DNA from: a virus
Taxonomy: Duplodnaviria; Heunggongvirae; Uroviricota; Caudoviricetes
DNA length: 42,273 nt
Virus record (IMG/VR): IMGVR_UViG_2908959467_000004
Strand: one strand, 5' to 3'
In this document: piece by piece, positions 1 to 42,273 of the stretch
How the letters are laid out: the number at the start of each line of letters is the position of its first letter
Position numbering within the stretch: the stretch's first letter is position 1
Made by a program: the position numbers and the translations under genes
The notes under the pieces: model-generated
What the model saw: the letters and a program-made list of their open reading frames with translations, nothing else
Databases searched by the model: none
What the model was told of the DNA's origin: nothing

Positions 1-267
1 ATGCGCAGAAAAGAGTCAAACGTTAGCAGTTTGCCGGAACTCACCAATTTTGAGGTAAGCTATTCTCTGGTTACCAATGAAGTTTACTTGTCTGCATCCT
101 TCACTGATAACATGGTCTGTATACCAAACTGGCCCTTACAAGAATTTCCGGATCAACTAATATGCATTTCTCGAGCAAAAGCTGTTGCCCTAATCGAAGA
201 GCTCCAGAAGACCATCAACTATATGGATGCAGGAATAGATCGAAGTTCAGGTAGCCTTCTCCAGTAG
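1..267 (+). CDS. hypothetical protein (low-GC cargo gene beyond the tail module)
   Basis: 88-aa ORF starting at window position 1; AT-rich; no recognisable motif. Confidence 0.3.
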   Translation: MRRKESNVSSLPELTNFEVSYSLVTNEVYLSASFTDNMVCIPNWPLQEFPDQLICISRAKAVALIEELQKTINYMDAGIDRSSGSLLQ

Positions 268-327
268 CTGACGAGTTTTATAATAATTTGATATATATAT
301 ATCGTTCAATATTAGCGAGTACTTATA

Positions 328-975
328 ATGAGTGAATTTAGTAATTTTTTAAATAGCATTCCTGGATGGTTATCCTCCTCCCTCACAGCTCTAGTTGGTA
401 CTCTTATTGGCGGATGGTTTACCCTAAAAGGAGTTACCCAACAAGCTAAGCTGTCTAAAGTAGAGACAGAAAGAGAATCCCTTGAATTGCAACTTTCAGT
501 ATTAAAAGGTGTTAAGGGAGAAATTTTCACCCTAATCAATTTATATAATAAAAGGATGAAAACACACATTGATAGTATCAAACCCGGACAGATGTTAATT
601 CTCACTTTCCCTGTAGGGGATGATAATTTCACATTCTATGAGCAAAATGCGAATGTCATTGCAAAACTAAATGATTCTGCCAGAGACTCAATAATTAATA
701 TCTACACATATTCACGGTCATTAATACAATCATTTAAAGGAAACAACAAACTCATTGAGGATTATGAAAAAATCCTTATTGGTATGGCTGACAATAACAA
801 AGATAAAACCATGTATAAGAGATTACATGATGAAAAAATAGATGTAATGGTAGATTATGCTCAAGGGATAAAAAATATTGATGAAGAACTAAGAGATGCA
901 GTCAATAAGGGATTCAACATTATCGACCAAGAAGTAAAGTCGCTACAAATGAAATTAAACAAATTAGCTTCATAG
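328..975 (+). CDS. hypothetical membrane-anchored protein (one N-terminal hydrophobic helix, then a Lys/Asp/Glu-rich soluble domain)
   Basis: 215-aa ORF; N-terminal segment WLSSSLTALVGTLIGGWF looks transmembrane; AT-rich codon usage unlike the flanking tail genes. Confidence 0.45.
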   Translation: MSEFSNFLNSIPGWLSSSLTALVGTLIGGWFTLKGVTQQAKLSKVETERESLELQLSVLKGVKGEIFTLINLYNKRMKTHIDSIKPGQMLILTFPVGDDNFTFYEQNANVIAKLNDSARDSIINIYTYSRSLIQSFKGNNKLIEDYEKILIGMADNNKDKTMYKRLHDEKIDVMVDYAQGIKNIDEELRDAVNKGFNIIDQEVKSLQMKLNKLAS

Positions 976-1059
976 AAATGCTCCACTCCCTGTTCAAGAT
1001 TTTTACAAGCTTATCAGCCAGCCGTGGCACGTTCTTGCATACGACGTGCCACGGTTTCA

Positions 1060-1188
1060 TTCATCTCCGACCGGAAACTTCTTATACAAAGTCGATACGC
1101 CAACATCATAGATGATCGCCATTTTCTGGCGAGAAACTCCTGATGCAATTTGTCGTCCAGCCTGCGCCCATTGCTCCGGCGTGAGAGT
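1060..1188 (-). pseudogene. remnant of a Gin/Pin/Hin-family DNA invertase (C-terminal HTH only)
   Basis: Minus-strand translation LTPEQWAQAGRQIASGVSRQKMAIIYDVGVSTLYKKFPVGDE-stop resembles the C-terminal DNA-binding domain of Gin/Hin invertases as I recall them; no start codon and no catalytic N-terminal domain. Confidence 0.6.
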
Positions 1189-1269
1189 AAGACAGTAAAC
1201 TGTAGAAAAATCTCATTAAACTTAATATAATAATAAGTTACAGAATTATCTTTACTGAATAATAGACAT

Positions 1270-1815
1270 ATGAATATTAGTGAACTTAAAAACTGTATAC
1301 ACTATGAAGTAATAGGTTATAAACGCCCTTTCTCCTGGCGAAAAGCAATTGTTCGCGCAATAAAACACAGAAGATTACGTTATTTATTTTGGTGGCGCGT
1401 AGCAAAATATCTTTTTGATAAAGGAGGATACCGGCGAAAGATTGCAGGAAAAATAGAACGCTTCATTCTTGATAAATACAATGTAACCGTTCCCTTAACT
1501 GTAAATATTGGTAAAGGGTTCGACATATCTTATCTTAATGGCGTTGTTATCGGTCACAAAGTTACAATAGGTGAAAATTGTTCAATTAAGCCTGGGGTAA
1601 CTATTGGACTTCGCGGTGAATTTAATGATATGGATATTGTCATAGGAAATAATGTAACCATTGGCTGTAACGCCACCATCCTTGGTGGCAAAGTGCATAT
1701 AGGGAATAATGTAAAAATAGGAGCTCATGCATTGGTACTGCATGACATTCCTGATGACTCCACATTCATTACTAAATTTCACTCTGAAATTATTTATAAC
1801 TCATCTCACACATAA
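1270..1815 (+). CDS. hexapeptide-repeat (left-handed beta-helix) O-acetyltransferase, CysE/WcaB-like
   Basis: 181 aa; imperfect hexapeptide repeats IGKGFDISYLNGVVIGHKVTIGENCSIKPGVTIG...IGNNVTIGCNATILGGKVHIGNNVKIGAHALV; low GC; convergent with the tail fiber assembly gene. Confidence 0.7.
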   Translation: MNISELKNCIHYEVIGYKRPFSWRKAIVRAIKHRRLRYLFWWRVAKYLFDKGGYRRKIAGKIERFILDKYNVTVPLTVNIGKGFDISYLNGVVIGHKVTIGENCSIKPGVTIGLRGEFNDMDIVIGNNVTIGCNATILGGKVHIGNNVKIGAHALVLHDIPDDSTFITKFHSEIIYNSSHT

Positions 1816-1825
1816 TTCCGTTTAA

Positions 1826-2404
1826 TCACAGCTCTGGCCATACGATATCCGGGGCTGTATTTATATCAATCCGACTCACTAATACCCGGTATTTTTTCCA
1901 GGAAGATAGCATCGAGATTTCCTCATCAGTTGCCATTTCAAAATTAACAGCATCCTGCAGAATTGTTATGTTATCAGTCGCTTCCTGGATTAATCTTGCC
2001 TTTTTCTCTTCCGCCTCCCGGATCCGGAACAGTTTTTCTGCTTCTGCATCTTTCACCCAAGCTGTGCCGTTCCACTTCTGAAACTCCCCATCCGGCGACA
2101 ACCAGGTGACATTTTCCGGTAATGGGCCAAGTTCAGAAATAAATAACGCGTCCCCTGATGCCACGTCATAAACTGTTTTACCCCGATGGTCTTCAACAAG
2201 ATGCCACGATGCCTCATCACTGTTGAAAACAGCCACGAAGCCAGCCGGAATATCTGGCGGTGCAATATCGGTACTGTTTGCTGGCAGACCTGTATGAGGC
2301 GGAATGTATGCGTCACCTTCACCAACAAATTCATTAGTTCCGGCCAGCAGATTATAAATTGTTATGGTCCGTGGTTGTTCACTCATTCTGAAATCCATGT
2401 TCAC
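1826..2404 (-). CDS. tail fiber assembly protein (Tfa/Mu U-like chaperone)
   Basis: 192 aa; sits at the end of the tail fiber region where a Tfa is expected; composition typical of Tfa proteins. Confidence 0.7.
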
Positions 2405-2406
2405 CT

Positions 2407-3309
2407 CTACTTAATATCAGAGACAGAATATTGTTTATTGAGCGTATGGGTGTGAGCACCAATAACGATGCTACTTCCGTGGCTATGTGCGCCAGAGATG
2501 ACATTACCTACGGGATTTTCTGGATTAATCCGGTGTATATGCGAACCAGGGCGAAACCGGTTATTAGCCTGATGTTGTATCAGTACATCATCAGCCTGAT
2601 GTTCAGGGTTAATACAGACCTGCCCGGAACGTGAGCAATACGTCCGATAATCGCCGCATCCAATATATTTAGTATCCGCATAACGGCAAACAGAATTACC
2701 CGGACAGTATGCATATGTGCCAAATACTGCCGACTGGCGGGATTGTGCGTATTCCCAGTTAATTGATTCTGTTTTTTTATTAAAGTTATCCCATGCCTGC
2801 TTCATCTGCCGGGCAACACTTTCAAACGGCACCTGACCACATCCGGCTCCCATTGCAGGGAATACCACCGTTTTTATTTTCCTGTCTGTCGTTGCGTGTT
2901 TATTGTGCTGAAAGATGGCAAGCAGAGCGGCCCAGGTTGCATTATATACAGCGTCTGTTCCGGCAATTGTCAGCGGAACACGCATTGTTGGCGCATGTAC
3001 CAGCCAGGGGTGATGATTATGCCCCGTTTCAATTACAAATGCAGAACCTACAGGCTGTTCGCCTAGATATTCACGAAGAATATGATTCTGAACGCGGGAC
3101 TGTAACTGAGTACCGAAGAATGCGGTAATGGCGGCATCAACGCCGCCATCCATCAGGCCGAAACTATTTGCCGCACTTACCATGCAGTCAAATTCTCTGA
3201 TTGTTTCAAATGGCTTTCCGACAATATTCACATTATCTGCGGTTGCAAATACCCGCTTAAATGCTTCAGCCATTTCTGTTACTGGTGCAGAAAGAATGAG
3301 CGTAATCAT
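2407..3309 (-). CDS. macro-domain protein with tail-fiber-like His-x-His C-terminal region
   Basis: 300 aa; N-terminal ~190 aa carry macro-domain signatures ([18 protein letters not shown]; [17 protein letters not shown]; [21 protein letters not shown]); C-terminus is Cys-rich and ends [19 protein letters not shown]; start overlaps the tail fiber stop (ATGA). Confidence 0.7.
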
Positions 3310-4421
3310 GCAAGCCTCACAATATAGTTAAATGCGATGTTTTTGACGGTGTTTTCCGCGTTACCAGCAGCGTTAACGGTGATGGTGTGTCCATGTGAGC
3401 CAATCGCAACCGAGTGCGTATGAGCACCAATACCCACAGTATGTGTATGCGCCCCAGCACTTGCTGCAGTACCTGATACTGAGTGGGTATGCGCGCCCGC
3501 AGAATTCGTTGCACCTAAGTGAGTTTGAGCAGAGTTCGACGAAGCTATTCTACCGGACCTAACGTTAGCATTATCCCCCTGAGATATCGGATGCGTATGT
3601 GCGCCTGCTGAATCTGCTGTTCCACTAACGCTATGGGTATGCGCACCAGTGTTATTCGTAGATTTAGTTCCATAATCAAACGATGATGTGGTTTTCGTAC
3701 CCAAATCCGTATTGGATGCGCTGGCGCTGTGGGTGTGCGATTTAATGCCATCCTGTTCCTGAGACAATACGGCTCGACCACTGGCTGGCTTGCCCTTAAT
3801 CGTCCAGCCACGCATATCAGGGATCACGCCTGACGGATAAGCAACTGCAAGTTTCGGGTATGCAGATTTGTCAAAAGTCTGCCCCTGCATCAGGGCATAG
3901 CCAGACGGAACGGTATCTGATGGCCACGGGATCGGGGCACCTACAGGAAAGGTCGAATTATTTTCCAAACCAAGATATTTAAGGACATCAGCAACAGAGC
4001 TTTTTGCCAAAATATCTCGTCCAACCTGTGTCAGGTCAGCCAAATTAGCGGTATCTTGATTGGTAAAATACGGTAATTTGTTTTCGGATGCTGAAAGATT
4101 AGCAAGTGCGGTAAGTATGGTATTAATTCTCTGATAGTTCTTATCTAATGCAGACGACATTTTTGCGATAAAGCCGGCCTGATCGCCATCGTCCTGTACA
4201 TCCAGTCCACTTTCATTTGCTGTATATTGTGCCATTGCAGATGCAATAAAGCTGGCCTGCCGAATAACCTTATTGACTTGCGCACTGGATGCTTTCCCTG
4301 CTGTAAATCCGGATAAAAGCGCAGGCAACGCTTCCCATTCCTCCTGCGACATAACATTGGCATTTTTACCCGTTGCGAATGCTTTAAAGTCATTTTTTGC
4401 CATCAGAGTAATACTCCCCAT
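3306..4421 (-). CDS. tail fiber protein (T4 gp37/Mu S-like tip with His-x-His repeats)
   Basis: 371 aa; C-terminal repeats [56 protein letters not shown]; last gene of the baseplate module. Confidence 0.8.
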
Positions 4422-5083
4422 GCACCTACATCAAAACCACTGATGAATTCGTTATCCATATCAAAACCAAAAAATTTTGAGCCTTCCGATGGGGCTTCCA
4501 CCGAAGGTGTTTCAATGCCACCCGCCCATACCCCGGCGGCTTTTACTGTGAGATACCCCTGTTTAATTGCCGCAATTAACTCACGCGATACATCTGAAAT
4601 ATCAGTATCAGGAAAGACCCAGACCGATATCGTCATGTCCTGGTTATCGACTATCTGCATTCGCAGCCCGGCTCCTGCTGTTGCCGCGTCAAGAATTGCC
4701 GGAAGCGAATCATTCCGTCCGTCCCAGTTATTAATCGCAGTCTTCGCTTTAAGAATGACACGATAAGTTTCATCGCTGAGATACATGTATCCTGAATCAG
4801 GATCGTATGGTCCCTGCCATACCCCCTGATCATACCCAAGCCCGTCGGTATCCCAGCTGAAATAGACACCTGAGATAGGCTGGCTGACAACACGGCTACG
4901 TCCGATCCACAATCCCAGAATGTCAAGTTGCACACCAACCGCAGAGTCAATATCAAATGCAGTAATCAGCCCTCTGGTGGCAGCCGCAACATCAATAAGC
5001 GGCCGGGTCATCAGATCAACATGTGCAAGAAATTTAGGTTTGGTGGCGTGGTAGTTCGTGATCAGTTCGGTGTATTTGCTCAT
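4403..5083 (-). CDS. baseplate/tail protein (Mu gp48 or P2 gpI-like)
   Basis: 226 aa; between baseplate J-like gene and tail fiber; overlapping stop/start coupling. Confidence 0.55.
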
Positions 5084-6279
5084 GACTCCACCGTTATAAC
5101 GATATTTTCCGGTGTACAGGACGCAGATTCGTTGTATCTGATATCAATGTTTGATGACGACAAAGCCCCCGGGGATTTCCCAATCGTCAGTTCCTGAATA
5201 TCGTAATAGCGTGCATTCCCGCCACTCACCACGCCAAGATTCGCCGGTGAGTAAATGCGACTTAAAAGGACCGAATCACCAATCATCAGACTATTGATAT
5301 AGTCGGAAATAGCCTGCTGGATCTGCTGCCCTATCTGTGAGGTATAACCCGTAAAAACTTTTAATTTAATCCGGGCATAAACAGGTACATCACTGGAACG
5401 CGAGAATTTGATTACATGGGGATTGCCGTATTTATCCGGAACCGTAACGGATGTTGTACCGTGAGTAGCTGTCCCCTGGCCTTTATTCCCTCTGATAGCC
5501 TGAGCAATATCCGTCACATCACCGCCATCCACAATTACAGCAACAGAGTGTGGCGGTAACCCGTTACCGTCCTCCGAACCAGTATCGTTTTCATAGAGTT
5601 TGTGGCGGGTTACACCGGTAACATTAGAAACAGCACCATCCAGTGCTTCAAATGGGGTAATTGATGGCAATGCAACACTTTGCGACTGGCGGATACGTAA
5701 CTCAGCATCAGTTTCTGCCGGAGAGCCAACAGTAGCCGCAGCAGGATTAGTTACCGAAACCCAGCCACGGGTTGGCGTATTAATTTCAGTGATAGTTCCA
5801 GCCAGCGCCGCCACTGCACCACTGACGGAACATGTTGCGGTCGCCATCACTGTACCATCCACGCCGACCACCACTGAAGCAGGCAAACGCCATATCACAT
5901 TATTACTGTCTTTCACGCTGCCATTAATGATGGTTGTTCCGGCAGTTCCTGTAAGAAGCAAATCAACCGTAGAGTTCGTCGCGCCTTTACGTGAAATACC
6001 ATTTATTTTCACGTTACAGGTCAGTGCAGCCCCATAGCCGGTTGCCGGTGAAAAACAGTTGTAGACAGTTATCGCCATATTATTGGCATCATGAATCGCC
6101 AGCGCCATCAGAGCCACCATCTGGCCGTCTTTGCTGTCCGGTTCGAGGTAGGCATCACTGCCATAAATCTGCTGAAAATAGCTAATCAGGGTGCTGAGTA
6201 TCGTCTGATAATCAGGCGCACTGATCCCCTCCGCGGTTACCTTTGCAGATAAACCGAGAGAATCAAGGTTCAGAGCCAT
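5080..6279 (-). CDS. baseplate J-like protein
   Basis: 399 aa; position and size match the baseplate J family in Mu/P2-like tail clusters. Confidence 0.65.
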   Translation of the reverse strand: MALNLDSLGLSAKVTAEGISAPDYQTILSTLISYFQQIYGSDAYLEPDSKDGQMVALMALAIHDANNMAITVYNCFSPATGYGAALTCNVKINGISRKGATNSTVDLLLTGTAGTTIINGSVKDSNNVIWRLPASVVVGVDGTVMATATCSVSGAVAALAGTITEINTPTRGWVSVTNPAAATVGSPAETDAELRIRQSQSVALPSITPFEALDGAVSNVTGVTRHKLYENDTGSEDGNGLPPHSVAVIVDGGDVTDIAQAIRGNKGQGTATHGTTSVTVPDKYGNPHVIKFSRSSDVPVYARIKLKVFTGYTSQIGQQIQQAISDYINSLMIGDSVLLSRIYSPANLGVVSGGNARYYDIQELTIGKSPGALSSSNIDIRYNESASCTPENIVITVES

Positions 6280-6632
6280 TACGCCTCCGATGTAACAGTC
6301 GTTATTCCATAGAGAGTGTCGATTTCAGCGGAAAACATGACACGTCGGGTCGTGGTATCCACCGTCGTATTGAAAGAGAGGATTGATTTAACGCCCCGCG
6401 TTTCCAGAATGCGTTTTCTGATCGCCAGGTTGTAAGTTTCCGGTTTTTGCCTGCCCAGCACGGACTGGATCCACGGAGTCCCCTCGGTGGTGTCGAGAAA
6501 CCATTGCCCATACCACAATTCGAATCGCGTTTTTACCGCCTGCGCCACGGCCTCCGGTGAGTTAATCAGCCAGGTGTCATCACCGCTGCCAAAGGTGTAA
6601 TCGCCATCGGCGTCTTCACGTCTGTATCGCAT
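6279..6632 (-). CDS. baseplate wedge protein (gpW/gp25-like)
   Basis: 117 aa; small baseplate protein immediately upstream of the J-like gene. Confidence 0.55.
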   Translation of the reverse strand: MRYRREDADGDYTFGSGDDTWLINSPEAVAQAVKTRFELWYGQWFLDTTEGTPWIQSVLGRQKPETYNLAIRKRILETRGVKSILSFNTTVDTTTRRVMFSAEIDTLYGITTVTSEA

Positions 6633-7384
6633 CAGTTTACCCCGTCGGTACTGCTTCCACCGCGCTGAACACCACCATGAGTGTGCGTATCATCGATTGG
6701 CTTGCCGTTAGCCTTCACGCTCCCCAAGAACTCAACAGCACCAGTGATTTTTGAAGCCACACCAGAAACCACAGACCCCACCATGCCCCCCATCCAGGTT
6801 AACAGGCCATGAATGGTTACTTTCTCAGAAAAATCAGCCAGAGGGGCAACCACATCAAGACCACCCGGAGCGACAATTTTAATTTTCCTGGTATCAGGAT
6901 TAAGCTCAAAATAGGTGCTGCCGTCGTCACTACGCAACTGTGTGGCACTGGTATTAATACCGCTAATCTTCCTCGCCTGCGACTGGGGACCGACAATACA
7001 AAACGCATCCGATAAATCATGCATTCTGTCATCGACCGGCTCCTGTATCCCACCGCTCTGCCACCAGAAATCAATACAACGATCGGCAAAAACGACAAGA
7101 CACTCATCCCCGGCTTTAACCGGAAAAGTCAACGTACAGCCTCCGCCGCGCGGAAATACCACTGGCACATCCACCAGCAACGGGTAATTTTTGGTAATGC
7201 GGTTACCGTCGTTATCCTTTTCAACCGAACGGATAGCTGGCTGCACAACCGCCGTCACCGCGTCGGGATCGAATGACTGAACAATGCCAGGCAAGGCGAC
7301 ACGGATCTGGTTCTTTGTTGTTTCCCGTTCAGATTTGAATGTTTCGGCAAGGTCGCCGCTGCGGGTCTGGTCAGATACTGCCAT
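6632..7384 (-). CDS. baseplate spike/assembly protein (gpV or Mu gp45-like)
   Basis: 250 aa; conserved order spike-W-J in the baseplate module. Confidence 0.5.
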   Translation of the reverse strand: MAVSDQTRSGDLAETFKSERETTKNQIRVALPGIVQSFDPDAVTAVVQPAIRSVEKDNDGNRITKNYPLLVDVPVVFPRGGGCTLTFPVKAGDECLVVFADRCIDFWWQSGGIQEPVDDRMHDLSDAFCIVGPQSQARKISGINTSATQLRSDDGSTYFELNPDTRKIKIVAPGGLDVVAPLADFSEKVTIHGLLTWMGGMVGSVVSGVASKITGAVEFLGSVKANGKPIDDTHTHGGVQRGGSSTDGVN

Positions 7385-7403
7385 TTAGTAGGCTCCAGAA
7401 AGC

Positions 7404-7425
7404 AAAAAACCCGCCGGGTGGCGGG
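7404..7425 (-). terminator. putative Rho-independent terminator
   Basis: Minus strand reads CCCGCC-ACCC-GGCGGG followed by TTTTTT, just downstream of the 79-aa gene. Confidence 0.5.
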
Positions 7426-7443
7426 TTCATTATTGAAGTTTCA

Positions 7444-7683
7444 TTACTGCTTGTTTGCTTCTAACGCTTCAGCTATTCGGCGAAGATACTCATTGTTTTT
7501 AAATGAAACCATGATGCACTCAAAGAATATTCGGCAAAATACAGCACATAACAAAAGCACTAAAGCGCCAGCAGCCTTCCCATTAACAAACGTTATAATG
7601 GCGGCAACAACCAGAAGTAACATTGTGATGCCATACAGAACGTTGATGATTTTTGGAGTTATTAATTTATCAAATCCGAACAT
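7444..7683 (-). CDS. small inner-membrane protein (two predicted TM helices), moron-like
   Basis: 79 aa; hydrophobic stretches ITMLLLVVAAIITFV and ALVLLLCAVFCRIFF; inserted between baseplate genes and followed by a terminator. Confidence 0.5.
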   Translation of the reverse strand: MFGFDKLITPKIINVLYGITMLLLVVAAIITFVNGKAAGALVLLLCAVFCRIFFECIMVSFKNNEYLRRIAEALEANKQ

Positions 7684-7736
7684 GCGACAAATTCCTTATC
7701 GTGAAAGTAGAAGTATCACATTATAATTACGAGTGA

Positions 7737-8078
7737 TTAATCAACAATCTTTTTGCATGGAAAGGAACCGATGATTTTCGGCGCATCCATGCTGTTCTGC
7801 AGCAGTTGGACATTCAGGAATCGCGTTTCGGTACCAGGGCGACGAATGTATTCAAAGCCGTAGTTGTTACCGTCTTTGGCAGGCATAAGCCCCATGTCTA
7901 CTTTCAAACCATTGGTACCCAGTTCGGTGATTTTTTGAGAGGTAACTCTTTCACCGTTGATTGTCGATAACTCGCCCTGGTTTGCAACCATAGTGTAGCC
8001 ACCGCATTTAACCGTGAAGCCATCCGCCCACGCGCTGCACGCAGAAAAGACAGCTAACAGAAAAATAATACCCCTCAT
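7737..8078 (-). CDS. secreted/periplasmic small protein with signal peptide, moron-like
   Basis: 113 aa; N-terminal MRGIIFLLAVFSACSAWA resembles a cleavable signal peptide; two Cys residues; SD AAGGGG upstream; start 3 nt after the upstream tail gene stop. Confidence 0.5.
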   Translation of the reverse strand: MRGIIFLLAVFSACSAWADGFTVKCGGYTMVANQGELSTINGERVTSQKITELGTNGLKVDMGLMPAKDGNNYGFEYIRRPGTETRFLNVQLLQNSMDAPKIIGSFPCKKIVD

Positions 8079-8081
8079 TGC

Positions 8082-9143
8082 TCATCCCCTTTGCAAAGCC
8101 GATTGCGTATACAGATCCGCCGCGCCACGCGCTTCGCACATCATATCCATGTACCACGCCTGGCCCCTTGTATCGCCACTGTACATAATCCCGCGCACAA
8201 TATAAACGCCATCCGTTGCGATGCTGGCAGGCTGCGATGTGGTGCCGCTGAGCGTGATATTTCCGTCCGTGTTCTGGTCGGTGATCTGCCCGCCGGCCAT
8301 CGCGATATCGTTGTTCGACAGCGCGGTGCGGAATACTGAAGCCTGATCCAGCTGAATGAGCCCGTTAACCCGGATGTTCGGGTTAATCAGCGCGCGGACG
8401 TTTACGCCGTTGCCGATAGTCTGCTGTGGCATACCGATAAGCCCCGTGGCACTGTTGAGCACAATCGCGTCGTGAACATATTCGTTATTCGCCACCATCT
8501 GGCGCTGACCATCCACGAACTGCCATGTTGCGCCACATTGTCCGGCCACGTTATCCATAAGATGACGTGTCATGCCGAATAGCACCCGGCCCCGGGGGAA
8601 AACGGTAGCAGGCATTTCAGGCGTCAGACCTTCAGTCGCGCCTTTGGCCTCGAAGTCTTTCATCAGCGCGCGATTCACGTCTGCGACCGTATAACCGGCC
8701 GCCAGCGTCTGCGAAGTTATGCTGGTGGCAAAAGCCAGATCCGTATCGGCTGCCTGAATCAGAACGTAAGAATCAATGGGGCTGTCTTTTCCTGTTACCG
8801 AGTAACGAATTTCGCCGCTGAAAATCATCCCATAGTTGCGGCCATCACTCTGGCCCACATCCGCCGCGTCGACTTCCCGCACGGTCCCGACGTCGCTGGC
8901 CGATACCTCCGGCGCGATACCGTCGTAACCCGCAATCAGACGCACTTTCGAAAACTCCTGCCCGGTAATTCGGTTCACAGTATCTGCCGAAAGGTTATAA
9001 ATTTTGATAGTCCCTACCCGGGACGCGCTGCTGATGTTGAACCAGTCGATCGTAAAGGTGACTTTGAAATCACTTAGCTCAATTCCCTGACCGTTCCCGT
9101 CCACAAGCTGCAGCTCGAAATGTCTCATCCAGTTCTGTGACAT
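8082..9143 (-). CDS. tail/baseplate hub protein (Mu gpP or late-control-D-like)
   Basis: 353 aa; downstream of the tape measure and two small tail genes, as in Mu-like tail clusters. Confidence 0.55.
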   Translation of the reverse strand: MSQNWMRHFELQLVDGNGQGIELSDFKVTFTIDWFNISSASRVGTIKIYNLSADTVNRITGQEFSKVRLIAGYDGIAPEVSASDVGTVREVDAADVGQSDGRNYGMIFSGEIRYSVTGKDSPIDSYVLIQAADTDLAFATSITSQTLAAGYTVADVNRALMKDFEAKGATEGLTPEMPATVFPRGRVLFGMTRHLMDNVAGQCGATWQFVDGQRQMVANNEYVHDAIVLNSATGLIGMPQQTIGNGVNVRALINPNIRVNGLIQLDQASVFRTALSNNDIAMAGGQITDQNTDGNITLSGTTSQPASIATDGVYIVRGIMYSGDTRGQAWYMDMMCEARGAADLYTQSALQRG

Positions 9144-9145
9144 GC

Positions 9146-9448
9146 TTACTCCGTTGATACCAGTAAATGACTGCGCCCGCCCAGGTCAGTTTTCGTGGGA
9201 TAATCCTGTGTGTTGTCATCGCAGACCACCAACAGCTTAAAACCAAGTCCCATACAGGCGTACTGCGCCAGCAGATCAGCGCCAGTGACGAGAGGAATAC
9301 CGGAGATTACCGGCTCCCCTCTGTCATTCAGCAGGTCCATAATCCAGTAAAGATCGCGCCATATGATGCTAATCCGCCAGGTGACACCACCCAGGACGAT
9401 GCTGAACTGCTGGTTGTCCGCTGTCAGCGGAATTTCCTGAATTGTCAT
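9146..9448 (-). CDS. tail-associated protein
   Basis: 100 aa; stop/start coupled within the tail operon. Confidence 0.4.
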   Translation of the reverse strand: MTIQEIPLTADNQQFSIVLGGVTWRISIIWRDLYWIMDLLNDRGEPVISGIPLVTGADLLAQYACMGLGFKLLVVCDDNTQDYPTKTDLGGRSHLLVSTE

Positions 9449-10035
9449 TAGCCGCCCCCCAGTAATGACGCCACGTTACCCGTGATGCTTTTCAGCAGTG
9501 AATTATCTGGAGGCTTTATGGTTTTGTTGCCGCTATTCTGTACCGCCGACGTGCTGGCCCCTTCCTTCATGTTGGTTTTATCCGCGACGGTAATCTGCTG
9601 TGTCCGGGAGATAAGGACCTCCCTCAGGGTGAGGACGGCGGACAGGACGTTTTCGGTTGTCTTGTCCGTCGTCACTTCCAGCGCCCGGATCAACATGTTG
9701 CTGTACAGTCGTTTACCGGTTACCACATCGAAGGGGATACGGCTTTCCTGCAGATCCAGTAGCTCCTGATACGTCTGCTGAGGACTCAGGCCGAGCAGGC
9801 TGGTAGCCGTCAGATTACTGGCAAAATCCAGCAATGCGCCGCCACCGGCGAAACCAACCTCCATCACCACTTCTGACGGTTTTTTATAGGCATGATCAGC
9901 GACAGCGGCCCCGACTTCTACCGGATGCTCGGTTATTTCAAGCATATCTGTATGCTTCTCTGAAATAACAACACTGGGAACAATCATTCCTATTTTTCTG
10001 CTCTGCTGATGAAAAAGTGTAGAGAGAATATCCAC
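9448..10035 (-). CDS. tail-associated protein immediately downstream of the tape measure
   Basis: 195 aa; start overlaps the tape measure stop. Confidence 0.4.
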   Translation of the reverse strand: MDILSTLFHQQSRKIGMIVPSVVISEKHTDMLEITEHPVEVGAAVADHAYKKPSEVVMEVGFAGGGALLDFASNLTATSLLGLSPQQTYQELLDLQESRIPFDVVTGKRLYSNMLIRALEVTTDKTTENVLSAVLTLREVLISRTQQITVADKTNMKEGASTSAVQNSGNKTIKPPDNSLLKSITGNVASLLGGG

Positions 10036-12023
10036 TAACTCACCCTCACCTGATTACTTCGCATGACCTGAGCATTTGCAGACTGTTGCCGACGTGCAAC
10101 TTCATTACCGACAACGTGCGGATCTCCGCCACCGTAAATGTGGTAGGTATTTTGCTGGTTAACCTCTGTCACTTTGCCACTAATTCCCGCCACGGCAGCC
10201 TTATTAATCAGCTCTTGAGAATAGATATTTCTTCCATTTTCATGCTGGATAATGCTGCTCATCAATGCTGACATGGTTTGCGGATCGCTCATATTCAGGG
10301 CAGCCCGGGGATCCACTCCCAGTCGTTGCGATACAGCCCTGATATACGCAGTTGTGTTGTTATTATCAGACGCAGGCGCCCAGGTAGAGATAATTTTCTC
10401 CACGCTGTTTATTCCACGTCCGGCGTACAACATTAACTGACGAGCAAGAGCCCGTAATCCATCAAAGGCAGTTTCGAATCTGGCAAATCGCCCGCCCGGG
10501 CGTTCAAGAGAAGCCCCCGCCTGACCAGCAAAATTAAGGTTTCCCGGATTGTTATTCCGTTCTCCTCGTTTCGTAGCCTGTGCATGTTGTTCCGGCTCAT
10601 CATCACCAAACCAGCCGCGTACCGTCCGGCCCACACTGCGGGGATCGAATCCCCAGTGCTCTTTAATCCAGTCGGCAGTACTGTTAGCGCTGTCTGTAAC
10701 CATCGGCATCGCTGACGGATTTTCGCTGCCCTGATTAAGTATCTGTTTGCCGATGCTGACGGCATCAGCCCAGCGGCCATCTTTGATAGCGTTGAGCAGG
10801 TCGGCGATCATGTTCAGCATTTTGCTGAATTCGCCCATCTGGTCGATGAAGTTGCTGAAATCCCACTTCAGGGACCATGATTTGGGGTCAATATTGAGTA
10901 GTTTCGCCAGCGCTTTCGCCAGGTCGTTAACGGTCGTTTTAAGGTCACGAACCATCTTCAGCGCGGCATCGACCTCCGGTTTCCACTTGCCCCAGTCAAT
11001 CAGGCTGTCGCCGCCTTCCTTCCAGGTCTGATAGTCCTCCCACAGGAGGGCAATACCCGCCGCCAGCGCGGTAATGAGGCCAATCGGCGACATCCAGAAC
11101 GTACTGTTCAGAATGCGCAGCGCAATCGTCAGTGCGCCAAACAGCGAGATCAACTCCCGCGTTTGCTTATCCAGCGATTGCCACCAGGTGATGAGGCTTG
11201 ATGTTCCTTCAATCAGTCTGAAGAACAGCCGCCCGATAATATCCCCGAGCGCCAGAATGCCTTTTATGGCTTTCGTCAGGGTCTGCTCGATACGAGGGAA
11301 GTTGTCCAGGATATGGCGGCGCAGGGTGTCCAGCGAACCCGCAAGCCCACCCGCAAGATTAGAGCCGATTTTGTCACGGGCCATGCCTGCCATCGCGCCA
11401 AACTCACGCAGGGAGGTCATAAATTTGTTGGAGCTTCTGGCCGCCTCGTCAGCATTGAAGCCGATAGCTTTCGCCATTGCGCTGTACTGCCCGGAGAAGC
11501 CACCCACACCCCGGCGCATCGCCATAAGGGTATTTTCGTCAATGCCCAGCATCTGCGCATACTGGTTAGCCCGGTAATACGGCATGCCGCTGAGCTTCTG
11601 GCCTACACTTGTAAAAATAGCGGCCATGTCACGCATGTTACCGCTGGCATCCCGTGTCTGTACCCCCAGGCGATTCAGAAATCCCTCTGCCCCGGGATTG
11701 TTACGAATAAACCGGGAGAGGCTTTCCAGAGAAGATCGCGCAGCGTCCACGCTGCCGCCAACCTGTGAAACCGCATAGCCAATAGACTGAATTCCCTGGA
11801 CTGTCGCGCCAGTGCGCTGTGACGCCCAGTAAAGATTATCCAGGCCGGAGGCAATCTTAGCCGTAAAGGCCACCACGGACAGTGCAGCTCCTTCAACGGC
11901 CAACCCCATTTTGATGACATTTGCAGTTGTCCCGGCGAGGACAGAACCGAATTTTTTTGCTCCAGCATCATCCACACTGAAGCCAAGCGAGACGAGGAAA
12001 TCTTTAATAGTTTCAGCGTTCAT
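10035..12023 (-). CDS. tail tape measure protein
   Basis: ~660 aa; long Ala/Gly-rich helical protein between tail chaperone and baseplate genes; ATG at 12023 has a strong SD (GGAGAGAGG); an in-frame ATG at 12044 is an alternative start. Confidence 0.8.
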   Translation of the reverse strand: MNAETIKDFLVSLGFSVDDAGAKKFGSVLAGTTANVIKMGLAVEGAALSVVAFTAKIASGLDNLYWASQRTGATVQGIQSIGYAVSQVGGSVDAARSSLESLSRFIRNNPGAEGFLNRLGVQTRDASGNMRDMAAIFTSVGQKLSGMPYYRANQYAQMLGIDENTLMAMRRGVGGFSGQYSAMAKAIGFNADEAARSSNKFMTSLREFGAMAGMARDKIGSNLAGGLAGSLDTLRRHILDNFPRIEQTLTKAIKGILALGDIIGRLFFRLIEGTSSLITWWQSLDKQTRELISLFGALTIALRILNSTFWMSPIGLITALAAGIALLWEDYQTWKEGGDSLIDWGKWKPEVDAALKMVRDLKTTVNDLAKALAKLLNIDPKSWSLKWDFSNFIDQMGEFSKMLNMIADLLNAIKDGRWADAVSIGKQILNQGSENPSAMPMVTDSANSTADWIKEHWGFDPRSVGRTVRGWFGDDEPEQHAQATKRGERNNNPGNLNFAGQAGASLERPGGRFARFETAFDGLRALARQLMLYAGRGINSVEKIISTWAPASDNNNTTAYIRAVSQRLGVDPRAALNMSDPQTMSALMSSIIQHENGRNIYSQELINKAAVAGISGKVTEVNQQNTYHIYGGGDPHVVGNEVARRQQSANAQVMRSNQVRVS

Positions 12024-12200
12024 TATCCTCTCTCCATTTCTCAATGCGCCGCTGGTTATCCGCTTTTACCGCCAGATGGTCATTCAAGAGAGCAATATCG
12101 TACAAATCGACAGAGCCATCTTTAAGTGCTGTATAAGGAATTAACCCGGCGTCAACCGGATTGAGAAGGTAGGACAGCCCGTCCGGCAGGCTGTTAAACG

Positions 12201-12653
12201 TCAGCCCTGTTGCAGGCTCTGCGTCGTGCTGGTAAGGGATGTAGGCAAAAAATTTCCCAGCGAATTGGCGACCACCCGCGCCACCAGCTGCAGCATGACC
12301 AGCAAGTCAATATCATCAAACATCAGTTCGCCCTGGGTAAATACCGGCACCCATCCGTCCATATGACGCCGCGATACCACCGCAAGACAGGGATGAATAA
12401 TCGCATCGGTGTCATCTTCGGTCAGGGAAGACAATTCCTCAGCGATACGCGGGAGCATGGTTTCAAACACCGGTTTTAACTGCTCGAATTTCACGGTGTC
12501 GATTTTGCCGTCAGCAGGCAAACGGGAGCGAATGCTCCCGAAATCTGACATCATTCCTGCCAGCACCGGCAGAAGTTTGCGGGTCACTTTCAGCTGGTCA
12601 AAAACGCTGAGTTTTGCCGCGCGATATTTCACGCCTTTGATTTCGAATTCCAT
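12201..12653 (-). CDS. tail assembly chaperone
   Basis: 150 aa; acidic protein between tail tube and tape measure genes. Confidence 0.55.
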   Translation of the reverse strand: MEFEIKGVKYRAAKLSVFDQLKVTRKLLPVLAGMMSDFGSIRSRLPADGKIDTVKFEQLKPVFETMLPRIAEELSSLTEDDTDAIIHPCLAVVSRRHMDGWVPVFTQGELMFDDIDLLVMLQLVARVVANSLGNFLPTSLTSTTQSLQQG

Positions 12654-12656
12654 GTA

Positions 12657-13097
12657 TTAAAACTCCCCGAGAACCTGGTCAATCTTGCCGCAGTCAAACA
12701 CCCACGGCATCGTATTACCGGTTTTAGCGTTGGCATTATCCGGTTGTTTCTGGAACGCAACACTACGTGCCGTGATGATGTCGCCGCTGACCTTGTTTCG
12801 GATCACAATAACGTTATTCCCCCATGTGGCAGAAGACTGGCTCTGTGCGTTATACGCCAGCGACAATTTTTTATTTGTCGGTGATGTCTTCAGAAGGTTA
12901 ACGGTAATCGTCCCGCTTTTATCTGCATGGAGACTGTGCATCACTTCGCCATCAGCACCGATGGTCATGGTGTTTTTAGGACCGCCCATCGCAACCACAA
13001 TCCCCTCTTCAGAACTTGCCGAACCGTACCCGAGGTCAATCGAACCGGTCGGCCCGGTCAGCGTCGCAGTGACATCCATAAAAGAATAGGTAGACAT
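12657..13097 (-). CDS. tail tube protein
   Basis: 146 aa; directly downstream of the sheath-like gene. Confidence 0.6.
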   Translation of the reverse strand: MSTYSFMDVTATLTGPTGSIDLGYGSASSEEGIVVAMGGPKNTMTIGADGEVMHSLHADKSGTITVNLLKTSPTNKKLSLAYNAQSQSSATWGNNVIVIRNKVSGDIITARSVAFQKQPDNANAKTGNTMPWVFDCGKIDQVLGEF

Positions 13098-13107
13098 TCA
13101 CTTCCCC

Positions 13108-14253
13108 TTAGCGAACAACGTTAATCTGTACGTCAGCGTAATGAACCGCGCCTGCAAGTTTTATTGCAGCCTGAATCACCGGAGCCTTACGGGCTTCACG
13201 TTCTGATTGTGCCTGTTCATTCAGCGGCTGGGCATATACGTAATAACCTTTGGGCAGTGTGTCACCTGATGACAGCTGACCAAGGTCGCCCCCGTTCCAT
13301 ACGCCCGGAGCAATCAGTCCATTCTGAACGGCCTGATCCAGTGATTTTTCAACATTTGATAACAGTCGGGTAATACCGGCTTCAGTCTGGGGAACTTTCG
13401 TGGTGCTGGTATAAAGCAGGTTATAGAGGTTGGTCTGCACATAATTCTGTAACCAGTCCAGGCCGTGGCGTTCATCAAAGAAATCGCCGTTAGCCATCAC
13501 TCCCTGCTGGAGGATAGCTGTATCATTCTGGTAGTACACGAACACATTGCAGTTTTTTGCATCAAGTGCCGATGCCTGGCTGACTGTCAGTGTTTCATAC
13601 CCGACACCCGGCTCCTGCTTAAACTTGAGCGTAATCGCGGTATTACTGCCATTGAAATTAACCGTGAATGCCCGGCCAAATGCAGATAACGCAGCGTATT
13701 TATTACCCGATGAATACTGAATAAAACTGCGTGAATATCCGGCGGTTTTCAGTTTTGATGCCAAATCATCGCTGGATGCAGTCTGCAGGCATTTCTCATC
13801 GCTTGTCGTAATCGCCAGAATACGGCTTACAGAAGAGGATTCGATCGCCGCAGCCACTTTCAGCCAGTCTGCATCCGGAATATCTTCATCGTCTGCAATC
13901 CCCAGCCCATACCATGAAGTATAATCGAGCATGGCATTCACAGCCTGCTCCAGCGTCTCAGGCGTGGCCTGTTCGCTGTCTCCCTTCGTTTTCACCCAAC
14001 GACCAACAAAAACCTCCTGAGGTTTCGGTGATTGTGAGAAAAACACCTGCGCAGCCTTATATTCTGGTGATTCCACGCCAAAATCTTTTCCAATATCTTC
14101 CGCGGCAGAATAACGGCGAATGCGCTCACTTACCGGAATGATTGTGGACGGGCCGAGAATGAGTAATGCACCAAAATTTCGCCCTGATGCTGCACGCGGC
14201 GACATGATCACATCAACATTAACAACGTTTGATACAGGCAAGCCCTGTGCCAT
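13108..14253 (-). CDS. tail sheath-like protein
   Basis: 381 aa; precedes tube and chaperone, the conserved sheath-tube-chaperone-tape measure order of contractile tails. Confidence 0.55.
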
Positions 14254-14256
14254 AGC

Positions 14257-14865
14257 TTAATCTCCGAAAAAGATGACTGGTGCTTCCACCAGCGATTTAA
14301 TACCGTACTCGCGCACAACCTTCCGGCGCAGACGCACCGTCATATCGTAGCGGCGGACCCATTGCTGATTAATAAGTTCAGGGAAGGGAGTCAGACCTGT
14401 GTAATCGCCAAGAGACAGCCCCAGCGCATTCAGTGCTGCGTTGTTCTGCGGTACAGATATACCGTCACGAAACCGGGACGCATACACCATCCCCGCCGGA
14501 CCATAAAACGAAGCCATACACTCAATCGTTTCATGCCGCCAGAGCTGAGAGCCATCATCGGTCTGTCTGGTGAATGCCGGACTGTCATCACCTGACCATC
14601 CGATAACCCCAAACGCACACCAGTTCGTTTCAGCCGGTAGCAGTGGCGGTTGCTCTTTCTGCCAGCGCGGACGAACCATCCCGGCAGACAGACCGGAAAC
14701 GTTACGCATCCACTGGCTTAACAGCCTGTCGAGCGCTTCGTCATAATCCGGATCGCCACTGGTTGGTATCAGCCATCCGCGCTCTGTGCTGGTGTTATTG
14801 CTCAACCGGAATTCCCCCATCAAACGGCAGCAACTCACAATGCGCCTGAACGAATCCGGCACCAT
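14257..14865 (-). CDS. virion structural protein (start uncertain)
   Basis: 202-aa ORF overlapping the upstream gene by ~70 nt; internal ATG at 14820 is an alternative start. Confidence 0.4.
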   Translation of the reverse strand: MVPDSFRRIVSCCRLMGEFRLSNNTSTERGWLIPTSGDPDYDEALDRLLSQWMRNVSGLSAGMVRPRWQKEQPPLLPAETNWCAFGVIGWSGDDSPAFTRQTDDGSQLWRHETIECMASFYGPAGMVYASRFRDGISVPQNNAALNALGLSLGDYTGLTPFPELINQQWVRRYDMTVRLRRKVVREYGIKSLVEAPVIFFGD

Positions 14866-15184
14866 ACGCTGTATACGGGTCGACGAAAGTCACACGATAA
14901 TCACGGCCCTGATACGTCACGATATCGGCATCACGGCCAGTCTGTCCCTGCGTCAGTCGCTCAGTCGTCACAATCAGAATTGCACCACTGATTACCTGCC
15001 CGGCCTGCATACGACGGTTTTCCAGAGAGCGATCAACAGTTACGACTCCGGCAAACTGCTTTTTAACTTCGCTGTCGCTGCCGATCCCGTCCTCATCCAC
15101 CGTTTGCACACGGCGTGTTACCCACAAATTGAAGTCGCAAAAATCGGGGTCAAAAAGCACATCTGTTACATCAAGAGTCGGCAT
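14795..15184 (-). CDS. virion structural protein (head-tail connector region)
   Basis: 129 aa; in the operon between head and tail genes. Confidence 0.4.
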   Translation of the reverse strand: MPTLDVTDVLFDPDFCDFNLWVTRRVQTVDEDGIGSDSEVKKQFAGVVTVDRSLENRRMQAGQVISGAILIVTTERLTQGQTGRDADIVTYQGRDYRVTFVDPYTAYGAGFVQAHCELLPFDGGIPVEQ

Positions 15185-15725
15185 TTTTATCCCTCACAAC
15201 ATGGGTAATCGCTCTGCGATATTGCCCGGTGTCAATTAATGGTTTCGCCAGTTCGGTTCCCGGGGATTCGCCAGCAGCACGCCGGGCAAGTTCCAGTGTT
15301 GCCCCCTTGCGCCCCCGACGAGCCCGGGCTTCAACAGTACTGTCAGCAAGCGGCGTAAAGCCGGTAATGGTCATGTAACGCCTGACGCCATTAGCGGCCA
15401 GTGTTCCGGCACGGTTGAGTGCGCGTTCTGCTCCCGCAGCATTACCATCAAGTGCAGCCTGCGCCGCGGCTTTGAGCTGCGGCACCGTCTGCTCTTCTGC
15501 CGATTTAACGCCGGGGACCAGGTGAGGTCGTGGCGGGATGTTCTGCTCTGGTGAGCCGTATTCGTTGAGGTAACCGATGCCCGCATTACCAAACGGAACA
15601 TCATCCCGCCCGCTGTCTTCCGAAGGGATGCCGACCAGCACATCTTTTTTGGTTAACGACCTGAGCGCATCCAGAATGGCCTTAGTGTTATCCACCCTCG
15701 TTGTTACACCGCTTTTGAAACTCAT
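15171..15725 (-). CDS. virion morphogenesis protein (possibly Mu G-like)
   Basis: 184 aa; position between capsid and tail genes. Confidence 0.4.
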
Positions 15726-16129
15726 AGCTGGCGACCGCCTGCACCGAACATCGTGATCAACTGATAAAATTCAGCGCCATATCGGGTGTTATTCCAGAAA
15801 CCTGCATCAGGATTCAGCGTCGCGCTGGTGTCATAGCTGACGCTTACCTTGTCAACGGACTTTGAGGACTGAACACCATTGGTTGAACCGCCCGGACCAC
15901 CAGCCAGAATAGCCCGGCTGTCTGCCGCCCAGAGCGTCATGTAATGCGCAACGAACAACCCGGCAAAGTACGGAAACAACTTTTTGCCGGTGACATTTTC
16001 GCTCAGCAGTTCATCGGCCAGATTCAGACGGAACCCGATTTGGGCGTCGGGATATTTTGCCGGGTCAGCAAACTGCGGGAAGTCGCGGCGAAAATCACTT
16101 ACCGCTGGCAGACTTTGATTCTTTGGCAT
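15722..16129 (-). CDS. virion structural protein
   Basis: ATG at 16129 chosen over the ORF-track start at 16213 because the latter overlaps the upstream gene extensively. Confidence 0.4.
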
Positions 16130-16463
16130 CTTTAGCCCCATTACCGCCAGTCCGGGCGGCAGTAATCTGCGCCTGCAGGCTATCGTTCTGCTCCTGCAGT
16201 TTGAGCAATGCATCTTTCAGATCGGCAATCAGCTTATCTTTGTCGGCAATCTGCGCTTGCAGGCCGTCGATAATGGGTTGCAGATCATCGGTGTCGCTAA
16301 TCACGCTTTCGGAAATTTCAGAGTGCGCCTGGGTGAACCAGTGCGACGCGACCTCTTCCGGTACGTTATGTCGTCCCCGGCCAAACTCCTGTTTTGACTG
16401 ATCGCCGAGCGTCAGCGTAAACGGGGTGTGAACATGGATGGTAACCAGTTTTTCTTTCGCCAT
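16095..16463 (-). CDS. small coiled-coil head-associated protein
   Basis: 122 aa from ATG at 16463 with SD AAGGAAA; C-terminal heptad-like region [33 protein letters not shown]. Confidence 0.45.
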
Positions 16464-16503
16464 TTCAGTTTCCTTCAGGCCCCTTTCGGGGCCATTCTGG
16501 TTA

Positions 16504-17445
16504 TCAGATACCGTCCACATAGGACAGAGTTTCTTTATACACTGGCTCGACTGCACCCAGCTTGCCGTAGTAAGTGACGATCTGATACAGACCGCGATAC
16601 TGCACCGGCACGCTCTGAAGCGGAACCAGCGGGTAACGGACGTATTTTTTATCGTTGGTGTACGCAATCATGCGATCCTTATTCCCCACACCACGGCCTT
16701 TCAGCCATTTAACCGCGCGGATATTCAGCGGAACACCGTTCTGGTGATAGCTGATGGTGTTGGTCTGAAGGTACGTCAACAGGGACTGGTTACCCGCAGA
16801 TGAAACGATGATGCTGGACAACAGAGCAAACTGCTCAGGCGGGATCAGCAAATCACGCGGAACCACAGAGTAACCAGAAGCGGCCCACGCATCAGACAGC
16901 ACCTGGTTAATACTTGCGCGGATTTCGTCCGGTGTTGAGGTTGCCCACGTTTTGGCAGCGTTGTTGACAGGCACGCCGTCCAGGGTAACAAGGCCTTTCA
17001 GGTTTAATGCGGAATCGCCAACATATACCTGTTCATCGTTATCCATCTGCCATTTCAGTTGCATCCCGTCATACTTCTGCGTATCAATCGGGCGGCCGAC
17101 CTGCTGAGCAGCCTGCAATTCTATGACCGTCCAGCCAAGTTCCATCCCCCACAGGTTCAGCGGGTTACCGGATTTGCCGGTATCCACGTTCACGCCAGCA
17201 ATAGCGGTTGAGTCTTTGCCTACCCAGTTTTTGCCATTCGGATTTGCACCAGTACCCGCAGCGGCGAAGCTGGTATTCGTCCAGCTGGAAATGTCATCTG
17301 CGATGGAGACATCTTCACGCAGTTGAATATCGCGGGTCCAGGTGTACCCCACCAGTGGCAGGTTCAGCGTCTGGTCGAGTCGCTCCAGCTCCCCGATGAG
17401 AAAGGCACCAGAGCTGTCAACGGTTGCCTGATCAAAAGTAATCAT
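16504..17445 (-). CDS. major capsid protein (Mu gpT-like)
   Basis: 313 aa; follows the scaffold/protease-like gene; size and position match a major head subunit. Confidence 0.65.
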   Translation of the reverse strand: MITFDQATVDSSGAFLIGELERLDQTLNLPLVGYTWTRDIQLREDVSIADDISSWTNTSFAAAGTGANPNGKNWVGKDSTAIAGVNVDTGKSGNPLNLWGMELGWTVIELQAAQQVGRPIDTQKYDGMQLKWQMDNDEQVYVGDSALNLKGLVTLDGVPVNNAAKTWATSTPDEIRASINQVLSDAWAASGYSVVPRDLLIPPEQFALLSSIIVSSAGNQSLLTYLQTNTISYHQNGVPLNIRAVKWLKGRGVGNKDRMIAYTNDKKYVRYPLVPLQSVPVQYRGLYQIVTYYGKLGAVEPVYKETLSYVDGI

Positions 17446-17456
17446 TCGTCTGTTCC

Positions 17457-17963
17457 TTAAATCTTCCAGGAAATTTCTGCATTGCCGTTAGCATCACCGG
17501 CACCTGTGAATTCAGCGTTGGTCAGCACCACGTTTTTGCCACTGACTGACGTGGACATGAATCCACCCAGCGGCACTTTGATGGATTCATCAGTGGAGAC
17601 GACAACGTATACCGGGTCGCCTTTTTTGATGGTGCTGGCATCAAAATCAGAACCGAGATTAACGGTCACGTAGCCACGCTTCATGGCGTCGCCCGGGAAG
17701 TTCTTGCCACTCCCCACCTGGCGAACCATGTCCGGCTGCGAAGTGGTCGGATAAGGGCGCACGTAGATCCCCTTCACCTTGTCTGCGGTATCACCATCTG
17801 CCAGCGGCACGAAAAAACCGTCATCATCGTATTTACCAGCCAGCCCATAGGCAGCGAAGGCGTTATCGGATTTAAGGACCACCGGTTCGACGGTTAAGTC
17901 CTGTGGGCGAGAGACAGCCCCGGCAATGCCAACAGGCATCCGGTACAGAAATACATTATTCAT
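17457..17963 (-). CDS. capsid-associated protein (possible decoration/scaffold)
   Basis: 168 aa; directly upstream of the major capsid gene. Confidence 0.4.
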   Translation of the reverse strand: MNNVFLYRMPVGIAGAVSRPQDLTVEPVVLKSDNAFAAYGLAGKYDDDGFFVPLADGDTADKVKGIYVRPYPTTSQPDMVRQVGSGKNFPGDAMKRGYVTVNLGSDFDASTIKKGDPVYVVVSTDESIKVPLGGFMSTSVSGKNVVLTNAEFTGAGDANGNAEISWKI

Positions 17964-17966
17964 TTT

Positions 17967-19187
17967 TTACCCTTTACGGTTTGCCCAGAATTCAGCGTTT
18001 TGTTTGTTCAGGGAAGCGATACTGGTCATGCCCATGTTTGGACGCTGTGCATCGCCGGTGGTGGCGCGGGTGTTTCGCCCTTTGGCAATTTCAGACACGG
18101 CATTAAACGCCATGTCGACCGATTGTTTCGGTAATTTGCGGATATCCGCATCACCGACTATCTGGCGAACCAGCGTTTTGTCAGCAGAAGCCAGAACCTC
18201 GCGTTTGAACGCGGTCGGTTTCATCTTACGGCTCAGATCAATACCAGGAACGATAACTTCGGCACGCCAGGCTGAGTCACCAGTAATCGTGGTTTCCTCT
18301 TCATCGTCCTCGCCGTCACCGGTCGGATTATCGTCAGGCTTATTGTCGTTATCGCCCGTCGCATTTCCTTCCAGCTTAGCCAGCAGGGCTTTCAGTAATG
18401 TTTTGAGGTCATCATCACTGTCGCCGGTTGGACCTCCGCCCATCTCTGGTGCTTTGTCCGGTAGCGGTTGCTGCGGGGACAGGTTGATGTTGAGATTAAC
18501 GCCCTGCGGCAAATCCCCCTCATCTCCTGTAACCGATGCGGGAGCCGACTCCACCAGTTCGTTCATGGTGTCAGCGTCACCCGTTTTGATGGCCGTGCGC
18601 ATGCGGGTCCACCAGCTTTTCTTTTGATTTGCCATTGTGTCTCTGTCTCCAATTGCACAACGATTTCCGGCTCTGCCTTTAGGGACAAGAGCCACATGGT
18701 TTCCGGTAATATCGACCTGCTCGGCTTTACCTGGCTCGGTCTGCTCATACTCCGCGTCATAGCCGCACGACACTTCGCGCAGGCCATCTTCGATAAGCTG
18801 AATGGCGCTTTCGTCTTTGACGATAAGGTCAGCCAGCATCAAATCAGACTGCTCCCCCGTCCCGCGCCGGACATTCTGGAGGTGCCCGACAGCAAGCTCT
18901 TTCCAGTTCTCGGGATTTACCAGCCGCACATTCCCGTTTTCATCTTCAGGATGCAGGATCGTGATGCTCATCCCTTCGAATGAGGCAAGCGTGGCCGGAT
19001 GGAATACCTGCTCAGGAGAACGCGTGACGACTATTTCACCGAACTTATCGGGTTTCAGTTTTGGCAGGTCATCAGCACCATAGAGCTGCTTACCTGTTCG
19101 TCCTATCGGCACGTCTTTGCACAGCAACGAGCCGTCAGCCAGCTGATAGCGGGTTTCCCCCAGCCGGGTATTGAAAAAATATTTCAT
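17967..19187 (-). CDS. prohead protease/scaffold-like protein
   Basis: 406 aa; acidic low-complexity central region (GDSDDDL..DNDNKPDDNPTGDGEDDEEE) typical of scaffold; between Mu-F-like and capsid genes. Confidence 0.5.
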   Translation of the reverse strand: MKYFFNTRLGETRYQLADGSLLCKDVPIGRTGKQLYGADDLPKLKPDKFGEIVVTRSPEQVFHPATLASFEGMSITILHPEDENGNVRLVNPENWKELAVGHLQNVRRGTGEQSDLMLADLIVKDESAIQLIEDGLREVSCGYDAEYEQTEPGKAEQVDITGNHVALVPKGRAGNRCAIGDRDTMANQKKSWWTRMRTAIKTGDADTMNELVESAPASVTGDEGDLPQGVNLNINLSPQQPLPDKAPEMGGGPTGDSDDDLKTLLKALLAKLEGNATGDNDNKPDDNPTGDGEDDEEETTITGDSAWRAEVIVPGIDLSRKMKPTAFKREVLASADKTLVRQIVGDADIRKLPKQSVDMAFNAVSEIAKGRNTRATTGDAQRPNMGMTSIASLNKQNAEFWANRKG

Positions 19188-19201
19188 GTGTTACCTGCGA
19201 T

Positions 19202-19975
19202 TCAGGCGGGATAAGAATGGGAGGTGGGAAAAACGATTTCTTTATAACAGCGACAATTCGGGAACTCGCCAGCGTGACCTGCCATGCCGTCAAGCGTTGG
19301 AGGTTTGCCCCATTCGACAAATTTACCTTCCATTTCCCGATGAGAATGCCTGACGTCACCATCTTCGGCTGTACGCCAGATATAACCATTCGAACCAATT
19401 GACAGCGCACGTGCCTGATCCAGCGCGCCGGTTGCACGTCCAAGTTCAGTACGGGCAATCAGGTCAGCTCTGGACTTTGCTATATCACCCGATGCTGCAA
19501 TTTCTTTAGCAAAATGTTCTGCTCTCCCACCGGTCACAACAGCTTCTATCGCCCGATTCTGGATGTTGTACACCCTGTCAGCCGCCTCGAGGGGGAGCGA
19601 TTTGATGTACTTGACCTGTTCGGCGATGATGGATTGCATCACCTGGCCCACAGGAGCGCTTTCCACAAGATTGCGGAGCTCGCGACTGATGTTCTTGCTG
19701 TGTTGCCGCCAAACTTTCTCGTTCTGCCGGGTCAGGTCCGCAGTAAAGTTTTCCGCGACCTTTGTCGCCCAGGGGGTGATGATTTCACTGTAGCGTTCCA
19801 GCGCCTCAATAATTTCCGTGATACTGTCATTTGAACCATCGTAGCGACCATTTACGATGTCTCCGACCGCCCGCGCTATCCTGCGTAGGCTGGTTCGATA
19901 GCGGATTTCCGCCTGACGGTTCCTGCGGTTCGTCATCAGGTTCGCCGATGCCGGGCGGCGCTTCATCTTCGGCAT
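19202..19975 (-). CDS. head morphogenesis protein (Mu gpF/SPP1 gp7 family)
   Basis: 257 aa; downstream of portal; ORF-track start overlaps the portal 3' end by ~150 nt, so the true start may be internal. Confidence 0.6.
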   Translation of the reverse strand: MPKMKRRPASANLMTNRRNRQAEIRYRTSLRRIARAVGDIVNGRYDGSNDSITEIIEALERYSEIITPWATKVAENFTADLTRQNEKVWRQHSKNISRELRNLVESAPVGQVMQSIIAEQVKYIKSLPLEAADRVYNIQNRAIEAVVTGGRAEHFAKEIAASGDIAKSRADLIARTELGRATGALDQARALSIGSNGYIWRTAEDGDVRHSHREMEGKFVEWGKPPTLDGMAGHAGEFPNCRCYKEIVFPTSHSYPA

Positions 19976-21293
19976 TCTCGATGTCCTCGTCGGTAATGGA
20001 TGCCCCGATGCCGGTTACGTCAGAATTTTCGCGCAAATCAGTCATAGCGGCTTTCAGTGTCATCAGACCATCACCCAGCGCTGTACTGATTGCGTTGGTG
20101 GTATTTAACGCCACCGTTGAACGATCGACATCAGACATTTGCCAGAGCGGGTTAAACTCAAACGTGAAATCATCCGGGAGCGGCTTGCCAAGTTCCGAAC
20201 GATGCATGATGTCCAGTATCCGCCGTACCGGAAGACGTAAACGCCTCTCCTGCAACGAGCTTACCCGGTCGTAATAGTTGGCAAGGTCTGCATCGCCGGT
20301 AGAAAATCCCTTCGGGGACTGTCCGAACAACCGCACCAGTGGGATACCAACAGCGCCACTAATCTGTTCTGCAAACTGTGAAAGGATGTCATCCAGACCA
20401 CTGAAGCTGTACTGATGGGTTTCAAACTTATCCCGCGAGTCCATGAGCGTCATGCCTTCATTGCTCTGGAACTGTCGAATCAGGTCGATATTCTTCAGCA
20501 ACGCTTCATACGCAGGACCACCAAGTGCGATAAGCTCACGTAGCTTCTCCACGCTGTAGGTACGCAGATGCGCCTTGTAGACCAGCTGCGCCGCACCGAC
20601 AGTAGCGCTGTCGAACGCGGTAAGACGATCCCAGATACGCTCTACAACCGACATTCCCCATTCGTTCTCGGTCATCTTCTGCTGAAATGGCAGCGTGACG
20701 CCATCAAAGCGAATCAGGCGACTGTGATGAATGCGCCAGGCAGGAATTCCCGTTGCTGTGGTCACCACATCGTAAAACTCAGGTTTACCCAGGTCCGGCC
20801 CCATATCTTTAATGCGGCGGGTCAGTACCGGGTCAATCATCCAGCGGTCGAGCGGGAGAATCCCCTTAAACTTGCCCTTACCGATGGTTTCGGGTCGCAG
20901 CGGGGTCATTGGTGCCTGCCCCTCAATCATGATGAAACCCACCGCGCCGCCGTAGAGGCGCGACCATTTCAGCACGTCATTCAGCGCATCCCAGATTTGC
21001 AACTCATCCAGTTGTGATTCGAGAATGCCACGATCTTTTGCATCAATTTCCGAAGTGATGCGAATGCCTTTGCGGGTCATATCATCCGGGATAGCATCGA
21101 CTGCTTCGCCGATGATCCAGGATGAACGATAGGACCATTCCACCAGCATGCGGTTACGACTGGTGAAATTAGCCCGGTAGGTGGATGCTGAGTGCTGGTT
21201 AGGTGTCTGCATCCCTACGCGGGCGATAAAATTCTCATAACCATCAGCTGTGGCCTGCGCAGTTCGCCGCAGGGCTTGTTTGTTTCGTGCCAT
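19827..21293 (-). CDS. portal protein
   Basis: 488 aa; immediately downstream of terminase large subunit (start overlaps its stop); acidic C-terminal tail. Confidence 0.75.
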   Translation of the reverse strand: MARNKQALRRTAQATADGYENFIARVGMQTPNQHSASTYRANFTSRNRMLVEWSYRSSWIIGEAVDAIPDDMTRKGIRITSEIDAKDRGILESQLDELQIWDALNDVLKWSRLYGGAVGFIMIEGQAPMTPLRPETIGKGKFKGILPLDRWMIDPVLTRRIKDMGPDLGKPEFYDVVTTATGIPAWRIHHSRLIRFDGVTLPFQQKMTENEWGMSVVERIWDRLTAFDSATVGAAQLVYKAHLRTYSVEKLRELIALGGPAYEALLKNIDLIRQFQSNEGMTLMDSRDKFETHQYSFSGLDDILSQFAEQISGAVGIPLVRLFGQSPKGFSTGDADLANYYDRVSSLQERRLRLPVRRILDIMHRSELGKPLPDDFTFEFNPLWQMSDVDRSTVALNTTNAISTALGDGLMTLKAAMTDLRENSDVTGIGASITDEDIENAEDEAPPGIGEPDDEPQEPSGGNPLSNQPTQDSAGGRRHRKWSLRWFK

Positions 21294-22915
21294 CAGGCCT
21301 GTCTCCCTAGCAACTCCCAGATGTTCAGGGCTGAATTCATTGGGGCATAGTTGATCATCACCGAGTCGGCAATATTTGGCGACCGGGTCCCATCAGGCTG
21401 TTTATCAATAACGATTTTCCCCACACCATTAATGGAATAGGTCGGCTGCGAAAGCTCGATGATGAGTTTATCTTTGAGTGCCATGCTACTGCTGATTGAG
21501 ATGATCTCGTCCGGGTTGTAAGCCATACCTTCAACCACGGCGCGCCAGGTATTCTGAAAAAGTTTACGTAACCGCCACCAGCTCTGGGCTTTGGCGTTAG
21601 CGAAGAAGTCCTTGTTCAGACGTGCGGCTTGCCCGTTGTCCCCGCGAACAGCTTCATCATCCGGATCAAATACCGCGCCACTACCTCGAAACGGTGTGGC
21701 GAGTATTGACGGTCGACGCGCAGCGTTACGCAGTTCGTTGATAGCGCGCGCATCGCCGCGAACGCCAGCGCCCAGCCCGTCCTCGTCAAAGCGAAACTCG
21801 TCGAGGTTGTCCTGTTCGCAAAAACCGAAAACCTTCTCAACTGACTGATAAATGTCGCTGCCCACACCGGACCATTCCCGCACATTTTCCAGGAGGAAGC
21901 CATGACGGGTGGAAAAGGCATTTTTGTCCCTGCCTTCGTCGGCGACATCCATCGCGCCAAGTCGTTTGCCTGTTGGCTGGATACCCAGTTTGATATGTGC
22001 ATCAACGGCAGCCTGTACCCATTCGGATGGAATCAGGACGCCTTCCGCTGATGCGCTGTAGTTCAGATCAAGTTCCTGTGCCACCACCACCGGATTATCG
22101 ATTTTCTCGCATTCCCTGCGATACCACTCTTCATCCTTGCGAGGATCATCCCGCCAGTGGAATGTGAATACCGGTATCTTTCCGCCATGACGCTTCTGAG
22201 CGAACGGGTTAGCCATGCCGTTAACTGAACTCAGGTCGATACGGCAACGCGTCGTTTGTGACAACGCCGCATCAATCAGCAGAGGACGCTGAAGGAATGC
22301 AGCCTCATCAACCAGATAAAGCGTGGTACGGTCACCACGACCAATATTATCGCCAGCCTCGCCTTTGATAACGGCACCAGTTTCAGGAAACTCAACACGC
22401 ATATATGGCGCGTGCTTCTTCTCGCTCCACGAACCGCGAAACTCTACAGGTAGCGTTTCCACGAACTTGCGCGCCTTCCAGAACAATGCTTTCGGGTCAC
22501 CAGTGCTGTCGACGTATTCCTCTTTACGGGAGCCGAAACCGATAACCATTTCTTTGTTGAAGAGACAAAGCGAGCAGGCCAGTCCGATCGCGGTCCAACT
22601 GAGCCCCATTTCACGGGATTTTTCGGTAATACCATTCTCCCGATTGCTCCAGCGTTCCATAATCCAGTGGATCCACTCCTCCTGCTTAGGGAAGAGTAAA
22701 AACGGAATGGTCACCGGCAGGCCATAATCAATATTACGCGGGTCCGTTGTCATGCCCCAGTCGATGATGAACTGAGCCGGATTAGTTCGGTAAAACTGTT
22801 TTAGTGCAGGCAATATTTCAGGATTCTGGCGAATGCGCTGTAGGCGTTCCATCCGCCATTCAAAAACCATCTGGTAATCAGGATGTTTAAAATCGAAGGG
22901 GAATGGTAACGGCAT
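21293..22915 (-). CDS. terminase large subunit
   Basis: 540 aa; ATPase-like N-terminal region and nuclease-like C-terminal region; follows the small subunit gene. Confidence 0.85.
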
Positions 22916-22917
22916 AC

Positions 22918-23490
22918 TTAGCCCATTATTTTTCTATACGCCTCTGCAGCCTGCTCCGGCGTTAAGTTGGTAATTTCTGTTCTGACTGGTCCTCCATCAG
23001 CGCCAGTCACTTCATTTTTGACGTTGTCTTTAAACGCCTGAACAGAAACATGACGCCCAAGCAACTCAAGGTTTTTAACCTTATCAGGCCACTTAATCTT
23101 TTTAAGGATCCCGACCATTTCTCTGTCATCTCCTCGCCCCTCAAACATTTCCGCGAGGTTAAATCCACTCAGGTACCGACGCCACGATTCCGGCCACGCA
23201 GACAGAGGCTTAATACTTAAATCGTCCTCCAGGATGTCAGCCACATCGAGCCTGTCGATCTCAACCAGTCGCATCAGCACATAATTCGCATCAATGCCCA
23301 GTTGATCAATACGCTCCTGCTTTAGCTCGTTGATGCGGGCGCGTATCTCAGGTTTACCGTATAGTTCAGCCCCCGTAACATGTGCTCGCCTGGAGGCGTA
23401 GCCTGCGCGAATAGCTGCTTGTGTAGCATTAAGATCGACAAGAAACTCGCGACAAAACACCTCGTGTTTTGCTTTCAGCTTCTTAGTCAT
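22918..23490 (-). CDS. terminase small subunit
   Basis: 190 aa; N-terminus [32 protein letters not shown] is a typical small-terminase DNA-binding motif. Confidence 0.8.
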
Positions 23491-23551
23491 TTTATTTTCC
23501 AGTTATCAGGTCATTATCGAAGCCCCTCCAAGAAGAGCTTCTGTAATGCTA

Positions 23552-24076
23552 TTACCGGGATTGTTCTATTTGTCGGACACCAGCCAACTGGTTATTCGCC
23601 TTCTCGATGGCTGCCAACAATGGGTTAATCCACAGAACAGCCTGGCAATATGTCAACGTTCTGGTGGTAGTGGCACGATCACCGGCTGGGTCAATGTACC
23701 CGGAATCGGCGTGCACTGAGCTGGCGCGTAAACGGTTCGCGTAGTTGAGCAACCCGACAGCAATATCAGCAGGAACAGGGAAATCACAGTTCTTTTCACG
23801 GAGCAGAACCTCACGGTATTTGATGACTGTCTTCTCGTGACCGATGTCGACCAGAGAATTTAATCGGCTTGCGTTTTCTGCTATCTGGTTAAAACGATTG
23901 AAGTTGAATGCCTGATTAGCTATCACTTTCCCTTGATATTCAGCTTCACCTTCCGCTTTATCAGCCCGCAACTTTTCTGCCTGATACTTGCTATGGTAAT
24001 GGTTTGCAAGCCAGACGAGCGCCCCAAAGGCAGTGAAGAAAAATGCCGCGATGACAATCTTATAAGTCAGCTTCAT
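23552..24076 (-). CDS. Rz-like inner-membrane spanin
   Basis: 174 aa; N-terminal TM ending WLANHY (lambda Rz has WAVNHY) then coiled-coil; start overlaps the endolysin stop. Confidence 0.55.
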   Translation of the reverse strand: MKLTYKIVIAAFFFTAFGALVWLANHYHSKYQAEKLRADKAEGEAEYQGKVIANQAFNFNRFNQIAENASRLNSLVDIGHEKTVIKYREVLLREKNCDFPVPADIAVGLLNYANRLRASSVHADSGYIDPAGDRATTTRTLTYCQAVLWINPLLAAIEKANNQLAGVRQIEQSR

Positions 24077-24536
24077 TTACCACCCCACCAGCATCTTTAA
24101 ACCTGGAAATCAGGTCACCGATTTTATGTTCATACTGACCGTAACCTGCACCAGGTAACGACGCCCAGATATTGCTGCAACGGTCGATTGCCTGACGAAT
24201 ATCGCCGCAGTCAATCATCGGTAAAGCGCCACGCTCTTTAATCTGCTGCAGCGCCACAGAGTCCTGACTTTCTGGCGAAAAATCTTTCAGGCCAAGCTGC
24301 TTGCGGTAGGCATCCCACCAACGGGAAAGAATCTGGTAACGTCCGGCGGCTGTTGATTTGAGTTTAGAGTTTAGCGTGACAAGTTTGCGAGGGTGATCGG
24401 AGTAATCAGTGAACAGTTCGCCACCAACAATAACATCATAACCGTGGTTACGTGTCGGTTGTCGCCCGTTATCCGTTCCTTCTGACCATGCCACCATATC
24501 AAGGAAAGCTTTACGCTGGGGATTTAGTACCTGCAT
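24060..24536 (-). CDS. R: endolysin, lytic transglycosylase (lambda R-like)
   Basis: 158 aa; closely matches lambda R as I recall it (QRKAFLDM.AWSEGTDNGRQ.TRNHGYDVIVGGELFTDYSDHPRKLVTLN...). Confidence 0.9.
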   Translation of the reverse strand: MQVLNPQRKAFLDMVAWSEGTDNGRQPTRNHGYDVIVGGELFTDYSDHPRKLVTLNSKLKSTAAGRYQILSRWWDAYRKQLGLKDFSPESQDSVALQQIKERGALPMIDCGDIRQAIDRCSNIWASLPGAGYGQYEHKIGDLISRFKDAGGVVNEADL

Positions 24537-24539
24537 AAA

Positions 24540-24899
24540 TTACTCCTTCGAGCTACCAAATTTGTTACCGATTACTCGCATTGCAGCCCCACGAATAGCA
24601 TCGACACCGATCAGCCCCACGCCACCACCAATGGCAACAGAAAGCGATTTAGGCCATCCGACATACTCAAGAGCGGATGCAAAGGTCAGCGTCAGTGCGC
24701 CGCAGAGCAAAATCTCAAGCGTTTTTCGTTTCCAGCCGCCGCCACCGCCAAAATAGGCAATGCGCAAACCAGCCATAACAATCGACATAACCACTGCGCC
24801 CAACGGCGTATCTCCACGCCACCAACTTTGTAAGAGTTCCAGTAAGTCAGGCCAGGAATGAGGAGCATTGTGCATTTTCATACTTCCCACCTCCGCCAT
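24540..24899 (-). CDS. holin
   Basis: 119 aa; hydrophobic helices; nested start codons (MAEVGSMKM) typical of holin/antiholin; immediately upstream of the endolysin. Confidence 0.65.
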   Translation of the reverse strand: MAEVGSMKMHNAPHSWPDLLELLQSWWRGDTPLGAVVMSIVMAGLRIAYFGGGGGWKRKTLEILLCGALTLTFASALEYVGWPKSLSVAIGGGVGLIGVDAIRGAAMRVIGNKFGSSKE

Positions 24900-24982
24900 T
24901 ACGGGGTGTTGTTGAAAGGCGGGCCCTGCGTATACGCCCGTAGGATTGGGTTATGAGCCGTCCTTCGGTGGGCCCTGAATAC

Positions 24983-25005
24983 AAAAAAAGTTCGCCATAG
25001 CGAAC
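24983..25005 (-). terminator. putative intrinsic terminator in the late leader (tR'-like)
   Basis: Minus strand GTTCGC-TATG-GCGAAC followed by TTTTTTT. Confidence 0.45.
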
Positions 25006-25236
25006 CTTGTTAAATTTGTTAAAAAAGAAGGTTGTTTAACATAATGTACGTTATAGGAACCACACGATCCCCGCTCGCAATAGATTTGCGATGAAAGGCC
25101 TATTTAATCAACTTAAGTGGTCCAGAATGGCGAAATTCGAGTGAATAAAAGGTGCATAAAAAAGGGCAAAAACTGCATAGCGTTTTTTTCGCGACGAAAA
25201 CCCTGTTTTATTAACTTTTACTGAGAATAGAGCATT

Positions 25237-25258
25237 AAAAAAGCCCCCTTGCGGGAGC
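25237..25258 (-). terminator. putative intrinsic terminator after the Q operon
   Basis: Minus strand GCTCCC-GCAA-GGGGGC (GNRA loop, one G-U pair) followed by TTTTTT. Confidence 0.4.
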
Positions 25259-25326
25259 CTATTCGTGATGAACTGTTTTCAACAGATATCAGGCTAATCG
25301 GCTTTTTGGAATTCCACAACTATTTT

Positions 25327-25668
25327 TTATCTTACCTTGATGCCTGATGCCGTCAGATGTTTACGACAGTCCTGAATACCTTCGTTATAACCCGCATCGT
25401 AGAAGCTATCCGGCTTTGCCTTCAGCGCAGGAAGCGTAACGCTGGTAGCTCTTCGTTCGGCCAGAACACCTGCCTGAAAGAGTGTCCACATCAACTGAAC
25501 TGCTGAATCACAATAAGTAACATCTTCACTGTACAATTCTCGTTCAATCCTGATGCCAAGTTGAGCCTTCATTGATGCGCCAATATTACCTTTGACCTGC
25601 AACGACAAGTCTGGATACCTCTGTTCCATGAAGCTTTCAAATCTGTTGCGAACGCTGATCAGAGCCAT
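25327..25668 (-). CDS. hypothetical protein co-transcribed with the Q-like gene
   Basis: 113 aa; SD AAGGGA 5 nt upstream of ATG; 31 nt downstream of the Q-like stop. Confidence 0.45.
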   Translation of the reverse strand: MALISVRNRFESFMEQRYPDLSLQVKGNIGASMKAQLGIRIERELYSEDVTYCDSAVQLMWTLFQAGVLAERRATSVTLPALKAKPDSFYDAGYNEGIQDCRKHLTASGIKVR

Positions 25669-25699
25669 CTGGTTCCCTTACGTGATTGATTGCTGGATA

Positions 25700-26122
25700 T
25701 TATGCCGCCGAGCAGCTCCTACGCAATGTCCTGATAGCCTGAGGCTTTGACTGAACCGACTGATCCATTTCGAGCACCACATCCAGCATGGCTAAGCAAC
25801 CGTCAATAAATCCCTCTGCCGCCTGAAGCCTCTTCAGAACGTGGGTGTGAGATACGCCGAGCTTCTCACCCATCGTCCGCACGGGCATGGCCTGGACGTA
25901 ATGCCACTCAAGGAGCGTGCACAGATACGGATCTTTTTTCTTCAGGCAGCTCATAGCGGAGTTGATGATAAGACCGTCATTGTCACTGCATTTCAGCCTT
26001 CCAGAGTGCGTCGCGGGTAGCAGATTCTTAAACCCAGCTGCAACAGGAGGAAAGTAGACGCTACCACCTTCACTCGCTGCCCAGCCACCCCAGCGCTCTA
26101 AAACCTGTTGAATATTACGCAT
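25700..26122 (-). CDS. late-gene antiterminator (Q-like)
   Basis: 140 aa; between replication genes and the lysis cassette, followed by a regulatory region with terminators; HTH-like segment MGEKLGVSHTHVLKRLQ. Confidence 0.5.
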   Translation of the reverse strand: MRNIQQVLERWGGWAASEGGSVYFPPVAAGFKNLLPATHSGRLKCSDNDGLIINSAMSCLKKKDPYLCTLLEWHYVQAMPVRTMGEKLGVSHTHVLKRLQAAEGFIDGCLAMLDVVLEMDQSVQSKPQAIRTLRRSCSAA

Positions 26123-26239
26123 AGCTCTGACCTCTACGTTTTGCTACGAAAAAATTTTCTGAGAACTACGTCTGTTTATCCGTGGGTGTGGATAACGCAG
26201 TTTCGATTCGCTTATTACACGCTGTTATGTGCAAAAAAT

Positions 26240-26440
26240 TCCTTGTTCGGCCTGTACCAGCCTGTACCCACCTGTACCAGCTCTTTTCAAACCTTTTCCC
26301 CAAGCGACTTATATATATATATGGGGTTCTTAGTAATTAGGTTGGTACAGTTGGTACAGTTGGTACTGGCCTTTAAATTCAATTAGTTAAATGTACCAAC
26401 CTCTATTTTGAGGCTGGTACAGGTTGGGACACCGCCTCAA
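26240..26440. repeat. putative replication origin: TGTACCA iterons in both orientations flanking an alternating AT tract
   Basis: CCTGTACC(A/C)(G/A) x3 at 26251-26280; (TA)n tract ~26308-26325; GTTGGTACA x3 at 26339-26367; TGTACCAAC at 26392-26400; CCTGTACCAGCC (minus) at 26417-26428 inside the primase 3' end. Confidence 0.6.
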
Positions 26441-28595
26441 AAATTCGAGTCATTTTTCCGTCAACACGACGTTGAACACGCTTATACCCGCAATTTTGCA
26501 AAACATTACTAATTCGCATTTCTTCGCGTTTTCCGATGCGGTCAGGATTTAGCCCAATCGCATCACGCAAAACATCACTTGCGCGTAAAAATTCGCAATT
26601 TCGCGGAAGTTCATTAGTCATCAGGTCGGGCGTGTCGAGCCATTTCTCTACCGTTTCAAGCCAAGCATCCTTGATGGTGTACTGTTCATGGACACTCGCT
26701 GCCAGTTGTTCAGCCTCACGGAACTGGATACCCCCCAGACGCTGAAACACCTCACGAGCCTCAGCCCAAAGTAAAAGGAGATCTCTTTTTATCGCTTTCA
26801 CGTCGACTTTCGACACTTCCACGGGGAGCCAGCGACGGTTACCAGTCTTGTCCGCAAGGAATTCGTCCTCATTGGTGGTACCAACGAACACCAGGCGACG
26901 AGGAAACTGGGTGGCGAACTCCCGGTATTTCGGGATCCAGTTTTCGTGAGTACGCGTCACAAACGCTTTGATTGACTCCAGCTCTTTGGTATTAAGTCCG
27001 CGCAGTTCACCAATCTCTGCCACCAGCCGACCACGCATTTTTCGAGCGAGATCATCGTCTTTTTCGGCAAAAGAGATTTCAGTAAAAAACGCAGGATCAG
27101 GGCTCAGTGCCTCCACTCCGGAAGACTTACCGCAGCCCTGCGGACCAACGAGGATCGGCACCATATCCGCTTTGATGCCTGGCTCCAGTACTCGCCCCGC
27201 CAACGCGGTCCACATGTACATAGACACCGCACGGGTATAAGGCGTGTCGGCGGTACCGAAGTGCGTATGGTAGAAACATTCGATGCGCGGCACGCCATCC
27301 CACTCCAGTCCGTTCAGCCAGGTGATCGCTGAATCGAATGGTTGTTCATCGGCTGCAAGTAACACCACATCGCGAATAAGTTCACGACCAACAGGTTTAA
27401 ATCCCCGCTTTTCCATCGTGATGCGCAGGCGCGCATAATCCGCATCGGTGAATGCCCGCCATTGTCCGGATCCTGCAGGGGCAAACATGATTTCGTCGCG
27501 GAACTGGTCAAAGCGAATATCGATGTCCACAAAATCAGGGCGTACTACTGCTTTGGCTGCGTTGCTGATGGTTGCCTCGATACGCCCCCATTTATCACGC
27601 TCGAAAGCAGGCAGCGGTAAAGGTTCCGCCACTTCGGTGCTGGTCAGATCTTCGAAATCGTCGTTGCGGATCCCGATGGCATTAAGGAAATCTCCGTCAT
27701 CACGATGCGCACAACTGGCATGCAGGCATTTAAAATGCCCCTGCTCAAAGCCCGCGGTTCCCGCAGGAAAATAAACTGTGCTTGTTGGATCGCCCCCGCT
27801 ACTGTGGCCGTCTTCAAACGGACAGCGGATATATCGTTCACCATTTGCGCCATCCAGCAGCGTCCAGCCATTGGCATCAAGATATTCAGCTGTATCATCC
27901 GTCGCGCCGGGCGTGAATGCTGATCGGTCGCGCATCTTCGTGTTGCCCGCTTCGGTGGTTACCGACACAGGGAGTTGTTCAGCCAGGCGCTGCCACAGCG
28001 TTTCAAGCTGCTCACCAGTAATAGCCGGAGGTTCATCCGGCAAACCGCCGTCCCATTCAATACGCGCGCCGCTGCTGTGCGTACCGCAGGCAACGAACTG
28101 CTGCCCGTTCGCCAGCAACTCGATAATGCCCATATCCCCCGCCAGGCGATGGATACGCTTACGGAAATCACCATCAACGGCCAGCAGATACAGACACTTA
28201 TTACTGTTTGCTCGCCAGCGTCGCGGCGGCAACTCCCCCAGAAGTTGCACAAGCGTTTTGCGAATATCTGCCTGAATGTCTTCATCTTCGCTATCGCAGT
28301 CCAGCGCCAGCCAGCCATGGCCTGTACGCACGCAGATGCCATAATCCGGTTCATTCGACCAGCGGGCAAAATCATGCTCAGTAACAACATGCCCAGTCCA
28401 TTGAGCAATACCGGTGACCTGGCGGTCCCGGTTATAGCGACTCGGCGTCTTACCCAACGCTTTCAGTTTACTATCAGGGGATATGGTCGCACTGGGGTTA
28501 CATACAACTGGGAGAAGATGATCAGTTCTCCCCAATACCAGGTCGAAATGAAACCACTCATCAGGCGTAGCTCCCCATGGTTTGCTATCGGACAT
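26403..28595 (-). CDS. replicative primase-helicase (P4 alpha/D5-like, with primase-polymerase-like N-terminus)
   Basis: 730 aa; Walker A LVGPQGCGKSS in the C-terminal half; Cys/His cluster CPFEDGHSSGG...HFKCLHASCAH; first large gene of the Cro-side operon. Confidence 0.8.
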   Translation of the reverse strand: MSDSKPWGATPDEWFHFDLVLGRTDHLLPVVCNPSATISPDSKLKALGKTPSRYNRDRQVTGIAQWTGHVVTEHDFARWSNEPDYGICVRTGHGWLALDCDSEDEDIQADIRKTLVQLLGELPPRRWRANSNKCLYLLAVDGDFRKRIHRLAGDMGIIELLANGQQFVACGTHSSGARIEWDGGLPDEPPAITGEQLETLWQRLAEQLPVSVTTEAGNTKMRDRSAFTPGATDDTAEYLDANGWTLLDGANGERYIRCPFEDGHSSGGDPTSTVYFPAGTAGFEQGHFKCLHASCAHRDDGDFLNAIGIRNDDFEDLTSTEVAEPLPLPAFERDKWGRIEATISNAAKAVVRPDFVDIDIRFDQFRDEIMFAPAGSGQWRAFTDADYARLRITMEKRGFKPVGRELIRDVVLLAADEQPFDSAITWLNGLEWDGVPRIECFYHTHFGTADTPYTRAVSMYMWTALAGRVLEPGIKADMVPILVGPQGCGKSSGVEALSPDPAFFTEISFAEKDDDLARKMRGRLVAEIGELRGLNTKELESIKAFVTRTHENWIPKYREFATQFPRRLVFVGTTNEDEFLADKTGNRRWLPVEVSKVDVKAIKRDLLLLWAEAREVFQRLGGIQFREAEQLAASVHEQYTIKDAWLETVEKWLDTPDLMTNELPRNCEFLRASDVLRDAIGLNPDRIGKREEMRISNVLQNCGYKRVQRRVDGKMTRIFEAVSQPVPASK

Positions 28596-28598
28596 GGG

Positions 28599-28811
28599 TT
28601 AAGCCTTTTTATCGTTTTGTGAGCCATACAACAGCCAATTAGGGTCGCAATCCAATGCTATAGACATTTCAAGAAGATAACGTGGCCGAGCAATAACACC
28701 ACTTTCAATTCTGTTTATTGCCTGCTGGCTCACTCCTGTGAGCTCAGCCAACGTAACTTGCGTCATTTTGAGTTCTTTACGTCGTTCTTTTACTCGGGTC
28801 GCTAAGGTCAT
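28599..28811 (-). CDS. Cro-like HTH repressor (XRE family)
   Basis: 70 aa from ATG at 28811 (SD GAGGTG); HTH MTQVTLAELTGVSQQAINRIESG; divergent from the CI-like gene and first in the lytic operon. Confidence 0.7.
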   Translation of the reverse strand: MTLATRVKERRKELKMTQVTLAELTGVSQQAINRIESGVIARPRYLLEMSIALDCDPNWLLYGSQNDKKA

Positions 28812-28838
28812 TGCTTTCACCTCATACAATTTTAGTGG

Positions 28839-28868
28839 TATTTAGCAACAACAAACGAGGTTTGTCAA
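28839..28868 (-). promoter_or_regulatory. pR-like promoter with overlapping operator
   Basis: Minus strand -35 TTGACA (28868-28863), 18-bp spacer, -10 TAAATA (28844-28839); inverted repeat GTATTTAGCAA/TTGTCAAATAC (28838-28872) overlaps both hexamers. Confidence 0.5.
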
Positions 28869-28880
28869 ATACAACAAAAA

Positions 28881-28909
28881 TTGTTTTTAATGTGGGGATA
28901 CACATTAAT
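28881..28909 (+). promoter_or_regulatory. pRM-like promoter with operator palindrome
   Basis: -35 TTGTTT (28881-28886), 17-bp spacer, -10 ATTAAT (28904-28909); perfect palindrome TTAATGTG-N6-CACATTAA at 28887-28908; ATACAA-N6-TTGTTT at 28869-28886. Confidence 0.4.
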
Positions 28910-28931
28910 ACAACCCAGAAGGACTAATCCC

Positions 28932-29555
28932 ATGTCTCTCGCAGCCCGTTTTAAAGCACGTCGTTTGGAATTAGGAATGACTCAAGTGGAAGTAGCGAAT
29001 TCTGCAGGGGTTAGCCAACAATCCATAGAATCCATCGAAAGTGGACGAACCAGAAAGCCACGCAATCTTCTGGATCTGGCTAAGGCCTTGAAATGTAGCC
29101 CAGACTGGCTACTGAACGGTAAAAATATTATGCCTCTCGCGGAGATAAGTACCAGACGCATACCTATATTAAGTTACGTTCAGGCAGGAGAGCTTACAGA
29201 AGCAAGAGACATAACAGATCTGACAGGGGAATTTGAATATATTTTGGCAGACTCTGACATTCCAGAAACATGCTTCGCATTACGTATCGATGGCGACAGC
29301 ATGCAACCAGAGTTTAAAGAAGGAGACATTGTTATCATCGATCCTGATCTATGTCCTGCACCAGGGGAGTTTGTTGTCGCCAAAAACGACGGTCACGAAG
29401 CTACATTTAAAAAATACCGTCCATTAGGAATCGGCATCGACGACTTTGAATTAATCCCCCTAAATCCTGATTACCCTATTTTTCGTAGTGCAGATATGAA
29501 CTTACAGATCATAGGTGTAATGATCGAACACCGTATTTACCGCCGTAAACGTTAG
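28932..29555 (+). CDS. CI-like repressor (HTH plus LexA/S24 peptidase domain)
   Basis: 207 aa from ATG at 28932 (SD AAGGA); HTH MTQVEVANSAGVSQQSIESIESG; S24 motifs GDSMQP and FKKY (Ser/Lys dyad). Confidence 0.8.
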   Translation: MSLAARFKARRLELGMTQVEVANSAGVSQQSIESIESGRTRKPRNLLDLAKALKCSPDWLLNGKNIMPLAEISTRRIPILSYVQAGELTEARDITDLTGEFEYILADSDIPETCFALRIDGDSMQPEFKEGDIVIIDPDLCPAPGEFVVAKNDGHEATFKKYRPLGIGIDDFELIPLNPDYPIFRSADMNLQIIGVMIEHRIYRRKR

Positions 29556-29574
29556 TATTCCCACCGTAAATATC

Positions 29575-29594
29575 GGGAGGCGTAACAGCCTCCC
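29575..29594 (+). terminator. GC-rich hairpin downstream of the CI-like gene (weak terminator candidate)
   Basis: GGGAGGC-GTAACA-GCCTCCC; the following tract is not strongly U-rich. Confidence 0.3.
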
Positions 29595-29682
29595 TTACCC
29601 CATTTGTAAAGTCTTACAAATTAAATTCACTTAAATATCAATAAAGTAGTATTCACACCCCCACAAAATACCACATCTGTGG

Positions 29683-29711
29683 TTTACACAATACAACTCA
29701 AATTGTATCTT
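29683..29711 (+). promoter_or_regulatory. pL-like early promoter with operator
   Basis: -35 TTTACA, 17-bp spacer, -10 TATCTT; palindrome ATACAA-N6-TTGTAT (29691-29708) overlaps it and matches the motif in the Cro/CI intergenic region; further palindrome TTTGTAA-N4-TTACAAA at 29603-29620. Confidence 0.45.
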
Positions 29712-29878
29712 TAGCCACAAGTCGAACGGCGCGACTCTAAACCATGCGTCGGGACCGTGGCGGGACAGGATGTCGGCAATACGGGTCAGTAAGTTCCCTT
29801 TGGGGTGCGGCGAAGCACTGTCTACTGATACAAGTCGAAGCCGCCGAACCACCAAAGTGAACTGAATGAGGAAACGGC

Positions 29879-30073
29879 GTGAAAACGTATAAACCGCTCA
29901 AAGGTGAATGCCCTGCTTGCCAAACACAGCTTCTGACACCAAAGCCAAAACGATACCAAATCAACGAATGTTATGAGCACTGCCCTGGATGTGGTGCTTT
30001 CCTGCATACCATTGCAACGCACTGGCGTGTCCGCTTCAACCTTGTGGTACCACGTACGCACAATACCAACTGA
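29879..30073 (+). CDS. small zinc-ribbon protein (possible regulator)
   Basis: 64 aa; GTG start with SD GAGGAA; two CxxC pairs (CPAC ... CPGC); followed by an intrinsic terminator. Confidence 0.5.
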   Translation: MKTYKPLKGECPACQTQLLTPKPKRYQINECYEHCPGCGAFLHTIATHWRVRFNLVVPRTHNTN

Positions 30074-30104
30074 ATCATCCATGTAATTGCTGTGTGTAGT
30101 CTTT

Positions 30105-30130
30105 GCCCGCCTCAAGTGACGGGCTTTTTT
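30105..30130 (+). terminator. Rho-independent terminator (tL1-like position)
   Basis: GCCCG-loop-CGGGC followed by TTTTTT. Confidence 0.55.
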
Positions 30131-30189
30131 ATGTCTGAAAGCGCACTCGCAACAGCGTGCTCCCCGATATGAAAAAAGGAATACAACCG

Positions 30190-30339
30190 ATGAAACCTGA
30201 ACACATCCATCGACTGACGGGGCGCGATGTTCTCCGTTATCGCCGTAAAAACTTCGATTTGATGACCGGTCTGGCCGTTGCCACTGCGCTCGGTCTGATC
30301 ATCACTTTCATTCTCCTTGTAGCGAGGACCACAGTATGA
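30190..30339 (+). CDS. small membrane protein
   Basis: 49 aa from ATG at 30190 (SD AAGGA); C-terminal hydrophobic helix LAVATALGLIITFILLV; stop overlaps the next start. Confidence 0.4.
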   Translation: MKPEHIHRLTGRDVLRYRRKNFDLMTGLAVATALGLIITFILLVARTTV

Positions 30340-31244
30340 GTTTAGAAACCAGTCTAGAACTTAATAATCAACTTCTGGCACAACATAATGCGCTGCTTGA
30401 ACGTCTTATCCGCACAATGGCATCAGGCATTGTTATGCATCCTGACACGATTTCACGAGTGCAGGAATGTCGGGATACAGCAACTGAAACTGAAACTGAA
30501 AATATGTCAGCGGCAATGACACTGGATGATCTGGAGTTCAGCGACGTTATCGCACTGGCTGGTTTCTACCCGGTAGCCACCCCTATCACAGAAGACATGC
30601 TGCAACGTGCTGTTGCCTACCGTGATGCTGAAGGCGATAAACGAGTAGTTCAGATTGATGCTCTCGACAGCGCATTGCAGGGCGTCAAACGAGCCAGGGC
30701 GCTGCTTAAACCTGCTCTCCTGGACCTGTCCCGTAACATCCTTAAGTTCTGGGACGACCTGCCAACCATCGGCGAGCGACGTGCTTTTGCCGAGCAGCTA
30801 CTTGATGCACCTGCGGATGGGCGTGATGAAGTTAAGCCGAAAAAGGCCAGTAACAAAGATGGAGAACGCACGGGGCCGTTTTACGTCAAAAATGTATCCG
30901 GCACAGCAGCCAGTGAACTCCACACCTTACGCAAGTTGAACGAGATGCTGAAAAAAGGCCATATCGAGATCAACCGTGTTGAGTACCTTCAGCTGCAGGA
31001 AGAATTTGCACGCAGAGACGCAGCAAATTCCAGCCAGAATAATGACGCAAAAGATGACCATACAATTGATTTCGCGGCACTACGCAAACAAGCTGAAGGG
31101 TTGATCCTCCAGTTAGCAAAAGGGGGCTACCGGGCAGAAGCTATTGCAATTCTGGAAAAACAGGGAGCCAGGAAACTTGGTGAAGTAACGGATGAAAATC
31201 TCGCTGAAGTAATCACCCTAGCTGAAAAAGCACTGGAGGGTTAA
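30336..31244 (+). CDS. hypothetical early protein
   Basis: 302 aa; acidic, helical; first large gene of the early operon. Confidence 0.45.
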
Positions 31245-31246
31245 TC

Positions 31247-32548
31247 ATGCCAGACGTTCACGCACAACTTTCTCCATCATCAGCGCATCGATGGATGCGC
31301 TGCCCAGGAAGTCTGGCGCTGGAGGCCACACAACCGGATAAAGAAACAACTTTTGCAATCGAGGGCACTGCAGCGCACGCGCTTGCTGAAAAAGTTCTAC
31401 GAAACAGGCAAAGCCACCCGGAACACTACGCCGGATGCAATGTTTCTATGTTTCTCGGCTCATACCCCCTTCGCGAAAATCCTGATGATACATCTGGCCC
31501 ACAGGTGGATGATGAAATGGTCGAAGCCGTCGGCCGGTATGTTGATACGGTCTGGACTCTTGCAAAGAATAATGAACTATTGGTTGAACAACGTGTTGAT
31601 TTCTCACATATAACGGGTGTGGAAGAATCTTTCGGAACTGCCGACGGCATAATCATCGCGGGTAACGAATTACAAATCCACGACCTGAAATATGGCAAAG
31701 GCGTCCGCATTGATGCAGAACAAAATGAGCAACTACAACTGTATGCTCTGGGTGCGCTCGAACAATTCAGCATGCTGTATGACTTTGAGACTGTAAGATT
31801 ATTTATTCACCAGCCAAGGCTCAACCACGTTTCAGAATGGTCGTTAACCGTGCAGGAACTTCAGTCTTTCGGTGAACGAGCACAGGAGGCCGCAACCAGT
31901 GCGATCCTTGTTCTCAATATTGCTGAATGCGAAAGCATTGAGACACTACCGCTGGAAAACTTCATACCTGGAGAAAAACAGTGCCGCTTCTGTAAAGCAA
32001 AAGCTATTTGCACTGCCCAGAAAATGCAGCATTTACAAACAGCGGCCAGCGACTTTGAAGATCTGACAAAGCCTGTCAGCGAAATAATCACCAATGCCAG
32101 CGCACGTGTACCTCTGTTAACCACTGAGCAGCTTGCGGAGATCTATAGCCAGGCCGACTTTATTGAATCCTGGCTAAAGGCAGTACGGGACCGGGTTCAC
32201 AATGAACTCAATGCCGGACATCCGGTACCGGGGTTTAAACTGGTAACAGGAAAACAAGGTAACCGGGCCTGGAGTGATGAAGAGGCAGCTCGCGCACTTC
32301 TGAAGGACCAGTTCAGGTACAAAACTGAAGAAGTATTCGACTTTAAACTTATTAGTCCCACAAAAGCCGAAAAACTTATCAAAAAGGCCAGTCCGCGCCG
32401 TTGGTCAAAAGTCGAGGCACTGATAACACGAGCTGATGGTAAACCCACCGTCGTTCCCGAGTCAGACCCACGCCCCGCACTCGATATCAACCCTGTAAAT
32501 GATTTCGACGACGTATCCGACGATACGCTAACCGCAGACCTCATCTGA
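31247..32548 (+). CDS. PD-(D/E)XK nuclease, DUF2800/Cas4-like
   Basis: 433 aa; N-terminal [14 protein letters not shown] motif; downstream Cys cluster [10 protein letters not shown]. Confidence 0.7.
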
Positions 32549-32563
32549 TTTAAGGAAATACCC

Positions 32564-33112
32564 ATGAAACTGAAGTTGAACAATGTTCGTCTGGCCTTCC
32601 CGTCTCTGTTTGAAGCTAAAACTGTAAACGGCGAAGGCGATCCGCGTTTCTCCGCAGTATTTTTAATGTCACCCAAACACCCACAACTGGAAGAAATCCG
32701 TAAAGCTATGAAGCAGGTAGCGAAGGAAAAATGGGGGGAGAAGTGGGAGTCCATTTATAACCAGCTGGAGAAAAAACTCAATCTGTGCCTGCATGATGGT
32801 GATGAAAAAGCAGAGTATGAAGGCTTTCCCGGCAATTTCTTCCTGAACGCTGCTAACAAAGCGCGCCCAGCTGTTCTTGATCGCGATCGTTCGCCACTAA
32901 TTCAGGCTGATGGACGTCCCTATGCAGGGTGCTATGTAAACGCCGTTATCGATATCTGGGCACAGGACAATAATTTCGGTAAACGCATTAATGCCTCACT
33001 CGGCGGAGTCCAGTTCCTGCGAGACGGCGATGCATTCGCTGGCGGCGGAGTGGCAAGCGCTGACGATTTCGACGATATCAGCGAAGGTGCTGATGCTGAA
33101 GCACTAATTTAA
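32564..33112 (+). CDS. ssDNA-binding-like protein, DUF2815 family
   Basis: 182 aa; N-terminus MKLKLNNVRLAFPSLFEAK; paired with the DUF2800-like nuclease and DNA polymerase. Confidence 0.6.
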   Translation: MKLKLNNVRLAFPSLFEAKTVNGEGDPRFSAVFLMSPKHPQLEEIRKAMKQVAKEKWGEKWESIYNQLEKKLNLCLHDGDEKAEYEGFPGNFFLNAANKARPAVLDRDRSPLIQADGRPYAGCYVNAVIDIWAQDNNFGKRINASLGGVQFLRDGDAFAGGGVASADDFDDISEGADAEALI

Positions 33113-33133
33113 AAATATTCATCCCCCAGCTAC

Positions 33134-33802
33134 GTGCTGGGGGATCTCATGAGGGAAAGAATAATGTCACAGCCCGTATTAACTAATTACCTTAAAACTC
33201 AAATCATCAATAACGCACTTGAGAAAGCGGGTATCCCCAAACGTAAATCAGCACTACGAGCTGCTCGTGTTGAATGGGCCGAACGTGTTCGGCTTGCAGC
33301 TATCGGGGGCGTAGAGAAAGAAGCTGAAATATTAAAAAATATAAAAAAAATAGAAACACTGGTATCAAAATTCCCCGAAGCATTAAAAACCGCCAATAAC
33401 ATTATCAGGGAAGAGTGTTACATGTGTCTGAATCTGGCAGGTTCTCGGGTTACCGTCTATTTCAACGGTAACTACCGAGGATATGAATCAGGGTCACCAG
33501 ACCATATTCACAAAATCGCGCCGGGGGAATTTACCCTTCTGGCAAATGACCCTCTAGTTACAGAGTTTTACGGGTTTGATACACTTTATGAGCAGATACA
33601 GAGCGATGAGTCAGACATTCGACAGAATGTCAGCGCTGCACTCAGTAAAGTGCGCACAGTTAAGCGCCTGCTGGAAGAGTGGCCTGAAGCTAAAGAACTT
33701 CTGCCAGCCGATGCACCATCTGCTCCGCTTCCGCCAGCTATACGACGCGAAACTCTCAACGAAATGATCGGCCTCCCTTCTGACGAAGGGGTAGATGCTT
33801 AA
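33134..33802 (+). CDS. hypothetical protein
   Basis: 222-aa ORF; internal ATG at 33164 is an alternative start. Confidence 0.4.
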   Translation: MLGDLMRERIMSQPVLTNYLKTQIINNALEKAGIPKRKSALRAARVEWAERVRLAAIGGVEKEAEILKNIKKIETLVSKFPEALKTANNIIREECYMCLNLAGSRVTVYFNGNYRGYESGSPDHIHKIAPGEFTLLANDPLVTEFYGFDTLYEQIQSDESDIRQNVSAALSKVRTVKRLLEEWPEAKELLPADAPSAPLPPAIRRETLNEMIGLPSDEGVDA

Positions 33803-33869
33803 TATTTCTTATAACAAAGGCTGGCTTAAGAAAATAGTTATCCAAACCAGCCTACCGCAATACTAAAAA

Positions 33870-34139
33870 TTAAAATTCATTGAATTTAAAAAGACATTTC
33901 CCTATTGGATTGCCATAGTCTCTACATACCGAAATGCTGTCCCATACAGGCTGAGCCAAACACCCAAGAAAGAACCCAATAAGCGCAAAAATTATAATTT
34001 TGGGAAGAACACGATCCTTAGGACCTTCTTCACGTTCGAGCCATGCGCCACCAGCCCGAACTATTCTCCCTAAAATATAAAGAATGGGGAAAGCAATAAT
34101 ACCTATCAATGAAAGTATTCCGATACCAAAGCTAAACAC
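33870..34139 (-). CDS. small integral membrane protein, oppositely oriented moron
   Basis: 89 aa; hydrophobic helices ILSLIGIIAFPILYIL and IIIFALIGFFLGCLA; AT-rich; antisense to the replication operon. Confidence 0.5.
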   Translation of the reverse strand: MFSFGIGILSLIGIIAFPILYILGRIVRAGGAWLEREEGPKDRVLPKIIIFALIGFFLGCLAQPVWDSISVCRDYGNPIGKCLFKFNEF

Positions 34140-34195
34140 CGCCGTCTCCTTGTTTATTTACACCTACATAACCATATATCACACAAGGTTATTTT

Positions 34196-36259
34196 ATGTC
34201 CAATATACTATGGGGTGACCTAGAAACCTATTGCGAAATCCCTATTACGAACGGTACCCATGCGTATGCCGAAGGCGTTGAAGTGATGCTGTTCGCATGG
34301 GCTATCAACGACGAGCCCGTAAACGTGTGGGATATCACTGCCGGTGGTGGTATTCCACACGGCTTATACGAAGCAATCGCAGCCCCTGAAACCCTGCTTT
34401 ATTTTCATAACTCTCACTTCGACCGCACCGTCCTGCGTTATGCAATGCCGCGCCTGGCACCGCCAGTCGAACGTTGGCGCGACACAATGGTGCAGGCGCT
34501 GGCGCACGGTCTCCCGGGGTCTCTGGGGGAACTCTGCGAAGTACTAGGCGTCCCGCAAGACAAAGCGAAGGACAAAGAAGGTAAAGCGCTGATCCAGCTG
34601 TTCTGTAAGCCACGCCCGAAAAACAGCAAACTGCGCCGGGCCACCAGCAAAACCCACCCGGAAGAATGGCGGCGCTTTGTTGCTTACGCCGGACTGGATA
34701 TCGAGGCAATGCGCGAAGTCTATAAACGTCTGCCGAAGTGGAATTATCAGGGGACAGAACTGGCGCTCTGGCATCGTGATCAGCAGATCAACGACCGGGG
34801 CGTCTGCATGGACATTCAACTCGCGCGCGCTGCGATCGAAGCGGTAGACCAGGAGCAAAAGCGCCTGGCAAAGCGTACACAGGAAATGACTGATGGCGAA
34901 GTGCAGGCAGCAACACAACGGGACGCGTTGATTAAGCACATCGTTGAATCCTACGGTGTGGAGCTACCAGACATGCAACGCAGTACTCTGGAACGTCGTA
35001 TAGCCGACCCCGATTTACCATCTGCCGTGAAAGAACTGCTGGCTATCCGCCTGCAGGCCAGTACTACCAGCACCAGTAAATACAAGGCACTGATGAAAGG
35101 CGTAAGCCACGACGGGCGCTTACGCGGTACGCTACAGTTCTGCGGGGCGTCACGTACCGGTCGTTGGGCCGGACGGCTATTCCAGCCCCAGAACCTTCCC
35201 CGCCCTTCACTAAAACAGGAACAAATAGACGAAGGCATCGAAGCACTGAAAGCCGGATGTGCAGACCTGCTGTTTGACAATATCATGGAACTAACCAGTT
35301 CAGCGTTACGTGGCTGCATTATCGCGCCAACAGGCAAAAAACTGGTGGTAAGTGACTTGTCGAACATTGAAGGCCGTATGCTGGCATGGCTGGCGGGAGA
35401 AGAATGGAAACTGAATGCATTCAGAGAGTACGACGCCGGAACGGGTCCGGACTTATATAAACTGGCGTATGCAAAAGCTTTCGATATTGCACCAGATGAT
35501 GTTGATAAACACATGCGTCAGATCGGTAAAGTCATGGAACTCGGTCTGGGTTATGGCGGTGGTGTATCGGCTTTCATCACTTTTGCTCTGGTTTACGGTC
35601 TCGATCTCGACGAGCTGGCGAACGCCGCACTGCCAAACATTCCCCGCGATGTTATCCGCGAGGCGAAAAGCTGGTACAACGAATCGGTTAAACGTAAGTC
35701 GACCTTTGGCCTGTCCGAGCGTGTATTCATCGCATGTGACTCGCTCAAGCGCCTGTGGCGCAGGGCGCACCCGGCGACCTGCGATTTCTGGTACGAACTG
35801 GAGCGCACCGTCCGCACTGCAATCGCCACACCGCAAAAAACATTGTATTGCGGTTATCTTAAAATCCGCCGCGATGGCGCGTGGCTGCGCATACAGCTAC
35901 CATCCGGACGCGCTGTATGCTACCCCTCTCCGGTTATCGAAAAAGGGAATATCACCTATATGGGTGTTAACTCTTATTCGCGTAAATGGCAACGACTCAA
36001 AACCTACGGCGGAAAGCTGGTAGAGAACGTCACCCAGGCGGCCGCCCGCGACGTTCTGGCCGGAAACATGCCGCTTATCGAAGATGCCGGTTACAGCATT
36101 GTGCTGACGGTACACGACGAGGTGATCACCGAAGCACCTGACACAGAAGATTTCAACGATAAAGAGCTTTCCGCGCTTCTCTCCAATAACCCCGAATGGG
36201 CGCCCGATATCCCACTGAACGCTGGCGGTTTTGAGGCGTACCACTACCGTAAGGATTAA
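34196..36259 (+). CDS. DNA polymerase, family A (PolA-like)
   Basis: 687 aa; motif B-like [16 protein letters not shown] and motif C-like VHDEV; N-terminal exonuclease-like region. Confidence 0.85.
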
Positions 36260-36264
36260 TCGCT

Positions 36265-36468
36265 ATGACTGTAATCAAAACGCATACCGGAACGGTTATT
36301 ACCCGCACCGGTGAAAAGCAGGTGCAATTGCATCAAAACGCGACAACGTGGGTGGCTGGCCCAAAAGAGTATTACTACAAAGACACTGGCCGCCGCGGTG
36401 GTGCTGTCGGTGTCCGCACTCGTCTGGTGCTGAGCAGCATCCGCCCAATCGAAGCAAAGCAGGAGTAA
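36265..36468 (+). CDS. hypothetical small protein
   Basis: 67-aa ORF directly after the polymerase gene. Confidence 0.35.
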   Translation: MTVIKTHTGTVITRTGEKQVQLHQNATTWVAGPKEYYYKDTGRRGGAVGVRTRLVLSSIRPIEAKQE

Positions 36469-36473
36469 CCCCT

Positions 36474-36695
36474 ATGTCATTTAAATATCGGGACAGTCCG
36501 CTTTATTACCGGGCTGCGAGGGAGGCCTTGCGCCTTGAGCAGTCCGGCGAATATGACCGGGCAGCGAAGGTCTGGGCCAAGGCTAACCGCCAGTCACGTA
36601 ACGAACTGAATCAGGACTGGAGCGAACGCCGGTCTGATTTTTGTCTGATGCAGAACATGCGCGAAAAGCGTAAGGCGGTGAGCGATGACTTGTGA
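36474..36695 (+). CDS. small regulator-like protein (possibly ANR-family-like)
   Basis: 73 aa from ATG at 36474 (SD AGGAG); basic helical protein with C-terminal FC motif. Confidence 0.35.
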   Translation: MSFKYRDSPLYYRAAREALRLEQSGEYDRAAKVWAKANRQSRNELNQDWSERRSDFCLMQNMREKRKAVSDDL

Positions 36696-37167
36696 GCAGA
36701 CCATTCTTGACATGTGCTGCGGCTCTCGTATGTTTTGGTTCGACAAGGAGGACAAGCGCGCCGTGTTCAGTGATATCCGCGCCGAGCAGCATGAGCTTTG
36801 CGACGGTCGCCAGTTGGTTATAAGTCCGGACCTTATAGCTGATTTCCGCGCCCTTCCCTTTGCCGATAACACTTTCCCTGTCGTCGTTTTCGATCCGCCG
36901 CACCTCGAGCGCGTCGGCGATAACGCGTGGATGAGGAAAAAGTACGGGCGGCTCAACAAAGAAACATGGCGCGATGATCTTCGCGACGGCTTCGCCGAAG
37001 CATTCAGGGTATTGCGGACCCACGGTGTACTCATATTCAAATGGAACGAAACGCAGATCCCGGTAAGCAATATCTTGGCGCTGACCGACGAGAAGCCGGC
37101 CATATGGCAACGAACCGTAAAAGCCGACAAAACCCACTGGGTTATTTTCGTCAAAGGTGTGGAATGA
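36685..37167 (+). CDS. small SAM-dependent methyltransferase-like protein
   Basis: 160 aa; N-terminal ILDMCCGS (motif I-like) and VVFDPPH (DPPY-like motif IV). Confidence 0.5.
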   Translation: MTCEQTILDMCCGSRMFWFDKEDKRAVFSDIRAEQHELCDGRQLVISPDLIADFRALPFADNTFPVVVFDPPHLERVGDNAWMRKKYGRLNKETWRDDLRDGFAEAFRVLRTHGVLIFKWNETQIPVSNILALTDEKPAIWQRTVKADKTHWVIFVKGVE

Positions 37168-37460
37168 TGGCCTACGAACGTGAAAGCCTTATCGAAAAGC
37201 ACCTCGTCGCCGAAGTGAAAAAGGCTGGCGGGGTCGCCTTTAAGTTCGTGTCACCCGGTCGCCGCTCGGTACCGGATCGCATTGTCCTGCTACCCGGCGG
37301 TCGCATCGTCTTTGTCGAATGCAAAGCGCCAGGCAAACCACCACGGCCTGACCAGTTACGCGAGCACGAACGGCTGCGCGCGTTGGGCTTTACCGTGGTG
37401 GTATTAGATAGCAAAAATCTGGAGGGGATATTGTGCGGGGAGCCTATTACAACGAAATAG
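37164..37460 (+). CDS. VRR-NUC domain nuclease
   Basis: 98 aa from ATGATG at 37164 overlapping the upstream stop; PD-(D/E)XK-like core DRIVLL...VFVECK. Confidence 0.7.
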   Translation: MMAYERESLIEKHLVAEVKKAGGVAFKFVSPGRRSVPDRIVLLPGGRIVFVECKAPGKPPRPDQLREHERLRALGFTVVVLDSKNLEGILCGEPITTK

Positions 37461-38461
37461 ACCCTAACGCAGCACAATGGCTGCGTAACCTTATTGCTGC
37501 AGGTCATATCGCCCCGGGTGAAGTTGATGAAAGGAGTATCGAAGATGTCGCACCAGACGACTTGCGCGGATTCACACAGTGCCATTTCTTCGCCGGGATC
37601 GGCGTCTGGTCTTATGCTCTGCGTCTGGCCGGATGGCCGGATAACAAACCGGTCTGGACAGGAAGTTGCCCGTGCCAGCCTTTCAGCTCGGCTGGTAAAG
37701 GCGCTGGGTTTGATGACGAGCGGCACCTATGGCCAGCACTATTCCACCTCATCAGCGAGCGACGCCCTAAGCTGGTATTTGGCGAACAGGTTGCGGGAGT
37801 CAATGCCTGGTTCGATCTTGTACAAACTGACGTGGAAGCAGTGGACTACGCCTTTGGGCTTGTCCCGTTTCCGGCTGCGGGCGTCGGTGCCCCGCATATC
37901 CGAGATAGAGCGTATTGGGTGGCCGACGCCAGCGGCGAGCGATCACAGCGGTGGCGAAAGCGCCTCAATAGCATTGAGGAAGATGTCTGGAGATCGTCGA
38001 CCGTCCGGCAACACGCTACACAGCTCCCTGCGGAATTTTGCTCACCTAGCGGGGTGGTACACCCCAACCTGCAACACAAACCCACAGCCGGAGACAAAAC
38101 GCGGTCTAGAAACCTTAGCGGGACTATCCAGATTAGCGGGATGGCCGACAGTGACGACGATCGACAACAACCAAGTTCGTGCCGAGGGCGCAGCGGCCAA
38201 TCATACCGAACGGGGAACGACCCTCGGCGGCGCTGCGAGAATCTGCGGCCCAATACGATTAACGGCTGCTGGGATGGTGCTGACTGGCTCCTCTGCCGGG
38301 ATGGTCGCTGGCGGCCAGTTGAATCCGGCACATGCCCGTTGGCTAATGGGATTACCTCCAGAGTGGGACGACTGCGCGCCTACGGCAACGCGATAGTCGC
38401 ACCAGCTGCCGCAACATTCATCCGCTCGTTTATGGAATGCGCAGGATACGACCTTATTTAA
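37433..38461 (+). CDS. DNA (cytosine-5) methyltransferase, Dcm-like
   Basis: 342 aa; motif I FFAGIGV, motif [15 protein letters not shown], motif VIII-like [10 protein letters not shown], motif X-like YGNAIVAP; a second long ORF (37494..38396, +1 frame) with MTase-like motifs overlaps it. Confidence 0.7.
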
Positions 38462-38778
38462 TGCCACTCACATCTGGCATGATACCGTCCAGAAGGTAAT
38501 TGCTTATATACAACGGAGCCGCCCATGGCATAAGTATAAGCATGAAGTTTTGTCCAGAAGTCCCCATAAACTAGTATTGGGGCTAAAAATTTTGGATCGC
38601 TAACCATAGATGTAGCAGGAAGCTCGAAACCTTTAGAAAGAATGTTTACCAGTGAAGGGTAATTTTCAAAATCAGTGCTATTCCCGCCCACCTCTAAAGC
38701 ATCCAGTTCAAAGTCGAGCACTCCACCATTTTTGTAATACTCCGGAACAGTTAACCCTGATGTTAACAAAGTAGCCAT
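38458..38778 (-). CDS. hypothetical protein, oppositely oriented moron
   Basis: 106 aa; strong SD AGGAGG 8 nt upstream; lower GC; divergent from the helicase gene. Confidence 0.5.
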   Translation of the reverse strand: MATLLTSGLTVPEYYKNGGVLDFELDALEVGGNSTDFENYPSLVNILSKGFELPATSMVSDPKFLAPILVYGDFWTKLHAYTYAMGGSVVYKQLPSGRYHARCEWH

Positions 38779-38812
38779 TAAACAATCCTCCTGAATTTTA
38801 AAGGGTTACATT

Positions 38813-40207
38813 ATGCCCAAAGTTTTCACGCCTCGCCCCTACCAAGATCTAATTATCAACCACGAAATCGACATTCACCGCTGCAACATCTGGGCAGGGA
38901 TGGGGATGGGTAAAACCGTAGCGACACTCACCACGCTGGAAGATCTTTTCATGGCGGGCTCAGAGACACAGCCCGCGCTGGTCCTCGCGCCCCTACGCGT
39001 TGCAGCAAGCACATGGCCGGATGAAGCGCTGAAATGGGGGCATCTGCGCAATATCGAGGTGCAGCCGATTGTTGGTAACGCCAAAGCGCGCTCTGCAGCG
39101 CTGGCGAACAGCAACGCGAGCGTGTTCACCATCAACTACGATAACCTTGTCTGGCTGGTTGAGGAATTGGGAGAACGATGGCCGTTCGGTACTGTCATTC
39201 CAGATGAAAGCACCCGGCTAAAATCCTTCCGGCTGCGAGGTGGTGGTAAGCGCGCGGCGGCGCTGGGCAAAGTGGCGCATAAGTATGTCCAGCGCTGGAT
39301 AAATCTCACCGGTACGCCAGCACCGAACGGCCTGGTAGATTTGTGGGGACAATTGTGGTTTGTGGACCAGGGGCAACGTCTCGGGCGCACTTACGGCGCG
39401 TTTACCTCACGCTGGTTCAACTCGATACAGTTTCCGGGGCAGAGCTGGACCAAACTGGAGCCGTTTGCTCACTCACAGGCTGAAATACAGCGAGCGTTAG
39501 CCGATGTGACCCTCTCGCTGGATGCGGCCGACTGGTTCGATATCAAAGACCCCATCCATAACGTAATCCGCGTGGATATGCCGCCGAAGGCCCGTCAGCA
39601 GTATCGTGAAATGGAAAAGGAAATGTTCCTCGAGCTGAATGGCGAAGGCATCGAAGCACCGAACGCCGCGGCAAAGACACTGAAATGTCTGCAAATCGCC
39701 AGTGGCGCAGTATACACAGACGACACCGGAAGTTGGTCAGAACTGCATGACACCAAACTACAAGCGCTGGACAGCATACTGACCGAAGCAGCTGGCGCAC
39801 CTGTGCTGGTTGCTTATCACTGGAAACACGATCTTGAACGCTTGCTTAAAGCATTCCCTCGCGGTCGTCACCTCGACCAGGATCCACAGACACTGCGCGA
39901 CTGGAATTCCGGAAAGATTCCTGTTCTCTTTGCACACCCAGCCAGCGCGGGCCACGGCCTGAACATGCAGGACGGCGGAAACATACTGGTGTTTTTCTCG
40001 CACTGGTGGGATCTGGAGCAGTACCAACAAATTATCGAACGCATCGGGCCAACCCGGCAGATTCAGGCCGGACACAACCGCCCGGTGTTCATTCACCACA
40101 TTATCGCCGCCGACACTATGGACGAAATGGTGATGGAGCGGCGCAACTCAAAACGAACAGTGCAGGACATCCTGCTCGATGCCATGAAAAAGAGAGGTAT
40201 AGCATGA
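38813..40207 (+). CDS. SNF2/DEAD-like helicase
   Basis: 464 aa; PYQ motif, Walker A GMGKT, DExx box IPDEST; C-terminal helicase domain. Confidence 0.8.
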   Translation: MPKVFTPRPYQDLIINHEIDIHRCNIWAGMGMGKTVATLTTLEDLFMAGSETQPALVLAPLRVAASTWPDEALKWGHLRNIEVQPIVGNAKARSAALANSNASVFTINYDNLVWLVEELGERWPFGTVIPDESTRLKSFRLRGGGKRAAALGKVAHKYVQRWINLTGTPAPNGLVDLWGQLWFVDQGQRLGRTYGAFTSRWFNSIQFPGQSWTKLEPFAHSQAEIQRALADVTLSLDAADWFDIKDPIHNVIRVDMPPKARQQYREMEKEMFLELNGEGIEAPNAAAKTLKCLQIASGAVYTDDTGSWSELHDTKLQALDSILTEAAGAPVLVAYHWKHDLERLLKAFPRGRHLDQDPQTLRDWNSGKIPVLFAHPASAGHGLNMQDGGNILVFFSHWWDLEQYQQIIERIGPTRQIQAGHNRPVFIHHIIAADTMDEMVMERRNSKRTVQDILLDAMKKRGIA

Positions 40208-40404
40208 GCGAGAAACCCGACGATTTACTCACCCCGGATGAAGTATGCCAAAAGTTAGGTATTACACAGAAAACGCTATGTGAGTGGAATATTAAGCATC
40301 GTCATCGGGCTATCCTGGCACCAATTCGTTTCAGTGCAAAAGTAGTTCGTTATGAGCGCCGCAATGTCGACGCTTTTATTCAAAAGTGTCGCAGCCGGTA
40401 TTAA
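40204..40404 (+). CDS. excisionase/AlpA-like HTH protein
   Basis: 66 aa from ATG overlapping the helicase stop (ATGA); HTH LTPDEVCQKLGITQKTLCEW; convergent with and adjacent to integrase. Confidence 0.65.
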   Translation: MSEKPDDLLTPDEVCQKLGITQKTLCEWNIKHRHRAILAPIRFSAKVVRYERRNVDAFIQKCRSRY

Positions 40405-41804
40405 CCTCGCCGCCGTAGCAATGCCACCTGCGCAAGTATGCTCCGCTCGTGAGCCTCGAAAGCTTCGCGCTTTAACGCAATCTCTTCCTGTAAAATCTCA
40501 TCAGAAAAGTCGTAATGTTCTGCCATCGGGTCATCTGACTTACTGGAGTGGTGAAGGCAAAGGAGGCTGATTTCCCTTCGGTCTGATCGGGAATAGCCTC
40601 TTTCCTTCATCAAGGCAATAACATTGCTCTTAAGGAATTTACGGCACATCGTATTAAATGCACCGTCTTTCCCTTTAACAGTCCCATCATGTTTTATTCC
40701 TTTTACAGCCCCGTCCGGGCTGTATGTTTTCACCAGCTTATCCAGTGATCGTTTTGAAAATGGCTGCATTGGATCACGTGGCTGCAAAAATACATAATCC
40801 CTGTTGCACTCAGGAACTGAATCACGCCATGCTTTCTGCTCGTCGATAATCCGCCGGATCTCCGGCGTTATTGGCAGGCGGAAAGCCTTTTGTGTTTTCA
40901 TAGCCCCTCGCATGCCGATAACCCCTTCAGGATAAACAATTTCGCCAGTCTCCTCGTGAACGTAGTCCCAGCGCAGGTTATGGACATTAATCGGACGAAC
41001 GCCGGTGATGATCATGAAGCGAACAGCATTCTTCTGGTGTACAGAGGTGCAGGCTGCAACATTGAGCCAGAGCCGGGCGATTGACTCAATATCGGTAAAA
41101 AGCCGTGTGGGGGTGGGTTTCTGTACGCGGGAGGAAACATAATCATCTGGCAGACTGGCGGCAACATTGCGGCCATTGCAAAGAGTAGGTGCGCAGAACT
41201 TCCAGAACCGACGGAGCTCGGCAAACAACTCCAGGGCGTTATTGTTCGAGCGAGTGGCGATCCACTCGTCCAGCACTTCCACCAGCCGATTGTATGTTAC
41301 GTCGCTGAACACCTCGCGCTCGCCGAACGTGGCTTTAATCCGGTCGATACGCACCCCGTAGGTTGTGAAACTGTCCGGGCTCAGCTTCTGCCGGGCGACT
41401 TTGGCTTTGAGGTCATCCCGGTACATTTCCAGCGCTGCATGTACGGACTCTGCCCGCAGGCCACCGTCAGCCATACCTAGCGCTTTTTCGCGCGCCAGCT
41501 GGATAGCGAGCTCCGGCCACTCGCCGAGCTTTTTACCTTTGAGGCCCATCTTTTTTGGAAACTCGGCGTAAAATGTAACCTTACCGGCTTTGCTGAAATC
41601 GATACGGAGATAGTTCTCTTTTTCGTATTTGGAACGGCGAGCCACGCCGGAAGCAGCGAGGATGATTTTGGCGGCAGCAACACAGATTTTCATGTGTGCG
41701 CTGGTATAGGGGGGTTTACAGGCGTCCCATTTTTCAGATGCGGCTAAAACATCGTCATTATTGGGGCTATCCGGATTATGTGTTACAGTTCGCGGCATTC
41801 TCAA
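40401..41804 (-). CDS. tyrosine integrase
   Basis: 467 aa; C-terminal catalytic region with conserved Arg (ITGVRPINV), His (LCLHHS) and Tyr (AEHYDF); terminal gene next to host DNA. Confidence 0.85.
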   Translation of the reverse strand: MRMPRTVTHNPDSPNNDDVLAASEKWDACKPPYTSAHMKICVAAAKIILAASGVARRSKYEKENYLRIDFSKAGKVTFYAEFPKKMGLKGKKLGEWPELAIQLAREKALGMADGGLRAESVHAALEMYRDDLKAKVARQKLSPDSFTTYGVRIDRIKATFGEREVFSDVTYNRLVEVLDEWIATRSNNNALELFAELRRFWKFCAPTLCNGRNVAASLPDDYVSSRVQKPTPTRLFTDIESIARLWLNVAACTSVHQKNAVRFMIITGVRPINVHNLRWDYVHEETGEIVYPEGVIGMRGAMKTQKAFRLPITPEIRRIIDEQKAWRDSVPECNRDYVFLQPRDPMQPFSKRSLDKLVKTYSPDGAVKGIKHDGTVKGKDGAFNTMCRKFLKSNVIALMKERGYSRSDRREISLLCLHHSSKSDDPMAEHYDFSDEILQEEIALKREAFEAHERSILAQVALLRRRG

Positions 41805-42003
41805 TCCTTATCTGCGTAGGCGCAGAAAACAAGCTCACACATACAAGTCTTTTCTACGGGACAAAATGCAATGTGTTGCGGTTTTGTGTTGCTGGACTGA
41901 GTTTATCAAGGTTAAATACACTGGATCAACATACAGTAAGTTAATGACAGTAAAGCATACAAGCTCGATACAACTTACTGATTTTAAAATGATTTAACGG
42001 TAA

Positions 42004-42273
<270 letters not shown>

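What the first reader, a model, noticed from the sequence alone, without database searches (positions are those of the whole stretch)
1..975. Two AT-rich unknown genes beyond the tail fiber region (possible accessory/defence cargo)
Both ORFs are much lower in GC than the structural genes and sit beyond the tail fiber assembly gene, where temperate phages often carry accessory cargo. The 215-aa protein has one N-terminal membrane anchor plus a charged soluble domain, an architecture common in abortive-infection proteins. The system may continue upstream of the window.
Basis: inference. Interest (0 to 1): 0.5.

Follow-up and report, generated by a model that had tools for sequence, protein, structure and literature searches.

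The report
Prophage-end SOS gene plus membrane cargo
The two genes are real but unrelated: one is a conserved, probably DNA-damage-switched gene that ends this E. coli prophage, and the other is a mobile, membrane-anchored accessory gene of an uncharacterised family that may protect against competing phages, which is untested.

Summary
Both ORFs are real (1-267, 88 aa; 328-975, 215 aa), AT-rich and under purifying selection. They are the last genes of a SEN34-like prophage integrated into the 5' end of yfhL. Only 206 bp separate ORF88 from the left att copy, so no further gene lies upstream.

They are not one system. ORF88 is a backbone gene that ends prophages of several morphotypes in Escherichia, Salmonella, Citrobacter and Klebsiella. 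It is preceded, just outside the window, by a conserved TTGACT -35 and a LexA (SOS) box at -30. In phage Fostie a DinI gene follows it, as in the SOS operons of phage 186 and the Gifsy prophages.

ORF215 is sporadic cargo, inserted between ORF88 and a Pin-type invertase that survives here only as a remnant. Its family has 467 clusters at 50% identity. Members have a Gly-rich N-out/C-in membrane anchor and a cytoplasmic three-helix bundle (AF2 pLDDT 95). They occur singly in prophages, phage-plasmids, ICEs and islands. The family matches nothing in Pfam, PADLOC, NCBIfam, PHROGs or PDB, nor SieA, SieB, RexA or 186 Orf97.

A defence or exclusion role rests on position and architecture only. The closest organisational analogue is the 186 operon p95-tum-orf97.

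The parts
1..267 (+). ORF88: an 88-aa acidic protein (pI 4.6) and the terminal backbone gene of the prophage. Its promoter (TTGACT -35) and LexA box CTGTACATAATTACAG lie just outside the window, at window coordinates -29..-14 (L001 11971-11986).
   Evidence: It matches phrog_17793 at E = 4e-44. Homologues of 54-90% identity occur in Salmonella, Citrobacter and Klebsiella, and one of 40% in Pantoea. It is always the last prophage gene, convergent with the tail fibre, Tfa or invertase genes. The LexA box sits at -30/-29 in four genera and in phage SEN34 (at -34 in phage Fostie).
268..327 (+). A 60-bp AT-rich spacer (23% GC) between ORF88 and ORF215. The homology break with prophages that lack ORF215 falls at about position 282.
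   Evidence: No terminator-like site was found on the + strand. The match to vB_EcoM-606R2 ends at 282. From about 283 the sequence aligns loosely with the region upstream of ORF215 homologues elsewhere.
328..975 (+). ORF215: a 215-aa single-pass membrane protein of an uncharacterised family, and mobile single-gene cargo.
   Evidence: define the family. The AF2 model has pLDDT 95.3: helix 13-82, conserved loop 83-115, helices 116-155 and 160-214. It has no Pfam, PADLOC, NCBIfam, PHROG or PDB match. dN/dS is 0.08-0.14.
364..426 (+). Codons 13-33 of ORF215: the transmembrane helix, with the conserved small-residue motif G24-x3-G28-G29-x5-G35.
   Evidence: G29 is conserved in at least 90% of 60 diverse members. 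Across the family there are 0.15 K/R before the helix and 3.4 K/R in the 15 residues after it. That gives N-out/C-in topology. Some members carry a signal peptide and a periplasmic N-terminal extension.
1020..1056 (.). A 14-bp-stem hairpin between ORF215 and the invertase remnant. It is a likely bidirectional transcription stop that belongs to the invertase 3' end.
   Evidence: Folding gives -26 kcal/mol, z = -4.0, and none of 200 shuffles folds as well. The 40-bp element recurs next to pinE 3' ends in several hundred E. coli genomes and near the ends of Stx phage records.
1072..1185 (-). Remnant (C-terminal HTH, residues about 143-180) of a Pin/Gin-type serine invertase. The catalytic domain is deleted.
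   Evidence: tblastn with the intact Citrobacter invertase gives 60.5% identity at E = 9e-12. PGAP annotates it as a partial HTH protein. Intact pinE sits at this position in strain 23CRST009.
1270..1815 (+). Hexapeptide-repeat (WcaB/CysE/EpsC-like) acetyltransferase. This is a second, independent cargo gene that replaces the invertase 5' part.
   Evidence: Hexapep scores 1e-13 and EpsC/CysE/WcaB-like models score below their cut-offs. It is absent where pinE is intact. It is replaced by a diverged acetyltransferase in other strains.
1826..2404 (-). Tail fibre assembly protein, the first gene of the structural module and the boundary of the cargo region.
   Evidence: Caudo_TAP scores 2.4e-38.
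42043..42060 (.). Right copy of the 18-bp att core AATTGTGATATGTGTGAA inside yfhL. With the left copy (L001 11777-11794) it fixes the prophage ends.
   Evidence: This follows from the alignment of the empty MG1655 site with both junctions. The integrase is at 40401-41804 on the minus strand.

Best explanation
The region holds two independent units at the int-distal end of a SEN34-like (Brunovirus-type) prophage integrated in yfhL.

(1) ORF88 is the conserved terminal gene of this and other enterobacterial prophages. It is transcribed inward from a sigma-70 promoter whose start region is covered by a LexA operator. It should therefore be silent in the lysogen and switched on by DNA damage. It is most likely the first gene of a small phage SOS operon, of the kind known from 186 (tum), PSP3/Fels-2 and the Gifsy phages (dinI-antirepressor). 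It probably acts as a small protein-binding modulator of induction or of RecA/SOS.

(2) ORF215 is a horizontally mobile one-gene module dropped between ORF88 and the Pin invertase. Its short N-terminus faces the periplasm. A Gly-rich transmembrane helix anchors it and probably lets it self-associate. A roughly 180-residue three-helix bundle with a conserved loop (FPVGDDNFTFYEQNA) sits in the cytoplasm.

The most likely job of ORF215 is to protect the cell that carries the element against incoming phages or other mobile DNA. It would do this either by interfering with DNA entry at the inner membrane or by sensing a phage product in the cytoplasm and perturbing the membrane (abortive infection).

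In this prophage ORF215 lies 60 bp behind ORF88 with no terminator between them. It is therefore probably also read from the SOS promoter, when repressor immunity collapses. This parallels orf97 of phage 186.

Shown: the gene reality, the prophage ends, the cargo status, the architecture, and the conservation of the LexA box. Inferred: LexA control, co-transcription, and the protective function and its mechanism.
For: Prophage ends and terminal position.

ORF88 as a backbone gene.
- It is terminal and inward-facing in Salmonella, Citrobacter, Klebsiella and Pantoea prophages with different tail modules and att sites.
- The same holds in phages SEN34 and Fostie.

LexA box.
- CTGT-N8-ACAG at L001 11971-11986 is the only perfect match in 25.9 kb, where 0.26 are expected. 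There are none in the 42-kb window.
- The same palindrome lies at -30/-29 in Salmonella (15/20 match to consensus), Citrobacter (16/20), Klebsiella (17/20) and SEN34, and at -34 in Fostie. A conserved TTGACT lies upstream, while the flanks diverge.
- In Fostie the homologue is followed directly by dinI.
- 186 has p95(LexA)-tum-orf97, where orf97 is a membrane protein whose plasmid expression blocks 186 infection. This comes from the record annotation and its translation.
- LexA-controlled small antirepressors next to dinI are established for Gifsy, 186 and PSP3 (PMC3121763; PMC5322425).

ORF215 as cargo.
- Genome counts.
- The slot is empty in Citrobacter, where ORF88 abuts the invertase.
- It holds other genes in 606R2, Salmonella, SEN34 and strain A34.
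- No neighbour is shared among 12 loci.
- Low GC (33-37%) is kept in hosts that differ widely in genomic G+C (own knowledge).

Contexts typical of lysogen-protective genes.
- In Providencia prophages it lies directly downstream of the S24 cI repressor, the position of lambda rexAB.
- It sits next to HigBA.
- It sits in an ICE near CcdAB.
- It sits in SSU5-like phage-plasmids as a lone opposite-strand gene.
- It sits next to the integrase of a P4-alpha-primase element.
- It sits as an insert in the late operon of a Mu-like prophage.

Architecture.
Against: - There is no experimental datum for either gene.
- No PADLOC model hits ORF215, 60 relatives or nine neighbouring genes.
- There is no profile similarity to lambda SieB or RexA, P22 SieA or SieB, or 186 Orf97.
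- Foldseek against PDB and BFVD gives only generic helical bundles (best E about 0.05).
- The same slot also carries genes unrelated to phage defence: catalase and ferritin-like stress genes in strain A34, and polysaccharide-modifying enzymes elsewhere. The location alone is therefore not diagnostic.
- ORF215 homologues elsewhere have no LexA box, so SOS control is at best local.
- Promoter-like matches in the region do not exceed chance.
- The cytoplasmic location of the bulk of the protein fits poorly with a periplasmic block of DNA injection.
- For ORF88, there is no similarity to Tum. The AF2 model is poor (pLDDT 65).
- This prophage's repressor has the Ala-Gly site, the GDSM serine and the lysine of a self-cleaving repressor. 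An antirepressor is therefore not needed for induction.
Confidence: 0.4

Rival explanations
1. ORF215 is a lysogenic-conversion or host-fitness factor unrelated to phage defence. It might be an envelope or membrane-homeostasis protein, or a partner of the surface-polysaccharide-modifying enzymes that occupy the same slot.
For: The slot carries an O-acetyltransferase in SEN34, a GT4 glycosyltransferase in Salmonella prophages, a hexapeptide acetyltransferase here, and stress genes in strain A34. ORF215 is membrane-anchored. No known defence family matches it.
Against: ORF215 occurs without any acetyltransferase where pinE is intact. No neighbour is conserved across 12 loci. It has no enzyme-like conserved residues: only E65 and F101 are invariant. 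Its spread over phages, phage-plasmids, ICEs and islands, including the position downstream of cI, is typical of conflict genes.
Confidence: 0.2
2. ORF215 serves the carrying element's own lytic cycle. It might be a membrane-bound regulator of lysis timing, of DNA exit or entry, or of host physiology. On this reading it is expressed on induction and not in the lysogen.
For: It lies downstream of an SOS-controlled promoter with no terminator between. A 28%-identical relative is embedded in the late operon of a Mu-like prophage, between the Mu F and G homologues, and overlaps the next gene. Its single-TM and cytoplasmic-helix architecture resembles holin/antiholin-type regulators in outline only.
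Against: It is missing from most relatives of the same prophage and from all 50,697 phage records. It therefore cannot be needed for growth. It is far from the lysis cassette (24060-24899 region). It also occurs in non-phage elements, namely an ICE and a chromosomal islet.
Confidence: 0.12
3. ORF88 and ORF215 form one two-gene system, such as a toxin-antitoxin or a sensor-effector abortive-infection pair. This is what the first reader implied.
For: They are adjacent, on the same strand, 60 bp apart and both AT-rich. About two thirds of E. coli genomes with ORF88 also have ORF215 (79 against 124).
Against: ORF88 homologues in Salmonella, Citrobacter, Klebsiella, Pantoea, SEN34 and Fostie never have ORF215 next to them. 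ORF215 homologues in Enterobacter, Dickeya, Providencia, Salmonella, Budvicia and others never have ORF88. The homology break falls between them at about position 282.
Confidence: 0.04
4. ORF88 is specifically an SOS-induced antirepressor (Tum/GfoA-like) that inactivates this or a co-resident prophage's repressor.
For: The LexA box and -35 are conserved in four genera. The protein is small and acidic. It is followed by dinI in Fostie, the arrangement described for PSP3/Fels-2, and reversed in Gifsy (PMC3121763). Trans-acting antirepressors that act on other prophages are documented in the same paper.
Confidence: 0.2

Closest known systems
SOS operon of coliphage 186 (p95-tum-orf97)
   Same: Both have a LexA operator overlapping a promoter near one end of the phage genome. 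In both, a small first gene is followed on the same strand by a gene for a membrane protein of about 215-245 residues. For 186, plasmid expression of orf97 blocks 186 infection (record annotation; translation; PMC5322425).
   Different: There is no detectable sequence similarity for either gene. Orf97 has two N-terminal hydrophobic segments and a non-helical-bundle C-terminus. ORF215 is present in only some copies of the prophage. 186 CI is not self-cleaving, whereas this prophage's repressor looks self-cleaving.
LexA-controlled dinI/antirepressor operons of the Gifsy prophages, PSP3 and Fels-2
   Same: These are small LexA-repressed genes in prophages of Salmonella, Escherichia, Citrobacter and Klebsiella. 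The ORF88 homologue of phage Fostie is followed directly by dinI (PMC3121763).
   Different: No dinI is present in this window. No homology of ORF88 to any characterised antirepressor was found. Its function has not been tested.
Prophage superinfection-exclusion and abortive-infection membrane proteins (P22 SieA/SieB, lambda SieB and RexAB)
   Same: These are prophage-borne inner-membrane proteins of 150-280 residues, dispensable for phage growth. In Providencia prophages the ORF215 homologue occupies the position downstream of cI that rexAB holds in lambda.
   Different: Profile-profile comparison finds no relationship, with probability at most 1%. Pfam SieB (PF14163) hits none of 60 members. 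ORF215 has a single TM and a three-helix bundle. Its phenotype is unknown.
Variable cargo hotspots of temperate phages and satellites (P2/P4 hotspots; 'morons')
   Same: This is a fixed slot between conserved genes, here ORF88 and the invertase or Tfa. It is filled with different low-GC genes in different copies of the same prophage. P2/P4 hotspots of antiviral systems are described in PMC9122126 (listed).
   Different: This slot is in a Brunovirus-type prophage. Its known contents are mixed: polysaccharide-modifying enzymes, stress genes and unknowns. None of the contents matched a PADLOC model.

Membership tests
SieB (Pfam PF14163; lambda and P22 SieB) | Sequence or profile similarity to SieB | tested here: not met
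   There is no Pfam hit for ORF215 or 60 relatives. hhalign of the family profile gives probability 1.0% against lambda SieB and 0.5% against P22 SieB.
P22 SieA | Sequence or profile similarity to SieA | tested here: not met
   hhalign gives a probability of 0.1%.
RexAB | Two-gene unit with a RexA-like sensor and a four-TM RexB | tested here: not met
   hhalign against RexA gives a probability of 0.3%. ORF215 has a single TM. No partner gene is conserved.
Any known or candidate defence system in PADLOC-DB 2.0 | HMM match of the protein, its relatives or its neighbours | tested here: not met
   ORF88 and ORF215 give 0 families at E <= 1. Sixty relatives give only scattered single hits of E >= 1e-4 to unrelated models. 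Nine neighbouring proteins give none.
Phage SOS operon (186 p95-tum-orf97 type) | LexA box overlapping the promoter of the first gene | tested here: met
   CTGT-N8-ACAG lies 14-29 nt upstream of the ORF88 ATG and is conserved in four genera and two phages. The site is outside the window by 14 nt.
Phage SOS operon (186 p95-tum-orf97 type) | LexA binding and DNA-damage induction of the transcript | not testable with these tools
   This needs EMSA or footprinting and RT-qPCR with and without mitomycin C, in lexA+ and lexA(Ind-) hosts.
Phage SOS operon (186 p95-tum-orf97 type) | Homology of the gene products to Tum and Orf97 | tested here: not met
   hhalign gives a probability of 0.4% for each pair.
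Gifsy/PSP3-type LexA-controlled antirepressor | Cognate repressor that is not self-cleaving | tested here: not met
   The repressor at 28881-29555 has HTH_3 and Peptidase_S24 domains. It also carries a QAG cleavage motif, GDSM and FKK.
Gifsy/PSP3-type LexA-controlled antirepressor | Genetic linkage with a dinI homologue in one LexA-controlled unit | tested here: inconclusive
   The feature is met in phage Fostie but no dinI is present in this window.
Two-gene toxin-antitoxin or Abi pair ORF88+ORF215 | Conserved co-occurrence of both genes | tested here: not met
   The genes are found apart in every lineage outside this E. coli prophage.
Prophage moron / hotspot cargo | Variable presence within otherwise syntenic prophages, with deviant base composition | tested here: met
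   The counts are 79 against 124 genomes. Alternative slot contents are seen. GC is 33% against 50-52%.
Prophage moron / hotspot cargo | Own promoter and terminator | tested here: inconclusive
   Promoter-like hits are not above chance. Only about 45 bp of the family-typical upstream region is retained. A strong hairpin lies downstream at 1020-1056 but lacks a good T-run.
Single-pass N-out/C-in inner-membrane protein | One hydrophobic helix with positive-inside charge bias | tested here: met
   Mean KD19 is 1.90, and 87% of 60 members reach 1.6 or more. K/R is 0.15 before the helix and 3.4 after it. No second hydrophobic segment exists. Relatives with signal peptides agree with this topology. 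Experimental topology was not tested.

The most novel reading that the evidence does not exclude
The ORF215 family is a new, widespread single-gene membrane immunity or exclusion module of mobile elements. Its cytoplasmic three-helix bundle would recognise an invader's component and its glycine-rich transmembrane helix would execute the response. The ORF88 family would be a previously unrecognised SOS-controlled regulator placed at the int-distal end of many enterobacterial prophages. Together they would show that prophages time part of their protective cargo to the moment when repressor immunity collapses.
Probability: 0.25. Interest if true: 0.6.

Novelty: new variant of a known kind. Interest (0 to 1): 0.4.

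Why it matters
If ORF215 protects against phages or other mobile DNA, it adds a large unannotated protein family to the catalogue of one-gene membrane defences. The family has 467 clusters at 50% identity and sits in phages, phage-plasmids, ICEs and islands.

Two things about it are unusual:
- its fold is simple and easy to mutate and test;
- in this prophage it is probably under SOS control.

The ORF88 result matters independently. It identifies a conserved LexA-operated gene at the end of prophages of four genera. That gene is mostly left unannotated in RefSeq E. coli genomes. It extends the known set of phage SOS operons beyond P2/186-like and Gifsy phages.

If neither gene shows a phenotype, the region is ordinary prophage-end cargo.

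Tried and rejected
- **Family libraries.** ORF215 gave nothing in Pfam, NCBIfam, PHROGs or PADLOC, and ORF88 gave only an unnamed PHROG. The same libraries run on 60 relatives gave only scattered noise.
- **PDB sequence profile.** Nothing scored below E = 0.1.
- **Fold searches for ORF215.** Foldseek against PDB and BFVD returned only generic helical bundles: BAR, PA28, MCP 4HB and designed bundles. The afdb50 library was not available.
- **My guess that ORF88 is HicB/UPF0150-like** was not supported by any search.
- **Domain fusions.** Ten longer relatives showed no added enzymatic domain, only N-terminal signal peptides and periplasmic extensions.
- **Neighbour clustering.** Twelve loci shared no partner gene. 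PADLOC on nine neighbours found nothing.
- **Related loci.** The first search for related loci attempt failed because no stretch was conserved enough. The second returned only 7 loci.
- **Promoter and terminator scan.** Hits were not above chance.
- **Rfam.** Only sub-threshold matches appeared.
- **LexA boxes upstream of ORF215 homologues elsewhere.** None was found.
- **Literature.** Accession-number searches found nothing. The paper on serine recombinases as markers of defence genes (PMC12632615) is general background. It does not cover this protein.
- **The vB_EcoM-606R2 'phage' record.** It includes host genes tadA to yfhH, so it cannot be used to define phage ends.
Full report
**What the window is.** The 42.3-kb window is an almost complete prophage of the Salmonella phage SEN34 type. 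Megablast over the structural genes gives 82% identity to SEN34 and 97% to E. coli prophage-derived records.

The right end carries a tyrosine integrase (40401-41804, minus strand), followed by yfhL (42013-42273). I aligned the empty site of MG1655 with the left junction of a near-identical lysogen (STEC383, 99.6% over 1-1900) and with the right junction in the window. This shows an 18-bp core, AATTGTGATATGTGTGAA, inside the 5' end of yfhL.

The phage supplies a replacement 5' end for yfhL on the right. The original yfhL start is left as a stub on the left. The left core ends 206 bp before window position 1. Only a regulatory region lies there.

**The observation.** Both ORFs are at the stated coordinates.
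- GC content: ORF215 is 33.0% and ORF88 is 42.7%. The structural genes are 52.0%.
- Selection: dN/dS for ORF215 is 0.08-0.14 against homologues at 65-75% nucleotide identity. ORF88 has saturated dS with dN of 0.13-0.22.

Going inward from ORF215, the order is as follows:
- a strong hairpin at 1020-1056 (-26 kcal/mol, z = -4);
- the C-terminal HTH remnant of a Pin/Gin invertase at 1072-1185, minus strand;
- a hexapeptide acetyltransferase gene at 1270-1815;
- the tail fibre assembly gene at 1826-2404.

**The two genes are separate modules.** ORF88 homologues number 59 by single-sequence search and 76 by profile search, at 54-90% identity, with one Pantoea protein at 40%. They occur in Escherichia, Salmonella, Citrobacter, Klebsiella and Pantoea.

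In every locus examined ORF88 is the terminal prophage gene. It faces inward and is convergent with tail fibre, Tfa or invertase genes. This holds although the tail modules and integration sites differ. In the circular SEN34 genome and in phage Fostie it sits next to attP, opposite the integrase.

The slot between ORF88 and the tail genes is filled differently in different prophages:

| Prophage or strain | Content of the slot |
|---|---|
| Citrobacter | Nothing; ORF88 overlaps the 3' end of an intact invertase |
| vB_EcoM-606R2 | A 281-aa unknown protein |
| Salmonella prophages | 58-aa and 89-aa ORFs plus a GT4 glycosyltransferase |
| SEN34 | A 73-aa ORF plus an O-acetyltransferase |
| Phage Fostie | dinI |
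| E. coli A34 | ORF215 plus stress genes |
| E. coli 23CRST009 | ORF215 alone, beside intact pinE |

ORF88 is in 124 of 5426 complete E. coli genomes and ORF215 is in 79. The homology break lies at about 282, between the two genes.

Conversely, ORF215 homologues elsewhere never have ORF88 beside them. All-against-all comparison of neighbours in 12 loci found no shared partner.

**ORF88: a conserved SOS operator.** Aligning the upstream regions of E. coli, Salmonella and Citrobacter loci shows two conserved islands in otherwise diverged sequence. One is TTGACT. About 30 nt downstream lies the palindrome CTGT-N8-(A/C)CAG, at -30/-29 from the ATG.
- The E. coli site (CTGTACATAATTACAG, L001 11971-11986, window -29..-14) is the only perfect match in 25.9 kb, where 0.26 are expected. 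The window itself has none.
- Klebsiella has TACTGTACATAAAAACAGTA, 17 of 20 consensus positions.
- SEN34 also carries a box at -30, and Fostie one at -34.

This is the geometry of a LexA-repressed promoter. LexA binding itself was not tested.

In Fostie the homologue is followed at once by a DinI gene. That is the logic of known phage SOS operons:
- 186 tum is an antirepressor fused to DinI.
- PSP3 and Fels-2 have the two halves split.
- The Gifsy prophages have dinI followed by a small antirepressor (PMC3121763; PMC5322425).

**ORF215: family and architecture.** Close homologues (62-75% identity, 215-223 aa) occur across Enterobacterales. An exhaustive phmmer search finds 467 representative clusters at E <= 1e-3, nearly all 185-260 aa and aligned end to end. 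All members with a source name are called 'hypothetical protein'.

No member matches any of the following:
- Pfam, NCBIfam, PHROGs or PADLOC;
- PDB by sequence;
- lambda SieB or RexA, P22 SieA or SieB, or 186 Orf97 by profile comparison.

The AF2 model is very confident (pLDDT 95.3, pTM 0.81). One helix runs from residue 13 to 82. A structured loop at 83-115 carries the most conserved motif, FPVGDDNFTFYEQNA (family consensus PVxQDYFTxYxxNA). Two long helices, 116-155 and 160-214, pack back to form a three-helix bundle. Foldseek against PDB and BFVD gives only generic bundles.

Across 60 diverse members:
- there is one hydrophobic helix (mean KD19 of 1.90);
- the N-tail averages 9 residues with 0.15 K/R, against 3.4 K/R in the 15 residues after the helix;
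- longer relatives add a signal peptide and a periplasmic extension at the N-terminus.

The topology is therefore N-out/C-in, and the bundle is cytoplasmic. The transmembrane helix itself is conserved (AxxGxxIGGxFTLxG; G29 in at least 90% of members). That is more than a passive anchor needs and suggests helix-helix packing in the membrane. This last point is inference from general knowledge of small-xxx-small motifs.

No catalytic-looking residue set is conserved, and no enzymatic domain is ever fused.

**ORF215: where it lives.** Every context found is a mobile element or an islet:
- this prophage end;
- an Enterobacter islet beside HigBA;
- a Dickeya ICE near CcdAB and type IV secretion genes;
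- Providencia lambdoid prophages, directly after the S24 cI repressor and an HSDR_N-domain gene on the same strand, which is the place of rexAB in lambda;
- a Salmonella contig with ParA, a portal gene and a DUF927 (primase-type) protein;
- SSU5-like phage-plasmids of 106-127 kb, where it is a lone opposite-strand gene;
- a Klebsiella island next to an integrase;
- a Budvicia element with a P4-alpha-like primase and an integrase;
- a Mu-like prophage, where it is wedged into the late operon.

It is absent from 50,697 phage records. Its GC stays at 33-37% whatever the host.

**Mechanism proposed.** Shown: ORF215 is a dispensable, mobile, single-gene, inner-membrane-anchored protein with a cytoplasmic helical bundle. 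ORF88 has a conserved LexA-type operator.

Inferred: ORF215 protects the cell carrying the element against incoming phage or other mobile DNA. The cytoplasmic bundle would act as the recognition part and the Gly-rich helix as the membrane-acting or partner-binding part.

In this prophage, read-through from the SOS promoter would raise ORF215 expression when repressor immunity fails. The gap is 60 bp and no terminator was found. The annotated behaviour of 186 orf97 is the nearest precedent.

I put this at 0.4 overall. The defence-specific part alone is about 0.35.

**Against the proposal.**
- No known defence family matches.
- The slot contents are mixed and include non-defence genes.
- ORF215 homologues elsewhere have no LexA box.
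- No phenotype exists for either gene.

The region is a variable cargo slot at the end of a Brunovirus-type prophage, beside a newly noticed SOS-operated backbone gene. This is a known kind of arrangement built from uncharacterised protein families. It is worth a simple phage-challenge and LexA-binding experiment, but it is not a striking anomaly.

Noticed in passing
Just outside the window, at window coordinates -62..-14 (L001 11939-11986): A conserved TTGACT -35 and a LexA box, CTGTACATAATTACAG, lie upstream of ORF88. The palindrome sits at -30/-29 in Salmonella, Citrobacter, Klebsiella and phage SEN34, and at -34 in phage Fostie. In Fostie the gene is followed by dinI.
   Followed up: yes
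window 2407-3309 (-): A 300-aa protein has an N-terminal Macro (ADP-ribose-binding/hydrolase) domain (Pfam 1e-18) and GxHxH tail-fibre-type repeats at its C-terminus. It is inserted between the tail fibre gene (3306-4421) and the tail fibre assembly gene. It matches phrog_2613 (unknown) and phrog_14717 ('tail protein'). A macro domain in a tail-fibre locus is unusual.
   Followed up: no
window 1072-1815: The Pin/Gin invertase has lost its catalytic domain, and probably its invertible tail-fibre segment, to an inserted WcaB/CysE-like hexapeptide acetyltransferase gene. Other strains keep intact pinE with invertible Tfa cassettes (L038) or carry a diverged acetyltransferase (L002).
   Followed up: partly
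window 42013-42060 and L001 11747-11800: Integration into the 5' end of yfhL replaces its first 16 codons with a phage-borne version ([16 protein letters not shown] in place of [16 protein letters not shown]) and a phage-borne upstream region. The native yfhL promoter and start are left pointing into the prophage end, towards ORF88 and ORF215.
   Followed up: partly
window 1015-1054: A 40-bp hairpin element at the invertase 3' end is 97-100% identical to sequences next to pinE or HTH remnants in several hundred E. coli genomes. It also matches sequences near the ends of 41 Stx-converting phage records.
   Followed up: no
L039 6254-8467 (E. coli A34): The same cargo slot, downstream of ORF215, carries a general stress protein, two ferritin-like proteins and a manganese catalase. 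The slot is therefore not restricted to phage-conflict genes.
   Followed up: no
L021 6013-8657 (Providencia prophage): cI (HTH and S24 domains), a 385-aa HSDR_N-domain protein and the ORF215 homologue lie in one direction with 10-bp and 128-bp gaps. The layout resembles cI-rexA-rexB. The 385-aa protein has no PADLOC match.
   Followed up: partly
window 1-267, in RefSeq E. coli genomes: ORF88 is left unannotated in most complete E. coli genomes that contain it: 'none' appears under the match in 11 of 12 sampled rows. Some metagenome gene calls extend it to 140-145 aa.
   Followed up: no
window 312-632 (-): A 106-aa antisense ORF inside ORF215 recurs in homologous loci only because it mirrors the conserved sense gene. 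It is not a gene.
   Followed up: yes

Follow-up and report, generated by a model that had tools for sequence, protein, structure and literature searches.

The closest described counterparts of the locus studied here are the P segment of e14 with its invertase PinE, the G segment of Mu with Gin and the C segment of P1 with Cin. For gin, cin and hin, it is established that the recombinational enhancer sits in the 5′ part of the invertase gene. Two further systems bear on an acetyltransferase gene at this locus. Region 3 of JL22, a P1-like phage-plasmid, has the order cin – Sv′ – U′ – sacF – tfa – stf, and the role of its acetyltransferase was stated as unknown by the authors (PMC9603915). In prophage CUS-3, NeuO is a polysialic-acid O-acetyltransferase, encoded by a lysogenic-conversion gene that alters phage sensitivity (PMC3046976, PMC13001214).

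We analysed a viral DNA of 42,273 nucleotides at its full length, referred to below as the window. An invertase remnant in this DNA is placed and oriented with respect to the fibre and Tfa genes as in the canonical layout of e14 PinE, Mu Gin and P1 Cin, a layout that is intact in JL22 and in two sister prophages of the window (L005 and L006). In contrast to the three classical systems, the window keeps only the coding sequence for the helix-turn-helix (HTH), with neither the catalytic domain nor the start codon; the alternative fibre cassette has gone too, as has each of the two 26-bp crossover sites. Since the 5′ three-quarters of the invertase gene have been deleted, the enhancer must have gone with them. 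Taken as a whole, and with considerable confidence, we explain the locus as the dead 3′ end of pin next to a fixed fibre module, the product of a deletion that later spread, with a live acetyltransferase other than a serine acetyltransferase (SAT) as cargo. The module runs from the distal fibre through an optional macro-domain gene and Tfa to the low-GC acetyltransferase, which has the opposite orientation. Its features and flanks are:

328..975, plus strand: 215-aa low-GC ORF beyond the pin stub, backbone cargo; also adjoins pinE in the sister prophages
1022..1054, minus strand: GC-rich hairpin directly after the pin stop codon (RNA fold; sharing among phages)
1057..1185, minus strand: what is left of a serine DNA invertase gene of the Din family (Pin/Gin/Cin/Hin), with codons 143-184 for the HTH DNA-binding domain and the stop; pseudogene
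1186..1269, plus strand: cassette junction and sequence upstream of the acetyltransferase gene, including a promoter-like site
1270..1815, plus strand: 181-aa hexapeptide acetyltransferase, low-GC cargo gene (moron), phrog_2154 (Pfam Hexapep 1.1e-13)
1826..2404, minus strand: tail fibre assembly protein Tfa, lambda type (Caudo_TAP 2.4e-38; phrog_105)
2407..3309, minus strand: macro-domain protein between fibre gene and Tfa (Pfam Macro 1.1e-18)
3306..4242, minus strand: distal five-sixths of the tail fibre gene, imported, non-invertible (Collar and Phage_fibre repeat domains; GAHxH repeats)
4243..4421, minus strand: first ~59 fibre codons, backbone-specific N-terminus and right-hand recombination boundary (homology to L005/L006)

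The 3′ end of a pin-type invertase gene

Read from 1209, the minus strand translates as FSTVYCLT up to the junction and then as LTPEQWAQAGRQIASGVSRQKMAIIYDVGVSTLYKKFPVGDE before a stop codon at 1057-1059. The sense codons of the stub occupy 1060-1185 (minus), the last of them being 1060-1062. The original prediction had held that only about 42 C-terminal codons of the invertase survive, beginning abruptly at ~1188, an estimate that is right to within 3 nt. The stub matches the resolvase HTH (Pfam HTH_7) at E 7.7e-9, with 36 bits against a cut-off of 23.8. The alignment of 1060..1188 (minus) to Gin, Hin and Pin that had been proposed as a check is significant in each case: phmmer aligns the stub to Gin residues 143-181 (PDB 3uj3, E 1.3e-9) and to the Hin HTH (PDB 1hcr, E 1.8e-5), and a tblastn query with the intact PinE of a sister prophage places residues 143-184 on window positions 1185-1060 at 90.5% identity (E 4e-21). 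Relative to the PinE of L005, 4 of the 42 residues are altered.

The stub was also predicted to lack a start and a catalytic domain, and it does. Residues 143-184 are all of PinE that tblastn recovers in the window; the catalytic resolvase domain, with its active-site serine, is missing. The reading frame is closed by two stops 8 codons upstream of the junction, and an internal ATG (MAIIY...), whose product would be 21 codons only, is the first start codon in frame. In two lambdoid prophages (L002 and L004), the copies of the stub contain an internal stop. With full-length PinE as the query, no significant second invertase was found across the 42,273 bases, and re-inspection of the window in this way revealed no intact invertase ORF; the sole other alignment (39608-39676, E 0.21) is at chance level. 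RefSeq/PGAP labels the stub in near-identical E. coli prophages as ‘helix-turn-helix domain-containing protein; incomplete; missing N-terminus’. A pin-type DNA invertase gene has left its dead 3′ end at 1057-1185 as a non-functional fossil, and the stub is inactive because it has no start codon, catalytic domain or crossover sites.

Crossover sites were sought in several ways. Neither a pix-like 26-mer (up to 8 mismatches) nor a degenerate crossover consensus (up to 4 mismatches) had any match in the entire window, and nothing in or near the locus matched the exact 19-mer when as many as 3 mismatches were allowed, or the AAACCNNGGTTT core when 1 was allowed. At the same thresholds, both sites were recovered in L005, L006 and L013, which served as positive controls. 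A general inverted-repeat search of 900-4500 found no long inverted repeats, and loose scans found no gix/cix-like sites in the entire window. Residual gix-like repeats, suggested for the vicinity of 1190 and for 1820-3310, did not turn up in either type of search. Because the crossover sites are gone, the fibre cannot invert, even with an invertase supplied in trans.

To the left of the stub lies the hairpin at 1022-1054, with a folding energy of -25.6 kcal/mol (z -3.5). A 40-nt core of it recurs with 97.5% identity at the ends of many Stx phages, and HK97, phiP27 and Rac have it too; the hairpin is likely a terminator and a widely shared ‘linker’ sequence. The lineage affinity of the window switches at ~1015, with matches to the SEN34-like sister prophages leftwards and to lambdoid L002/L004 rightwards. 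Rfam gave sub-threshold matches only, namely IS009 within Tfa and a CssrB fragment on the hairpin. For the ORF at 328-975, no match was found in Pfam, NCBIfam, PHROG or PADLOC.

The acetyltransferase as a cargo gene

An AT-rich hexapeptide acetyltransferase gene convergent with Tfa had been proposed next to the stub, and this description stands. The GC content of the coding sequence is 35.5% and that of the cassette (1186-1825) is 33.6%, compared to 46-47% in Tfa and fibre and 51.6% elsewhere in the phage. The stop codon of the gene (1813-1815) lies 10 nt from that of Tfa. Upstream of the gene is a promoter-like site, with -35 TAGAAA at 1203-1208 and -10 TATAAT at 1226-1231 separated by a 17-nt spacer; at 10/12 positions, it is the best match in 1-2600. 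Hexamers and spacing are kept in cassettes of 84-89% identity (TAGAAA/TATAAT in a P1-like plasmid and TAGAAA/TACAAT in P2-like phage 613R2). No terminator was detected for the cassette, as it meets the 3′ end of Tfa head-on. Comparison with the P1-like and P2-like copies yields dN/dS values of 0.07-0.09, indicative of strong purifying selection on the coding sequence. There are lambdoid phages with the same Tfa but no cassette; shortly beyond the Tfa stop, at 1831-1884, their homology to the window breaks off. The cassette thus combines low GC content (33.6% versus 46-52% around it), a conserved promoter-like site and presence or absence among relatives. The acetyltransferase is a self-contained, live cargo gene, and to go by the consensus match, its transcription in the lysogen probably starts at a promoter of its own.

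Convergent acetyltransferase/Tfa pairs occur also in phiNP, Hafnia yong2, Salmonella, Buttiauxella and Gilliamella, with 37-52% protein identity. Across 80 species-representative loci, the family is usually found away from fibres and invertases: Tfa makes up 5 of 78 downstream neighbours, and an invertase lies within 8 kb in 1 of 80 loci (Buttiauxella L028), where the acetyltransferase is on the opposite side of pin. Any functional link between acetyltransferase and fibre is accordingly weak. Pfam tallies of 72-78 loci show heterogeneous neighbours, with no recurrent polysaccharide-synthesis partner. In the literature, homologues in JL22 and phiNP are mentioned with no function assigned. Based on analogy, the likeliest role of the enzyme would be in lysogenic conversion, by acetylating a sugar, a nucleotide-sugar or some other small acceptor, a role that we put forward tentatively. 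For the surface-polysaccharide O-acetyltransferase suggested earlier, the computed results speak neither in favour nor against.

An anti-defence or counter-immunity factor, acetylating a small molecule or protein of the host or of a rival phage, would suit a stand-alone, horizontally mobile, low-GC gene that appears in many unrelated contexts, and a macro-domain gene, of a fold often tied to ADP-ribose conflict systems, lies nearby. We consider this unlikely, however, given that PADLOC has no match for the acetyltransferase or the two left-hand ORFs, that no conserved partner gene accompanies the family, that the macro-domain gene is an independent indel missing in the closest relatives, and that none of the computed results tells this role apart from surface modification. 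The indel measures 906 bp, with 2399-3304 precisely missing in L001, which is otherwise 97-99% identical.

Origin and spread of the junction

L005 and L006 share the backbone of the window and its chromosomal site, next to yfhH. Window positions 1-1185 and 4243-7000 are common to both at 96-98% identity, with homology resuming at 4243 at 97.5-97.8%. Between these flanks, pinE is present in both sister prophages, as a full-length gene (184 aa) in L005 and a frameshifted one in L006, together with two 26-bp pix sites, a fibre/Tfa cassette and an inverted Tfa′/Sv′ cassette. This switch, arranged as fibre-pix-Sv-Tfa / Tfa′-Sv′-pix-pin, occupies the place of window 1186-4242, and the fibre portion at 3306-4242 has no homology to either sister. 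The inference of an ancestral invertible fibre segment is borne out by pinE, the pix sites and the two-cassette segment in L005 and L006 and by the lack of any crossover site in the window. The stub marks the site at which a two-cassette host-range switch became a fixed single-specificity module.

The same earlier proposal had the segment deleted and cargo DNA put in its place. Loss of the switch holds, but the replaced block (1186-4242) far exceeds the cargo gene, comprising the distal 5/6 of the fibre gene, Tfa, the macro-domain gene and the cargo gene. The stub is better explained by deletion than by cargo replacing the switch. At the junction itself, homology to intact pin stops at 1185 and homology to pin-less cassettes begins at 1196-1202. 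In JL22, cin is intact, and 602-bp inverted repeats contain cix cores at 679-690 and 6121-6132; sacF, the acetyltransferase homologue, lies between U′ and Tfa, inside the invertible C segment. Given that a homologue sits inside an intact invertible segment, the cargo need not have ‘replaced’ the switch at all.

We searched for the pin-stub/acetyltransferase junction in complete E. coli genomes and found it in 63 of 5426, always chromosomal and in single copy, with divergence of up to ~6%. Identical junctions are present in SEN34-like prophages and in the lambdoid prophages L002 and L004, which lie at another locus, near prfC/dinI. Together, these occurrences imply that the junction predates the window prophage and was imported with the fibre module. 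P1-like plasmids and the P2-like phage 613R2 have the cassette without the stub, and no pin or cin remnants lie beside it in P1-like plasmid L003, 613R2, Hafnia yong2, phiNP or ESSI2. A small minus-strand ORF that lies upstream of the Hafnia yong2 gene is unrelated. Among the E. coli matches inspected, none combined this acetyltransferase subtype with intact pin and an alternative cassette in one locus.

These data also bear on whether the invertase was disrupted in place, through a local deletion and insertion of foreign DNA at the resident fibre locus of the window prophage. The pinE genes of the same-site sisters (full-length in L005, frameshifted in L006) and flanks of 96-98% identity up to the breakpoints are what such an event would leave. 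Yet the junction in L002 and L004, at a different chromosomal site, is identical at the nucleotide level; the diagnostic substitutions of the stub fit the lineage of these two and not the pin of the sister prophages; divergence among the 63 genomes reaches 6%; and the distal fibre and Tfa differ from those of the sisters too. We therefore regard disruption in place as improbable.

Import of a pre-formed junction would proceed as follows. The ancestral acetyltransferase cassette would have followed Tfa midway along an invertible segment, the arrangement seen for the homologue in JL22. A single illegitimate deletion, with one end in the promoter region of the acetyltransferase and the other in pin codon 142, may then have taken out the first 142 pin codons together with the outer crossover site and the Tfa′/Sv′ cassette. 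We infer this deletion intermediate from a homologue of 37% identity in a different phage (JL22). The resulting junction would subsequently have passed among lambdoid and SEN34-like prophages via homologous recombination, with crossovers in two conserved stretches, the pin-3′/hairpin region on the left (~1015-1060) and the 5′ end of the fibre gene on the right (~4243).

Loss of the switch is ordinary phage mosaic evolution and expected biology, and both the stub and the acetyltransferase are already annotated in public genomes. What the stub offers is a clean, datable scar of a two-state host-range switch given up for a fixed fibre. The fibre module, scar included, has been exchanged between unrelated backbones (SEN34-like and lambdoid), and the scar can help in prophage annotation and in reconstructing such exchange. 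The acetyltransferase gene, for its part, is conserved and mobile, being found both in prophages of E. coli and in P1-like plasmids with resistance genes. If the enzyme does modify the cell envelope, phage susceptibility and serotyping would be affected.

The enzyme and its locus compared with known systems

The window protein matches phrog_2154, a phage protein family listed as function unknown, over its full length (residues 1-180 against positions 4-184 of the 185-position profile; E 7.9e-78). Its AF2 model (pLDDT 91.4) has the helical subdomain packed on a left-handed β-helix that is typical of the SAT fold, and in Foldseek all of the top 50 PDB matches are SATs (TM 0.65-0.77). CysE and the short EpsC-type SATs have this overall fold in common with the model (TM ~0.75, 25-29% identity). 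Unlike them, the protein reaches no curated score and lacks SATase_N, the catalytic Asp-His and the serine-binding Arg-His. It scores 85.4 against a cut-off of 150 for EpsC, 77.6 against 210.65 (TIGR01172) and 52.7 against 397 bits (PRK11132) for CysE, and 59.1 against 194.65 and 59.6 against 196 for WcaB. Pfam gives Hexapep-type domains only, with no SATase_N, and in alignment the 181-aa protein stops short of the CysE C-terminal extension. HMMER alignments to the soybean and gonococcal SATs (4n69 and 6wye) pair the catalytic ‘DH’ with S87-Y88 (‘SY’) and the serine-binding ‘DRHP’ with ‘DMDI’. The family alignment shows the same ‘DMDI’, no RDPA motif, and Tyr at the catalytic-His position in the subclade of the window protein; a sister subclade keeps ‘AH’. 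The earlier description as ‘CysE/WcaB-like’ hence applies to the fold, and fails at all family cut-offs and at the active-site residues.

A genuine CysE-type serine O-acetyltransferase would make the ORF an auxiliary metabolic gene, boosting O-acetylserine/cysteine in the lysogen or during phage growth. It could claim the PGAP name ‘serine acetyltransferase’ given to the gene in near-identical E. coli prophages, the best PDB matches in sequence and fold (all SATs), and EpsC and CysE as best NCBIfam models. Against this stand the scores far under the EpsC, cysE and PRK11132 cut-offs, the missing SATase_N and C-terminal extension, the changes of ‘DH’ to ‘SY’ and ‘DRHP’ to ‘DMDI’ and the absence of RDPA, which make it very unlikely. 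Judged by its residues, the window enzyme is not a serine acetyltransferase, and the label is almost certainly wrong; most likely it is a trimeric acetyl-CoA-dependent transferase with a SAT fold. More speculatively, and with rather low expectation, phrog_2154 might form a new class of receptor- or envelope-modifying conversion enzymes that are repeatedly encoded tail-to-tail with lambda-type Tfa so as to travel with a given fibre specificity, the Tyr subclade, under strong purifying selection despite the lost His, having another catalytic arrangement or acceptor than known SAT-fold enzymes.

That the stub was kept for some benefit, whether as a short peptide that binds DNA or because it carries a terminator/linker that shields the acetyltransferase promoter from transcription entering from outside, is very unlikely: stub and hairpin are retained in 63 genomes, with a hairpin that folds strongly and is widely conserved, but the stub has no start codon, in-frame stops upstream, an internal stop in L002 and L004 and 4/42 residues altered from L005 PinE, the P1-like and P2-like cassette copies do without it, and retention of the hairpin does not need a coding remnant.

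Three further known systems bear comparison with the locus. In JL22, too, a hexapeptide ‘serine acetyltransferase’ gene and a lambda-type Tfa gene converge beside a side tail fibre, with SacF only ~37% identical to the window protein. However, JL22 keeps cin, the repeats and the second cassette, so that its acetyltransferase lies within a presumably functional invertible segment, and the window gene does not. Phage morons, i.e. independently transcribed low-GC cargo genes between conserved phage genes, resemble the window cassette in GC content, in their promoter-like site, in presence or absence among phages with the same Tfa and in purifying selection; unlike them, the putative window moron has no detected terminator. 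The best experimentally grounded analogue of the enzyme is NeuO, which is likewise prophage-borne, stand-alone and built on a left-handed β-helix. Sequence kinship between the two is limited to the generic hexapeptide part (PDB 2wlc, polysialic-acid O-acetyltransferase, E 0.0011). In contrast to neuO, the window gene has no phase-variable tandem repeat (no tandem repeats occur in 900-2000), and its product has a SAT-type helical N-domain instead.

Invertase stub, acetyltransferase cassette and neighbouring genes

The window's backbone is that of a SEN34-like myovirus and shares 96.8% identity with induced E. coli phages, vB_EcoM-689R2 among them. The dead 3' end of a pin-type invertase gene (the stub) adjoins an acetyltransferase region (the cassette, 1186-1825) and a block of tail genes:

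1022-1054, minus: stem of a strong hairpin (-25.6 kcal/mol, z -3.5), directly after the stub stop
1057-1185, minus: Pin/Gin-type invertase remnant (sense codons 1185-1060, stop 1057-1059), reading LTPEQWAQAGRQIASGVSRQKMAIIYDVGVSTLYKKFPVGDE
1270-1815, plus: 181-aa hexapeptide-repeat protein, the acetyltransferase (Pfam Hexapep 1.1e-13)
1826-2404, minus: tail fibre assembly protein, Tfa (Caudo_TAP 2.4e-38); its stop is 10 nt away from the acetyltransferase stop
2407-3309, minus: macro-domain protein, 300 aa, exactly between the fibre stop and the Tfa start
3306-4421, minus: tail fibre, 371 aa
further along from the fibre gene, minus: DUF2612 wedge protein
further along from the fibre gene, minus: baseplate J protein

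The stub matches the resolvase-type HTH_7 above the Pfam gathering score (E 7.7e-9). In phmmer searches against PDB sequences, it aligns with residues 143-181 of the 193 in Gin (3uj3, E 1.3e-9) and also with the Hin DNA-binding domain. A tblastn query with the intact 184-aa PinE of a related prophage matches the stub over PinE residues 143-184 (90.5% identity), with no other significant match in the rest of the 42,273-base window. Two in-frame stops lie within 8 codons upstream of the break, and the earliest possible start, an internal ATG, would leave 21 codons. These analyses agree with the original prediction of ∼42 invertase codons that begin abruptly at ∼1188 and lack a start and a catalytic domain. 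The stub is already annotated in RefSeq genomes, as a partial pseudogene.

The acetyltransferase ORF is 35.5% GC and the cassette 33.6%, compared to 46-47% for Tfa and the fibre and 51.6% for the remaining phage. Beyond the stub, the prophage end carries two further low-GC ORFs. The 215-aa ORF at 328-975 (+), with 33% GC, matches nothing in Pfam, NCBIfam, PHROGs or PADLOC, and is annotated beside pinE in the sister prophages too; the 88-aa ORF at 1-267 (+) matches phrog_17793. Because homology to the sister prophages spans the whole of 1-1185, both ORFs are older backbone cargo.

The macro-domain gene overlaps the fibre stop by ATGA and constitutes a clean 906-bp indel (2399-3304), missing in the closest relative, an E. 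coli prophage at the yfhH site. A GAHxH repeat motif is common to the C-terminus of its product and the fibre tip. Homologues adjoin side tail fibres in Gifsy-1, SEN4/5 and phage Chuche, are listed as 'tail protein' in jumbo phages, and are fused to fibre sequence in PHROG 14717. This predicted fibre-associated macro enzyme merits separate study. Rfam gives a full-length but sub-threshold match to IS009 (RF02111), a predicted E. coli sRNA, inside Tfa (1857-2055, minus; 94.9 bits, E 1.5e-21; gathering score 117), in the 3' half of its coding sequence. Given this location, the match probably reflects prophage tfa homology, not a separate RNA.

A lost fibre switch and its travelling scar

The left end of the window adjoins yfhH/tadA/mltF in E. 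coli genomes (98.8% identical in the closest relative). At this same site, prophages of two further strains share the backbone but differ in the fibre end. One of these sister prophages (L005) has a full-length pinE; the other (L006) has a frameshifted pinE together with a fibre gene, Tfa, an inverted Tfa' and an inverted Sv'. Inverted 26-bp sites mark the ends of the L006 segment: TTCTCCCAAACCAAGGTTTTCGAGAG within the fibre gene and CTTCTCCCAAACCAACGTTTATGAAAA, its counterpart, directly upstream of pin. In pairwise BLAST, both share 1-1185 and 4243-7000 with the window at 96-98% identity, and nothing between. These comparisons and the L006 sites show that an invertible host-range switch formerly occupied the place of window 1186-4242, bearing out the predicted loss of an ancestral invertible fibre segment. 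Residual gix-like repeats, suggested as a further trace, are absent: loose scans find zero crossover sites in the whole window, while recovering both sites in L005, L006 and the P1-like phage-plasmid JL22. No long inverted repeats flank the window locus.

The stub-cassette junction recurs, base for base, in lambdoid prophages near prfC/dinI (L002, and L004 with stfR and lom), whose stub copies additionally carry an acquired internal stop. By diagnostic substitutions, the window's stub groups with these copies and not with the sister-prophage pin genes; to the left of ∼1015, both inside the hairpin and past it, the window again follows the sister-prophage sequence. With a 131-nt probe spanning the junction, 63 of 5426 complete E. 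coli genomes were positive; each carries one copy, on the chromosome, and the matches fall into three identity bands, the lowest at ∼94%. The break predates the window's prophage.

The position of the hairpin coincides with the window's switch from one relative to another. Its 40-nt GC-rich core (1015-1056 region) recurs with 97.5% identity at the ends of many Stx1/Stx2 phages; HK97, HK106, phiP27 and Rac-SA53 have it too, without an invertase close by. An Rfam search of the hairpin returned only a sub-threshold CssrB fragment. These data suggest that the core is a shared terminator or recombination linker.

In the simplest history, one illegitimate deletion or fusion would have made the junction at 1185/1186, where there is no convincing microhomology. 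The fibre module would subsequently have moved by homologous recombination, the left crossover falling in the pin-3'/hairpin region, with its core common to many Stx phages, HK97, phiP27 and Rac, and the right crossover at the 5' end of the fibre gene, within its first 59 codons, which are conserved. The predicted mechanism thus stands as to the lost switch, and is refined, given the lambdoid copies of the junction, to an old deletion scar travelling with an exchangeable fibre module.

Identity and role of the acetyltransferase

PHROG 2154 (function unknown) matches the acetyltransferase end to end (E 7.9e-78). A confident AlphaFold model from 58 homologues (pLDDT 91.4) has four N-terminal helices and a left-handed beta-helix, and its best 50 PDB fold matches are all serine acetyltransferases (SATs; TM ∼0.7-0.77). 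In CysE, the Asp-His, DRHP and RDPA-type residues are catalytic or substrate-binding. HMMER alignments to SAT crystal-structure sequences place Ser-Tyr opposite the catalytic Asp-His and 'DMDI' opposite the serine-binding 'DRHP'. In the family alignment, the catalytic His position is Tyr (Y88) in the window's subclade (52-90% identical, dN/dS ∼0.08) and Ala-His in a sister subclade, both full-length; RDPA is missing throughout. The protein misses every curated family threshold, with scores of 85 vs 150 bits for EpsC, 78 vs 211 for cysE and 59 vs 195 for WcaB, and Pfam finds no SATase_N domain in it. The predicted 'CysE/WcaB-like' character therefore holds for the fold but not for family scores or active-site residues, and the RefSeq label 'serine acetyltransferase' is not justified and probably wrong.

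The gene has no conserved partner and no phase-variation repeats. An analogue is NeuO of prophage CUS-3, likewise a prophage-borne beta-helix acetyltransferase, which adds O-acetyl groups to the K1 capsule and makes cells more resistant to phage (PMC3046976, PMC13001214). By this analogy, we tentatively propose, as the most plausible of several doubtful roles, lysogenic conversion via acetylation of an envelope precursor. The enzyme might instead have an anti-defence or other small-molecule role; PADLOC gave no match for it.

The cassette in other elements

Without the stub, the cassette (from window 1196-1202 onward) is found in P1-like plasmids (L003), at the usual place of cin and the C segment, and likewise in the P2-like phage vB_EcoM-613R2, at 84-89% DNA identity to the window. 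Both kinds of copy keep a promoter-like TAGAAA-17-TATAAT/TACAAT, which is the best match of its type in 1-2600. Between the window's acetyltransferase and theirs, dN/dS is 0.07-0.09 (dS ∼0.65-0.7); selection therefore preserves the gene, in contrast to the decaying stub. At the expected place of cin in L003 (NZ_JBLWKF010000003.1, ∼5100-5990), a GC-rich non-coding stretch of ∼0.9 kb, beginning GTGTGCGCCC, is flanked by a lydA-type holin gene and the cassette; on visual inspection, this stretch looks like the 5' portion of a group II intron.

Tail-to-tail acetyltransferase/Tfa pairs with 37-52% protein identity occur in Citrobacter phage phiNP, Hafnia phage yong2, and prophages of E. coli, Salmonella, Buttiauxella and Gilliamella. 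Among 80 species-representative loci, Tfa is the downstream neighbour in only 5 of 78, an invertase lies within 8 kb in only one (Buttiauxella, L028), and the other neighbours are unrelated host genes. The association with Tfa is not obligatory; the family is thus self-sufficient single-gene cargo.

In JL22 (ON018986.2, 674-6137), sacF, 37% identical, sits between U' and Tfa in the middle of an invertible C segment; this segment appears intact and, unlike the window, retains crossover sites (cix cores), along with cin and 602-bp inverted repeats. Because it pairs one P1-type with one lambda-type fibre/Tfa cassette, the segment is a hybrid switch between two fibre families; the JL22 description mentions the acetyltransferase gene and gives its role as unknown (PMC9603915). 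L028 (DAMALH010000006.1, 7971-14814) has the same SEN34-like backbone, with an intact pin, a two-cassette invertible fibre segment and a 43%-identical homologue in the end cargo region beyond pin, which shows that the family is recurrent cargo at the SEN34-like prophage end in other genera. The window adds a new and well-documented case of processes already known, namely Din invertase decay, modular fibre exchange and moron carriage, rather than a new kind of system.

Follow-up and report, generated by a model that had tools for sequence, protein, structure and literature searches.

The open reading frame at positions 2407–3309 (minus strand) of the window, by which we mean the whole 42,273-nucleotide stretch of viral DNA under study, is an intact gene for a protein of 300 residues in which a Macro2-like macro domain is followed by a Cys-rich module and a short tail resembling the needle of a tail fibre. 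The gene runs from its own ATG to a TAG stop codon at 2407–2409, and comparison with related genomes indicates that it is a horizontally mobile cassette, optional in gp37/Stf-type tail-fibre modules, that sits between the fibre gene and the gene for the fibre assembly chaperone Tfa. The 42-kb window corresponds to a SEN34-like temperate myovirus prophage. Tentatively, and somewhat short of an even chance, we read the macro protein from its sequence and setting as a late-expressed counter-defence accessory, which would remove an ADP-ribose-derived immune signal or adduct and be trimerised or tethered by its tail, and not as a part of the adsorption apparatus.

The three genes lie head to tail on the minus strand in the order fibre, macro, tfa. 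The fibre gene (3306–4421) is an open reading frame of 371 residues identified by the Pfam families Collar and Phage_fiber and by a match to PDB entry 2XGF; its translation probably starts at the ATG at 4403, which overlaps the stop codon of an upstream DUF2612 baseplate gene. The chaperone gene (1826–2398) starts with the ATG at 2398 and encodes 190 residues (MDFRMSEQ...) matching Pfam Caudo_TAP at E=2e-38; the same profile gives no match to the macro protein, Tfa being the product of the gene downstream of it. At the upstream junction, the fibre stop (TGA) and the macro start (ATG) share the tetranucleotide ATGA (3306–3309), an overlap which is identical in Chuche, SEN5, Gifsy-1 and locus L006. 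The macro ATG has a Shine-Dalgarno-like GAGG (3315–3318, minus strand) within the final fibre codons (VRLA), at the position which, according to junction sequences, is used for tfa in prophages devoid of the macro gene. At the other end, the macro TAG is directly followed by AGGTGAAC and the ATG of tfa, with the AGGTG Shine-Dalgarno site of the latter (2402–2406, minus strand) right after the stop codon. Within the unit, no promoter- or terminator-like sites exceed shuffled expectation. Taken together, the ATGA overlap, the internal ribosome-binding site, the abutting tfa and the lack of a standout promoter or terminator lead us to read the three genes as one late operon: the macro protein is produced from the late fibre operon via translational coupling, between the fibre and its chaperone, and the coupling through ATGA claimed in the preliminary description is thus upheld.

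That description had also placed the gene as an insert between fibre and Tfa, and this is confirmed by an E. coli prophage of this type (L005, NZ_CP148570.1) which in blastn comparisons aligns at ~97.7% to window positions 1–2398 and 3305–6500 and lacks exactly the 906 bp at 2399–3304. At its junction the fibre stop and the start of tfa are directly adjacent (GCATAATGG), as in lambda, in which tfa lies directly 3' of stf and the macro gene is absent; the macro gene is therefore a clean insert in a normally contiguous fibre–Tfa pair. The fibre tip and Tfa of this prophage are 96.8% and 95.3% identical to those of the window, and as far as this comparison goes neither the fibre nor Tfa had to change to take in the macro gene.

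The fibre/Tfa module is present in 4,510 of 5,426 complete E. coli genomes and the macro gene in 127 of them. Gifsy-1 (STM2588.1n), the P2-like phages SEN4/SEN5 and Chuche and a P2-like E. coli prophage all have orthologues, as do phage-plasmids of the P1-like and other kinds. Four backbones (P2-like, lambdoid as in Gifsy-1, SEN34-like and P1-like) carry the fibre–macro–Tfa arrangement. Fibre tip, macro gene and Tfa are strictly adjacent in 11/11 enterobacterial loci and in 39 of the 41 IMG/VR contigs (50/52 overall). Across the IMG/VR contigs the macro gene remains 96–99% identical, whereas the flanking fibre tips are only 68–85% identical and Tfa ~80%, which indicates that the gene moves as a cassette untied to one receptor-binding allele; the idea of a mosaic generated by recombination therefore holds in the sense of such a mobile cassette. 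Decayed copies are also found, one interrupted by an IS3-family transposase (IMG/VR contig L132, 2275–3141) and one annotated as frameshifted in a P1-like plasmid (L091, 5001–5892), showing that the cassette has been lost or inactivated in some lineages. In Salmonella phage SEN34 (L004, 4001–4147) there is a 49-residue remnant of the macro Cys-rich tail (59% identity), located downstream of this phage's own fibre–Tfa–O-acetyltransferase module, which by its sequence looks like the leftover of an earlier, displaced fibre–macro–Tfa module.

Two genes at the end of the prophage deserve mention in their own right. Just past tfa, on the opposite strand (1270–1815, plus), lies a hexapeptide-repeat gene of the 'serine acetyltransferase' type (EpsC/CysE/WcaB-like), with a good sigma-70-like promoter of its own at 1203–1231. 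An acetyltransferase lies at this spot in 18 of the 41 IMG/VR macro loci, in the form of two alleles that share only 38% identity, and likewise in a P2-like prophage and in a P1-like plasmid, in the latter alongside an LPS GlcNAc-transferase. Judging by its sequence the gene is probably a lysogenic-conversion gene modifying surface polysaccharides; a functional link with the macro gene is unsupported, as the same acetyltransferase is present in the macro-less L005. Beyond it lies an open reading frame of 215 residues (328–975, plus) without a PADLOC match; it is conserved in L005, where it is annotated as a hypothetical protein, and may represent a further moron at this end of the prophage.

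The sequence family is already known and annotated, Gifsy-1 of Salmonella LT2 included, and in this respect the gene is much more commonplace than the preliminary description implied. Indeed, the protein matches the PHROG 2613 profile, which is annotated as function unknown, over nearly its whole length (E=2.9e-147, residues 1–270 against positions 1–271 of 274), it is 96% identical to an E. coli 'macro domain-containing protein' (P0001), and its homologues, over 1,700 in number and chiefly of Escherichia and Salmonella origin, are labelled by NCBI either 'macro domain-containing protein' or 'phage tail protein'. The orthologues STM2588.1n of Gifsy-1, gp19 of SEN4/SEN5 and CDS0053 of Chuche (63–85% identity) have the same three-part architecture, the same position between fibre and Tfa and the same ATGA overlap; they differ in the length of the tail and the number of HxH units, with total lengths from 274 to 300 residues and a 28-residue insert in the window protein. 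That macro proteins of phages may be associated with virions or morphogenesis has been published in general terms. A literature search combining macro or macrodomain with tail fibre retrieved no study of the PHROG 2613 macro family and no functional study. We found no published description of a Macro2-like domain, a Cys4 module and a gp37-needle-like tail in one protein, of the constant location of its gene between gp37-type tip and Tfa on four phage backbones, or of isogenic pairs occurring in nature that differ by this gene.

The macro domain comprises residues 1–195 (2725–3309, minus strand), and its identity, proposed earlier from sequence motifs, is substantiated by profile, structural and evolutionary analyses. 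Pfam Macro (PF01661) matches residues 44–169 with E=1.1e-18 and 67.8 bits, well above its curated cutoff of 22 bits and with all 118 profile positions covered. The motif N-x6-GGVD (N48...G55 G56 V57 D58) and the ADP-ribose loop G154-A-G-C-G158 are each found in 108/108 full-length family members. An initial AlphaFold2 run using 19 close homologues gave a pLDDT of 58, and a 119-sequence alignment rescued the macro domain, with values of ~90 or above across most of residues 1–190. Every top Foldseek match of this model in the PDB is a macro domain, which supports the three-layer alpha/beta/alpha macro fold; the best is the yeast protein YMR087W (1NJR, E=2.2e-10), which also ranks best when the family profile is compared with the PDB (E=3.4e-16), ahead of TTHA0132. 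The Pfam Macro_2 profile (PF14519) scores 24.5 bits (E=2e-5), just under its cutoff of 27, and we thus call the domain Macro2-like and not a proven member, a precomputed PF14519 match being present in some close homologues. The dN/dS ratios of the domain, 0.04–0.17, show it to be under strong purifying selection; as, in addition, all family-invariant residues are retained in the phage proteins, it very likely functions in binding or hydrolysing ADP-ribose.

Its closest relatives outside the family were sought among 1.8 billion cluster representatives, where residues 1–195 belong with stand-alone macro proteins of ~200 residues (40–54% identity) from Chloroflexota, Cyanobacteria, Acidobacteriota and others, and also with some eukaryotic multidomain proteins. 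The bacterial stand-alone proteins, such as that of Acaryochloris marina, are 46–54% identical over this region and keep the same invariant residues, but none of 119 has the C-terminal tail and they do not lie in phage fibre modules. Conserved operon partners that could hint at a substrate were absent around these homologues, the best neighbour cluster being found at 10 of 73 loci. As for YMR087W, its N-terminal extension is shared with the macro protein and its ADP-ribose loops align, but the identity is just ~21% and the yeast protein has neither the Cys/His tail nor a phage context. It is the sole studied member of the Macro2-type clade and is reported to turn ADP-ribose-1''-phosphate into ADP-ribose while lacking de-MARylating activity (PMC6397177). 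By analogy, this nearest characterised relative points to small ADP-ribose derivatives over protein ADP-ribosylation, a correction to the reversal of ADP-ribosylation-based immunity suggested in the preliminary description.

Other phage macro domains offer a functional parallel of a different kind. T4 AdfM (Tk.4), a macro-domain anti-DarTG2 factor, and a DarG2-like antitoxin of chimalliviruses act against ADP-ribose-based defence, and both are DarG-like; unlike them, the gene studied here sits in a late structural operon and bears a fibre-like tail. An identity as a DarG antitoxin was rejected, the NCBIfam DarG model scoring 12.5 bits against a cutoff of 250 (E=0.066) and the PADLOC DarG model 14.5 bits over 39 residues, and so was a DarTG reading of the locus, in which there is no adjacent DarT and the neighbours are the fibre and Tfa. 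In the jumbo phages RSL1, FBKp24 and Noxifer (L007, L008 and L009) we observed stand-alone macro proteins of ~180–215 residues encoded amid non-structural genes, labelled 'appr-1-pase/phage tail assembly-like' in RSL1 and 'tail protein' in Noxifer and FBKp24, the FBKp24 copy lying near an RNA 2'-phosphotransferase. From the sequences and this setting, the 'tail' labels look as though they were carried over from the enterobacterial family, and we have thus ruled out an independent macro–tail link in jumbo phages.

The C-terminal part of the protein has a rather different character. The preliminary description had noted that it is Cys-rich and carries GAHTH repeats like those of the fibre, and in fact five Cys residues fall within 31 residues (202 to 232), forming with their surroundings a module (residues 200–241, 2587–2712, minus strand; ...YIGxGDYRTxC...CI..HQ.DD) made of C202, C208, C225 and C232 plus the variable C218. 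The pattern C-x4/5-C-x16-C-x6-C, followed by HQ.DD, is kept in about 105/108 family members, and the module is possibly metal-binding. Behind it, the needle-like tail (residues 255–288, 2446–2547, minus strand) has three GxHxH units, namely GSHIH at 255, GAHSH at 273 and GAHTH at 284. Such units are scarce, as all six frames of the window contain 11, nine of which are in the fibre (six) and the macro tail (three), and none of 20,000 shuffles of the tail reached three. Tails with 1 to 4 HxH units are found in 105 of the 108 family members.

The resemblance to the fibre goes beyond the motif. BLASTP aligns the tail with the descending strand of the fibre needle at E=5e-4, and the tail of a Salmonella family member (GAHTHTIDIGAHNHAIHTGAYAY) aligns to the same strand without gaps at E=9e-6; no Pfam match to Phage_fiber or Collar was obtained for the tail even at E≤10, the only profile match being PHROG 295 at E=0.3. 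The C-terminal 223 residues of the fibre itself (149–371, window 3306–3974) make up a collar, needle and tip of the T4 gp37 type, contain six GxHxH units and are ~80% identical to the gp37 receptor-binding tip of PDB 2XGF (E=5.5e-90); a tip of this type also lies ahead of the macro gene on lambdoid, P2-like and P1-like backbones. In gp37, the HxH units of three chains bind seven iron atoms critical to folding (PMC6957217). The macro tail has the same GxHxH units as the gp37 tip and lambda Stf, and the 9-residue HxH spacing of the descending gp37 strand is matched by the tails of some family members; unlike those fibres, it is only 35–60 residues long and has no collar or tip domain, and the N-terminus is an enzyme and not a shaft. 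The DNA reported to be shared by the two 3' ends is indeed there, but it amounts to 18 nt at 89% identity (2447–2464 versus 3415–3432, 12 nt exact), no longer than the common IGAHTH peptide requires, and is therefore trivial; a recent recombination between the two 3' ends was ruled out on this account.

No HxH or Cys4 pattern occurs beyond residue 190 in any of the 119 stand-alone homologues, which identifies the tail as a phage-specific acquisition: by this comparison, the Cys4 module and the GxHxH tail were acquired by this enzyme only in enterobacterial phages. Searches with the tail alone returned just family fragments or full family members, giving no sign of its use as a docking module on other enzymes. 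Close relatives differ by the loss or change of single HxH units and the dN/dS of the tail, 0.2–0.3 at long range, rises to 0.6–1.0 at short range, on which grounds the tail may be only loosely constrained. In the AlphaFold2 monomer the confident macro fold (residues 1–190) gives way to a tail with pLDDT under 60 and a Cys-rich module that is also of low confidence, as expected in such a model if the segment is disordered or needs oligomerisation or metal to fold. Izhakiella australiensis (L014–L016) has three fibre–macro–Tfa copies, with the macro domain 69% identical and in the same position, and with a tail that is unrelated in sequence yet Cys/His-rich (CDCGCG...) and has five HxH units. 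It can be argued that the metal-ligand character is what is selected, and the Izhakiella sequence suggests that a metal-ligand tail evolved there independently or diverged rapidly.

In the counter-defence reading, the tail would trimerise the macro protein, as metal-binding HxH layers do in gp37, and/or would tether it to the fibre–Tfa assembly complex, probably with the help of Tfa. The macro domain would act inside the infected cell, late in infection, hydrolysing or sequestering an ADP-ribose derivative linked at the 1'' position; the substrate might be an NAD-derived immune signal, or the ADP-ribosyl adduct of a host defence triggered by the appearance of late structural proteins. Consistent with this are the macro identity, with its pocket motifs in 108/108 members and dN/dS of 0.04–0.17, and the small-molecule preference reported for the Macro2 clade (PMC6397177). 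The accessory nature is suggested by the 906-bp presence/absence relative to L005, with neighbours that need no co-adaptation, and by the sporadic occurrence (127/5,426 E. coli genomes) on four backbones, with decayed copies and no tie to one fibre allele. A role for the tail is suggested by the strict adjacency (11/11 and 39/41), by its absence from 119 stand-alone homologues, by the Cys/His tail of Izhakiella and by the match of the fibre tip to 2XGF, whose HxH triplets bind iron (PMC6957217). Phage macro domains among morphogenesis genes have been predicted to counter soluble ADP-ribose signals (PMC9503650), T4 AdfM is a precedent, and side tail fibres and their chaperones set the sensitivity to the His-ADPR-signalling type II Thoeris (preprint 10.64898/2026.06.04.730250). 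However, that link was shown in Pseudomonas N4-like phages, whose fibre is of a type other than the gp37 type found here, and late expression would be ill-timed against early-acting defences such as DNA ADP-ribosylation by DarT. Moreover, the tail is left without explanation if the enzyme need only be soluble, while its changing HxH units and its short-range dN/dS suggest a possibly loose constraint, and its confidence in the monomer model is low. A bolder version, in which the tail mimics or docks on the gp37-type fibre–chaperone complex and so places a 1''-specific hydrolase on the complex sensed by TIR-type (Thoeris-like) immunity, destroying His-ADPR or gcADPR at the site and time of their synthesis, we regard as improbable; the enzyme would then be anchored to the very trigger of the defence it counters and would travel with the host-range module.

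The main rival to the counter-defence reading moves the protein to the outside of the cell: an HxH-tail trimer on the side or tail fibre of the virion would display three macro domains that bind or hydrolyse a surface ligand during adsorption, for example an acetylated or ribose/phosphate-containing glycan. Its invariant position and translational coupling with fibre and chaperone, the fibre-like GxHxH tail gained in phage versions only, the 'phage tail protein' label of many members at NCBI and the LPS-modifying acetyltransferase morons that often adjoin the module would all suit such a structural accessory. The labels, however, look like annotation transfer, no ADP-ribose-like ligand is known on enterobacterial surfaces, and the pocket residues are those of the intracellular stand-alone homologues; the cassette is also dispensable, leaving fibre and Tfa unchanged when absent, is unlinked to a particular fibre-tip allele, and its product has no N-terminal attachment domain, so that we hold virion display to be unlikely. 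We give similarly little credence to a passenger with a relic tail, that is, a cellular macro gene captured at the fibre/chaperone junction, with a 3' end left over from a fibre needle and a housekeeping task without ties to the fibre, such as clearing ADP-ribose-1''-phosphate from RNA repair. The fact that the tail is locally homologous to the descending needle strand, its dN/dS near 1 among close relatives, the gain and loss of HxH units, the stand-alone homologues without conserved neighbours and the jumbo-phage homologues amid non-structural genes, one of them near an RNA 2'-phosphotransferase, agree with this origin. A mere relic would nevertheless not be expected to show a dN/dS of 0.2–0.3 over longer distances, nor a Cys4 module kept in about 105/108 members, nor an independent Cys/His tail in Izhakiella still with five HxH units, and a housekeeping gene has no need of strict translational coupling on four backbones.

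Two further explanations carry less weight. The Cys/His tail might serve as a metal carrier or co-chaperone for the iron-containing gp37-type needle, with a regulatory or nucleotide-binding macro domain: the position between fibre and Tfa, the richness of the tail in metal ligands and the need of the fibre needle for bound iron in folding (PMC6957217) are compatible with such an assembly helper, but lambda, T4 and the isogenic L005 build the same tip without the macro gene, no precedent was found and the strong conservation of the ADP-ribose pocket is left without explanation, making it a quite remote prospect. Lastly, the preliminary description had allowed for the open reading frame being simply the 3' end of a longer fibre gene broken by a frameshift, in favour of which there are only the GxHxH units common to both genes and the overlap at the fibre stop codon. 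The comparison with related prophages shows an intact, conserved and separately translated gene, the fibre upstream has a complete gp37/Stf terminus, its last 11 residues being canonical, the macro frame has a stop seven codons upstream of its ATG, the more than 1,700 homologues are separate proteins of 255–300 residues, and the macro domain has stand-alone cellular homologues at ~50% identity; clearly, a frameshifted-fibre remnant is refuted by these observations and retains practically no probability.

Macro domains are coming into view as a means by which phages counter bacterial immunity based on ADP-ribose and NAD, and few have been tested so far. Among prophages of E. coli and Salmonella the family described here is abundant, with Gifsy-1 of the model strain LT2 as one of its carriers, and it offers natural isogenic partners with and without the gene. 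Should the protein prove to be displayed on virions, it would be the first macro domain to act outside a cell; should the tail instead attach the enzyme to the fibre or its chaperone, this would be a new way to couple a counter-defence activity with a late structural protein.

Follow-up and report, generated by a model that had tools for sequence, protein, structure and literature searches.

It is probable, on our data, that the interval between the baseplate hub and baseplate spike genes of this Escherichia coli prophage consists of three separate elements, namely an accessory gene for an exported protein, a moron inserted in a hotspot and a terminator belonging to the phage backbone, and that these have the roles proposed below. 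A moron in a prophage hotspot is a well-known kind of feature; the site and both protein families encoded there are uncharacterised. The stretch of DNA analysed, here called the window (42,273 nt), is an E. coli prophage, and its relatives are the SEN34-like lambdoid myoviruses (Brunovirus, Wanchaivirus) (PMC5261728), among them Yersinia YP3, Salmonella SEN34, Klebsiella Mulock and GZ7, and E. coli vB_EcoM-689R2. The phage group also occurs in Klebsiella, Salmonella, Yersinia and Pectobacterium. The 721-nt interval itself is found with 100% identity in E. coli strain BCE049. Among 5426 complete E. coli genomes, 244 give a match to it, but no more than 40 of these cover at least 80% of its length.

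The structural genes around the interval are all encoded on the minus strand, and the wedge genes come after the spike in the order of the module. The features are as follows.

10035-12044, minus strand: tape measure
9448-10035, minus strand: Dit-like protein
9146-9448, minus strand: plug of the Pam3-gp18 type
8082-9143, minus strand: baseplate hub of 353 aa, the conserved upstream anchor; PF22759 E217_GP41 (E 3.5e-05)
7737-8078, minus strand: sp113, exported protein of 113 aa (phrog_3443)
8022-8078, minus strand: signal peptide of sp113, residues 1-19, with predicted cleavage between AWA and DG
7684-7747, minus strand: AT-rich spacer with a promoter-like element for the 79-aa gene
7444-7683, minus strand: DUF4282 protein of 79 aa with two transmembrane segments (phrog_12129), the cargo of the slot
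7397-7428, minus strand: predicted intrinsic terminator, with the stem-loop at 7428-7407 and the T-run at 7406-7397
6632-7384, minus strand: baseplate spike of 250 aa, the conserved downstream anchor; gpV-type N-domain PF18352 (E 1.7e-44) and Apex motif

The hub also matches phrog_196 'baseplate hub' (E 4.6e-88) and is 96-99% identical to the hubs of the relatives, and the spike, which is preceded by the ribosome binding site GGAG at 7396-7393, also gives a match to TIGR01644 phage_P2_V. The placement of the two small genes between hub-like and spike-like genes in the initial annotation was thus correct. Rfam and tRNA scans gave no match. The comparisons were based on about 180 related loci, of which 102 were collected through sp113 and 78 were IMG/VR loci collected through the hub.

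The distance from the sp113 stop codon to the ATG of the spike varies from 1 to 1844 nt across the 102 sp113-collected loci, and the inserts in this slot fall into 38 sequence clusters with GC contents of 0.35-0.46, against 0.53-0.57 in the flanks. Four slots are empty (L089, L098, L019 and L026). The cargoes include PD-Lambda-1 (E 1e-82), a YafO-toxin pair, a T5orf172 domain, a DUF2335 membrane protein, a secreted tRNA_anti-like OB-fold protein and a P22-type antirepressor. Many slots hold unassigned two-gene sets coding for proteins of 243-266 aa and 123-142 aa, and the smaller of these has a SRAYY.MYH motif which we read as HEPN-like; the only profile match in favour of this reading is a borderline one to HEPN in PADLOC (E 0.009). 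A 121-aa cargo protein in locus L092 was considered as a paralog of sp113 and rejected, since hhalign aligned the signal peptide and a CG motif only, with a probability of 33%. With its conserved flanks, its many unrelated cargoes and the known defence genes among them, the slot is a hypervariable, low-GC prophage accessory and defence hotspot, which is a kind of site already well known. Counting the DUF4282 gene, this recombination hotspot has no fewer than 38 alternative cargoes, and it lies between the sp113 stop codon and the terminator.

The 79-aa protein of the window has two hydrophobic segments (residues ~12-34 and ~38-60), as expected for the two-TM membrane protein described initially, and its residues 2-71 score above the gathering threshold of Pfam PF14110 DUF4282 (42.2 bits versus 27). 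An identical RefSeq protein is named 'DUF4282 domain-containing protein'. In the Pfam scan (E <= 0.1) only DUF4282 and a sub-threshold YbhQ were obtained, with no match to YebO or HK97 gp15. PADLOC-DB 2.0 contained no family for either this protein or sp113 at E <= 1, the NCBIfam profile search gave nothing for either of them, and a literature search with DUF4282 and the protein accessions found no publication. The GC content of the gene is 37.5%, compared to 52-56% in hub and spike, and that of the spacer in front of it is 34%. On the minus strand, the spacer contains a promoter-like pair consisting of TTGTTG (7747-7742) and, after 16 nt, TATAAT (7725-7720). The TATAAT is perfect and is located 36 nt before the ATG of the gene, with a good ribosome binding site, AAGGAA (7697-7692), in between; the -35 hexamer is weak and matches in only 3/6 positions, which is why the element was missed by the consensus scan. 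Promoter-like -35/-10 pairs also precede the DUF4282 homologs in all three of the other contexts examined (Pectobacterium, Pantoea and a Klebsiella siphophage).

DUF4282 cargo is present in 17 of the 102 sp113-collected loci and in 40 of the 5426 complete E. coli genomes. In Pectobacterium, Erwinia and Hafnia, homologs with 58-75% identity fill this same slot. Elsewhere such homologs directly follow the tape measure gene in a Klebsiella siphophage and the lysis cassette in a Pantoea prophage, and one context is a chromosomal, non-phage site. Morons, in the definition of Juhala and Hendrix as restated in PMC3594210, occupy sites that are differently filled or empty in relatives, and this is what we found for the 79-aa gene. 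By its GC content, the occupancy of the site and its changing contexts, the gene fits the definition of a moron, apparently a mobile one.

The closest characterised analog is gp15 of HK97, a moron in the tail operon whose product in the inner membrane blocks genome entry (PMC3594210). In both cases a small membrane protein with chromosomal homologs is encoded by an insert of foreign GC content in a tail operon, and the gp15 insert has promoter and terminator elements (PMC3594210). The two differ in that HK97 gp15 is a member of the YebO family and its gene lies between those of the tail tube chaperone and the tape measure of a siphophage, whereas the 79-aa protein is a DUF4282 protein with no YebO match, for which we only infer exclusion, and its gene lies between sp113 and the spike. 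On this analogy, the most likely role of the 79-aa protein is exclusion at the inner membrane, after the manner of HK97 gp15. It would be expressed from the repressed prophage, adopt an N-in/C-in hairpin topology in the inner membrane, and block the entry of DNA from superinfecting phages in the way that HK97 gp15 does.

The 79-aa protein may alternatively modulate lysis timing, as a holin or antiholin-like protein, or the physiology of the host membrane, and not act in exclusion. We regard this as unlikely, although it has the best claim among the alternatives considered here. The protein is small with two transmembrane segments, an N-in/C-in orientation that we infer, and a charged C-terminal helix, and this is the layout of class II holins. 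The Pantoea homolog is encoded just downstream of holin, lysozyme and Rz genes, and the existence of chromosomal DUF4282 homologs is also in line with a role of this type. On the other hand, the BCE049 copy of the prophage, which is about 97% identical, already has a lambda-family holin and a GH24 lysozyme, encoded upstream of its structural genes on the same strand, and window ORFs at 23552-24899 match the sizes of the BCE049 lysis genes (holin, lysozyme and a further downstream gene). In most contexts, moreover, the DUF4282 gene is found inside tail modules, and the slot in the relatives carries defence and toxin-antitoxin cargo.

As a site of exchange, the slot can be compared to the antiviral hotspots of P2-like phages and P4 satellites (Rousset et al. 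2022, as cited in PMC11364771), where conserved core genes likewise flank a site of many alternating, unrelated accessory or defence cassettes in otherwise similar genomes. The site here differs in the phage lineage (SEN34-like lambdoid myoviruses with a baseplate of the E217/Pam3 type), in its position between hub and spike, and in being bounded by a gene for an exported protein and a conserved terminator. The consulted papers that cite Rousset et al. 2022 contain no mention of the hub-spike slot. The hub-spike interval of the SEN34-like lambdoid myoviruses can thus be described as a well-bounded hotspot for accessory genes, and its conserved flanks, i.e. the end of sp113 and the 40-nt terminator with ribosome binding site, could be used to mine new defence and exclusion genes systematically.

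The protein encoded next to the slot, sp113, is predicted to be exported. From hydropathy, its N-terminus, MRGIIFLLAVFSACSAWA followed by DG, has a basic start, a hydrophobic core of 10 residues and an A-x-A cleavage motif. In the homologs A18 is invariant and A16 at least 90% conserved, whereas the other residues of the signal peptide vary. A basic n-region, an h-region and an A-x-A motif that is kept while the sequence drifts are the properties of a type I Sec signal, which is accordingly predicted for sp113, and all 70 members of the family in the hub survey have a signal-peptide-like N-terminus. The precursor contains three cysteines, of which C14 is inside the signal peptide and is not conserved, while C25 and C108 are present without exception in the family, even in members with only 24% identity. 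The description of a signal-peptide protein of 113 aa therefore holds, and that of two cysteines is right for the mature protein. Since C14 (in FSAC) is missing in most homologs, the motif is not a lipobox and sp113 is not considered a lipoprotein.

With a more diverse alignment, AlphaFold2 models sp113 confidently as an up-and-down β-barrel of eight strands, the first and last of which bear the invariant cysteine pair; the pLDDT is 84.7 for the whole chain and exceeds 90 in its mature part. From the model we predict that sp113 is soluble and periplasmic, with a disulfide between C25 and C108 clamping the barrel. Neither BFVD nor a sequence-profile search of the PDB gave a match. A deep search with the sp113 profile also matched PKD/SprB and Listeria-Bacteroides repeat proteins, where the alignments consisted of several stretches on repetitive targets. 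The family is confined to Enterobacterales, with no annotation other than 'hypothetical', 'secreted' or 'exported'. No other protein of the module is as divergent (mean pairwise distance 0.23 versus 0.10 for the hub). For dN/dS we obtained 0.12 in the core, 0.43 in the signal peptide and, for the N-terminal third of the mature protein, 0.28. It is in this third that the distinct allele classes differ, which circulate within E. coli along with recombinants.

We propose that the late transcript serves for translation of both the hub and sp113, and that sp113, once exported by Sec, would act in the periplasm or at the outer membrane, where it may exclude or disarm incoming related phages or protect the progeny. 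One specific form of such an activity would be inhibition of the muralytic enzyme carried by the tail, so that superinfecting siblings are kept from penetrating the cell wall. This idea arises from the C-terminus of the tape measure, a lysozyme-like domain with matches to PDB 7q47 'Endolysin' (E 1.5e-13) and 9vvp Gp29 (E 2e-20), which brings to mind Spackle of T4. Spackle, PliC, MliC and PhiA are, as is predicted for sp113, small signal-peptide proteins acting in the periplasm. PliC, MliC and PhiA also share with sp113 the class of eight-stranded β-barrels, a match which is generic and without counterpart in the sequence profiles; T4 Spackle (Sp) is helical. A first, weak model of sp113 (pLDDT 69) ranked PhiA and PliC near the top of the fold matches, but this resemblance was abandoned, as the better model matched barrels only generically, and neither a profile match nor a specific fold match to the MliC/PliC lysozyme inhibitor family was found for sp113. 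In 15 of 62 relatives the muralytic domain is replaced by an SLT domain, and the sp113 alleles there are still 97-98% identical; the main allele classes are each found with both types of enzyme (Enc34-like and SLT). The alleles are thus indifferent to the type of muralytic domain, and a Spackle-like inhibitor of the tail lysozyme is disfavoured, with only a small chance of being correct.

The sequence variation of sp113 does not point to another partner either. Correlations of its pairwise distances with those of other genes decay with map distance, being highest for the hub, then the plug, then the Dit-like protein and the tape measure, and then the spike, and no tracking of sp113 alleles with the spike, the tail fibre or the muralytic domain of the tape measure was found beyond physical linkage. 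Since the covariation follows only this linkage, no partner of sp113 is indicated.

Envelope-level exclusion is nevertheless a reasonable candidate function. T5 Llp is an exported, receptor-blocking exclusion protein which is encoded beside the genes for the tail tip and receptor binding. The Cor protein of phi80, N15 and HK022 is likewise an exported envelope exclusion protein encoded beside tail genes (PMC3594210). Like Llp and Cor, sp113 is a predicted exported protein encoded beside tail genes, and in four relatives its place is taken by a lipoprotein. Unlike them, sp113 is not a lipoprotein by the above reasoning, and its allele stays 97-100% identical in loci with fibres unrelated to those of the window, as seen in the only 8 loci from which a fibre was recovered. 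A promoter-like site upstream of sp113 was looked for by consensus scan and none was found, and the product may therefore appear only late in infection. Such late expression fits roles in progeny protection or in the lysis phase as well as it fits exclusion.

The position of sp113 is highly conserved. The gene starts 3 nt past the stop codon of the hub with the Shine-Dalgarno sequence GGGGA, and is probably translationally coupled to it. It follows directly after the hub in all 102 loci collected through sp113, whatever the cargo and also with none. Since this set is biased towards the gene, a survey anchored on the hub was carried out, in which the first gene after the hub belonged to the sp113 family in 70 of 78 loci (~90%). 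Also in the deposited relatives, i.e. the Yersinia, Salmonella, Klebsiella and E. coli phages, a homolog of sp113 with 58-96% identity lies immediately past the hub, whereas the second gene is a different one in each, coding for 266, 170, 148 or 138 aa. Homologs with 27-32% identity in other Enterobacterales still have the position after the hub, and one Hafnia prophage has no sp113 gene. A moron would be absent at the site in relatives and form an independent transcription unit; the presence of sp113 in most hub-anchored loci and its 3-nt gap to the hub are the opposite of this. By these comparisons sp113 is a lineage-conserved accessory gene of the tail-tip module, not a moron.

In the remaining 8 of the 78 hub-anchored loci, the gene after the hub is unrelated to sp113 and codes for another exported protein, either of a signal-peptide family of 153-180 aa (n = 4) or a lipoprotein of 241 aa (n = 4). 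The first product after the hub thus bears a signal peptide in 78 of 78 loci, and the replacement of sp113 by an unrelated exported protein or lipoprotein in about 10% suggests that the position keeps some envelope-located protein. One may speculate further that the position directly after the hub is a dedicated slot for exported proteins, and that its occupants would represent a novel class of periplasmic factors, linked to the hub, for exclusion or protection; we hold this to be a tentative and rather doubtful extension. If it were true, the products might plug or disarm the tip of the tail tube of incoming kin phages, and the sp113 allele classes would set the specificity through the N-terminal third in which they differ. 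With the cargo slot and the conserved terminator added, the baseplate operon would then contain a built-in envelope-defence island. The arrangement could then be likened to that of T6SS immunity genes, which sit next to vgrG. Independently of this, the putative disulfide β-barrel of phrog_3443 and the small DUF4282 membrane protein bring two uncharacterised envelope families together at an uncharacterised site.

The third element is a predicted intrinsic terminator of conserved structure, with a GC-rich hairpin and a U-tract. The hairpin has a 9-bp stem with 6 GC pairs and a 4-nt loop, and is followed by the T-run. The folding energy is -16.4 kcal/mol (z = -3.56), none of 200 shuffled sequences folded as well, and no other strong terminator was seen on the coding strand of the 20-kb structural operon, where this site ranks far ahead of all other terminator-like ones. 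The clean intrinsic terminator noticed after the two genes is therefore borne out. In the window it ends 22 nt before the ATG of the spike, and across loci this distance is 19-24 nt. Counted as hairpins in each individual sequence, hairpin and T-run are present in 99 of 102 loci with any cargo, including three of the four empty sites (L089, L098 and L019), where no moron transcript exists to be insulated against. Although the loop occurs in 27 variants, the stem is maintained, with compensatory changes seen in L004 (CCCAC/GTGGG) and L030 (GGCCGCT/AGTGGCC). Because it is kept in nearly all loci and at empty sites, we consider the terminator an element of the phage backbone. This has a consequence for annotation, as a terminator found beside a moron need not be part of that moron.

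These observations bear directly on the initial annotation, which had described a two-gene cassette with its own terminator, interpreted as a moron pair and expected to be missing from related prophages. A single inserted unit of this kind is understandable from the window by itself, where the genes are adjacent, both code for envelope proteins, a terminator stands behind them and the GC content of sp113 (47%) is slightly under that of the neighbouring genes. It is nevertheless very improbable. The gene for sp113 is found with every type of cargo and with none, has no promoter of its own that we could detect and is only 3 nt away from the hub; the terminator persists irrespective of cargo; and YP3 shares sp113 at 98% and yet carries a 266-aa cargo instead of the DUF4282 gene. 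The two genes hence have separate histories, and the term moron is appropriate for the 79-aa gene, with its low GC content and its different or absent counterparts in relatives, and not for sp113. The comparison with related prophages gave the same division, the DUF4282 cargo being restricted to a minority of loci as an insert would be, and sp113 and the terminator being kept without it.

It is least credible of all that sp113, the 79-aa protein or both belong to the baseplate as structural parts or take part in its assembly, for while both genes lie between hub and spike and sp113 is conserved and tightly coupled to the hub, sp113 has a conserved cleavable Sec signal and a cysteine pair typical of periplasmic disulfides, is replaced by unrelated exported proteins in 8 of 78 loci and is lacking in the Hafnia prophage, the 79-aa gene is missing from most relatives, and the cryo-EM model of E217, whose hub is of the same Pfam family, assigns gp41 and gp43 and leaves the intervening gp42 unmentioned. 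The earlier view that the two proteins are unlikely to be parts of the virion is in agreement with this. E217 gp42 was also considered as a positional analog of sp113 and rejected, being an unrelated protein of 177 aa with no signal peptide.

Within the three-element arrangement that we favour, the terminator would in the lysogen keep transcripts initiated in the slot out of the spike and the baseplate and wedge genes. In lytic growth, a Q-antiterminated late transcript would read through it, and in the BCE049 copy a Q-family antiterminator is indeed encoded upstream of the late and structural genes on the same strand. The terminator could in addition, together with the conserved 3' end of sp113, provide the homologous flanks for the exchange of cargo. 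The DUF4282 homolog of the Klebsiella siphophage is followed by a near-identical 40-nt terminator and ribosome binding site, which indicates that cargo and terminator can travel together.

The most frequent cargo class of the slot, the variable site between the stop codon of the 113-aa signal-peptide gene and the terminator upstream of the spike gene, is a strongly divergent two-gene pair encoding proteins of 243-266 aa and 123-142 aa, which recurs in seven related loci (L021, L050, L058, L063, L067, L073 and L100). A Pfam scan of two of these pairs (L021 and L050) gave no match, and PADLOC returned a single borderline HEPN match (E 0.009) and no other signal for the two-gene cargo. The smaller protein carries the motif SRAYY.MYH, which we read as HEPN-like. 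The pair is a candidate for an uncharacterised defence or toxin-antitoxin system.

The 113-aa gene itself is replaced in some relatives. In 8 of the 78 IMG/VR loci collected through the hub gene, the first gene after the hub encodes an unrelated exported protein, either a member of a 153-180-aa signal-peptide family (L148, L157, L171 and L182) or a 241-aa lipoprotein with the lipobox LTSC (L161, L167, L170 and L191). Neither had a match in Pfam, and a tblastn search of deposited phages with the lipoprotein as sole query gave none. In Pseudescherichia vulneris (L019, NZ_BBMZ01000043, 1-2850), a tandem pair of 113-aa family genes (29% and 55% identity) lies ahead of the spike gene, and three hub 3'-end fragments are present besides the main hub match; the hotspot thus arranged resembles the scar of a local duplication or recombination. 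In Salmonella phage SEN34 (L003, NC_028699.1, 15497-15835), the 113-aa signal-peptide ORF is intact and full length and shares 70% identity with the protein of the window; RefSeq annotates no more than an N-terminally truncated ORF of 77 aa (SEN34_20) at this place.

Both the 113-aa family and the family of DUF4282, the two-TM membrane protein that is the cargo in the window, also have a chromosomal, non-prophage member (L115, 5001-5357, and L118, 5001-5240, respectively). The former is a 118-aa homolog with 24% identity, flanked by cls/yciY and yciI, and the latter is a 79-aa protein whose gene adjoins a LysR regulator gene and aromatic dioxygenase genes.

A terminator and RBS of about 40 nt, AAACCCGCTCCGGCGGGTTTTTTATGCCCGGAGG, is common to a Klebsiella siphophage, where it follows the tape measure and DUF4282 genes (L008/L010, 6244-6285), and to the hub-spike slot of myophages, where it stands upstream of the spike gene (L022, L107 and L109). 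Its presence in both suggests a junction that is mobile across tail modules of unrelated kinds.

The tape measure protein ends in the following domain:

10127-10556, minus strand: C-terminal lysozyme-like domain of the tape measure (residues ~497-640), identified by PDB matches

The matches are 7q47, 'Endolysin' (E 1.5e-13), and 9vvp, Gp29 (E 2e-20). At the equivalent position, 15 of 62 related loci encode an unrelated SLT lytic-transglycosylase domain (TESGG...GLFQFM); a single domain has been swapped within a tape measure protein that is collinear elsewhere.

Two further regions of the window depart from the otherwise 97% identical prophage of E. coli BCE049. The interval 16133-16529, which separates the major capsid gene from the head gene that follows, is possibly a second site of variation; it measures 396 nt in the window versus 251 nt in BCE049, holds a small ORF that is a longer variant of the BCE049 ORF annotated 'STY1053 family', and includes a hairpin:

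16478-16493: GC hairpin, GGCCCCTTTCGGGGCC

The tail-fibre end of the module (1-3300) is unrelated to the BCE049 copy, with alignment only at 1-282 and from 4243 on. In BCE049 the region contains tail-fibre assembly genes in opposed orientation together with a partial recombinase, a gene content that points to a host-range segment that can be inverted or swapped.

Follow-up and report, generated by a model that had tools for sequence, protein, structure and literature searches.

The question raised by this locus is how transcription passes from a Q-like antiterminator gene to the lysis and virion genes beyond it, and what the DNA lying between Q and the holin contributes. The window analyzed is a 42,273-nucleotide stretch of a temperate E. 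coli myovirus-type prophage, in which Q, the intervening DNA, and the holin are described here on the minus strand. We regard the interval, with a probability of about 0.72, as a Q-dependent late control cassette accompanied by a second conserved cassette. The main result is in itself an ordinary one, a Q/pR′/terminator late switch in an E. coli prophage. It was obtained by computation and draws on the Q family, promoter homology and register, conserved hairpins, covariation between a palindrome and a Q helix, and synteny of Q with a small gene, ORF113. An initial annotation, made from the letters of the sequence, had already placed a late regulatory region between Q and the holin, and this is supported by a PF06530 Q protein, a promoter module shared with its family, the terminator T1, and the late genes downstream.

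Q and the gene behind it

The Q gene (25700..26122, minus strand) encodes a protein of 140 amino acids with a full-length match to the PF06530 profile (E 8e-42, Pfam) and membership of PHROG 79, “anti-termination protein Q-like.” Its nearest characterized relative is the Q protein of 933W/VT2-Sakai, and identity amounts to 42% with VT2-Sakai Q and 44% with P5 of APSE. PF06530 is termed the “Q21 family” (PMC9388147), of which Q21 is the only solved member; in a plain sequence comparison, the window Q and Q21 were barely similar (E 0.25), with a weak N-terminal likeness. A helix-turn-helix (HTH) was located at approximately residues 81–100 (..GVSHTHVLKRLQ..). Genes for a lambda-family holin, an endolysin, Rz, and terminase lie 3′ of the region. 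The prophage is carried by ∼137 of 5426 complete genomes.

The 113-amino acid reading frame noted earlier between Q and the holin, with a good Shine-Dalgarno (SD) sequence, was confirmed. This frame, ORF113 (25327..25668, minus strand), starts 31 nt past the Q stop codon and is preceded by AAGGGA at 25679-25674, 5 nt ahead of its ATG. An alignment of 13 homologues, the most distant at 44% identity, contains 26 invariant columns, and ORF113 is therefore considered to be a real gene. Assignment of the protein by profile search, one of the checks proposed in the initial annotation, gave a mixed result: PF26207 (“Phage_phiTE_015”) is precomputed for all 14 ORF113 homologues, being marked weak in the distant ones, but searches of ORF113 against a local Pfam copy and NCBIfam gave no match. 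The corresponding PHROGs (37465/343) are function-unknown groups, and a literature search for PF26207 returned nothing. An AF2 model of ORF113 comprises three helices (pLDDT 72.7), for which comparison with the PDB gave no fold match.

Homologues of ORF113 invariably follow a PF06530 Q, at 15–31 nt, or a DUF1133 Q-like gene, and this arrangement is retained even at 36–48% identity. The earlier description of the frame as an unknown gene coupled to Q is thus borne out by conserved synteny. ORF113 is missing by deletion in phage 611R5 and frameshifted in five further loci (L039/40/48/68/97), and it may be a dispensable protein that is co-inherited with Q. The link of PF26207 to Q-like genes from two Pfam families suggests an unrecognized accessory factor of late-gene control, and ORF113 could be an accessory modulator of Q. 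A search with the ORF113 alignment recovered related loci from a collection of viral contigs but no confirmed locus from genome contigs.

The predicted late promoter module and its terminators

The DNA between ORF113 and the holin had been described as ∼430 bp of non-coding sequence in which a pR′/qut-type promoter and a short terminated leader RNA would be expected, with the promoter hexamers left unplaced. The gap is indeed non-coding, its true length being 445 nt (25326..24882). Both the promoter and the leader are supported by a family promoter module and by T1, which lies ∼25 nt past the predicted start. The hexamers can now be assigned to the extreme upstream edge of the gap, 7 nt after the ORF113 stop codon. 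The predicted late promoter falls 375 nt past the Q stop codon, behind the intervening conserved ORF113.

Gapless alignment of 14 family promoters revealed a common order of A-tract, palindrome plus AAAAA, TAnnnT, G(T/A)TAAG, start, and hairpin with U-tract. The window module (25328-25284) is homologous without gaps, and in exact register, to the mapped pR′ of the Stx phages VT2-Sakai (Sp5) and 933W, whose pR′-StxS-tR′ unit is governed by a Q of the same Pfam family; the two share the A-tract, a palindrome covering the −35 with AAAAA behind it, TAnnnT, and a hairpin with a U-tract ∼25 nt past the start. In the window, the A-tract AAAAAATAG (25320..25328, minus strand) lies just 5′ of the −35 and overlaps the ORF113 stop codon. 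An A-rich tract is present at −45 to −36 in 14/14 aligned promoters, and we take that of the window to be UP-element-like, given its resemblance to the proximal UP subsite consensus. The palindrome TTGTGGAATTCCAA (25306..25319, minus strand) extends from −35 to −22, its left half, TTGTGG, serving as the −35, and is a putative Q-binding element. A 17-bp spacer separates TTGTGG from the −10 hexamer TAGCCT (25291..25296, minus strand), which falls in the TAnnnT/CAnnnT column when aligned without gaps to 13 family promoters. The VT2-Sakai −10 in this column is TATCAT, 6 nt before its derived start.

The transcription start was transferred from VT2-Sakai, in which pR′ is constitutive and its transcript prematurely terminated (PMC7547250). 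That study gives dRNA-seq coordinates, a transcript length of 258 nt, and cleavage by RNase E (GU|AUU) at +173 (PMC7547250). Direct use of the published coordinates was abandoned because they fall inside Q in NC_002695.2, so that a different record version must apply; the start was therefore recovered from the RNase E cut and the transcript length as the A at L004:1957. This dRNA-seq-derived start falls 7 nt after the TAnnnT column, and the same register places the predicted start in the window at ∼25284 (25283..25285, minus strand; approximately ±2 nt).

When the whole 42-kb window was searched on both strands with the family promoter profile, the best match was 25319-25283, although an E-value of 0.14 is modest by itself. 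Both hexamers are weak, with three of six consensus matches each, and a simple consensus scan did not call a late promoter at 25319-25291. Promoter prediction, suggested previously as a check, thus picked out the site by family profile but not by consensus.

A candidate sigma-dependent pause element, assigned with low confidence, is AACAGT (25272..25277, minus strand; +8 to +13), which has the pattern xAxxxT. It sits one nucleotide downstream of TACATT (+7 to +12) of VT2-Sakai and is not kept in all family members, the equivalent position being −10-like in VT2-Sakai, ASU11, L017, and L018 but not in L012, L013, and L016. The initially transcribed sequence of the window, TGTTGAAAACAG, is devoid of the AGAGTGGTTAC box that is common to most family members, including those with the same palindrome, and this leaves the assignment of a pause or loading element in doubt.

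Two intrinsic-terminator hairpins had been noted on the late strand, and both are present. A terminator scan of 2.1 kb found four hairpins over both strands, a count that is not above the shuffled expectation of 2.6 ± 1.5, and the case for T1 and T2 therefore rests on folding and conservation. T1, AGGCTCCCGCAAGGGGGCTT followed by T6 (25235..25260, minus strand), consists of a hairpin at 25260-25241 and a U-tract and would be the tR′ equivalent; T2, AAGGTTCGCTATGGCGAACTTT followed by T7 (24980..25008, minus strand), has its hairpin at 25008-24987. The T1 leader folds with −17.6 kcal/mol and T2 with −16.5 kcal/mol (z approximately −3.2 in each case), and the positions of both are conserved. A T1-like hairpin with a U-tract is present at +25 to +50 in nearly all family modules, and T1 stems in relatives either carry wobble or compensatory changes (CCC/GGG to CTC/GAG; L014 and L072) or are wholly different (L017 and L018). 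In the place of T2, terminators with unrelated stems are found in L061, L063, L072, L075, and Yersinia phage YP3.

Because the promoter lies at the upstream edge of the gap, the short leader would end at the first hairpin, T1, rather than the second, giving a predicted RNA of ∼45–50 nt from the inferred start. T1 probably also ends the early transcript of Q and ORF113. In E. coli prophages with other Q alleles, homology to the window breaks inside T1, from which it follows that Q, qut, and T1 form one exchangeable cassette. The published tR′ of VT2-Sakai is at +258 rather than at its first hairpin, ∼+25 (PMC7547250), and the termination efficiency of T1 is accordingly a prediction. The terminated VT2-Sakai RNA of 258 nt is processed to an Hfq-binding sRNA (PMC7547250); comparison of the window leader with StxS found no sequence similarity, and the leader had no Rfam match. 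VT2-Sakai further differs in having no gene between Q and pR′ and in the tRNA and stx genes that follow.

From these features we infer where transcription starts and how Q binds, polymerase pauses, and the terminators are read through, as follows. Early rightward transcription, as judged from gene order, would yield primase, Q, and ORF113. A constitutive sigma-70 promoter 7 nt past the ORF113 stop (25328-25291) would initiate at ∼25284, and RNA polymerase would, without Q, stop at T1 to leave the leader of ∼45–50 nt. The HTH of Q would bind TTGTGGAATTCCAA at −35 to −22, probably as two protomers, and Q would load onto polymerase paused early in the leader, possibly at AACAGT, to render it terminator-resistant. 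The Q-modified polymerase could then read through T1 and T2 into the holin, endolysin, Rz, terminase, and virion genes.

The conserved cassette between T1 and the holin

The DNA between T1 and T2, region B, contains two conserved blocks. Block 1, AAAAAACGCTATGCAnTTT...TTTTATGCACnnTTTATTCACTCG (25138..25189, minus strand), includes TATGCA twice, 21 bp apart, and two DnaA-box-like 9-mers 10 bp apart. It is nearly invariant in 39 viral contigs, YP3, Pantoea, and Entomohabitans and occurs as one copy only within the window. Block 2, GGTnCnnnTAACGTACATTATGTTAAA (25035..25061, minus strand), has the invariant core CATTATGTTAAA and carries −10-like hexamers on both strands (CATTAT/CATAAT). It lies 105 nt from block 1, and this distance is fixed in 15/17 distinct sequences. 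A consensus scan called a plus-strand promoter-like site, TTGTTA-18-CATAAT, at 25016-25045. In Pantoea, the region B cassette is situated between terS and terL.

The variable middle of region B holds the palindrome to which the initial annotation drew attention, TCGCAA-ATCTA-TTGCGA. It is perfect, as described, but lies at 25075..25091 (minus strand), 2 nt from the reported 25073-25089. The 445 nt contain four perfect inverted repeats of 6 bp whose loop is at most 8 nt, a number not above chance (1.7 ± 1.8 in simulation; P = 0.14), and TCGCAA-N5-TTGCGA is degraded or absent in L014, L061, L071, L074, L075, L089, and YP3. By these comparisons, it is lineage-specific, lies within another conserved element, and is not the Q site. 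A second degenerate qut copy around this palindrome (“module B,” TCGCAA..GTGGTTCC), which by eye shares a 22-nt spacing with the family, was rejected: the palindrome is not conserved, and the family profile gave no match there even at E<100.

Coding and structured-RNA explanations of region B were likewise discarded. A plus-strand frame of 34 codons (MYVIGTTRS...) shows third-position changes that looked coding, but it has in-frame stops in most lineages, lacks an ATG in YP3, and is frameshifted in L071. In a late-strand frame of 21 codons (MQFLPFFMH..), third positions are invariant next to first and second positions that vary, and codon 4 is a stop in L075 and L089. Consensus folding (alifold) of ∼250 nt on either strand gave −6 and −10 kcal/mol, and the covariance penalty was positive. 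Inspection of blocks 1 and 2 by eye for sigma-54, sigma-28, sigma-E, CII-type, and Ogr-type motifs found none that fits.

Between T2 and the holin is the GGGCCC-flanked stem of the initial annotation, which was present, at 24921..24975 (minus strand) rather than ∼24925-24980, as a branched, GGGCCC-closed stem-loop of 18 pairs. Its single-sequence fold is unremarkable (z −1.8). Across seven distinct sequences, however, 126/126 pair cells are standard, with three double compensatory pairs and two wobble changes, against 21–47% pairing in slid-pairing controls, consistent with a structured RNA. The apical arm GGCTCATAACCC (24948-24959) equals the tRNA-fMet anticodon arm, with identity to metY, a 12-nt match that was noticed post hoc; an 11-mer of this arm is unique within the window. 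ARAGORN found 0 tRNA or tmRNA genes in the window, and the stem-loop is not a tRNA. Searches with Rfam 15 gave no match in the window at the gathering score, and at E<10 the segment 24850-25350 yielded only sub-threshold matches at chance level. The thrS operator is a tRNA anticodon-arm mimic in an mRNA leader; as in mimics of that type, the apical arm of the window stem-loop, GGCUCAUAACCC, is identical to a tRNA anticodon arm, that of tRNA-fMet.

The stem-loop is ∼40 nt upstream of the holin start in the window and ∼190 nt upstream of the next gene in L061. The holin (24540..24881, minus strand; 113 amino acids; PF05106, E 1e-27) has a Met-Lys-Met dual start (ATG at 24881 and 24875). It begins at ATGAAAATG at 24881, not at the upstream ATG at 24899, and RefSeq relatives are annotated with 113 amino acids. 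The holin SD, GGAGGTG, is predicted to pair with an upstream CACCCCG in the fold of 24870-24985. The lambda pR′/6S RNA/tR′ unit with its S dual start (sdi) resembles the window in having a terminated leader ahead of a PF05106 holin, the Met-Lys-Met start, and an SD sequence predicted to lie in a hairpin. The lambda leader is 194 nt and lambda Q belongs to the unrelated family PF03589; lambda has no frame between Q and pR′, no region B, and no GGGCCC stem-loop.

Judged by conservation, region B (∼250 nt), T2, and the stem-loop behind it make up an independent conserved unit, for which a second promoter-terminator unit and a terminase or packaging recognition site are the candidate roles. A joint reading, less likely than not, is that the 330 nt extending from T1 up to the holin form an undescribed autonomous cis-acting cassette, made up of block 1, the fixed 105-nt spacer, block 2, T2, and the covariation-supported stem-loop. 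It would act as a second regulated late promoter-terminator unit or a terminase site, with the stem-loop as a tRNA-fMet mimic in addition. Such a cassette would move independently of the upstream Q allele and the downstream lysis cassette, and other genera would have a shorter form of it as their terS-terL spacer. A non-coding cassette that is strongly conserved and includes a tRNA-fMet-like stem-loop does sit in the late leader; were the joint reading true, the stem-loop would be a tRNA-fMet mimic tuning expression of the downstream late genes.

Region B could alternatively be a DNA recognition site of the pac/cos type for the packaging machinery and not a transcription element. Its two blocks are conserved beyond the neighboring genes at a fixed 105 bp, or ∼10 helical turns, and their repeats keep the helical phase, with 21 bp from one TATGCA to the next and 10 bp between the two TTATnCAC. 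Region B also has no conserved RNA structure on either strand, is not coding, and is always upstream, in the same orientation, of a conserved TerL (71–95% identity), following terS directly in Pantoea, L089, L074, L075, and YP3. This explanation is rather unlikely, however: TerS is only 26% identical between contexts that share region B, the window has region B 1.5 kb upstream of terS with lysis genes between, and in L075 region B precedes head genes with no terL. Phage records were of no help as evidence on termini, since those available are extracted prophages, that of 611R5 ending in host genes.

It is less probable that the Q-dependent late promoter is at block 2 (−10 CATTAT at 25046-25041, start ∼25034), with T2 as the leader terminator and T1 ending the early Q-ORF113 transcript. 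The block 2 sequence CATTAT plus GTTAAA is invariant and resembles the family −10 followed by GTTAAG; T2 begins ∼27 nt past the implied start, which matches the geometry of pR′ and T1; terminators with unrelated stems are retained at the T2 place in several lineages; and in Pantoea and L089 block 2 precedes the terL start codon by ∼30 nt, where a promoter would make sense. Block 2 nevertheless lacks a −35 and, at −35 to −22, any palindrome that fits the Q helix, and the family promoter profile does not match it even at E<100. It also occurs downstream of terS in phages without an adjacent Q, and YP3 has CCTTAT in place of CATTAT. The −10 is palindromic and fits the opposite strand equally, and the scan calls the plus-strand site only. 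A promoter at block 2 and pR′ at 25296 could, moreover, coexist.

The palindrome and the Q recognition helix

Assignment of the late promoter to the module behind ORF113 also yields a candidate Q site. The sequence of the module palindrome co-varies with the Q recognition helix over at least seven allele groups. The helix SHTxVLKRLQ goes with TTGTGGAATTCCAA in seven loci, the Q proteins of which are 62–70% identical to that of the window, and CSDTxIGKxL goes with TTTACGATCGTAAA, the VT2-Sakai palindrome, which differs from that of the window. The helices of the ASU11/mEp390/APSE-1 group (KSEKAIRIEMQ, KDEKIIRIEIQ, and VDEGLIRAKLL) are paired with GTGCGGTCCGCAA, and SHLSVRTSLR is paired with TGTGCGCACA. 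Three promoters that are otherwise nearly the same diverge in the central triplet alone (CTA/GGC/TGT), with the helix changing along. TTGTGGAATTCCAA is thus the likely Q-binding site, and the TCGCAA palindrome is not. Several alleles have the palindrome within the coding sequence of Q, and the covariation may therefore partly reflect co-inheritance of neighboring DNA.

The structurally solved member of the family is not arranged in this way. Phage 21 Q21 (Q21/QBE/SDPE; 6P18 and 6JNX) shares PF06530 with the window Q, and the proposed logic is alike, with a Q site in the promoter, a promoter-proximal pause, a terminator, and then the late genes. The Q21 element, though, is a direct repeat in the spacer (TGAGCA twice) bound from different helix faces (PMC6606751), and the mutated positions −21 and −13 in that paper would put it at approximately −26 to −13. 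No direct repeat was found at −26 to −13 of the window module, so that the Q21-type architecture is absent there; the predicted site is instead a palindrome at −35 to −22. The recognition of direct repeats in the spacer by Q21, and the fact that a perfect 10-bp palindrome is not rare by chance, would be in keeping with TTGTGGAATTCCAA being merely −35/UP context or the operator of another regulator, with Q reading something else. This is quite improbable in view of how the palindrome varies with the Q helix from allele to allele, down to exchanges of the central triplet between promoters that are otherwise identical, and the module shows no other conserved allele-specific element. A literature search found no description of the Q-binding site of the 933W-type branch of Q. 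The palindrome constitutes an allele-resolved, testable DNA-site prediction for this branch of the Q21 family, which controls Shiga-toxin expression, and the predicted site is unlike the direct repeat in the Q21 structures.

That ORF113 is instead the first late-operon gene, with its promoter overlapping the Q end (TTGCGT-16-CATAAT, 25727-25699) and T1 as tR′ after a coding leader, is very improbable: although the site has five of six −10 positions (CATAAT), a TTG-containing −35, and 16-bp spacing, is retained in L014, and would recall classical lambdoid phages, in which pR′ abuts Q, its CATAAT is the last Ala codon plus the stop codon and is lost in L012 (CATAAA) and L013 (GCGTAA), the Q end has no A-tract or palindrome, and the family module with the correct palindrome follows ORF113 in every ORF113-bearing locus. 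The 17-mer TTGTGGAATTCCAAAAA is 17/17 identical in loci from Rahnella, Y. ruckeri, and metagenomes, 2–7 nt after the ORF113 stop codon, in surroundings where ORF113 DNA is only 57–58% identical and the 95 nt past its stop only 52–54%.

Probable Promoter and Leader of the Late Control Region

The window belongs to a temperate E. coli phage whose late region, on the − strand, consists of a VapE-type primase gene (26403–28595), a Q-like gene (25700–26122), the 113-aa ORF113 (25327–25668), and a non-coding stretch followed in order by holin, endolysin, Rz/Rz1, terS, and terL. This region was also found at 95–99% identity in 137 of 5426 complete E. coli genomes and in four phage records named “vB_EcoM.” All of the features listed in the initial annotation were found in the sequence, and its description correctly identifies a Q-dependent late control region of ordinary type. 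Comparison now places the promoter within it, together with the probable Q site and the terminator of the leader. Interest is modestly raised by the Q-linked PF26207 protein, a mobile conserved cassette of region B (the interval between terminators T1 and T2) with T2, and a tRNA-fMet-like stem-loop.

The Q product matched the antiterminator family PF06530 over the entire Pfam profile (E 8e-42); this family is named Q21 in the structural literature (PMC9388147). The nearest characterised relatives are Q of the Stx phages 933W/VT2-Sakai (42% identity) and P5 of APSE (44%). A PDB sequence search matched Q21 alone, marginally and at the N terminus (E 0.25), and this branch is therefore without a solved structure.

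To place the late promoter (pR′), DNA following the Q gene was aligned from 13 other family members: the phages VT2-Sakai, Morganella IME1369_01, ASU11, mEp390, APSE-1, and PhiR29 and 3W (QuuD-like); the E. coli prophage alleles L017 and L018; the Escherichia sp. prophage L014; and loci from Rahnella (L012), Yersinia ruckeri (L013), and a metagenome (L016). The promoter regions aligned without gaps across ∼67 nt in a common order: an A-tract at −45 to −36, an allele-specific palindrome at −35 to −22 and then AAAAA, TAnnnT (or CAnnnT) at −12 to −7, G(T/A)TAAG, the start, and a hairpin with a U-tract from ∼+25. The register was anchored on the pR′ start of VT2-Sakai, for which a published dRNA-seq and Term-seq study describes a 258-nt transcript cut by RNase E at +173, between GU and AUU (PMC7547250). 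The corresponding +1, derived from these positions in the sequence, is the A of AAGAGTGG, 7 nt after TATCAT.

The window matches this register on the − strand, with the A-tract AAAAAATAG at 25328–25320, the palindrome TTGTGG-AATTCCAA at 25319–25306, a −10 hexamer TAGCCT at 25296–25291, and an inferred start near 25284. A family profile built with the window excluded gave this site as the best match anywhere in the window, on either strand; its E value of 0.14 is modest because the palindrome column differs among alleles. Stronger evidence comes from a phylogenetic footprint. The 17-mer TTGTGGAATTCCAAAAA, 2–7 nt after the ORF113 stop, is unchanged in the Rahnella, Y. ruckeri, and metagenomic loci, where ORF113 DNA is only 57–58% identical to that of the window and the 95 nt past the stop only 52–54%. 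Profile, register, and footprint together therefore place the late promoter at the far upstream edge of the spacer. A pR′/qut-type promoter and short leader had been expected between Q and the holin; the terminated leader is predicted to be ∼45–50 nt, ending at T1.

Within the leader, AACAGT at +8 to +13 is an uncertain candidate for a pause element: it is −10-like and falls 1 nt further downstream than TACATT does in VT2-Sakai (+7 to +12); the window lineage lacks the AGAGTGGTTAC box common to most relatives. In some relatives (L041, 1900–1980; L051–L056, ∼1880–1950), the box that family members transcribe initially has a second lookalike (TATAAGAGTTATCTGTGTG / GTTCAGAGTTACATGTGTG) past the first terminator after the ORF113 homologue, and tandem late-promoter-like modules may therefore occur.

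Putative Q Site and Exchange at T1

The palindrome was found to follow the Q recognition helix across alleles. Helix SHTxVLKRLQ accompanies TTGTGGAATTCCAA at seven loci (Q 62–70% identical to the window Q), CSDTxIGKxL accompanies TTTACGATCGTAAA in VT2-Sakai and the Morganella phage, and SHLSVRTSLR accompanies TGTGCGCACA in L018 and L071; GTGCGGTCCGCAA is common to ASU11, mEp390, and APSE-1. The most telling covariation is seen among three E. coli alleles whose promoters differ little except in the central triplet of TGCG-NNN-CGCA (CTA, GGC, or TGT), which changes with the helix sequence. Linkage adds to this covariation, because in several alleles the palindrome lies inside the end of the Q coding sequence. 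The palindrome is the probable Q-binding element (qut). It is unlike the element of Q21, which consists of a direct repeat located in the spacer (PMC6606751).

The two late-strand terminators of the initial annotation were recovered by a terminator scan as T1 (25260–25241, beginning at +25) and T2 (25008–24987). Their number is not above chance; each folds well (z ∼ −3.2), and both are kept in relatives with altered stems. In E. coli prophages that have another Q allele and lack ORF113, homology to the window begins only in the 3′ half of T1; the unit exchanged therefore comprises Q and its site together with the promoter and T1. In VT2-Sakai (L004, 1980–2006), a strong hairpin with U7 (GAACCCGCCGATGCGCGGGTTTTTTT) was observed ∼24–50 nt after the mapped pR′ start. 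The published tR′ lies far beyond it, at +258 (PMC7547250), and the hairpin is not named as a terminator in the passages of the StxS paper that were consulted.

Region B between T1 and T2

Region B is more than spacer DNA. Two blocks on the − strand are almost invariant among 39 viral contigs, Yersinia phage YP3, Pantoea stewartii, and Entomohabitans: block 1 (25189–25138), with two copies of TATGCA 21 bp apart and a pair of TTATnCAC 9-mers 10 bp apart, and block 2 (25061–25035), with the core CATTATGTTAAA. The gap between them is variable in sequence and fixed at 105 nt. The palindrome TCGCAA-N5-TTGCGA singled out in the initial annotation is perfect, at 25075–25091 rather than ∼25073–25089, and falls in the variable part, where it is lineage-specific. 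Such a repeat is expected by chance, because four 6+6 inverted repeats were seen against 1.7 ± 1.8 simulated (P = 0.14).

Region B always faces the same way with respect to the late genes, but its neighbours vary. In E. coli it follows Q-qut-T1, with differing Q alleles upstream and lysis cassettes downstream; in Pantoea and L089 it forms the entire gap between a different terS (26% identity) and a conserved terL (82–91%); and in L075 it lies ahead of head genes. Searches of region B found no coding capacity, conserved RNA fold, or Rfam match.

Region B may be read in either of two ways. It could be a terminase recognition site, as the repeats lie in helical phase, the spacing is constant, and the element is linked to TerL. 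A second promoter-terminator unit is suggested by a −10-like CATTAT followed by GTTAAA, which recalls the family promoters, and by T2 at ∼+27, where terminators with unrelated stems are kept; however, this −10 is palindromic, and the promoter scan calls the + strand version. That promoter-like site, TTGTTA-18-CATAAT (+ strand, 25016–25045), has its back to the late genes and is directed toward T1, ORF113, and Q; it could make antisense RNA. Escherichia sp. E1130 (L014) retains both hexamers, whereas the spacer there has diverged.

In Entomohabitans teleogrylli (L101, ∼294–1230), region B and terL are separated by an inserted HicA-like toxin gene that has a near-consensus promoter of its own (TTGACG-17-TATAAT). 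The YP3 record (L059, PV092592.1, 31387–36990) holds a second baseplate/tail-fibre gene set, an endolysin, a different terS, and a copy of region B, and two copies of a related repeat, ATATGCCGCA, 21 bp apart, precede that terS; the record may combine two related phages, or a phage and a satellite, in one chimera.

ORF113, the Stem-Loop, and the Holin Start

ORF113 begins 31 nt after the Q stop, with AAGGGA 5 nt before its ATG, in keeping with the good Shine-Dalgarno sequence noted initially. By sequence comparison it is a genuine conserved protein, assigned in the database to family PF26207 (“Phage_phiTE_015”). The proposed coupling to Q is borne out by homologues of 45–48% identity, found in lambdoid backgrounds that are otherwise different and lying 15–20 nt after a PF06530 Q, and by those of 36% identity after a DUF1133 protein (a Q-related family). 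ORF113 is dispensable, at least for prophage maintenance: it carries an internal deletion in phage 611R5 and frameshifts in several prophages. Its predicted model (pLDDT 72.7) comprises three helices and gave no fold match in the PDB; no literature on PF26207 was found. That ORF113 modulates how Q acts is a guess.

The GGGCCC-closed stem of the initial annotation is present at 24921–24975, and covariation backs it. Its single-sequence fold is unremarkable (z −1.8); all 18 predicted pairs are standard in each of seven distinct sequences from two lineages, with three double compensatory pairs (two C-G to U-A, one A-U to C-G) plus two wobble changes, and unpaired positions often differ. Sliding the pairing by 1–3 columns left 21–47% paired. 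The three compensations amount to one comparison rather than three independent events, because all separate the same two lineages. The apical arm GGCUCAUAACCC / GGCTCATAACCC (24948–24959), the sole copy of this motif in the window, is identical to the anticodon arm of the E. coli initiator tRNA (tRNA-fMet, metY) and is thus a putative tRNA-fMet mimic; ARAGORN called no tRNA in the window.

The holin start is ATGAAAATG (24881), and RefSeq relatives are annotated at matching length; the non-coding spacer is therefore 445 nt rather than ∼430 bp. The Met-Lys-Met dual start (ATG at 24881 and 24875) is typical of lambda-family holins. Within 24873–24905, the holin Shine-Dalgarno sequence GGAGGTG is predicted to pair with an upstream CACCCCG, which, with the dual start, is reminiscent of the sdi structure that sets the holin/antiholin ratio in lambda S.

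The primase-Q gap (26240–26420) contains arrays of a 9–10-bp unit, GTTGGTACA three times and TGTACC(A/C)(G/A)CC three times, in both orientations about a (TA)n run at ∼26310–26325. These look like iterons of a replication origin beside the VapE-type primase-helicase.

Follow-up and report, generated by a model that had tools for sequence, protein, structure and literature searches.

A probable SaPI/PICI-type replication origin in a temperate Escherichia coli myovirus, predicted from iterons that covary with the tail of the presumed initiator

Between the gene for a primase-helicase and the gene for the late antiterminator Q, the DNA of a temperate phage holds a 280-bp gap in which a short motif recurs in both orientations around an AT-rich tract, and we questioned whether this array is where replication of the phage begins or whether it serves regulation, packaging, or another purpose. 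The stretch analyzed (IMG/VR record IMGVR_UViG_2908959467_000004, 42,273 bases, hereafter the window) is a prophage of E. coli, namely a complete temperate phage of the myovirus kind. The original prediction was that iterons and an unwinding element beside an initiator gene make up an origin. That reading gains support, at the level of sequence comparison, from homology of the primase-helicase to the Rep protein of SaPI1, from conservation of the layout among relatives, and from covariation between the repeats and a predicted hairpin of the protein. On these grounds, positions 26253-26431 are probably the replication origin of the phage, and of the type described for SaPIs and phage-inducible chromosomal islands (PICIs).

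The array consists of nine repeats of 9-10 bp (26253-26431, consensus TGTACCAACC). It begins within the final nine codons of the 730-aa primase-helicase gene (26403-28595, - strand) and ends about 130 bp ahead of gene Q, the next gene downstream (25700-26122, - strand, 140 aa; Pfam Phage_antitermQ, E 8e-42). Read on the primase-helicase strand, the order is a pair with copies 10 bp apart, an inverted single copy, a triplet with copies 9 bp apart, an AT-rich spacer of 57 bp, and an opposed triplet with copies about 10 bp apart; six iterons lie on the gene side of the spacer and three on the far side. Pair A (26412-26431, - strand), which falls within the last nine codons, is made up of TGTCCCAACC (26422-26431) and TGTACCAGCC (26412-26421). 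Iteron B is a single TGTACCAACC (26392-26401, + strand), inverted with respect to pair A and found at the same relative position in relatives. Triplet C (26340-26367, - strand) reads AGTACCAACT (26358-26367), TGTACCAACT (26349-26358), and TGTACCAACC (26340-26349), and both the triplet and its 9-bp period are kept in relatives. Triplet D (26253-26282, + strand), opposed to C, with a period of 10 and likewise kept in relatives, reads TGTACCAGCC, TGTACCCACC, and TGTACCAGCT, starting at 26253, 26263, and 26273.

Repeat finders bore out the copy number and spacing, with nine copies, periods of 9 and 10, and clustering far beyond chance. Tandem Repeats Finder reported one array at 26250-26281 (period 10, 3.2 copies, unit GCCTGTACCA) and another at 26341-26366 (period 9, 2.9 copies, unit GTTGGTACA), and the two were found to be inverted copies of each other and also copies of the repeats at 26392 and 26412-26431. 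The window has 26 exact copies of TGTACC (mean of 13.5 and largest count of 23 in shuffled sequences). Seven of the 26 lie within 26253-26421; at the density of the remaining 19 copies, those 169 bp should hold about 0.08 (Poisson probability of at least seven, ~3e-12). With the 10-mer TGTACCAACC as query, 7 of 10 sites in the window fell within 26253-26431 when one mismatch was allowed, and 9 of 33 when two were allowed. The sequence at 26240-26440 matches the original description of repeats in both orientations around a (TA)n tract, and these repeats are real. Finer details of that description required adjustment. Its minimum of eight copies is reached when one mismatch to the core is tolerated (nine copies) but not with exact TGTACC (seven copies). 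The three tandem copies claimed for the GTTGGTACA array do form a triplet, of which the third copy instead reads GTTGGTACT. Where one copy had been placed inside the 3' end of the primase gene, two lie within the open reading frame, the stop codon of which is at 26403-26405.

The spacer (26283-26339, 57 bp, 68% A+T) is where the strands presumably open first. It contains a (TA)6T tract at 26310-26322, with CCCCA/TGGGG flanks and a GGGGAAAAGGTT box. Compositional skew, tried as a means of locating the origin, showed just a local drop in G+C (0.33-0.38 in the spacer region) and cannot place an origin here. A hairpin or cruciform in the spacer was also rejected, as the single-strand fold was no better than that of shuffled sequences (z = -0.5). 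This result and the shortness of the spacer count against the origin reading. In most relatives the spacer is about 59 bp long with 64%-76% A+T, and in Enterobacterales its sequence, CCCCA(TA)nAGTCG...GGGAAAGGTT, is kept across iteron types, which suggests a role independent of iteron specificity.

The element that carries the array is widespread. Of 5,426 complete E. coli genomes, 104 share the intergenic region, and it was chromosomal every time. In strain 21KM1392 (locus L001), the element adjoins yfhL and shoB, and its order is integrase, a leftward replication operon, cI, Cro, primase-helicase, Q, lysis genes, terminase, and a contractile-tail virion module. Both the window and the 21KM1392 locus encode terminase, portal, capsid, sheath, tube, baseplate, lysis genes, Q, cI/Cro, and integrase. 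The window further encodes a PD-(D/E)XK nuclease (DUF2800), an Enc34-type single-strand binding protein, and a family-A DNA polymerase (all three within 31247-36259), together with two methyltransferases and an SNF2 helicase. Its virion genes are 97% identical to those of Escherichia phage vB_EcoM-611R5 and 82% identical to those of Salmonella phage SEN34. That the element might itself be a PICI or SaPI satellite is ruled out by the full set of virion, lysis, and integrase genes; the window is a complete prophage carrying a PICI-type replicon.

We assessed how the presumed initiator relates to known replication proteins. The primase-helicase combines an N-terminal AEP prim-pol, a VapE/Rep-type helicase, and a predicted C-terminal DNA-binding domain. 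Pfam places a VapE-like domain at residues 427-639 (E 2e-60), and PHROGs returned both DNA helicase and DNA primase families, the primase families matching the N-terminal third. A phmmer search against the PDB matched SaPI1 Rep (7pds) over residues 393-657 (E 8e-34), and Foldseek aligned the structure model to the same entry (E 7e-17, about 458 alignment columns against the 451-residue chain). The C-terminal ~450 residues are homologous to SaPI1 Rep, a self-loading initiator-helicase, at an identity of just ~20%-22%. The N-terminal part of the model resembles, by Foldseek, the prim-pol domains of pRN1 ORF904 and phage NrS-1, and Pfam Prim-Pol (PF09250) is annotated in homologues. No Rep_3/RepA-type initiator is present by Pfam.

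This homology invites a comparison of the array with the origins of SaPIs, the Reps of which are self-loading initiator-helicases whose C-terminal winged helix binds 6-12 iterons directly 3' of rep (PMC9371898). At these origins, iteron sets on either side of an AT-rich center point in opposite directions (PMC9371898). In replicons of this SaPI/PICI type, Rep and ori replicate autonomously, and Rep binds and melts the origin without ATP. The window resembles the SaPI system (PDB 7pds, 7ola; PMC9371898) in its homologous initiator-helicase, with a primase fusion as in SaPI5 PriRep; in an origin that begins at the 3' end of the gene, the stop codon lying inside the span of the array; in its number of iterons, nine being within the range of 6-12, with at least two per side, opposed, around an AT-rich center; and in its C-terminal domain, which is predicted here to be a winged helix. 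It differs in its host element, a complete temperate E. coli myovirus instead of a satellite; in a primase domain of the AEP prim-pol kind; in the length of its iterons (9-10 bp against 5-6 bp) and their fixed layout (2 + 1 + 3 | 3); and in the translation of two of them as the tail of the protein. Gram-negative PICIs share the SaPI origin layout, and a rep-ori fragment of EcCICFT073 drove replication of a plasmid (PMC6092414). PICIs of the EcCICFT073 type come from the same host group and are alike in layout, with pri-rep followed by ori and two iteron sets flanking an AT-rich region (PMC6092414). Gram-negative PICIs are, however, satellites without virion genes, whereas the element here is a phage with its own polymerase.

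The region 3' of the gene was read in four diverged E. coli prophages and in Yersinia phage YeP4, and then in 109 further loci (29 from other genomes and 80 viral contigs). Almost all relatives carry the same layout after the gene (2 + 1 + 3 | AT | 3; more than 100 loci, from Enterobacterales to Burkholderiales), including Xenorhabdus, Providencia, Gilliamella, Burkholderiales, and Cellvibrionaceae. The absence of repeats from related phages with the same initiator had been named as an outcome that would count against an origin, and the opposite was found. The repeats themselves vary, with at least 10 different sequences among the relatives. The core of the window, TGTACCAAC, also occurs in Photorhabdus, Xenorhabdus, Providencia, and Symbiopectobacterium, and core TAGACAACC occurs in YeP4 and others. 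Further cores are TGTCCCAAC, TGGAACCAC, TGTTACCAC, TGTAACCAC, TGTA(T/A)CCAC, TGTAGCCAC, TAGACCACC, and TGTAACAAC, and unrelated cores occur in Gilliamella, Burkholderiales, and Cellvibrionaceae. Relatives also carry GGAACCAC-type and GTTACCAC-type fragments, which would be non-cognate to the window type. Between relatives, the array as a whole shifts by 24-26 nt relative to the stop codon. Short-tail proteins stop just before the first iteron pair, leaving it right after the stop codon, and long-tail proteins (26406-26431 in the window; loci L003, L004, and L064) read through the first two iterons, so their last 8-10 residues are translated iterons (PVPASK in the window, EPLEPRGTT elsewhere).

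The position of the array, between the early genes and Q, raises the alternative that the primase-helicase binds it mainly for regulation (autoregulation of the early operon or a block of read-through into Q), with the origin elsewhere. Neither a sigma-70-like promoter nor a terminator was found on the - strand between 25500 and 26700, and because none separates the primase-helicase gene from Q, Q seems to be transcribed straight through the array, which favors regulation. The lone terminator-like match in the gap was rejected as a terminator, being on the + strand and inside triplet C. The interval from Cro to Q showed no N-like gene, and there was no Rfam match in 25600-26700 at E up to 1. 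Q usually follows the array in Enterobacterales relatives, which also fits regulation. Nevertheless, the array stays with the primase-helicase where Q is absent (YeP4 and loci from Orbaceae, Burkholderiales, and Cellvibrionaceae), its opposed triplets around an AT-rich center form the layout of proven SaPI and PICI origins, and the window holds no second repeat cluster that could act as the origin instead. We therefore regard a mainly regulatory array as distinctly unlikely, while a regulatory role on top of origin function is possible.

If the array is the binding site of the primase-helicase, its changes of sequence might be matched by changes in the protein. The variant primase-helicases of E. 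coli share 96%-99% identity overall, and 100% in most blocks of 30 residues; they are ~100% identical up to residue 706 and diverge after it. Repeat type tracks the five residues that follow G713-K714 (residues 715-719). Hairpins and cores were compared in a register-aware manner; a tolerance of one mismatch would merge iteron types that differ by a single base. In this comparison, MTRIF, MVRIF, and VTRIF go with core TGTACCAAC; KMRIF with TGTCCCAAC; KCKVW and KSKVW with TGGAACCAC; LMKVW and SMKVW with TGTTACCAC; VQRVW and VCKVW with TGTAACCAC; MTKAW with TGTAGCCAC; QQRVF and QQRIF with TAGACAACC; QIRVW with TAGACCACC; and SQRVY with TGTAACAAC. All 11 distinct hairpins that end in W pair with C at the base 5' of ACC, and the 12 hairpin-core combinations in which the hairpin ends in F or Y pair with A at that base; the sole two exceptions to this rule are distant outgroups. 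Near-minimal pairs show the swap (QQRVF and QIRVW, SQRVY and VQRVW, MTRIF and MTKAW).

This association does not follow the rest of the protein. Different repeat types are found on nearly identical protein bodies, and the repeat type of the window is also found on bodies just 72%-80% identical to it (L010, L011, L013, L017, and L022). In the natural chimeras L036-L040, the first hairpin strand is that of the GGAACC type (AQRRIGG) and is followed by KMTRIF; their repeats are TGTACC, which places the determinant after G713-K714. In the window, residues 715-719 are MTRIF, encoded at 26439-26453. As this lies outside the iterons, overlap between iterons and coding sequence does not account for the covariation. 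The hairpin codons are nevertheless only ~10-60 bp from the iterons, so the two would be expected to be inherited together even without a functional link.

Two copies in the window bear cores of other specificity types. The copy at 26422-26431 (TGTCCCAACC) has the core cognate to the KMRIF type, and the copy at 26263-26272 (TGTACCCACC) has C at the position that pairs with W-type hairpins. Two cores are also mixed in one array at loci L073 and L007.

The same comparisons bear on whether the repeats could be operators for cI, Cro, Q, or DnaA, that is, sites for another phage protein or a host protein. The Cro-like gene (28599-28829, - strand; Pfam) lies upstream of the primase-helicase gene and the divergent cI/LexA-like repressor gene (28881-29555, + strand; Pfam) beyond it, both 2.2 kb away, and the array has a perfect DnaA box at a distance of 60 bp. 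Repeat type is, however, unlinked to the types of cI, Cro, and Q. Between the window and L003, Q is 99% identical and the repeats differ; L003 and L004 have cI proteins that are 21% identical and repeats that are alike; and the window and L001 have Q proteins that are 44% identical and, again, like repeats. The DnaA box (TTATCCACA, 26187-26195, - strand) is the sole perfect one of the window. It is unrelated in sequence to the repeats and sits in the Q leader, inside an imperfect palindrome (TTATCCGTGGGTGTGGATAA, 26177-26197). Because a perfect box is present in 25 of 109 related loci only, and travels with the Q leader rather than with the iteron cassette, it probably does not belong to the conserved origin module. 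It is extremely improbable that the repeats are operators for any of these proteins. An iteron plasmid type of origin, with a RepA-type initiator and DnaA boxes, was likewise rejected, given the lack of such an initiator and the scarcity of the box among relatives.

Structure prediction offers a candidate for the part of the primase-helicase that would contact the iterons. AlphaFold models residues 672-721 (26433-26582, - strand) as helices at 672-680 and 689-701, the latter conserved (REEMRISNVLQNC), followed by a beta-hairpin (704-711/714-721). A helix-turn-helix followed by a beta-hairpin is the pattern of a winged helix, which we predict for this region. Confidence is low for the full-length model (pLDDT 62) and higher for a model of the domain alone (pLDDT 73, with 80-91 over the last 60 ordered residues); the two agree on the helices and the hairpin. 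A Foldseek search with the C-terminal domain alone gave no significant match (best E 0.04). Among its top matches, the small proteins are winged helices (PadR, MarR, Stf76, and Scc1), a weak hint of the fold. Helix 689-701 is conserved across iteron types, as is the ACC(T) end of the iterons, and the hairpin and the opposite iteron end vary together; because of this correspondence, we infer that the helix reads the constant half of the iteron and the hairpin the variable half.

Binding, melting, and self-loading are likewise inferred, and we propose the following course for an origin of the SaPI/PICI type. The 730-aa primase-helicase would bind the nine iterons through its C-terminal winged helix, with helix 689-701 on the conserved ACC(T) half and hairpin residues 715-719 on the variable half. 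Hexamers would assemble on the opposed triplets that flank the 57-bp AT-rich spacer, open it at (TA)6T, and load themselves as helicases with no separate loader. Primers would be made by the N-terminal prim-pol domain, and synthesis could then be performed by the family-A polymerase, the Enc34-type single-strand binding protein, and the nuclease of the phage.

Phage lambda provides a useful contrast. Its four iterons all point in one direction inside the O gene, and ori-lambda has an AT-rich region beside the iterons and lies in the path of rightward early transcription. The O protein has no helicase or primase activity and recruits host DnaB via the P protein. Among lambdoid phages, iteron sequence covaries with a small part of the initiator, giving replication specificity types. 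The window is similar in the covariation of iterons and initiator between related phages, in the AT-rich DNA beside the iterons, and in an origin in the path of early transcription. It differs in that the O protein is unrelated to the initiator here. A lambda-type O/P origin was rejected, as the presumed initiator is a prim-pol/VapE protein and only two of the nine iterons touch the coding region.

The alpha protein of satellite phage P4 holds primase, helicase, and a C-terminal origin-binding domain in one polypeptide and recognizes short repeats. The repeats to which it binds form two separated clusters away from its gene, one at ori and the other at crr. By analogy with the binding of alpha to both of these sites, the repeats of the window could be an auxiliary cis element that shares the sites of the initiator (similar to crr, or for packaging or partition), with the true origin elsewhere, and the gene for the small terminase is ~3 kb away. 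Yet a search with up to two mismatches found no second cluster of TGTACCAACC-type repeats in the 42-kb window, changes in the repeats track the tail of the primase-helicase and no packaging gene, and no gene for a partition protein was seen among the genes examined. We consider an auxiliary element of this kind very improbable. The P4 ori/crr system itself was also rejected, the single cluster in 42 kb adjoining the gene. The likeness to P4 (mentioned in PMC6092414) lies in the union of primase, helicase, and C-terminal origin-binding domain (the last predicted here) in one protein; the phmmer search returned no sequence match to a P4 alpha structure.

Phages with related virion genes have other replication genes at this place. 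Phage vB_EcoM-611R5 shares the virion genes and Q and has a different 753-aa protein in the same position, with prim-pol and DUF5906 helicase domains; downstream of its gene, GGTGACGG repeats of both orientations surround AT-rich DNA (L116 4590-4860). SEN34 carries a lambda O gene instead (PMC5261728). From these replacements, the initiator and the origin appear to be swapped together as a cassette. A literature search found no published description of the origin in SEN34-like or YeP4 phages. Small non-mobilizable plasmids of Serratia, Yersinia, and Klebsiella (12.9-15 kb) encode a VapE homologue of 430 aa that lacks a primase domain, and the VapE gene is followed by TGTTCCACCC-type repeats, ~100 bp of AT-rich DNA, and inverted copies (L117 3020-3320; L118 6070-6220). 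It is possible that these plasmids hold a plasmid version of the same replicon; other replication genes may sit among their unnamed proteins.

These comparisons would assign an origin and an initiator, as predicted from sequence, to a prophage group that is widespread in enterobacteria (including the E. coli genomes counted above). A layout that was earlier called unique to PICIs is also present in a complete phage and possibly in small plasmids, and its occurrence beyond PICIs bears on the source of the replicons of those islands. At least 10 natural origin specificities may exist on nearly identical proteins, about five hairpin residues apart. Such a set could be of use for learning how a winged helix reads DNA, for typing the cross-activation of replication between prophages, and perhaps for building replicons that do not interfere with one another. 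A rather unlikely extension of the SaPI/PICI-type origin is that it also times the late genes and, separately, that the hairpin/iteron pairs form a mutually exclusive set of initiators and origins. In that case, initiator bound at the origin would hold back transcription into Q until replication fires, coupling late gene expression to replication, and conflict among co-resident prophages or satellites could have driven the divergence of hairpins and iterons.

Variation was also seen elsewhere in the replication genes. The window has, between the genes for the single-strand binding protein and the polymerase, a gene for an Nmad5 (nucleotide modification associated) protein (33134-33802), and the same position in strain 21KM1392 is occupied by a SIR2-family gene (L001 27133-28614), indicating a variable slot within the replication operon.

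Follow-up and report, generated by a model that had tools for sequence, protein, structure and literature searches.

A probable 434-type immunity switch joined to an HK022-type pL-put unit in an Escherichia coli prophage

The divergent regulatory genes of this Escherichia coli prophage raise the question of which characterised phage switch their surroundings reproduce, and how the two early transcripts would be held back and released. The whole stretch of DNA analysed (42,273 nucleotides, hereafter the window) had been predicted to contain a lambda-like immunity region, in which Cro-like and CI-like genes diverge from about 120 bp and an operator motif recurs at both early promoters, the right one and another located past cI. 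This outline was supported, with corrections. Based on the comparisons below, the element is very probably the lysis/lysogeny immunity switch of the prophage, made of a 434-type CI/Cro/operator module and an HK022-type pL-put module. It is a fresh instance of well-known machinery, and represents no new kind of system and no new mechanism.

The two genes diverge, as in phage 434, from an intergenic region of 120 bp (28812-28931), and a hairpin follows cI:

28599-28811, minus strand: cro-like gene, 70 amino acids, helix-turn-helix (HTH) only; ATG at 28811, Shine-Dalgarno GAGGTG
28932-29555, plus strand: cI-like repressor gene, 207 amino acids, with a 434-like HTH and an S24 self-cleaving domain
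29575-29594, plus strand: hairpin just 3' of cI (GGGAGGC / GCCTCCC), -16.1 kcal/mol, z -3.6

The Cro-like protein matched Pfam HTH_3 (1.7e-14), and its best match among solved structures in the PDB was 434 Cro (E 1.9e-19, 55% identity); as a small, divergently transcribed paralogue, it shares 57% identity with the N-terminal domain of CI. The CI-like protein matched both HTH_3 (1.1e-12) and Peptidase_S24 (1.8e-21), and its N-terminal domain had the 434 repressor as best PDB match (E 5.9e-16; 52% identity over 62 residues). The CI recognition helix, SQQSIES, aligned with TQQSIEQ of 434, with Gln28-Gln29 at the helix start, and that of the Cro-like protein reads SQQAINR; the Gln-Gln pair and Arg43 are retained in both proteins. 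The original prediction of a layout mirroring lambda OR/OL thus holds for the general logic of the switch, but its nearest model is phage 434, as both proteins match 434 best. Identity to 434 over the whole CI is nevertheless only 38%, and at position 33, in the recognition helix, CI has Ser and Cro has Arg, compared to Gln and Leu in 434. Further motifs in CI include a predicted cleavage site at Ala85-Gly86 (VQAGE), GDSM at 121 (Ser123) and FKK at 159 (Lys160). The hairpin behind cI lacks a U-tract, its stem is kept with different bases in two related loci (L112 and L068), and it is the probable end of the transcript from the cI promoter (PRM), where termination would take place. In the window, cI is not followed by a rex-like or hex-like gene, nor cro by a cII-like gene, which also differs from 434.

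The shared motif, ATACAA-N6-TTGTAT (18 bp), was searched for across the whole 42-kb window, and every match with at most one mismatch fell in the promoter regions flanking cI:

28824-28841: motif copy ATACAATTTTAGTGGTAT, 1 mismatch
28869-28886: motif copy ATACAACAAAAATTGTTT, 1 mismatch
29691-29708: motif copy ATACAACTCAAATTGTAT, 0 mismatches

These three matches compare with 0.10 expected, and none of 100 shuffles reached three. The functional core of the motif, as predicted by comparison, is the 14-bp ACAA-N6-TTGT, which taken alone showed no enrichment over the window, either as exact matches (2 versus 0.92 expected) or with at most one mismatch (19 versus 19.1). The significance of the motif is therefore carried by its 18-bp form, by its homology to 434, and by the placement of both exact cores within the two intergenic regions flanking cI (approximately 440 bp of 42 kb). 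The intergenic DNA being 64% A+T, the repeated motif could in principle be a chance product of AT-rich sequence and not a repressor site, as the window-wide frequency of the core would allow; this is an extremely remote prospect given the excess and placement of the matches, an operator geometry identical to that of phage 434, and half-sites that track the recognition helix across the family.

In the cro-cI intergenic region, where the predicted palindromes were confirmed, three putative right operators (OR) were delimited:

28826-28839: OR1 ACAATTTTAGTGGT, half-sites ACAA / ACCA, overlapping the PR -10 at its end as well as the predicted start site
28848-28861: OR2 ACAACAAACGAGGT, half-sites ACAA / ACCT (2 mismatches), a weak middle site abutting the PRM -35
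28871-28884: OR3 ACAACAAAAATTGT, perfect core located within the PRM spacer, one of the two exact core matches in the window

Together they form a tripartite 14-8-14-9-14 layout, base for base as in 434, with the spacer TTGTCAAAT between OR2 and OR3; the 434 operators (ACAA-N6-TTGT, 14-8-14-TTGTCAAAT-14) were taken directly from phage 434 DNA. The same layout was present in 22 loci, in which ACA was invariant wherever the recognition helix starts with QQ. OR1 occupies the same position as 434 OR1 and is identical in sequence in L112, whose CI is 93% identical, and the ACAA/TTGT core of OR3 is perfect in L112, L014 and L021. Among relatives with 93%-identical CI, OR1, OR3 and the two left operators described below (OL1 and OL2) were retained while their flanks drifted. 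The sites differ from those of 434 in that OR3 is perfect and OR2 the poorest, and in the recurrence of the half-site variant ACCA. The best consensus match is OR3 and not OR1, here as well as in L014 and L021, which would reverse the affinity order of 434 and lambda if consensus match predicted CI affinity. The OR2 region can be read in three overlapping registers, including an ACAAAC-GAG-GTTTGT palindrome (28851-28865) with 7-bp spacing; the latter was rejected as middle operator because this spacing does not fit, and the 434 register (28848-28861) preserves both spacers. Another palindrome, the CRP-like TTAATGTG-N6-CACATTAA (28887-28908), was rejected as a CRP site, as its TGTG-N6-CACA spacing departs from N8 and L112 lacks the repeat.

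Every promoter hexamer named in the original prediction is present where it had been placed, and an additional pair was identified toward cI:

28868 to 28863, minus strand: PR -35 TTGACA
28844 to 28839, minus strand: PR -10 TAAATA, 18-bp spacer; TGc upstream makes it an extended -10 (element 28839-28848)
28862-28867, plus strand: PRM -35 TTGTCA, overlapping the PR -35 back to back (28862-28868) inside the spacer TTGTCAAAT
28886-28891, plus strand: likely PRM -10 TTTAAT, directly after OR3, 18-bp spacer from TTGTCA
28881-28909, plus strand: cI promoter as first predicted, TTGTTT (28881-28886) / ATTAAT (28904-28909), 17-bp spacer

An alternative PR -10, CTAAAT (28845 to 28840), aligns with GAAAAT of 434, and the PR start site would lie near 28832. 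The sequence comparison indicates that cI is probably read from TTGTCA/TTTAAT, a position conserved in more than 20 relatives and in 434, where we take it to be that of the 434 PRM. The spacer holding the -35 is identical in 434 and in approximately 14 of the 22 tabulated relatives, and near-identical in the others. TTGTCA followed by a -10 right after OR3 is kept across these 22 loci, and a -10-like hexamer of the form xAxxAT stands straight after OR3 in 434 (GAAGAT) and in most of them, including TTTAAT in L112 and L014 and TTAAAT in L021. It remains unlikely, though worth weighing, that the switch works as described with cI read instead from TTGTTT/ATTAAT, which would put OR3 over its -35 and OR2 near -61. 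Both hexamers do exist with a 17-bp spacer, the region is bracketed by an 8-bp perfect inverted repeat (TTAATGTG/CACATTAA), and L112 has CATAAT at nearly the same place; this hexamer is however shifted, reducing the spacing to the -35 to 15-16 bp, and neither L014, L021 nor 434 has any counterpart. Moreover, TTGTCA/TTTAAT places OR2 where a bound repressor activates PRM in lambda and 434.

Downstream of cI, the second early promoter (PL) and its putative operators were delimited as follows:

29683-29711, plus strand: PL, found by promoter scan, -35 TTTACA (29683-29688), -10 TATCTT (29706-29711), 17-bp spacer
29693-29706: OL1 ACAACTCAAATTGT, perfect core within the PL spacer, which it fills as far as the -10
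29670-29683: OL2 ACCACATCTGTGGT, half-sites ACCA / ACCA (2 symmetric mismatches), abutting the PL -35
29616-29629: possible OL3 ACAAATTAAATTCA, 2 mismatches, 40 bp from OL2, unlike 434

PL was the sole promoter-like site reported by the scan between cI and the next operon, and the predicted overlap of TTTACA/TATCTT with the shared motif was borne out by the copy without mismatch. The promoter can be aligned with the annotated pL of HK022 (-35 TTTACA, -10 CATCAT) without any shift of columns, the -10 being in the same register; its -10 reads TAGATT or TAGAGT in relatives. OL1, an exact core match kept in relatives, replaces the HK022 operator in the same promoter, so that the operators within it are of 434 type, unlike in HK022. 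OL2, conserved in L112, L068 and L097, is separated from OL1 by 9 bp, a gap also found between two OL sites of 434, and HK022 has an annotated operator at the same position upstream of the -35. No clear third site was found in the OL region, which in this respect may differ from 434; the only candidate, at 29616-29629, belongs to a block conserved in L112 and L068, where its left half is ACCA.

The mismatches in OR2 and OL2 (two in each core) bear on a further reading, in which only OR1, OR3 and OL1 are real operators and CI leaves OR2 and OL2 unbound, as a two-site device without cooperative filling of OR1 and OR2. OR2 is the least conserved site among relatives, and non-cooperative binding is known for some lambdoid repressors, such as that of 933W (PMC5977221). 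We consider this reading distinctly unlikely, as both sites stand exactly at 434 spacings, with 8 bp separating OR2 from OR1, 9 bp separating it from OR3, and 9 bp between OL2 and OL1. At any one pre-set position, six or more of the 8 core bases would match by chance with a probability of 0.008. In addition, the deviating half-sites reuse one variant (ACCA three times, ACCT once), L112 and L068 retain OL2, the L112 counterpart of OR2 (ACAACTAATGATGT) has a single mismatch, and both 434 and lambda normally have an OR2 that is intrinsically weak (Table 1, PMC5977221). OR2 (28848-28861), OL2 (29670-29683) and the put RNA that opens the left transcript had all been overlooked in the original prediction.

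This RNA begins 7-9 nt after the PL -10, corresponding to about +1 to +3 of the predicted transcript, as in HK022:

29718-29788, plus strand: put-type antiterminator RNA, 71 nt, 5' end of the PL transcript

It is approximately 79% identical to HK022 putL by blastn, in which putL of HK022, HK75 and O276 were matched, and a put covariance model scored it at 80.2 bits, a value that is not independent since the window sequence was part of the training set. Single-sequence folding was uninformative (z +0.6), and covariation was used instead because the real fold includes a pseudoknot-like 5' duplex. Across 28 put sequences, 95.4% of cells were paired according to the cryo-EM structure, compared to at most 43% when the partners were slid, and 10 pairs changed on both sides. 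The two-arm fold of that structure is found here with its 5' duplex, stem I, and stem II with internal loop, the tip of stem II being one pair shorter than in HK022. Every difference from HK022 putL in the paired regions is compensatory (three changes: U5-A17, C38-G70 and U41-A66). The critical residues of HK022 putL include A8, A9, U28, G35, G43, G45 and A64 (Hwang et al. 2022, PMC9378689); all are present here, including the U28 equivalent, and the alignment columns equivalent to A8, A9, G35, G43, G45 and A64, together with a CAAU block, are invariant. In other phages this put is found behind operators of three different types, and it thus appears to be a portable module joined at the -10.

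No second put was detected by a full-model scan of the whole window with filters off; a 13.9-bit match at 39319-39381 (E 0.23) was discarded, as it lies inside an SNF2 coding gene on the other arm. Rfam returned no match to put even at E up to 10, and nothing in the window at gathering thresholds. The right arm here accordingly has no putR, whereas HK022 has put on both arms, a property of that phage and not part of the definition of put; no minus-strand terminator between primase and Q that would require right-arm antitermination was found. On the left arm, put would stand in place of the N of 434, and the two ORFs just after PL, ORF64 and a 49-aa ORF, had no N-family match in Pfam or PHROGs as an arginine-rich N-like protein.

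Beyond put, the left transcript contains three further elements:

29792-29863, plus strand: long hairpin in the leader, after put and before the first ribosome-binding site, -29.9 kcal/mol, z -2.7
29879-30073, plus strand: ORF64, encoding a small CxxC...CxxC protein; GTG start after GAGGAA; without RefSeq annotation
30085-30130, plus strand: intrinsic terminator, stem 30105-30124, U6 30125-30130; resembles the RprA 3' domain

The leader hairpin is present with substitutions in four other loci (L053, L081, L118 and L143). The order of put, small accessory ORF and terminator is that of HK022, where the ORF is nun; here it encodes an unrelated zinc-ribbon-like protein, with zinc-ribbon matches that are weak and all below threshold. 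The slot is variable, other loci having unrelated small ORFs after the same ribosome-binding site. The terminator is the first downstream of PL, its hairpin (-9.8 kcal/mol, z -1.1) and UUUUUU run standing 316 nt downstream of put.

The modest stability of this terminator would suit an inherited put-like relic without antitermination role, the left operon being reached through a leaky terminator or from another promoter, and the heteroimmune relative 606R2 has the same terminator and operon with no put at E up to 1. Such a relic is highly improbable: all HK022-critical residues and the compensated pairing are kept, and the same 71 nt were present behind different operators in 11 fetched loci, a preservation of structure not expected of a relic.

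Compared with the host sRNA RprA, whose 3' processed form comprises the last 47 nt, the terminator element (30085-30130) showed 84.8% identity over the final 46 nt of rprA. Against the Rfam RprA family (RF00034) it reached 49.7 bits where the gathering score is 70, with good alignment confined to some 50 nt of the 3' portion, so that it was regarded as a partial 3' look-alike and not as a family member. The element retains an invariant single-stranded block of 24 nt, and changes in its terminator stem are compensated. In contrast to RprA, the 5' half is missing, and the element lies inside a phage operon and not under an Rcs-controlled promoter. It might, as a speculation that we consider very unlikely, have been purposely copied from RprA in its active 3' form: in lysogens or early in induction, transcripts ending there would release an Hfq-binding, RprA-like RNA that could imitate host RprA or compete with it, linking the prophage to the Rcs/RpoS stress network, with the same block acting as an immunity-module swap junction between related phages.

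Combining these elements, we infer that in the lysogen dimers of the 207-aa CI would bind the 14-bp operators. Occupation of OR1 and the weak OR2 would block PR, and with it cro, the primase-helicase, Q and the late genes, while occupation of OL1, in the promoter spacer, and OL2, against the -35, would block PL. From OR2, directly against the PRM -35, CI could stimulate its own synthesis, and OR3, inside the PRM spacer, would serve CI auto-repression or shut-off by Cro. As the -35 hexamers of PR and PRM overlap, only one of them could be occupied at a time. After DNA damage, CI would cleave itself at Ala85-Gly86 by means of Ser123 and Lys160, and both promoters would fire. By homology with HK022, the put RNA would then fold on the nascent transcript and bind the zinc-binding domain of its own polymerase, making it resistant to pausing and termination. 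The polymerase would thus pass the RprA-like terminator (30105-30130) into the DNA-polymerase and recombination operon without need of an N-like protein, and the right arm, lacking put, would depend on Q for its late genes.

The prophage shares its general plan with lambda: two operator-controlled early promoters flank the repressor gene, cI and PL point the same way, the PR arm opens with cro, late genes are under Q, and the repressor bears an S24 self-cleaving domain. The division of lytic functions between the two arms, originally presented as a departure from lambda, is not one, as lambda splits them likewise. The actual differences are that lambda operators are 17 bp long and of different sequence, that its PR and PRM -35 regions do not overlap, and that it has N/nut early antitermination, cII, cIII and PRE.

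Among isolated phages, the closest CI proteins belonged to CobraSix, ST16-OXA48phi5.2 and YenM_29.18 (57-60% identity). These phages and many enterobacterial prophages share the OR layout and a TTGTCAA(A/T)T spacer, and CobraSix also has put after cI; they differ by ACAG/CTGT half-sites and a QQSW-S helix, compared to QQSIES here. The locus offers a clean natural case of modular phage regulation. Its 434-type repressor and operators, its HK022-type promoter with put, and its variable slot for a small gene would be joined at precise points, the PL -10 and the RprA-like terminator. With it, the reach of two textbook systems (the 434 operator layout and the put RNA) widens to many uncharacterised enterobacterial prophages, and it leads to cheap and concrete predictions concerning the base contacts of CI and Cro, immunity to 434-type phages, and the opening of the left operon by put alone.

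A megablast search against phages returned no relative of the immunity region itself, relatives having surfaced only in distant mode. The prophage replicates through a DNA polymerase A module and is not a lambdoid phage, and its relatives among isolated phages carry myovirus names (vB_EcoM). Dozens of E. coli strains, clinical and bovine, harbour it.

The immunity region combines, as a mosaic, two well-known kinds of element: a 434-type switch and an HK022-type pL-put unit. Over the surrounding 2 kb, identity to the E. coli BH100N chromosome was 99.8%, and this stretch was found at full length, with at least 99% identity, in 42 complete E. coli genomes. In the RefSeq annotation, the BH100N locus is a prophage adjoining yfhL. 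One flank of the switch carries tail, head, terminase and lysis genes, a Q-family antiterminator, a VapE-type primase-helicase and a small HTH gene, and the other a LexA-family gene followed by an operon (DUF2800, DUF2815, DNA polymerase, VRR-NUC, methyltransferases, SNF2 helicase, integrase). The divergent Cro-like and CI-like genes that had been predicted around a region of about 120 bp were recovered with an intergenic gap of 120 bp, and both products fall in transcriptional repressor families (PHROGs):

28599-28811, minus strand: Cro-like ORF, 70 aa, Pfam HTH_3
28932-29555, plus strand: CI-like ORF, 207 aa, Pfam HTH_3 and Peptidase_S24

A cII-like gene 3' of cro was absent in the window, where the primase-helicase ORF begins 4 nt past the cro stop (28595-28601), unlike in the nearest isolated relatives (CobraSix, ST16-OXA48phi5.2 and YenM_29.18), which possess one at the position after cro.

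Among all solved structures, the top match of the CI N-terminal domain was the 434 repressor (E 5.9e-16; 52% identity) and that of the Cro-like protein was 434 Cro (E 1.9e-19; 55% identity). Over the HTH domain, the two window proteins share 57% identity. Both share with 434 the Gln-Gln opening the recognition helix (SQQSIES in CI and SQQAINR in Cro, compared to TQQSIEQ and KQQSIQL in 434), and CI also retains the Arg of KPR. In 434, structural work places Gln28 and Gln29 in contact with the bases that open the ACAA half-site. CI also carries the predicted self-cleavage residues Ala85-Gly86, Ser123 and Lys160.

The operator motif of the original prediction, searched across the window as the 18-bp ATACAA-N6-TTGTAT, had three matches at one mismatch or fewer (28824, 28869 and 29691, the last at the second early promoter) against 0.10 expected, a number reached by none of 100 shuffles. 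The 14-bp core ACAA-N6-TTGT occurred window-wide at chance frequency (two exact matches vs 0.92 expected; 19 vs 19.1 at one mismatch). The evidence thus comes from the extended motif, from where the sites lie and from the homology to 434. Operators taken directly from phage 434 DNA are ordered ACAAACTTTCTTGT, 8 bp, ACAATGTATCTTGT, TTGTCAAAT, ACAGTTTTTCTTGT at the right operator (OR), with three further ACAA-N6-TTGT sites at the left operator (OL). The candidate OR sites of the window follow the same layout:

28826-28839: OR1, ACAATTTTAGTGGT, then an 8-bp spacer
28848-28861: OR2, ACAACAAACGAGGT, then the spacer TTGTCAAAT, identical to 434
28871-28884: OR3, ACAACAAAAATTGT

OR1 and OR3 had been seen in the original prediction, whereas the weak OR2 had been overlooked; the chance of at least six of eight core matches at its pre-set position is 0.008 in DNA of the same composition. 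The variant half-site ACCA is found in the right half of OR1 and in both halves of OL2, and ACCT at OR2. Of the right-operator sites, OR3 fits the consensus best, both here and in two relatives. Stx phages with a strong OR3 make little repressor and are readily induced (PMC5977221). The whole right operator (28826-28884) is nearly mirror-symmetric about OR2, its 23-nt arms (28826-28848 and 28862-28884) being 83% complementary, and the OR1 side looks like the OR3 side copied in inverted orientation.

A CI protein search restricted to one genome per species returned 34 loci, and the region 5' of cI was tabulated for 22 loci, 434 and three isolated phages among them. The 14-8(9)-14-9-14 layout around TTGTCAA(A/T)T was present in nearly all of the 22, in which every site starts with ACA and every repressor has QQ; at the fourth operator base, the window group and 434 have A, and the QQSW-S and QQSIEA groups have G. 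Three same-helix relatives had ACAA/TTGT sites in register (L112, L014 and L021, with CI identities of 93%, 78% and 71%, respectively), with OR1 and OR3 conserved or perfect and OR2 varying most.

All four promoter hexamer pairs named in the original prediction were present with the spacings given there. At OR, the following elements were distinguished for the promoters toward cro (PR) and cI (PRM):

28868 to 28863, minus strand: PR -35, TTGACA
PR -10, option 1: CTAAAT, 17-bp spacer, aligned with 434 GAAAAT
PR -10, option 2: TGc-TAAATA, 18-bp spacer
28862-28867 and 28886-28891, plus strand: candidate PRM, TTGTCA and TTTAAT, 18-bp spacer, based on conservation

OR1 overlaps the end of the PR -10 and the predicted start site, and OR2 overlaps the PR spacer, touching the -35. 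In 434 and most relatives, a -10-like hexamer (GAAGAT, GAGGAT, GAATAT, AATCAT etc.) lies directly 3' of OR3, with TTGTCA 17 bp 5' of it, overlapping the PR -35 on the opposite strand. Because this position is conserved, PRM of the window is provisionally assigned to TTGTCA/TTTAAT, with OR3 within its spacer and OR2 abutting its -35. The TTGTTT/ATTAAT pair, originally proposed as the cI promoter, exists as hexamers but is unlikely to serve that role, as its counterpart is absent from L014, L021 and 434, and L112 has only a shifted CATAAT. In L112, the sequence diverges strongly 3' of the post-OR3 hexamer while the operators do not. With PRM at TTGTCA/TTTAAT, the overlapping PR and PRM -35 hexamers would fit the mutually exclusive use of the two promoters reported for 434, going by the title of a study cited in PMC4848623. 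A perfect 8-bp inverted repeat just past OR3 (28887-28908, TTAATGTG-N6-CACATTAA), overlapping both candidate cI promoters, is missing from L112, and a CRP site at this repeat was a poor fit.

At the promoter of the plus-strand left operon (PL), two candidate operators were found:

29693-29706: OL1, perfect core, occupying the spacer of TTTACA-17-TATCTT and touching the -10
29670-29683: OL2, ACCACATCTGTGGT, 9 bp 5' of OL1 and abutting the PL -35

The 9-bp spacing is also that of two 434 OL sites, and both operators were conserved in L112, L068 and L097; a third OL site is doubtful. Across the window and relatives, the PL -10 varies (TATCTT, TAGATT, TAGAGT) with T1, A2 and T6 constant. Between cI and OL, a hairpin right after the cI stop (29575-29594, plus strand; -16.1 kcal/mol, z -3.6; no U-tract) is retained in L112 and L068 with other stem bases. 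It is followed by a perfect 8-bp inverted repeat (29602-29621, ATTTGTAA-N4-TTACAAAT), loosely retained in the same two loci, whose halves are outward-facing operator half-sites (TTGT...ACAA).

Using sensitive blastn, window 29707-29791 was about 79% identical to putL, the left antiterminator RNA, of HK022, HK75 and O276, and several Salmonella and Erwinia phages also matched. In alignments with the annotated HK022 and O276 records, the pL -35 TTTACA is identical and the -10 lies in matching columns, while the operator within HK022 pL is replaced in place by OL1. With numbering and pairs from the cryo-EM structure (PMC9378689), the window put retains equivalents of A8, A9, U28, G35, G43, G45 and A64. 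Relative to HK022 putL, it shows compensatory changes (A5-U17 to U-A, G38-C70 to C-G, C41-G66 to U-A), and its stem II tip is one pair shorter. A pattern scan of viral contigs gave at least 120 stretches, with about 35 distinct genuine put sequences among the matches listed, many as divergent pairs 1.2-2.5 kb apart. The 23 cryo-EM pairs were 95.4% paired across 28 put sequences, and in 10 of them both partners change; in a slid-partner control, pairing reached at most 43%. The resulting covariance model, whose training set included the window sequence, found a single put in the window, at 80 bits (29718-29788), none on the right arm, and a put 3' of cI in CobraSix, L017 and L019. No Rfam family matched the window put. 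In other phages, an identical put lies behind three different operator types, which places the joint between immunity module and put at the -10. Put RNAs were common in uncultivated viral contigs (IMG/VR loci L043-L162, e.g. L046, L052, L059 and L060), the divergent pairs corresponding to putL/putR. A weak put-like match within the SNF2 helicase gene (39319-39381, plus strand; 13.9 bits, E 0.23), starting with ACCGAACGGCCTGGTA like putR, is probably due to chance.

Three features follow put:

29792-29863, plus strand: long leader hairpin, -29.9 kcal/mol, z -2.7, ahead of the first ribosome-binding site
29879-30073, plus strand: 64-aa ORF with two CxxC pairs (CxxC...CxxC), between put and terminator, unannotated in RefSeq
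30105-30124, plus strand: stem of the first intrinsic terminator after put, then U6

The hairpin, found with base changes in L053, L081, L118 and L143, is reminiscent of the RNase III hairpin of the lambda N leader. A conserved ribosome-binding site and a variable small-ORF slot come next; behind the same leader and ribosome-binding site, other loci have unrelated small ORFs, of 34 aa in L053 and L068 and of about 70 aa in L118, and in HK022 nun occupies this position. The terminator region scored 49.7 bits with the Rfam RprA model (threshold 70), and 30085-30130 (plus strand) matched the final 46 nt of host rprA at 84.8% identity, an end present in essentially every E. coli genome. Its 24-nt single-stranded block ATTGCTGTGTGTAGTCTTTGCCC is invariant and its stem compensated. 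In RprA itself, natural processing yields an active RNA made up of the last 47 nt (PMC9262595).

Homology to the DNA of the heteroimmune phage vB_EcoM-606R2 ends near 28609 and returns near 30077, at the RprA-like terminator, so the swappable module runs from cro through OR, cI, OL, PL and put to the small ORF. Overall, the observation of a shared operator is confirmed and its interpretation upheld with corrections. Operator binding, start sites and antitermination are predicted here from homology. The region most likely acts as a 434-style bistable switch that would be induced through CI self-cleavage; expression of the left arm would be licensed by put, not by an N protein, and that of the late genes by Q.

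The phage vB_EcoM-606R2 (4270-6114) lacks put, retains the RprA-like terminator and left operon, and carries two minus-strand genes between repressor and terminator. Distant from the immunity region, a pair of sub-threshold Rfam matches (1857-2055 and 1023-1079, both minus strand) corresponded to IS009 (94.9 bits, threshold 117, E 1.4e-20) and CssrB (33.5 bits).
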